In this document: positions 1-11,570 of the stretch, piece after piece
How positions within the stretch are numbered: the stretch's first letter is position 1
Layout: every line of letters starts with the position of its first letter
Virus record (IMG/VR): IMGVR_UViG_2778261346_000008
Coordinates: 1-11,570 of that record
Length of the DNA stretch: 11,570 nucleotides
From: a virus
Taxonomy: Duplodnaviria > Heunggongvirae > Uroviricota > Caudoviricetes
Direction: 5' to 3' (one strand)
Translations under genes and position numbers: made by a program
The notes under the pieces: generated by a model
Databases searched by the model: none
Seen by the model: only the letters and a program-made list of their open reading frames with translations
Told to the model about the DNA's origin: nothing

Positions 1-105
1 GACGAAAATTTAACGACAGGCTATCTATGAACCAGCTACCTCGCCGTGCGCTTTCGCGTTATGGTCTGACTTTTCAGGGAAATATCCTTTCAGTAAACTG
101 TCAGT

Positions 106-155
106 GCCGGATGCTCACCCGTGTCCGGCGCAAGCACTCCACCTCACCCGTGGAG
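106..155 (-). other. two adjacent stem-loops sharing the loop 10-mer CTCACCCGTG (plus-strand spelling)
   Basis: GCCGGA(106-111)/TCCGGC(124-129) and CTCCAC(137-142)/GTGGAG(150-155) are perfect 6-bp inverted repeats; CTCACCCGTG occurs at 114-123 and 144-153. Lies 3' of the leftward small-gene cluster. Confidence 0.4.
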
Positions 156-194
156 AACTCCTTAATTACCAACCTTAGCTTCGTTGGTTAGCTA

Positions 195-413
195 TTAACG
201 CGGGTATGTAATCATTCTGGCAATGGTTAATGCCGCTGCTTTTTCCAGATTGGTGATATCCTGCTCCAGAGAGGACAGATTTTCAGCCTGCTTAGCCCTG
301 ACTTCATTAGCCCATTTCAGATCCTGCGCTGCATTAATTTTCTGGTGCATCCACTCATAAAGTTCATCATTGGTATAGTCTGGCGCGATGATGACGGGTT
401 CTCGTTTCTGCAT
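195..413 (-). CDS. hypothetical small prophage protein (72 aa)
   Basis: ATG at 413..411 with GAGGAA about 6 nt upstream on minus strand; TAA at 197..195; co-oriented and tightly spaced with the two small genes upstream. No family recognised. Confidence 0.55.
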   Translation of the reverse strand: MQKREPVIIAPDYTNDELYEWMHQKINAAQDLKWANEVRAKQAENLSSLEQDITNLEKAAALTIARMITYPR

Positions 414-442
414 ACTGATTCCTCGCGGTGCTGTTTCGCTTA

Positions 443-571
443 TCAGCCATTAGATTTTGCCGAACTGGAAAGCACCTGTTTAAATTCGTTGAAGCTGTGA
501 GCTTCTTCGCCTTCGGCAAGGCCTTCGAAGTATTCTTCGTAAGCCTTTTCCATGATTGTGTCGAAATCCAT
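443..571 (-). CDS. hypothetical small acidic protein (42 aa, MDFDTIMEKAYEEYFEG...), possibly YdaG-like by position
   Basis: Not in the ORF track (<60 aa). ATG at 571..569 preceded by AGGTGG; stop TGA at 445..443; start lies 1 nt after the stop of the upstream gene (TGATATG on minus strand). Confidence 0.45.
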   Translation of the reverse strand: MDFDTIMEKAYEEYFEGLAEGEEAHSFNEFKQVLSSSAKSNG

Positions 572-572
572 A

Positions 573-728
573 TCACCCACCTGAATTTCTTTCCAGCCAG
601 CGACGCGCTCCAGATTCGGTTTTAAACGTTTTGCTTTTGGTATACGTCATTGCGGTGAACGTACCGTCCTGGTTGGGGAACACGCCACATACCAGAGATT
701 CGCTGTTGCCAAGATCGATAGTATCCAT
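573..728 (-). CDS. hypothetical small protein (51 aa, MDTIDLGNSESLV...), possibly YdaF-like by position and size
   Basis: Internal ATG at 728..726 of the 78-aa track ORF has a GAGG Shine-Dalgarno about 5 nt upstream; the track start at 809 lacks a comparable RBS; stop TGA 575..573. Confidence 0.45.
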   Translation of the reverse strand: MDTIDLGNSESLVCGVFPNQDGTFTAMTYTKSKTFKTESGARRWLERNSGG

Positions 729-909
729 GCTGACCTCATTTCCCCTTAACGCCGGGGTAGCGGAACAAAAACCTGCTGCATAGTTATTAAAGTTGAACCC
801 TGCCGTCATGTTCTTACGCCTCGGGCTGGCTACTTAACCCCTGACCACTGCCTGGTAACTCGAGGTATTGCCCTGTATTGTGTGGGACGGGATGGGTTGG
901 TATGGGAAA

Positions 910-938
910 ACTATAGGAAATGCCTAATTACTTGTCAA
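910..938 (-). promoter_or_regulatory. PL-like leftward early promoter with operator
   Basis: On minus strand: TTGACA (938..933), 17-nt spacer, TATAGT (915..910). Embedded in a 21-bp element (932-952) that is the exact reverse complement of 1577-1597 on the other side of the repressor gene. Confidence 0.6.
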
Positions 939-1046
939 TAGGCTATGCCTAATAATTTGGGCGCAACCTAATAGGTGATGGTTTGTGGAAGAGGTAGTAG
1001 GAGTTAACTAACGGGAACTAGGAATTTCCCGTCGGACCATATAAGT

Positions 1047-1523
1047 TTAAGTTCCTGTCTTGGTGATGTTCTGGCTTTTCCGTTTTGATTCTTGATTTTT
1101 CAGATAGTTAGCTACCTTCATTTCCATTGCGGCAATGTAGGCGCGAACGTCATGATCAACCCAACTAGGCTCCGTAGCATTTCCAGATAAGATGAAAGCC
1201 ACAATTGCTCTTTTTTCATCAGAGGCGGCTTGATAAAGGCTGTTTATGTCTAAAAGTTCACTTTTTGTATCTGAAGTGGATGGGGTTGGTATGGGGTATT
1301 CGTTAAGCCCCCAATGCTCTGGACCAACCACATCAGAAAAGAAACGCCATAGTTCTGGAAGTTTGTCTTTACTTATCGAACCTTTCTTAATCCAGTCATG
1401 GATTGATGGTGGTTGGACTTTGAAATGACGTGCGATTTCCGCCTTTGATTTGACGGCTCCTGATGCAATTTTTTTGTTAATGGCCTGCTCTATCGCTCGG
1501 CCTAAGTCTTTACCACTAAGCAT
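1047..1523 (-). CDS. racR: cI-like prophage repressor, RacR-like (158 aa)
   Basis: ATG 1523..1521 with AGGAGA upstream; HTH-like segment AEIARHFKVQPPSIHDWIKKG near N-terminus; divergent from a Cro-like gene; flanked by inverted operator modules. Identity to Rac RacR is from memory of the sequence and the ydaS/ydaT synteny. Confidence 0.7.
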   Translation of the reverse strand: MLSGKDLGRAIEQAINKKIASGAVKSKAEIARHFKVQPPSIHDWIKKGSISKDKLPELWRFFSDVVGPEHWGLNEYPIPTPSTSDTKSELLDINSLYQAASDEKRAIVAFILSGNATEPSWVDHDVRAYIAAMEMKVANYLKNQESKRKSQNITKTGT

Positions 1524-1576
1524 TGCTTAATAGTCTCCTATGCGTATCGCGTTAGGCAATCCCTACTCTCGATGTG

Positions 1577-1620
1577 TTAGGCATAGCCTATTGACAATTT
1601 CATTAGGCTAAGCCTAATAT
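1577..1620 (+). promoter_or_regulatory. PR-like rightward early promoter with operators
   Basis: TTGACA 1591-1596, 18-nt spacer, TAATAT 1615-1620; TTAGGC half-sites at 1552-1557, 1577-1582, 1603-1608 and palindrome TTAGGCTAAGCCTAA at 1603-1617. Confidence 0.6.
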
Positions 1621-1648
1621 TGTTGCGTGTTTTTTTGGAGTTCATTCG

Positions 1649-1972
1649 ATGAAAAAAGATAACTATTCATTCAAACGAGCTTGTGCTGTTGTCGGTGGGC
1701 AATCAGCAATGGCTAGGCTTTTAGGTGTATCTCCTCCAAGCGTAAATCAATGGATCAAAGGTGTACGTCAGTTACCTGCTGAGAGATGTCCTGCGATTGA
1801 ACGAGCAACAAAAGGTGGTGTCCTGTGTGAAGAACTTCGTCCTGATGTTGATTGGACATACTTACGACGCTCGTCATGTTATTCGCAGAATATGTCGATG
1901 AAGCAACCAAATGACGAAAACGATCATACCCGAAGCATCAAGAGGCAAATGATTCATGAAAATCAAACATGA
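1649..1972 (+). CDS. ydaS: Cro/YdaS-like HTH regulator (107 aa)
   Basis: ATG 1649 with GGAG 9 nt upstream; HTH-like segment QSAMARLLGVSPPSVNQWIKG; divergent from the repressor; 3' end overlaps next gene start. Confidence 0.65.
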   Translation: MKKDNYSFKRACAVVGGQSAMARLLGVSPPSVNQWIKGVRQLPAERCPAIERATKGGVLCEELRPDVDWTYLRRSSCYSQNMSMKQPNDENDHTRSIKRQMIHENQT

Positions 1973-2381
1973 GCACATCCGCATGGCGATGAATGCCTGG
2001 GCATACCCTGATGGTGAGAAAGTTCCTGCAGCTGAAATAGCCCGGACTTATTTCGAACTGGGGATGACGTTCCCTGAACTGTACGACGACAGCCATCCGG
2101 AAGCCCTGGCCCGTAATACCCAGAAAATTTTCCGTTGGCTGGATAAAGACACCCCTGATGCTGTTGAAAAAATGCAGGCTCTGTTACCGGCGATCGAAAA
2201 GGCGATGCCGCCTTTGCTGGTGGCCCGTATGCGCAGCCACAGTTCTGAATATTACCGTGAGATCGTCGAACGGAGGGATCGGCTGGTGAAGGATGTCGAT
2301 GATTTTGTTGCGTCAGCGGTTGTTTTGTATGACCAGATGAATCGCGGCGGCCCGGCAGGGAATGCTGTGGTGATGCACTAA
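1956..2381 (+). CDS. ydaT: YdaT-like prophage early protein (141 aa)
   Basis: ATG 1956 overlapping the ydaS 3' end; size and position match the Rac ydaS-ydaT pair. Assignment by synteny and recollection. Confidence 0.6.
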   Translation: MKIKHEHIRMAMNAWAYPDGEKVPAAEIARTYFELGMTFPELYDDSHPEALARNTQKIFRWLDKDTPDAVEKMQALLPAIEKAMPPLLVARMRSHSSEYYREIVERRDRLVKDVDDFVASAVVLYDQMNRGGPAGNAVVMH

Positions 2382-2403
2382 AAGCACGGTGTTCGGGGGT
2401 TTT

Positions 2404-3366
2404 ATGAGCAGCAAGCTTCATGGTCTTGTCTGGGAAGGGTGCGCCTTCACCGGCATGATCTTATCCAGGGTGGCGGTTATGGCCCGTCTTGCAGACTACA
2501 GCAATGACGAGGGCGTGTCATGGCCTGCCATTGAAACTATCCGGCGTCAGATCGGTGCAAGAAGTGAATCCACAGTGAAATCGGCTATTGCAGAACTGGC
2601 GAAAGAGGGCTGGCTGACGAAGGAAGAGCGTAAGGTCGGTGGGCGTAATGTAAGCAATATCTATCGGCTTAATGTGGAAAAACTCGAAGCAGCTGCGGCG
2701 GCGGCGCGTGAGTCATATAAACCGAAAAGAAAAATTAGCCCGGCAAAAAATGACCCGTTAACAGTTGACCCGTCAAATATTGACCCCTCAACGGTTGACC
2801 CGTCAAATTTTGATGGATCAACTGTTGATAAAAAACTGCCGATTAGGGGGCCGATGATTGACCCCGATCCGTCAGTATTAAAACCTGATCCGTCAGATAA
2901 AAGATCTTCTTGTCCGGACGCTTCGCAACCGGACCCGCAGACGGCTGAACAGGATTTTTTAACCCGACACCCTGACGCGGTTGTGTTCAGTGCGAAAAAA
3001 CGCCAGTGGGGAAGTCAGGAAGATTTGGTGTGCGCACAGTGGATCTGGGGACGAATCGTGAGTCTTTACGAGCAGGCGGCCAGCTATGATGGCGAGATCA
3101 CTAGACCGAAAGAACCCAACTGGACAGCATGGGCCAATGACGTTCGCACAATGCGGATGCTGGATGGCAGAACTCACAGACAAATTTGTGAAATGTTTGG
3201 GCGTCTCCAGCGGGATTCGTTCTGGGTAAAAAACATCATGAGTCCGGCAAAACTCCGGGAAAAATGGGATGAACTGGTTATCCGCCTGGGGCGTATGCCT
3301 GCGCAGCGTTGCGTGAATCACATTTCTGAACCGGACACTGAAATTCCGCCGGGCTTCAGGGGGTAA
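2404..3366 (+). CDS. phage replication initiator / replisome organiser (320 aa from ATG 2404)
   Basis: Track ORF starts at GTG 2389; ATG 2404 follows a G-rich RBS. N-terminal winged-HTH-like segment (GVSWPAIETIRRQIGARSESTVKSAIAELAKEGWL), Asp/Pro-rich linker encoded by tandem 15-bp repeats, Trp-rich C-terminal domain. Confidence 0.6.
   Translation: MSSKLHGLVWEGCAFTGMILSRVAVMARLADYSNDEGVSWPAIETIRRQIGARSESTVKSAIAELAKEGWLTKEERKVGGRNVSNIYRLNVEKLEAAAAAARESYKPKRKISPAKNDPLTVDPSNIDPSTVDPSNFDGSTVDKKLPIRGPMIDPDPSVLKPDPSDKRSSCPDASQPDPQTAEQDFLTRHPDAVVFSAKKRQWGSQEDLVCAQWIWGRIVSLYEQAASYDGEITRPKEPNWTAWANDVRTMRMLDGRTHRQICEMFGRLQRDSFWVKNIMSPAKLREKWDELVIRLGRMPAQRCVNHISEPDTEIPPGFRG
2751..2840. repeat. six tandem 15-bp iterons (TGACCCGTCAA-like, each with TTGAC/GTCAA dyad) followed by an A-rich tract; candidate ori
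   Basis: Units begin at 2751, 2766, 2781, 2796, 2811, 2826; related half-repeats TGA(C/T)CCG(A)TCAG at 2858-2875 and 2885-2896. Located inside the initiator gene, as lambda ori lies inside O. Confidence 0.6.
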
Positions 3367-3406
3367 GTGTTAATTTCTGGTCATGAGGTAATTTTCAGGA
3401 GGGCTT

Positions 3407-3829
3407 GTGGCAAAAGTTTTTACACAAGAAGAGCGGGAAAAAATTAAAGGGCAGGTTGTTGAACTCGTACGCCAGAGTGGGCGCGAGACGTTACGACAAC
3501 TGGAAACTAAAACTGGGGCAACAAGATATCTGATGAGCGTTCTGGCCAGAGAGCTGGTTGCCAGTGGCGATGTATACAACTCTGGTTACGGGTTATTCCC
3601 GTCTGAACAGGCGCGTAAGGACTGGCAAAATGCCCGTAAAAAGCTCTCAAGGGCAAAGCCGAAGAAACCATCTGCGGTTGATCCGGACCTTATCTGGTCA
3701 TTACCAGATGGCGAAATACGCCGCTACGACAGGCGTCTGAACATAATCTGTCTCGAGTGCCGGAAGAGCGAAGTTATGCAGCGCGTACTGGCGTTTTATC
3801 AGGGGAATTTTGAGGAGGTGGTGCGGTGA
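3407..3829 (+). CDS. hypothetical early protein (140 aa)
   Basis: GTG start at 3407 with CAGGAGGG upstream; stop TGA overlaps the next start (GTGA at 3826-3829). Confidence 0.5.
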   Translation: MAKVFTQEEREKIKGQVVELVRQSGRETLRQLETKTGATRYLMSVLARELVASGDVYNSGYGLFPSEQARKDWQNARKKLSRAKPKKPSAVDPDLIWSLPDGEIRRYDRRLNIICLECRKSEVMQRVLAFYQGNFEEVVR

Positions 3830-4080
3830 GTGAATCAAAATGCCAGGTTAATGGCAACAAGATAGAACCATGTGCAGCACTGGCAAAGTCCCTTGAGCAT
3901 GATGCTGAATACACGATGCGAAAAGGTCTGCTGATATACAAAATCTGGAATGAGAGTTTAACTCGCGGTCCTGATTTTGTGATGTTGCGTTCCGGTGAAT
4001 TTTCTAAATTACCAGTTCGGGTTTCATTTTGTCCGTTCTGTGGTGAAAGTCTGAAAACGTGGGAGAACAGAAATGAATGA
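3826..4080 (+). CDS. hypothetical Cys-containing small protein (84 aa; CPFCG motif near C-terminus)
   Basis: GTG 3826 with GAGGAGG upstream; translationally coupled to both neighbours. Confidence 0.5.
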   Translation: MSESKCQVNGNKIEPCAALAKSLEHDAEYTMRKGLLIYKIWNESLTRGPDFVMLRSGEFSKLPVRVSFCPFCGESLKTWENRNE

Positions 4081-4384
4081 AATCAAAGAAATACCAGTAG
4101 TACGTGATGAATATGGCTGCTGGACGCATCCTGAATATGAAAAATTCTGTGACGGTCGGGAATATATTTCAACGGAAGAGTTTAACGCCTGGATGGAGGA
4201 AAATAATCTTCAATACGTCCTCTGCTTCAGAGATGAAGGATGTGCTGACCTTGATGCGTGTGATGCTGATATTTCTGCATGGGAACCGGAACGACCAGAG
4301 GGCAATGGATGGTTTATTGGTTCAATACATGACACCGAAGATGGCCCGGTTTGTGTATGGCTGAGAAATAAGGCCGAAGCATAA
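4073..4384 (+). CDS. hypothetical acidic Cys/Trp-rich protein (103 aa)
   Basis: ATG 4073 with GGAGAA upstream, overlapping the stop of the previous gene; last gene before the base-composition drop. Confidence 0.5.
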   Translation: MNEIKEIPVVRDEYGCWTHPEYEKFCDGREYISTEEFNAWMEENNLQYVLCFRDEGCADLDACDADISAWEPERPEGNGWFIGSIHDTEDGPVCVWLRNKAEA

Positions 4385-4488
4385 AGGCTATAAACCGACT
4401 AACAACTAAATACTGAAGATTTAAATCAGAAACGATTTTTATTAAATCCTTAACCGGAGGGATTCCTGCACCCTCAAATCATCAGGAG

Positions 4489-4506
4489 GCCGCCCGAAAG
4501 GGCGGT
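4489..4506 (+). other. GC stem-loop with GAAA tetraloop abutting the RBS of the next gene
   Basis: GCCGCCC (4489-4495) GAAA (4496-4499) GGGCGGT (4500-4506): 7-bp stem with one G-U; no U-tract follows; 3' arm overlaps GGTGGAG and sits 10 nt before ATG 4517. Confidence 0.45.
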
Positions 4507-4516
4507 GGAGATAATA

Positions 4517-5038
4517 ATGGGAATAACTAAAGAACGATTGTTGGAAATAGCAAACCTTAGTGATTGGGCATTAAGTGATGAGAGAATTGTTTCTCCTCAT
4601 GCTTATGAGTCAGTTACAAGTATAGAAATAACAACAATGGCTAGAATGCTGCTTGGTTATTTCAAAATAGAAAATAAAAAACAGATGGATAGTAATGTTG
4701 ATATATGTGAGATTTTAGACGATTGGGGGGCTTGGGTTGTGGCTGGTAATAGTTCTATTGATTGGCAGGAAATAGCTGATAAATATAAAAATGTTGTTCC
4801 TCATGGTAAAAAATCACGTCGTCAGTGCAGCAATGATGAAGGGCGAATTATTGACATTAGTATCCTTATGTTAGAAAGATATAAGCAACAAGAATATGAG
4901 TTAATTGTTGCTCATTTCGTGATTGGTTTATCTCTTCGTGCTATTGCAAAGCAACAAGGATGTTCAGATGGAACAATTCGTAAAAGATTGCAAAAAGCCT
5001 TAGGTTTTTTGACTGGATATATAGCAATTACCAGTTAA
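4517..5038 (+). CDS. sigma-70 region-4-like HTH protein, putative transcriptional regulator (173 aa from ATG 4517)
   Basis: Track ORF starts at GTG 4505; ATG 4517 has GGTGGAG about 6 nt upstream. C-terminus ELIVAHFVIGLSLRAIAKQQGCSDGTIRKRLQKALGFL resembles ECF-sigma/LuxR region-4 HTH; AT-rich codon usage matches the island. Confidence 0.6.
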   Translation: MGITKERLLEIANLSDWALSDERIVSPHAYESVTSIEITTMARMLLGYFKIENKKQMDSNVDICEILDDWGAWVVAGNSSIDWQEIADKYKNVVPHGKKSRRQCSNDEGRIIDISILMLERYKQQEYELIVAHFVIGLSLRAIAKQQGCSDGTIRKRLQKALGFLTGYIAITS

Positions 5039-5676
5039 GAGTCAGCGGTTTTTTTACCAGTGTAATGGTATAAGGATACTCCCATGTGTCTTACATGATA
5101 TGGAAGCGCTGTTGCTGGATGCTTTGTGATACTCTTAAAGCGGAGGGGAGAGCCTTCCGCTTCAATTTCTGCGTCCGAAACGGTCGTAGAGAAAAATTCT
5201 TTCCATTCATTGAATTTTACTGCTGATTTGTCAGACTTTATATAAATTAGAATTCCTCCATGATCGTCACGTGACGTACCCGTGCCGTAACGTTCGGTTA
5301 GCTGAATCCAGCCATTATGAATAGATTTGGGGCCTCTCCATAATTTTGCTTCACCGATCCATTCGAATTTTCCGAATTGATGTTTAACTAATAAATCAAC
5401 GTGACCGCCATGTTGAGTATCATGTTCAACATCATAAAACCTACCTTTCAGGAAATTTTTGATCGACGCTGTTAGCTCGTCCTCTCCCCACTTAGCATCT
5501 TGATAGAAGTGTTTGTCATTTTCTAAATTCTGAATAGCGTCGTCTAAATCTTCATAGAGTTGCTTTACAAAAATATTTTTGTCTGCAGCTAATTTTCTTT
5601 GAACCATTCCCCTAAATTCAGGATCCATTCTAATTAATGATTGAAGGTCTGCAGTACAGATGTTTACATCACTCAT
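5035..5676 (-). CDS. PD-(D/E)xK nuclease-like protein (213 aa), third gene of island operon
   Basis: ATG at 5676..5674 with GGAGAG 5 nt upstream, overlapping the stop of the upstream gene by 8 bp (ATGAGTGA). Motif E84, hVD94LLV, 14 residues, EWIGE109AK111. Track start at 5739 has no RBS. Confidence 0.55.
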   Translation of the reverse strand: MSDVNICTADLQSLIRMDPEFRGMVQRKLAADKNIFVKQLYEDLDDAIQNLENDKHFYQDAKWGEDELTASIKNFLKGRFYDVEHDTQHGGHVDLLVKHQFGKFEWIGEAKLWRGPKSIHNGWIQLTERYGTGTSRDDHGGILIYIKSDKSAVKFNEWKEFFSTTVSDAEIEAEGSPLRFKSITKHPATALPYHVRHMGVSLYHYTGKKTADS

Positions 5677-6097
5677 GCAGACTCTCCAAAAGACTCGAAG
5701 GAGTAAAGTATGGATAAAGATACTGGCTAAAATTATCAACCAATTCGCCAGTTTCTGGATGGTAAAAACTTCCTGTGTCTAAAGCATAGGAAATAAGATC
5801 ATCTTCAACTGGTATTGGTTCTTCCGTTAAATTATCAATGTATTGAAAATGCATATCCAATAGATGTGCTTTATAGCTAGATAAATAATCAGTTGCTTTT
5901 ATTAGCAGGATATAGTCATCTTTCGTATCAGTTAGATAGGTTAAACCATTGATAAGGGTTTTGTATGTAAAGTGATTGATATTTTTAGCATCTTTACTAA
6001 CCAGAAAAAGAAAAAGATCACGACACACACTGCGAACAGGATCATTAAAATCCTGCTCTATTTGCGTGATAATGTCGTGATATATACTCTTTTTCAT
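5669..6097 (-). CDS. hypothetical acidic protein (142 aa), middle gene of island operon
   Basis: ATG 6097..6095 overlaps the stop of the upstream gene (ATGA); weak own RBS, consistent with translational coupling; no recognisable motif. Confidence 0.6.
   Translation of the reverse strand: MKKSIYHDIITQIEQDFNDPVRSVCRDLFLFLVSKDAKNINHFTYKTLINGLTYLTDTKDDYILLIKATDYLSSYKAHLLDMHFQYIDNLTEEPIPVEDDLISYALDTGSFYHPETGELVDNFSQYLYPYFTPSSLLESLHE

Positions 6098-11570: not shown

Follow-up and report, generated by a model that had tools for sequence, protein, structure and literature searches.

Genes of the racR locus

Within the window (the whole 11,570-nt stretch of DNA that was analysed), the prophage repressor gene racR lies on the minus strand, divergent from a gene for a Cro-like YdaS protein, which is followed by a gene for a CII-like YdaT protein and by replication genes, in lambdoid order (Table 1). 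The ydaS-like gene is the first of the rightward operon, and a gene for an HTH_36/DnaD_N protein comes after the ydaT-like gene. A YdaT-box (ATGATTCATGAAAATCAA) is present at 1949-1966. On the other side of racR, a DUF1391 gene, a 42-aa ORF and ydfC are co-oriented and, by the annotation of a prophage in E. coli O145, the leftward genes continue past the window edge with dicB, DUF1482, a RecE-like exonuclease and int. A sequence-only reading of this stretch had proposed an immunity region built around a 158-aa repressor; the racR ORF has exactly this length, and the order of racR, ydaS and ydaT bears out the assignment.

RacR passes the NCBIfam equivalog model NF049929 (246.3 bits against a cut-off of 200, residues 1-145), and searches of Pfam (E ≤ 0.01), PHROGs and PDB sequences with RacR gave no match. 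The protein does not have an autocleavage domain of the LexA/CI type (S24), and a published model of its C-terminal domain reports a different fold from that of CI (PMC11014345). RacR is therefore CI-like in its working but is not a CI-family protein. Because it stands outside the CI/LexA family, the lambda model leaves unexplained how the switch is flipped.

The 1.6 kb surrounding the inverted repeat described below match, with 100% identity, a Rac-like prophage found in E. coli O145 RM9154-C1. This prophage adjoins tRNA-Ser/mtfA and is annotated with racR, an HTH protein and a YdaT-family protein. It is defective, since int and the Q antiterminator gene are frameshifted. The 1.6-kb region is matched in 3,769 of 5,426 complete E. 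coli genomes. The racR-ydaS switch of the K-12 Rac prophage (PMC9638921, PMC5700373, PMC11014345, PMC11879457) is made of the same proteins (identities in Table 1), and K-12 Rac shares with the window the PydaST hexamers, their spacer, the operator consensus, the site at the racR ATG and the YdaT-box at the start of ydaT; YdaT sites have been mapped in K-12 Rac (PMC11879457). The two prophages differ in the tRNA-Ser/mtfA site occupied in O145 and in other left-arm genes (ydfC, dicB).

Table 1. Coordinates of genes, operators, promoter elements and repeat arms at the racR locus
Feature	Position	Strand	Basis and remarks
ydfC	195-413	co-oriented with the DUF1391 gene	
42-aa ORF	443-571	co-oriented with the DUF1391 gene	
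DUF1391, ydaF-like, 51 aa; first annotated gene of the leftward operon	573-728	-	Pfam/annotation
-10 TATAGT of the predicted PL-like promoter	910-915	-	Promoter scan; transcription predicted to start near 903
OL1, RacR-type operator	913-927		Minus strand TTAGGCATTTCCTAT; 2 mismatches; overlaps the PL -10 by 3 nt
Left arm of the inverted repeat	932-952	-	OL2 + -35 of the leftward promoter + 1 nt past the hexamer
-35 TTGACA of the PL-like promoter	933-938	-	Promoter scan; one nt in common with OL2
OL2, RacR-type operator	938-952		ATAGGCTATGCCTAA; 1 mismatch; fits (T/A)TAGGC-n3-GCCTA(T/A) (PMC9638921)
Possible weak OL3	957-971		TTGGGCGCAACCTAA; 2 mismatches; only one good half-site; 19 nt from OL2
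racR, prophage repressor, 158 aa	1047-1523	-	91% identical to K-12 RacR; RefSeq annotation racR
Degenerate operator spanning the racR start codon	1516-1530		CTAAGCATTGCTTAA; 3 mismatches; position of 'O3' in K-12
OR3	1552-1566		TTAGGCAATCCCTAC; 2 mismatches
Right arm of the inverted repeat	1577-1597	+	OR2 + -35 of the rightward promoter + 1 nt past the hexamer
OR2	1577-1591		TTAGGCATAGCCTAT; 1 mismatch; last base is the first of the -35; fits the degenerate consensus
-35 TTGACA of PydaST (PR-like)	1591-1596	+	Promoter scan; same element mapped in K-12 (PMC9638921)
OR1, perfect palindromic operator	1603-1617		TTAGGCTAAGCCTAA; 0 mismatches; overlaps the -10 by 3 nt
-10 TAATAT of PydaST	1615-1620	+	Promoter scan; K-12 counterpart (PMC9638921)
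ydaS-like Cro analogue, 107 aa	1649-1972	+	Pfam YdaS_toxin 3.8e-30, P22_Cro 1e-08; 85% identical to K-12 YdaS
ydaT-like CII analogue, 141 aa	1956-2381	+	Pfam YdaT_toxin; PHROG 163 CII-like activator 2e-47

Mirrored operator and promoter sequences on both sides of racR

The racR gene is flanked by a 21-nt exact inverted repeat: TTGTCAATAGGCTATGCCTAA at 932-952 is the reverse complement of TTAGGCATAGCCTATTGACAA at 1577-1597, as read from the letters and as returned by a repeat search. The two arms are 100% complementary with 624 nt in between, and they form the longest exact inverted repeat of the window. In 200 dinucleotide-preserving shuffles of the window, the longest inverted repeat measured 11-18 nt and never reached 21 (0/200), which rules out a chance origin. 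The identity reported by the sequence-only reading is thus real, but the 21-mer that it called a module is only the core (one operator plus the -35) of two mirrored modules of ~55 nt (O2/-35/O1/-10), or ~75 nt if a weaker third site is counted. Beyond the 21-mer, an alignment showed the mirrored modules to be similar rather than identical.

A consensus promoter scan of positions 700-2000 returned only two promoter-like sites, divergent from each other and both within operator clusters. The leftward site combines TTGACA and TATAGT across a 17-nt spacer (11/12 consensus matches), and the rightward site combines TTGACA and TAATAT across an 18-nt spacer (10/12); these are the same hexamers that the earlier reading had picked out. 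Its TTAGGC/GCCTAA half-sites held up as well. The palindrome TTAGGC-n3-GCCTAA, with up to two mismatches, is matched six times in the entire window, each time in one of the two clusters that flank racR, versus a mean of 0.35 and a maximum of 3 in shuffles.

The layout is common to both modules. Going along each promoter, O2 shares its last base with the -35, whose first T it is; after the -35 come four or five bases and then O1, whose final three bases are also the first three of the -10. O2 and O1 are 25 nt apart on the left and 26 nt apart on the right (start to start), which accounts for the 17- and 18-nt promoter spacers. Given the shared O2/-35 layout, the 21-mer amounts to O2, the -35 and one or two adjacent nucleotides: about 18 of its 21 positions belong to operator half-sites or to the -35 hexamer, with one base common to both, and the free positions are just the 3-nt operator spacer and no more than one base beside the -35. 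The 21-nt identity simply reflects the same double constraint, operator and -35, on both sides. It is also no fixed trait of the family. The left and right 21-mers of K-12 Rac agree at 20/21 positions; K-12 Rac has a left 21-mer identical to that of the window, followed by TATAGT at 1,419,631-1,419,626 on the minus strand of K-12 and placed between racR and ydaG, and its right 21-mer differs from that of the window by one spacer base (ACA versus ATA). Among the matches listed for viral contigs, the two 21-mers are identical in 21 of 51 distinct pairs, and the remaining distinct pairs differ at 1-3 free positions.

The geometry, perfect 21-nt repeats around a 624-nt segment, is by itself what recombination or transposition ends would look like, and racR could then be a mobile cassette or part of an invertible segment. 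We consider this extremely unlikely. The repeat is bounded by the limits of an operator and of a -35 hexamer, and each arm has additional operator copies next to it. No recombinase or transposase adjoins the segment, and flanking direct repeats are absent. Moreover, racR has one orientation in all 71 of the two-copy viral loci among the matches listed, with no inversion polymorphism. An invertible switch or mobile cassette was rejected on this single orientation and the absent recombinase.

The right module coincides base for base, in its functional elements, with the PydaST region of K-12, where RacR binding has been established by EMSA, ChIP-qPCR and DNase I footprinting in published work. 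There, primer extension found a single ydaS start site behind TTGACA-18-TAATAT, and substitution of the TAATAT (-10) abolishes PydaST activity (PMC9638921, NAR 2022). The RacR footprint is strongest over PydaST, which is protected at the lowest RacR concentration, and the operator consensus (T/A)TAGGC-n3-GCCTA(T/A) was drawn from the stretch that RacR protects against DNase I and from a cross-species comparison; three racR promoters were also mapped, one of them leaderless (PracR3) (PMC9638921). A comparison with published RacR operators, which the sequence-only reading had recommended, is favorable: the operators of the right module fit the K-12 consensus (PMC9638921), and the window has repeats over the ydaS promoter and the racR start, with the same positions relative to the promoter as in K-12. 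The degenerate operator at the racR start codon is kept in all relatives aligned and has an identical sequence in K-12 (PMC9638921). In later work on K-12, the 5' end of racR was described as having four inverted repeats; all four RacR operators were placed upstream of and inside racR, and xisR/intR were regarded as 'far away' from RacR (PMC11014345).

On the left, two good sites and one doubtful site between 913 and 971 lie over TTGACA-17-TATAGT; these were identified at the level of sequence. The third site (957-971) was downgraded, as it has one good half-site and its conservation is confined to Escherichia. The operator/-35/operator/-10 geometry is the same on both sides, in agreement with the earlier suggestion of PL-like and PR-like promoters with common operators, the left one being predicted.

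Conservation of the left module and expression of the leftward genes

The left module lies past the 3' end of racR and faces away from that gene, towards a string of co-oriented genes that starts 175 nt downstream. A scan of 700-2000 found no terminator, and racR and the left module have no intrinsic terminator between them. A hairpin at ~1016-1034, after the racR stop, lacks a U-tract and folds no better than shuffled sequences (z = -1.2). The leader of the predicted PL transcript likewise folds no better than shuffles (z = +0.95), so we do not propose a structured nut-like element. The first 40 nt of this predicted transcript are C-rich and G-poor (17 C, 4 G). Rfam, at its gathering thresholds, returned no known RNA in positions 1-2400.

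We looked at the conservation of the left module in two sets of loci. First, in a protein-anchored set, loci were found by similarity to RacR (57-91% identical) and nine distinct loci were aligned; this set is small but free of the pattern bias of the second one. It covers E. coli, E. ruysiae, Mixta, Proteus, Achromobacter and one MAG. An O2/-35/O1/-10 cassette that points away from the racR 3' end is present in seven of the nine, and it is retained also in loci with 1.4-2.3 kb of intervening cargo; in Achromobacter, it lies 1.6-2.3 kb downstream. In distant relatives, the left -10 drifts among functional variants (TATAGT, TAATAT, TAACAT and TACTAT). In a viral group with 57% RacR identity, the left cassette comes after a 389-aa cargo gene and an intrinsic terminator. 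The rexAB genes of lambda occupy a position that matches that of this cargo gene, as do paaA2-parE2 in the prophage CP-933P.

Second, a pattern scan of viral contigs yielded at least 119 loci, at least 107 of which have a RacR relative. At least 71 contigs carry a divergent pair of copies on either side of racR, 643-647 nt from each other, and among the matches listed the 5' end of racR is beside the TAATAT module in 71 of 71. The scanned pattern itself contains O2 and the -35, and therefore this set alone is no proof of conservation at those elements. Collecting and sorting this set fixed the O2/-35 positions and the -10 motif used for sorting; the promoter-proximal half-site of O1 was not fixed, and the distal half-site of O1 overlaps the sorting motif. 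Within this limit, the distinct sequences among the matches listed, 26 of the left type and 45 of the right type, have invariant half-sites and hexamers but variable operator spacers and linkers. The left-type sequences were classed by the presence of CCTATAGT, and TATAGT is invariant in these 26 (matches listed). OL1 is conserved in the 26 distinct E. coli-type left modules among the matches listed and also in distant relatives. This pattern of conservation in the sequences looks like a footprint.

Published expression data from K-12, including RNA-seq, point in the same direction. When RacR is lowered, ydaF, ydaG, kilR, ydaE and racC rise 40-70-fold or more and xisR/intR ~100-fold, and CRISPRi of racR, with Cascade at +3 or +58 inside the gene, derepresses the same leftward genes together with recE and recT (PMC6765115, PMC11014345, bioRxiv 2026.09.06.749655). 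Silencing of kilR has been attributed by one group to Rho-dependent termination of transcripts through racR, and a Rho-dependent terminator within racR protects cells from kil expression (PMC4150792). One could thus suppose that expression of the leftward genes depends entirely on transcripts that start at the racR promoters and read through when this termination (trac) fails, and that the left module is a functionless relic; the scan found no intrinsic terminator between racR and the left module, and the prophage is defective in any case, with frameshifts in int and Q. We regard this as very unlikely. A relic would not keep its half-sites and hexamers invariant in 26 distinct E. coli-type sequences (matches listed), nor would it be retained in other genera. 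Furthermore, the leftward genes are strongly derepressed despite a Cascade roadblock at +3 or +58 of racR. A Cascade block inside racR should stop read-through, which favors a separate promoter downstream. The Rho and PL views are compatible, as the first 40 nt of the predicted PL transcript, rich in C and poor in G, may let Rho act there too.

It is also conceivable that the left cluster consists of auxiliary operators only, serving as a looping anchor that tightens PydaST repression and tunes racR autoregulation, with hexamers that form no working promoter. RacR of K-12 is an octamer on size-exclusion chromatography (PMC11014345), octamers of lambda CI bridge OL and OR (cited in PMC8630535), and the operator clusters are ~640 nt apart, all of which would suit such an anchor. 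We nonetheless find this very unlikely. The left hexamers match the consensus at 11/12 positions with a 17-nt spacer; a recognisable -10 is kept in distant relatives, drifting among functional variants; the co-oriented gene string starts 175 nt downstream; and the leftward genes are derepressed upon RacR loss. Looping and promoter function can, moreover, coexist, as in lambda. The reading of the left module as the PL/OL of a Rac-type switch is a well-supported prediction.

The predicted left PL/OL has apparently not been described before for Rac; the right half is known experimentally in K-12. The papers that could be searched do not mention the left module, and a full-text search with the operator/-35 string came back empty; a description from the 1990s is possible. 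Neither the published K-12 Rac papers, mSphere 2017 among them, nor the 2026 preprint mention sites downstream of racR.

A probable Rac-type immunity switch

Taken together, the region very probably acts as the switch for immunity (lysogeny maintenance) in a lambdoid prophage of the Rac type, with both early promoters repressed by RacR. K-12 cannot do without RacR, since the repressor keeps toxic prophage genes silent. We propose that RacR dimers would recognise the palindrome TTAGGC-n3-GCCTAA and that, on each side of racR, a near-consensus sigma-70 promoter directed away from the gene would be combined with two such operators. As O2 reaches into the -35 and O1 into the -10, RacR on O1 and O2 would cover both hexamers. 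On the right, binding to O1/O2 would shut the rightward PydaST (PR-like) and with it ydaS/cro, ydaT/cII and the replication genes. On the left, binding to OL1/OL2 would shut the predicted leftward PL and with it DUF1391, ydfC, dicB, the recE-like exonuclease and xis/int. Autoregulation would come from two weaker sites (1552-1566 and 1516-1530) that overlie the racR promoters and start codon. For the left module, we infer that RacR binds, that the promoter is active and that the Cro-like YdaS acts there as well.

A repressor gene between mirrored promoter/operator cassettes is the lambda design; it is real and it is ordinary. Like the window, lambda has its repressor gene between divergent early promoters, with multiple related operators that overlap the -35 and -10 on each side and that have a comparable centre-to-centre spacing, 25-26 nt in the window and 23-24 nt in lambda. 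A leaderless repressor mRNA and an octameric repressor are common to lambda and Rac (K-12 data). The systems differ in several respects. RacR operators are 15-nt palindromes with a 3-nt spacer, unlike those of lambda, and OL and OR are only ~640 nt apart in the window, against 2.3 kb in lambda. A further difference is that YdaS reportedly does not repress racR (PMC9638921).

The closest parallel for a left promoter in a prophage of this kind is its sister CP-933P of E. coli O157:H7. As in the window, early promoters diverge from the two sides of the repressor operon, and YdaS is Cro-like and YdaT CII-like; the CP-933P promoters are PR933P, PRM933P and PL933P. The -35 and -10 of PL933P are identical to those of PR933P, there are three operators on each side, including three OL sites, and the repressor is octameric; in reporter assays, the cloned PL was repressed ~100-fold by PaaR2 and by YdaS (PMC8630535). 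The CP-933P operators are different, being GTTTAGTAA repeats; YdaS of CP-933P shares only 26% identity with its Rac counterpart, and YdaT only 31%. In CP-933P, a toxin-antitoxin pair lies between the repressor gene and PL, whereas the predicted PL directly follows racR in the window.

The published regulatory model of Rac covers only the racR-ydaS intergenic region. If true, a second RacR-controlled promoter, leftward and directly after racR, would be a simpler account than read-through or indirect effects of the joint rise of kilR, recET, xis and int when RacR drops, and a simpler account of Rac excision in that state and of the RacR octamer. Rac would then follow the lambda blueprint, as has already been shown for CP-933P. 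Rac is present in most E. coli. In practical terms, work to engineer recET expression or to stabilise Rac would gain a defined target in the left module.

Finally, an alignment of racR-ydaS intergenic regions bears on how the right copy arose. Compared with distant relatives, E. coli-type regions contain an additional unit of 25-26 nt. In the window, the homologue of the relatives' O2/-35 unit (TTAGGCAATTCCTATTGAC) has decayed to TTAGGCAATCCCTACTCTCGA at 1552-1572: OR3 aligns with the -35-bearing operator of those relatives, and the TTGAC after it is lost here. The working right O2/-35 unit is of the sequence type found in the left modules of many genera, and the right O2 of distant relatives is of a different sequence type. 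Because of the extra unit on the E. coli-type right side, the right copy may stem from the left module, and copying of the O2/-35 unit from left to right is plausible from the alignment. A combined scenario, in which the right O2/-35 was copied from the left and a RacR octamer bridges OL1-OL2 and OR1-OR2 in a ~640-nt loop, is one that we hold tentatively, as somewhat less probable than even. Such bridging would follow lambda CI and would depart from the published model, in which the octamer occupies four operators at the 5' end of racR. If it does occur, the ~640-nt loop, which would hold racR itself, would couple repression of the early promoters with racR autoregulation.

Operator units and cargo in the immunity region

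The racR-ydaS intergenic region of the E. coli type carries one more 25-26-nt operator unit than that of distant relatives (loci L007-L013). Judged by sequence, the ancestral O2/-35 unit (window 1552-1572) appears to have decayed in the E. coli-type region; the active O2/-35 unit of the right region is similar to the left-module type, i.e., to that of the predicted PL/OL. The operators are unchanged on L005 (JARKOR010000130.1), where a Rac-type region like that of E. coli encodes a RacR with 91% identity. L005 is 5.2 kb long and is assigned to a Candidatus Nanosynbacter MAG; it is probably a mis-binned Escherichia contig.

In three relatives (L011, L013, and L015), cargo separates the racR homologue from the left module. 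On L015, an intrinsic terminator comes directly after the cargo gene, and the O2/-35/O1/-10 operator-promoter cassette lies beyond it. PADLOC returned no match for the 389-aa product of the cargo gene (see table). We consider this gene a candidate for a lysogen-expressed defence gene in a rexAB-like slot.

The start of the predicted leftward transcript

The predicted leftward transcript has 17 C and 4 G in its opening 40 nt (window 866-905, minus strand), a rut-like base composition. We found no intrinsic terminator between the racR stop codon and the left module. Rho-dependent silencing of kil has been reported for the K-12 Rac prophage (PMC4150792), and these two features together may bear on it.

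A 13-nt sequence, GGGTTGGTATGGG, occurs as an exact direct repeat, with one copy a short way downstream of the predicted PL -10 and the other within racR, in the codons of the PIPTP linker. This repeat is possibly due to chance.

The YdaT-box and the state of the prophage

Across the start codon (1956) of ydaT, which encodes a CII analogue, lies ATGATTCATGAAAATCAA, which shows no differences from the 'YdaT-box' footprinted in K-12 (PMC11879457). It is the single match in the window at up to two mismatches. The annotation of the identical RefSeq record, L001, marks frameshifts in the Q-family antiterminator and in the integrase (window 4505-5038 and L001 575-1625), and the prophage is therefore defective; its immunity region is intact. 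In the late region of the prophage, a sok RNA and an overlapping hokD-like ORF constitute a hok/sok-type type I toxin-antitoxin locus. The window also contains a match to the STnc100 small RNA.

Coordinates of features in the window and on L015
Feature	Sequence	Position	Strand	Description
GGGTTGGTATGGG, first copy	window	894-906		13 nt
GGGTTGGTATGGG, second copy	window	1283-1295		13 nt
YdaT-box	window	1949-1966		
sok antitoxin RNA	window	7362-7537	+	Rfam, 113.7 bits
hokD-like toxin ORF	window	7475-7687	+	
STnc100 small RNA	window	11158-11344	+	Rfam, 115.4 bits, full length
Cargo region	L015	5440-6704		389-aa product: type I restriction HSDR_N (nuclease-like) N-terminus

Follow-up and report, generated by a model that had tools for sequence, protein, structure and literature searches.

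The element at about 2734-2906 is likely to be a prophage replication origin that lies inside the linker-coding part of its own initiator gene. The window, which is the whole stretch of 11,570 bases analyzed here, carries this gene within a prophage early region. Our reading is drawn from sequence comparison. It follows from the domain layout of the initiator, from constraint at the DNA level, from repeat words that match the clades of the initiator and from module junctions just 3′ of the element. The sequence-level predictions of an origin-within-initiator model that we tested held, except that next to the iterons we saw a weak minimum of stability and no clear AT-rich unwinding tract. The initial annotation had suggested an origin within the initiator in the style of lambda O. 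The O position of the gene, its match to PHROG 391, the location of the repeats in the linker, the constraint on the DNA and the junctions support that suggestion as an analogy.

E. coli O145 RM9154-C1 has a lambdoid prophage, inserted beside tRNA-Ser/mtfA, of which one part is identical to the window. Strains EC958, JJ1886 and ATCC 25922 carry the prophage as well. The prophage is of the Rac-like lambdoid type. By gene order, the initiator gene holds the O position of the lambdoid early-right operon, after the cro- and cII-like genes (Table 1). The gene was found in 1,514 of 5,426 complete E. coli genomes at a coverage of at least 80%, including those of ST131, O157, O145 and ATCC 25922. PGAP names its product only as a “helix-turn-helix domain-containing protein”. 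The oriJ of the K-12 Rac prophage was considered and set aside as not applicable, since the K-12 Rac initiator is a different protein (YdaU, DUF1376) and is accompanied by the DnaC-like YdaV.

Table 1. Features of the initiator gene and its neighborhood. Positions are those of the window; genes without positions are given in gene order.
Feature	Position	Strand	Sequence or location	Basis
racR		minus	first in gene order	
ydaS/cro-like gene			after racR	
ydaT/cII-like gene			after the ydaS/cro-like gene, before the initiator gene	
Replication initiator gene, 320 aa	2404..3366	+	CDS WP_072095986 in NZ_CP031353	ORF and translation
N-terminal winged-helix domain (aa 1-105), presumed iteron-binding	2404..2718	+		AlphaFold2, pLDDT 71-87
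Disordered interdomain linker (aa 108-175)	2725..2928	+		AlphaFold2, pLDDT 32-40
Two degenerate proximal units	2734..2761		TTAGCCCGGCAA 2734-2745; ATGACCCGTTAA 2750-2761	15-bp register, repeat family D1
Four core iterons, 12-bp dyads	2765..2821		TTGACCCGTCAA 2765; TTGACCCCTCAA 2780; TTGACCCGTCAA 2795; TTGATGGATCAA 2810	exact 15-bp spacing
Terminal left half-site TTGAT, then A6 run	2825..2835		A6 at 2830-2835	sequence
Conserved GATC-box block	2857..2906		ATTGACCCC; GATCCGTCAG 2866-2875; GATCCGTCAG 2887-2896; ATAAAAGATC (GATC at 2903)	
Mosaic junction between the N-domain and repeats module and the C-domain module	2899..2925			megablast, variant comparison
C-terminal helical domain (aa 178-296), phi80 gp15 type	2935..3291	+		BLASTP, AlphaFold2
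DUF977 gene, then small nin-like genes			after the initiator gene	
Frameshifted Q-family antiterminator gene			after the nin-like genes	
Antisense three-gene insert			after the frameshifted Q-family gene	
hokD/sok, DUF968 gene, rusA, second Q gene			after the antisense insert	

Over its whole length (aa 1-320), the initiator fits the profile of PHROG 391, “replication initiation O-like” (E 2.7e-114). Homologues of this group are present in the isolated phages SfII, SfIV, phiNP, YeP1 and phiP27 and in Klebsiella phages, and the relatives of the initiator form 914 protein clusters at E ≤ 1e-5. Pfam placed HTH_36 at aa 25-71 (E 2.1e-6) and gave a DnaD_N match below threshold; Phage_rep_O, the family of the lambda O N-terminal domain, was not matched in the initiator by Pfam. 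An AlphaFold2 model built on 29 homologues shows two folded domains joined by a disordered linker. Its N-domain consists of helices at 3-15, 20-31, 43-50 and 55-67, a β-hairpin wing at 71-89 and a further helix at 91-105. When this domain was compared with the PDB by Foldseek, winged-helix regulators of the MarR/PadR/ArsR type were returned at E values of only about 6e-3. These are generic folds and the score is too weak, so the attempt to name the family in this way was dropped. A sequence search of PDB structures gave no relative of the initiator (best E-value 0.24).

The C-domain is related to a known phage protein. BLASTP aligned it with aa 174-285 of phi80 gp15 at 36% identity (E 9e-26), and PHROG 277 and 2357 match the initiator at aa 155-309. 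In the model, helices run across 178-295 with pLDDT of 75-88. We presume that this domain recruits the replisome or a helicase. The N-domain of phi80 gp15 is of the lambda-O type, and BLASTP found no similarity between it and the N-domain of the initiator. The repeat array, the A6 run and both GATC boxes all fall inside the linker-coding stretch. No Rfam match was found within the gene.

To describe the array, we used Tandem Repeats Finder and the codon register. The program reported a period-15 array from 2730 or 2739 to 2813, with about 5 copies and 71-73% matches, and a period-30 array at 2739-2828 that matched better. In codon register, six 15-bp units start at 2752, 2767, 2782, 2797, 2812 and 2827 and encode DPLTV, DPSNI, DPSTV, DPSNF, DGSTV and DKKLP in order. 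The DPSNI/DPSTV-type linker noted in the initial annotation is therefore present, and it falls in the part of the protein that AlphaFold2 predicts to be disordered. The same annotation gave a TTGAC/GTCAA dyad to each of six tandem units. Six units do stand in register; TTGAC-NN-[G/C]TCAA occurs in three of them (2765, 2780 and 2795) and the symmetric variant TTGAT-GG-ATCAA in one (2810), while unit one is degenerate and unit six keeps just a left half-site. An “A-rich stretch” claimed to follow the units turned out to be a run of six A. AAAAAA or a similar run lies 3′ of the array in many homologues, though not in all. The two half-repeats placed beyond it are real, and are the GATCCGTCAG boxes. 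The array can also be described as inverted 5-bp half-sites that alternate every 7-8 bp.

The repeated word is confined to this element. TTGANNNNTCAA (TTGA-N4-TCAA) occurs 4 times in 11,570 bases, always in the array, against an expectation of 0.42; none of 200 shuffles reached 4. Likewise, all 4 copies of GAYCCGTCA in the window lie within 2767-2895 (0.14 expected, 0 of 200 shuffles with 4). No other multi-copy tandem array was found in the 11.6-kb window. The dyad resembles an FNR site, which is TTGAT-N4-ATCAA, that is TTGA-N6-TCAA. FNR sites were rejected by inspection because the spacer in the array is N4 and not N6.

The array is also rich in self-complementarity. The two 33-nt arms of the inverted repeat I1 show 79% complementarity, so that 2760-2826 forms one large imperfect palindrome. 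As single-stranded DNA, the two strands fold with energies of -24.7 and -25.6 kcal/mol (z about -4.1 for each). These values would suit an array that acts through DNA secondary structure, either as a cruciform at 2760-2826 or as a single-strand hairpin that serves as a priming signal. However, any run of palindromic units must be self-complementary. In addition, the units of the larger, SfIV-type clade are imperfectly palindromic (TCTGA...TCAAA) and would be expected to fold less well. We regard a structural role of this kind as extremely unlikely.

To separate selection on DNA from selection on peptide, we collected 80 loci from contigs of one genome per species, added seven phage loci and the window, and obtained 86 distinct genes. 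The loci span Escherichia, Erwinia, Edwardsiella, Morganella, Providencia, Yersinia, Rahnella, Pantoea and other Enterobacterales. In almost all full-length homologues, 3-9 [DE]-x-S-x-x units followed by the box block are found at the same place; in the most divergent clade, a few homologues show no more than one or two clear units. Units were chosen by protein pattern only, and the N-domain of the same genes was used as the control for codon constraint. In the N-domain, synonymous sites at invariant residues are saturated (for Asp, GAC 48 and GAT 38; mean codon entropy 1.5 bits), and conserved Ser columns are mixtures of AGC, AGT and TCN.

The units behave differently from this control. Their serine codon is TCA in 323 of 374 units and TCG in 31, with TCT and TCC absent. 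The lysine after the serine is AAA 246 times and AAG once. A second serine in the unit is encoded by TCT or TCC and never by TCA, whereas the codon in the dyad spacer takes 30 forms and specifies at least 12 amino acids. In each of the 83 genes tested, TCA had a larger share inside the units than elsewhere in the gene, with medians of 1.0 and 0.13. The raw codon counts suggest more statistical weight than they have, since units of one array depend on each other and the homologues descend from common ancestors; comparison with the N-domain within the same genes controls for this common descent. Frozen synonymous sites in the repeats together with a free spacer codon indicate selection on the DNA word and not on the peptide. 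As judged from these alignments, the conserved object is the word TGA-N4-TCA with its flanks.

The same data bear on whether the region is simply a low-complexity peptide linker, made and homogenized by replication slippage, whose DNA has no function. Copy number does change by whole units, and the region is predicted to be disordered, both of which would fit slippage. Yet synonymous positions stay fixed from genus to genus, whereas position 2 of the unit varies freely in amino acid. Third-codon-position identity is 0.84 in the box block and 0.45 in the N-domain of the same genes. In the clade of the window, the DPS unit (TTGACCCCTCAA) is the reverse complement of the EGS unit (TTGAGGGGTCAA). 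Moreover, distant relatives with unrelated peptides such as GGAGAA and PVPPEST keep a dyad array. A functionless slippage product is thus very unlikely.

Changes in unit number were seen directly. Initiator proteins of 305, 310, 315 and 320 aa differ by whole-unit steps, and the 315-aa E. coli variants are short of one five-residue unit (DPLTV) at the degenerate proximal end. The near-identical KpF5 and 733R5 genes carry 4 and 7 units, respectively. One variant is without exactly one 21-bp box interval.

Clustering of the N-domains gave three clades, each with its own unit consensus: nnTTGAnnCnTCAAnnn in the clade of the window, aTcTGAcnCnTCAaAAT in that of SfIV and SfII, and aTcTGAaCctTCAGAnT in that of phiP27. 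In HTH_36 initiators that are less closely related (Phi24B O, Salmonella S135, Pectobacterium ZF40, Vibrio D75 and Pseudomonas PseuP_224), the winged helix is likewise followed at once by a tandem array. These arrays have periods of 21-24 bp and unrelated sequences, and each initiator has a different one. That the array word tracks the N-domain clade is, on these comparisons, what cognate sites of the initiator would be expected to show.

The N-domain and the repeats also appear to move as one module. When the window was compared with phages by megablast, similarity started at 2866 for SfIV-like phages and at 2899 for mEp460 and HannyBb. In E. coli variants that keep this N-domain and array, another C-domain is joined right after DKRSSCPD. 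At the same point, mEp460 links the C-domain of the window to an N-domain of a third type, which has repeats of its own.

The GATC-box block 3′ of the array contains the best-conserved DNA of the initiator family, ...TTTGACCCGTCAGAATCTGGnGGGGATCCGTCAGTAAA...GATCCaTCAGATAAAAAA. In 85 distinct homologues, the codons of box 1 are GAT in 85, CCG in 77, TCA in 72 and GTA in 77, and the exceptions to TCA are TTA and CAA. The GATC of box 1 is invariant in these 85 genes. Four GATC sites lie in 2816-2906, compared with one per 313 bp in the whole window. The core of the boxes has the iteron form xGA-N4-TCA. The two boxes are 21 bp apart in the window, 18 bp apart in the Erwinia and Edwardsiella relatives and 24 bp apart in the SfIV clade. 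SeqA phasing of the two boxes was rejected because spacings of 18, 21 and 24 bp keep no conserved helical phase. The block is common to three clades of iteron specificity and to at least three types of C-domain.

Such a distribution could also arise if the block were a recombination linker at a module boundary, kept alike by frequent homologous exchange and with no role in replication. The mosaic junctions are indeed located at or just after the block, and genes with different C-domain types share it. However, the conserved stretch is about 45-70 bp long with diverged sequence on both sides, from Providencia to Escherichia, and its core has the form of an iteron. A recombination linker would also leave the tandem array wholly unexplained. 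We consider this explanation most unlikely.

We read the boxes as probable invariant initiator sites of the origin core that adjoin the opening region, possibly sensitive to methylation and under Dam/SeqA control. A further idea, which we hold as possible but doubtful, is that the boxes and the surrounding block form a distinct origin core that interfaces with the host and are more than extra iterons. They would then be an opening element, sensitive to Dam methylation and SeqA or bound by a host factor, which replaces the AT-rich tract of the lambda type and is common to a whole family of enterobacterial temperate phages. The GATC boxes are the least explained part of the element.

We looked for an AT-rich tract near the array. 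There is no strong one, and over 40 bp the GC content falls to 35% at its lowest. Within the gene, the 30-mer of lowest stability, at 2805-2834 in the distal end of the array, is a weak minimum (z 1.76, rank 437 of 11,540 in the window). The least stable 100-mer of the gene is 2805-2904. The A6 run is not convincing as an unwinding element.

One perfect DnaA box, TTTTCCACA, was found at 2673-2681 on the minus strand. It was treated as a chance occurrence, because one-mismatch matches across the window numbered 41 where 27 were expected and because the codons at this place differ in the SfIV clade.

The lack of a strong AT-rich tract beside the array would be compatible with a different function, in which the initiator or another phage or host protein binds the array for autoregulation, copy control or exclusion and the real origin is elsewhere in the prophage. 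The constraint on the DNA, which shows that the word matters and not what it does, is also compatible with it. Several observations argue against it. The 11.6-kb early region has no other tandem array. Within the gene there is no sigma-70-like promoter to regulate, and no promoter in the window has an extra TTGA-N4-TCAA site. Neither an internal promoter nor a terminator that might explain the DNA conservation was found in 2404-3366. Finally, a position in a mid-gene linker with junctions right after it mirrors origins that have been mapped, in lambda, or annotated in the sequence record, in phi80. A regulatory array with the origin elsewhere is therefore improbable, and we prefer the reading as an origin.

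We propose the following mechanism for this origin. The winged-helix domain would bind the TTGA-N4-TCAA dyads, with four good sites 15 bp apart and the degenerate ones beside them. Binding would build a nucleoprotein complex like the O-some, and the complex would strain or open the adjoining DNA, which comprises the last iteron, the A6 run and the block with the GATC boxes. In that block, the GATCCGTCAG boxes would act as iteron-like sites of the origin core by the opening region, perhaps with Dam/SeqA control. The C-domain would then bring in the host helicase machinery directly. Meanwhile the same bases encode the (D/E)-x-S-x-x peptide repeats; the DNA word is held and the peptide is free where the spacer is free. 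The centers of the half-sites are only about 7 bp apart, which by our reasoning is unusual for a winged-helix dimer and counts against the reading as an origin.

Direct recruitment of the helicase by the C-domain is suggested because no P-, DnaC- or helicase-type gene follows the initiator gene. The first genes 3′ of it encode a DUF977 or “Ren-like exclusion protein” and two small uncharacterized proteins, and PHROG and Pfam searches of the window found no loader or helicase type directly downstream. PHROG 109, the “P-like helicase loader”, was matched by phi80 gp14 but by nothing in the window. SfIV, whose C-domain is that of the window, is likewise without a loader gene directly after the initiator in the stretch examined, and so the initiator of the window may need no partner besides host DnaB/DnaC. 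The title of the SfIV genome paper indicates that SfIV was isolated as a phage. On the other hand, a prophage with no helicase-loader gene could be replication-defective, and this particular prophage could be such a case.

In the literature searched, no published description of the origin or iterons of this initiator family was found, and the SfIV genome paper is silent on both. Prophage annotation benefits when the gene is recognized as an initiator that contains an origin, and the question of which widespread Rac-like prophages can still replicate gains a defined target. The element is a clean natural example of dual coding, in which an array of binding sites is imposed on a disordered linker and the selection that acts on the DNA can be told apart from that on the peptide. 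With their invariance, the GATC boxes provide a concrete and testable lead on how origins that have neither an AT-rich tract nor a phage-encoded loader are opened and regulated.

Among known systems, the iteron plasmids P1 oriR, pPS10, R6K and RK2 offer a parallel for the protein, since an initiator with winged-helix folds binds repeated sites there, as we propose here. P1 oriR also has short GATC-containing repeats in its opening region, which are under Dam/SeqA control. Unlike the sites in the window, plasmid iterons are direct repeats of about 17-22 bp with a helical phase of roughly 22 bp, and they are located outside the rep gene. Searches of Pfam and of PDB sequences detected no sequence homology between the initiator of the window and those of the iteron plasmids.

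The phage parallels are closer. The origins of lambda, P22 and phage L are sets of repeats in the center of the initiator gene (PMC8022706; PMC7466680). The evidence that such mid-gene repeats act as origin is experimental for lambda and sequence-based for P22 and phage L (PMC7466680; PMC8022706). In gene 18 of P22 and of phage L, as in the window, imprecise repeats in the center of the initiator gene are read as the origin. For phage L, the reading was made from sequence alone on six 11-bp repeats (PMC8022706), which is the logic followed here. Their N-domains and repeat words differ from those of the window, and their initiator is paired with the DnaB-type helicase gp12.

Compared with the lambda ori in O, the window has the initiator after cII in the early right operon, and mid-gene dyads lie between an N-terminal part that binds DNA and a C-terminal part with a recruiting role. 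In both, the DNA doubles as coding sequence and iteron number varies between relatives; among lambda relatives it is 4 in lambda and 6 in Stx phages (PMC7466680). However, the N-domain is HTH_36 in the window and Phage_rep_O in lambda, and 12-bp dyads at 15-bp spacing stand in place of lambda iterons of roughly 19-20 bp (PMC8022706). The window also differs from lambda in having no marked AT-rich tract and no P gene, and in its GATC-containing boxes after the array. The arrangement is thus supported as a lambda-O-style analogue and not as a homologue of the O N-domain. An origin within the initiator is ordinary for lambda-like phages, and for this initiator family it has so far gone unannotated.

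Gene 15 of phi80 shares more of the protein. Its GenBank record, JX871397, annotates four gp15 binding sites inside the gene, and these encode the peptide repeat FPKTGK. Gene 15 and the initiator gene of the window have homologous C-domains, in-gene iterons that encode a peptide repeat and the same ...AAAAGATCTTC... junction into the C-domain. Unlike the window, phi80 has a lambda-O-type N-domain (PHROG 277), 21-bp units of another sequence (TTCCCGAAAACGGGAA) and the P-like loader gp14.

The nearest relatives are the proteins of SfII, SfIV and SfV annotated as “replication protein O / primosomal protein”, which form the type B clade. Their dyads are flanked by TC...AA, compared with TT...AA in the window, and their recognition-helix region is one residue shorter. 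Nevertheless, their N-domain belongs to the same family at 60% identity, an array of 15-bp units (TCTGACnCnTCAAAA) lies at the same place, the same GATCCGTCAG boxes follow it, and SfIV shares the C-domain as well.

The array of 15-bp-spaced dyad units in the initiator linker codons was examined for secondary structure. From 2760 to 2826, the whole array forms a single large imperfect palindrome with 33-nt arms of 79% complementarity. Each strand folds into a hairpin when single-stranded (-24.7 and -25.6 kcal/mol, z ∼ -4.1). This palindrome is probably a by-product of the tandem dyads. A perfect match to the DnaA-box consensus, TTTTCCACA, was found on the minus strand at 2673-2681, some 80 bp upstream of the array. 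The codons at this match differ in the SfIV clade, one of the three N-domain clades of the initiator family, so the match is probably due to chance and was rejected as a real site.

Arrays placed in this way are also found in distant relatives. Each of five distant HTH_36 initiators carries its own 21-24-bp tandem array directly after the winged helix. In 4 of the 5, the array is followed by a conserved peptide that reads (P)RTSHSFEPVNEP or differs little from it. This peptide possibly corresponds to the GATC-box block, which lies 3′ of the array in the window.

Coordinates of arrays in the distant initiators and of other features in the window
Feature	Sequence	Coordinates	Strand	Details
Phi24B O array	L171	1538-1601		
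S135 array	L172	1519-1626		
ZF40 array	L173	1522-1620		
Vibrio D75 array	L174	1512-1578		
PseuP_224 array	L175	1601-1642		
DUF977 gene and two genes for small proteins of unknown function	window	3407-4384		next after initiator; DUF977 is "Ren-like exclusion protein" in PHROGs
First antiterminator Q gene	window	4505-5038		Phage_antitermQ family
Antisense insert	window	5035-7191	-	AT-rich operon, three genes (365, 142 and 234 aa)
hokD/sok type I toxin-antitoxin locus	window	7362-7687		Rfam sok, 113.7 bits at 7362-7537; Hok-like ORF ends at 7687
Second antiterminator Q gene	window	9568-10389		Antiterm family
STnc100 sRNA	window	11158-11344		Rfam, 115 bits, full-length match

The antisense operon sits in the nin/Q region, immediately past the first Q gene, which is marked as frameshifted by PGAP in the identical genome record. 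The operon had no Pfam matches, and PADLOC gave no real match to it (only PDC-S54, E 0.002). The insert has the look of a moron or of a candidate defence island.

In the mEp460 initiator (L176, 1002-1967), the N-terminal part is of a third type and carries repeats of its own, ATTGGTTCAAAACGACCCAAT and ATCGGGTCAAAATGGCC. The C-domain to which it is joined is the same as that of the window initiator, with 86% nucleotide identity from window position 2899 onward. Gene L17 of the Stx2e phage phiP27 (L009, AJ298298, 1501-2427), annotated as "hypothetical protein; unknown", is a member of the window's initiator family, with units of its own, TCTGAACCNTCAGAA, and three GATCC(A/G)CAAG boxes.

In the window, the genes after the initiator (3407-4384) include neither a helicase nor a helicase loader, and in SfIV, too, a loader gene is absent from the position immediately 3′ of the initiator. 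This gene order suggests that the family may act as a solo initiator working with host DnaB/DnaC. In phiP27, L17 is followed by DnaC-like and helicase genes.

Follow-up and report, generated by a model that had tools for sequence, protein, structure and literature searches.

A predicted PD-(D/E)xK nuclease in a prophage-borne three-gene operon related to the anti-phage system DS-21

The stretch of viral DNA analyzed here (the window, 11,570 nucleotides of the Caudoviricetes record IMGVR_UViG_2778261346_000008) carries on its minus strand three genes, A, B and C, whose start and stop codons overlap at both the A/B and the B/C junctions (Table 1). The GC content of the operon is 36.5% vs. 48.3% in the rest of the window, and by its sequence the operon is low-GC cargo of a Rac-like lambdoid Escherichia coli prophage. 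It is 100% identical to DNA of the O145 strain RM9154-C1 and 99.9% identical to that of EPEC E2348/69, and a search of 5,426 complete E. coli genomes found it in 14. Gene C comes last in the operon, in agreement with the original prediction, which had called it the terminal gene of the operon. Translation of gene A more likely begins at ATG 7185 (363 aa) than at GTG 7191. A scan of the minus strand before gene A turned up no convincing match to a sigma-70 promoter.

Table 1. Features of the operon and its borders (window coordinates; residues where stated)
Feature	Position	Strand	Remarks
PF06530 Q-type antiterminator gene	4505..5038	+	left slot border; convergent with gene C; inside the low-GC stretch
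Gene C	5035..5676	-	213 aa; predicted PD-(D/E)xK nuclease effector
Gene C N-terminal helical region	residues 8-58		nuclease core then at residues 65-201
Gene C catalytic core	5287..5484	-	E65 to Y130; non-conserved E84 inside span
E65 codon	5484-5482	-	gene C; invariant
E84 codon	5427-5425	-	gene C
D94 codon	5397-5395	-	gene C
E109 codon	5352-5350	-	gene C
K111 codon	5346-5344	-	gene C
Q125 codon	5304-5302	-	gene C; invariant
Y130 codon	5289-5287	-	gene C; invariant
Gene B	5669..6097	-	142 aa; acidic, pI 4.6; no recognizable family
Gene A	6094..7191	-	365 aa from GTG 7191; basic, pI 8.8; predicted DNA-binding fold
Intergenic region upstream of gene A	7192..7361	-	gene A to sok/hok; presumed promoter
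hok/sok type I toxin-antitoxin module	7362..7687	+	right slot border
sok	7362-7537	+	Rfam, 113.7 bits
mok/hok ORF	7475-7687	+	70-aa mok containing hok

The stop codons of gene C and the PF06530 Q-type gene overlap in TTAA (5035-5038), and no terminator was found between these convergent genes. At the other end, a complete hok/sok module directly adjoins the start of the operon. In other E. coli strains, the slot from the Q-type gene to hok holds another cassette (L012/L013 5062-7525, from NZ_OW967178.1 and NZ_CP071439.1), composed of a 477-aa hypothetical protein and the 352-aa nucleoid-associated protein WP_001586997.1, which is given as a predicted defense gene with a log-odds of 8.4 in the DefensePredictor data (PMC13092281). 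The architecture of this alternative cassette resembles that of the validated system DS-1. To judge from these sequence comparisons, the slot behaves as a defense hotspot of Rac-like prophages, at which cargo is exchanged.

The trio is not confined to this setting, as it was also found in Photobacterium, the Moraxella phage Mcat13, metagenome contigs, and Klebsiella. In a P2-like element of Klebsiella, it lies between gpA (replication) and gpQ (portal), an interval that is a published P2 defense hotspot. In Stx1a-converting phages, a related trio lies between Q and stx1, with the same convergent arrangement of Q and trio. The phage homologs of the operon were found by tblastn, while megablast against phage genomes returned only the hok/mok flank. 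The Q gene that faces the trio in Stx1a-converting phages shares 61% identity with the PF06530 gene of the window, so that Q and trio may move together.

Several other features of the window deserve mention. Besides the PF06530 gene, a second, unrelated Q-type antiterminator gene (PF03589; 9568-10389, plus strand) is present, and downstream of it lies a full-length match to the sRNA STnc100 (11158-11344, plus strand; 115 bits). The window also encodes RusA (9197-9571) and, at 8135-9184, a DUF968 protein that weakly matches an HNH-nuclease model. No tRNA genes were found in the window; E2348/69 has tRNA genes in the corresponding region. In the immunity region, the cro/cII-like position is taken by two genes (1649-2381, plus strand) with the Pfam labels ‘YdaS toxin’ and ‘YdaT toxin’, and since the YdaS-like protein matches P22 Cro and HTH_3, the two are probably regulators rather than toxins.

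The start of gene C at ATG 5676 overlaps the stop of gene B by 8 nt, and the alignment of gene C with phrog_9664 (E 6e-94 in the PHROGs search) and 33 homologs begins at residue 1; on this overlap and these family alignments, ATG 5676 is judged to be the correct start. RefSeq annotates a shorter gene C in E. coli E2348/69 (L001 6001-6594; NC_011601.1 1437328-1437921), with an internal start at M17 and 197 aa. In the full-length protein, the original prediction had read a PD-(D/E)xK layout formed by an upstream acidic residue, an aspartate in a hydrophobic strand, and a (D/E)xK tripeptide, and translation places each element where it was said to be, with VEHD at 83-86 (E84), HVDLLV at 92-97 (D94), EWIGEAK at 105-111 (E109, A110, K111), and 14 residues between D94 and E109. 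When the protein was shuffled 20,000 times, an equivalent motif appeared in 35% of the shuffles under a loose pattern and in 13% under a stricter one. The motif by itself is within chance expectation; it is conservation that makes it real, and we take it as such because D94, E109, and K111 are conserved, not because of the pattern.

These three residues are invariant in 34 gene C homologs, with identities down to 27%. The wider family comprises 992 clusters (E<=1e-3, representatives at <=50% identity), and 150 of the cluster representatives were aligned with the window protein to measure conservation (n=151). Seven residues, E65, G91, D94, E109, K111, Q125, and Y130, are identical in 151/151 sequences, and D66, H85, H92, W106, A110, and R129 are nearly invariant. 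The proposed catalytic layout therefore held in part: D94, E109, and K111 stood in both alignments, but position 84 is glutamate in only 23 of the 151 sequences (15%), serine (45) and threonine (37) being commoner, and E84 was rejected as a catalytic residue. The upstream acidic position that never varies in the alignment is instead E65. E65 sits at the N-terminal end of a helix in the structural model, and for this reason its catalytic role is uncertain; the metal site might be completed by E65 or by the H85/D86/H92 cluster. The residues to mutate are, in our view, E65, D94, E109, K111, Q125, and Y130, with E84 as a predicted neutral control.

The AlphaFold2 model of gene C, built from the 34-sequence alignment, is of high confidence (pLDDT 92.1, pTM 0.88) and bears out the fold that had been proposed from the motif. 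It contains a helix (65-78), three strands (82-88, 92-98, and 105-112), a second helix (116-130), and a further strand (139-146), a predicted alpha-beta-beta-beta-alpha-beta core in the order seen in restriction-endonuclease-like nucleases. D94 is placed at the start of the second core strand, just before 95-98, and E109 and K111 lie in the third; the hairpin register suggests that D94 should face E109. Together, the model fold and the invariant D94, E109, and K111 support a PD-(D/E)xK reading of the protein. Its best structural matches are OkrAI (3odh), BamHI (1bam), BstYI (1sdo), and BglII (1d2i), and its structural neighbors also include CdiA-CT toxins and CARF-linked nucleases, which have mixed substrates. 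A phmmer search of PDB sequences with gene C alone returned nothing, and hhalign of the gene C family with BamHI (sequence verified against 1bam) gave a probability of 0.2%. GGHVDL and GEAK of gene C do recall GGPIDV and GMEFE at the BamHI active site, but because hhalign was negative, this GGxhDh / GExK resemblance is a by-eye observation only. With the gene C profile, the PDB gave only marginal Rab GTPase matches (E 0.006, C-terminal half), which were rejected as chance, since fold and motifs disagree. None of the three proteins, A, B, or C, had a meaningful match in Pfam or NCBIfam, and in PHROGs they match three families of ‘unknown function’.

The gene C domain also occurs in larger proteins. 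In 8 of the 150 top family representatives, it forms the C-terminus of STAND proteins with NACHT or NB-ARC and HEAT or TPR regions (P0080, P0096, P0098, P0104, P0106, P0107, P0108, and P0199). The gene for P0080 (L011 5001-7931) is a stand-alone cyanobacterial gene that adjoins a DUF433/PIN pair. Of 34 gene C homologs, 26 match the PADLOC candidate PDC-S54 in its C-terminal part (best E 7.5e-11), and residues 88-150 of the window protein match positions 295-353 of PDC-S54 at E 0.0016, its only PADLOC match. No full-length match of gene C to the 410-position, single-gene PDC-S54 model was found, and the relationship is, on these alignments, one of a shared domain and not of membership. With the STAND fusions and the PDC-S54 match, the domain shows what look like the hallmarks of a portable immune effector.

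Much less can be recognized in the other two proteins by sequence. Gene A matched neither RdgC, RexA nor any PADLOC model, no RdgC (Pfam PF04381) match appeared in 21 gene A homologs even at E<=1, and a second, profile-based search extended the set of homologs by just three distant relatives. PDB searches with profiles of A and B gave nothing credible. The structural model of gene A nonetheless predicts a DNA-binding fold of the RdgC/RexA/IML3-CHL4 type, with a predicted role as sensor, although global TM-scores are low (0.30/0.35). We found no paper that connects RdgC with anti-phage nucleases. The only low-confidence loop of the model (residues 277-287; window 6250-6360) directly follows the invariant pair Y275-H276 and contains the invariant G279 and A282; such a conserved, flexible loop could contact DNA or a partner. 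Residues 183-201 were considered as a membrane segment and rejected, the hydrophobic stretch forming core beta-strands in the model.

Gene B matches phrog_11490 (E 8e-61), and profile and PDB searches detected no relatives beyond its own family. It is always placed between A and C, and is predicted to be an adaptor or an inhibitor of the nuclease. Neither B nor C has a hydrophobic segment (maximal 19-residue Kyte-Doolittle means of 0.57 and 0.16, respectively). In a distant metagenome locus (L010 3743-5014), a 423-aa protein encoded upstream of the nuclease carries a B-like domain at 302-416 (hhalign 95.6%), and its N-terminal 300 residues have no detectable likeness to A. This protein looks like an adaptor fused to a different putative sensor, and because the B-like domain is fused there, it argues for a B that is physically tied to both the upstream partner and the nuclease.

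The nearest known system is DS-21 (working name TOXO), a trio cloned from an ECOR strain of E. coli and recorded as defensive (defensive=TRUE) in the DefensePredictor study (DeWeirdt et al., Science 2026; PMC13092281), where its locus is given as NZ_QOXJ01000032.1 7805-9963, on one strand. It is listed with a log10 protection of 4.48 for Bas1 and 2.0 for Bas11; for Bas3, Bas9, Bas67, and T3, the effects are weak or concern plaque size. Its C protein is credited with a remote HHblits match to a PD-(D/E)xK protein, the LmuA effector (probability 94.7, 54% coverage) (PMC13092281). The main text does not discuss DS-21, and no mutants, mechanism, or partner analysis for it were found in the supplementary entries consulted (PMC13092281). 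A literature search for DS-21 together with DefensePredictor yielded no paper, and the RefSeq accessions yielded no mention. All three window proteins align with their DS-21 counterparts over the full length: A with 51% identity (E 3e-141), B with 54% (WP_021552536.1; E 2e-48), and C with 60% (WP_001557682.1; E 6e-93). Given DS-21, the recognition of gene C as a nuclease is correct but largely known.

In the light of these data, we think it likely that gene C encodes the metal-dependent PD-(D/E)xK effector of a three-gene prophage anti-phage system of the DS-21 family. The suggestion that the motif would suit a defense effector thus gains support from the homology of all three proteins to DS-21, from the defense-cargo slots in which the trio is found, and from conservation of the operon. 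Gene A might detect DNA of the phage or an intermediate of replication or recombination, and the small, acidic B, translationally coupled to both of its neighbors, might either link A to C or restrain C. Upon infection, C would be released or activated and would then cleave phage DNA or, in an abortive infection, all DNA. More speculatively, because the operon faces early rightward transcription with no space for a terminator after gene C, antisense transcription through the whole operon upon prophage induction could serve as a built-in off switch by transcriptional collision.

A more specific version of this mechanism, which we offer as tentative and rather doubtful, might be described as ‘Rex with a nuclease’. 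Here a ring- or horseshoe-shaped, RdgC/RexA-like A, loaded on a DNA structure specific to the phage, such as ends or intermediates of replication or recombination, would license a BamHI-like nuclease through B, with neither an NTPase nor a second messenger, and the nuclease module would have been captured independently by NACHT-HEAT receptors. If true, this would be a new wiring of sensor and effector, and a soluble, tractable parallel for what RexA senses.

Other explanations of the locus rank below a defense effector. The operon could be a toxin-antitoxin or addiction module in which C is the toxin, B its direct inhibitor, and A a regulator, and which stabilizes the prophage without any sensing of phages. 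Many nuclease-immunity pairs have a small acidic protein encoded directly upstream of the nuclease, and B, small, acidic, and encoded directly upstream of C with the 8-nt overlap, fits that picture, as do the CdiA-CT toxins among the structural neighbors of C and the adjoining hok/sok addiction module. On the other hand, the homologous trio protects ~10^4.5-fold and 10^2-fold against specific phages, the trio is found in defense-cargo slots, and a simple two-part pair would have no need of a conserved 365-aa partner with a predicted DNA-binding fold, so that a pure addiction module is unlikely. The two readings are not exclusive, however: many abortive-infection systems resemble toxin-antitoxin modules, and both could be true of this operon. 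A further possibility is that C is an RNase, directed for example at tRNA or mRNA, and that infection is stopped by shutdown of translation. The PD-(D/E)xK superfamily includes RNA-cleaving members, and the CdiA-CT toxins and CARF-linked nucleases among the structural matches of C have mixed substrates; we nevertheless hold an RNA target to be distinctly unlikely.

The operon might also serve the prophage’s own cycle as a recombination or replication accessory, pairing an RdgC-like modulator with a structure-specific nuclease. RdgC does modulate RecA-dependent recombination, and RusA and the DUF968 protein are encoded in the same window; yet the operon runs against the early operon, has a foreign GC content, occurs in so few E. 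coli genomes, and gives way to unrelated cargo in prophages that are otherwise alike, while the trio is also present in unrelated phage types and at non-phage chromosomal sites, and its homolog DS-21 defends when cloned alone. All of this makes such an accessory highly improbable. Scarcely credible, finally, is the idea of C as an orphan type II restriction endonuclease of the BamHI kind, or as the remnant of a restriction-modification system. Its best structural matches and the by-eye likeness to the BamHI active site point that way, but no methyltransferase was found in the window, the operon included, searches with C gave no significant match to the sequence of BamHI or of any PDB chain, and in every locus examined the partners of C are A and B, not a methylase.

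The motif call confirms that a genuine catalytic site can be recognized by reading raw sequence. Beyond this, the locus adds a diverged and naturally prophage-borne member to DS-21, a validated family for which the DefensePredictor entries describe no mechanism (PMC13092281), and the RdgC/RexA fold prediction for the largest subunit points to sensing of DNA structure. The novelty that remains lies in the RdgC/RexA-like DNA-binding fold predicted for gene A, in the fusion of the gene C nuclease domain to NACHT-HEAT immune ATPases, and in the hotspot context, with a prophage slot that carries a different predicted defense cassette in other strains. Since EPEC E2348/69 and STEC strains are among the carriers, and a related trio adjoins the toxin genes in Stx1a-converting phages, the system may also influence which phages superinfect pathogenic E. 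coli.

Compared with known systems, the window operon shares parts with several. Gene C has the predicted core of BamHI-like type II enzymes, but differs from them in its lack of detectable sequence similarity, its extra N-terminal helices, and its partners A and B; no methyltransferase domain was found in A, B, C, the other scanned window proteins, or the related loci examined. Hachiman HamA, Lamassu LmuA (PDDEXK type), McrC, NucC, and Shedu SduA have the catalytic fold in common with gene C and use it as the part of a multi-component immune system that kills or cuts, whereas the operon lacks the helicase (HamB), SMC protein (LmuB), GTPase (McrB), and cyclic-nucleotide sensor of those systems. 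PADLOC models of these systems gave no significant match to the window trio, and for Lamassu in particular, neither LmuA nor LmuB matched A, B, or C. RexAB of lambda acts through the membrane protein RexB, in place of which the window system has a soluble nuclease and a small acidic protein; no RexB-type polytopic membrane partner was found among the three proteins, the one hydrophobic stretch, that of A, being a buried beta-strand in the model. Antiviral STAND (NACHT) proteins share the gene C domain, but the window system has no NTPase of any kind, and sensing must therefore fall to A and/or B; nor does the locus encode any obvious signaling enzyme. The closest likeness is to DS-21, which has three genes in identical order, proteins of 365/140/211 aa vs. 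365/142/213 aa in the window, and a C protein that carries the invariant residues of gene C. The window operon differs from DS-21 in its divergence and in its Rac-like prophage setting between the Q-type gene and hok/sok, and by homology it is a diverged member of the validated DS-21 family rather than a new kind of system.
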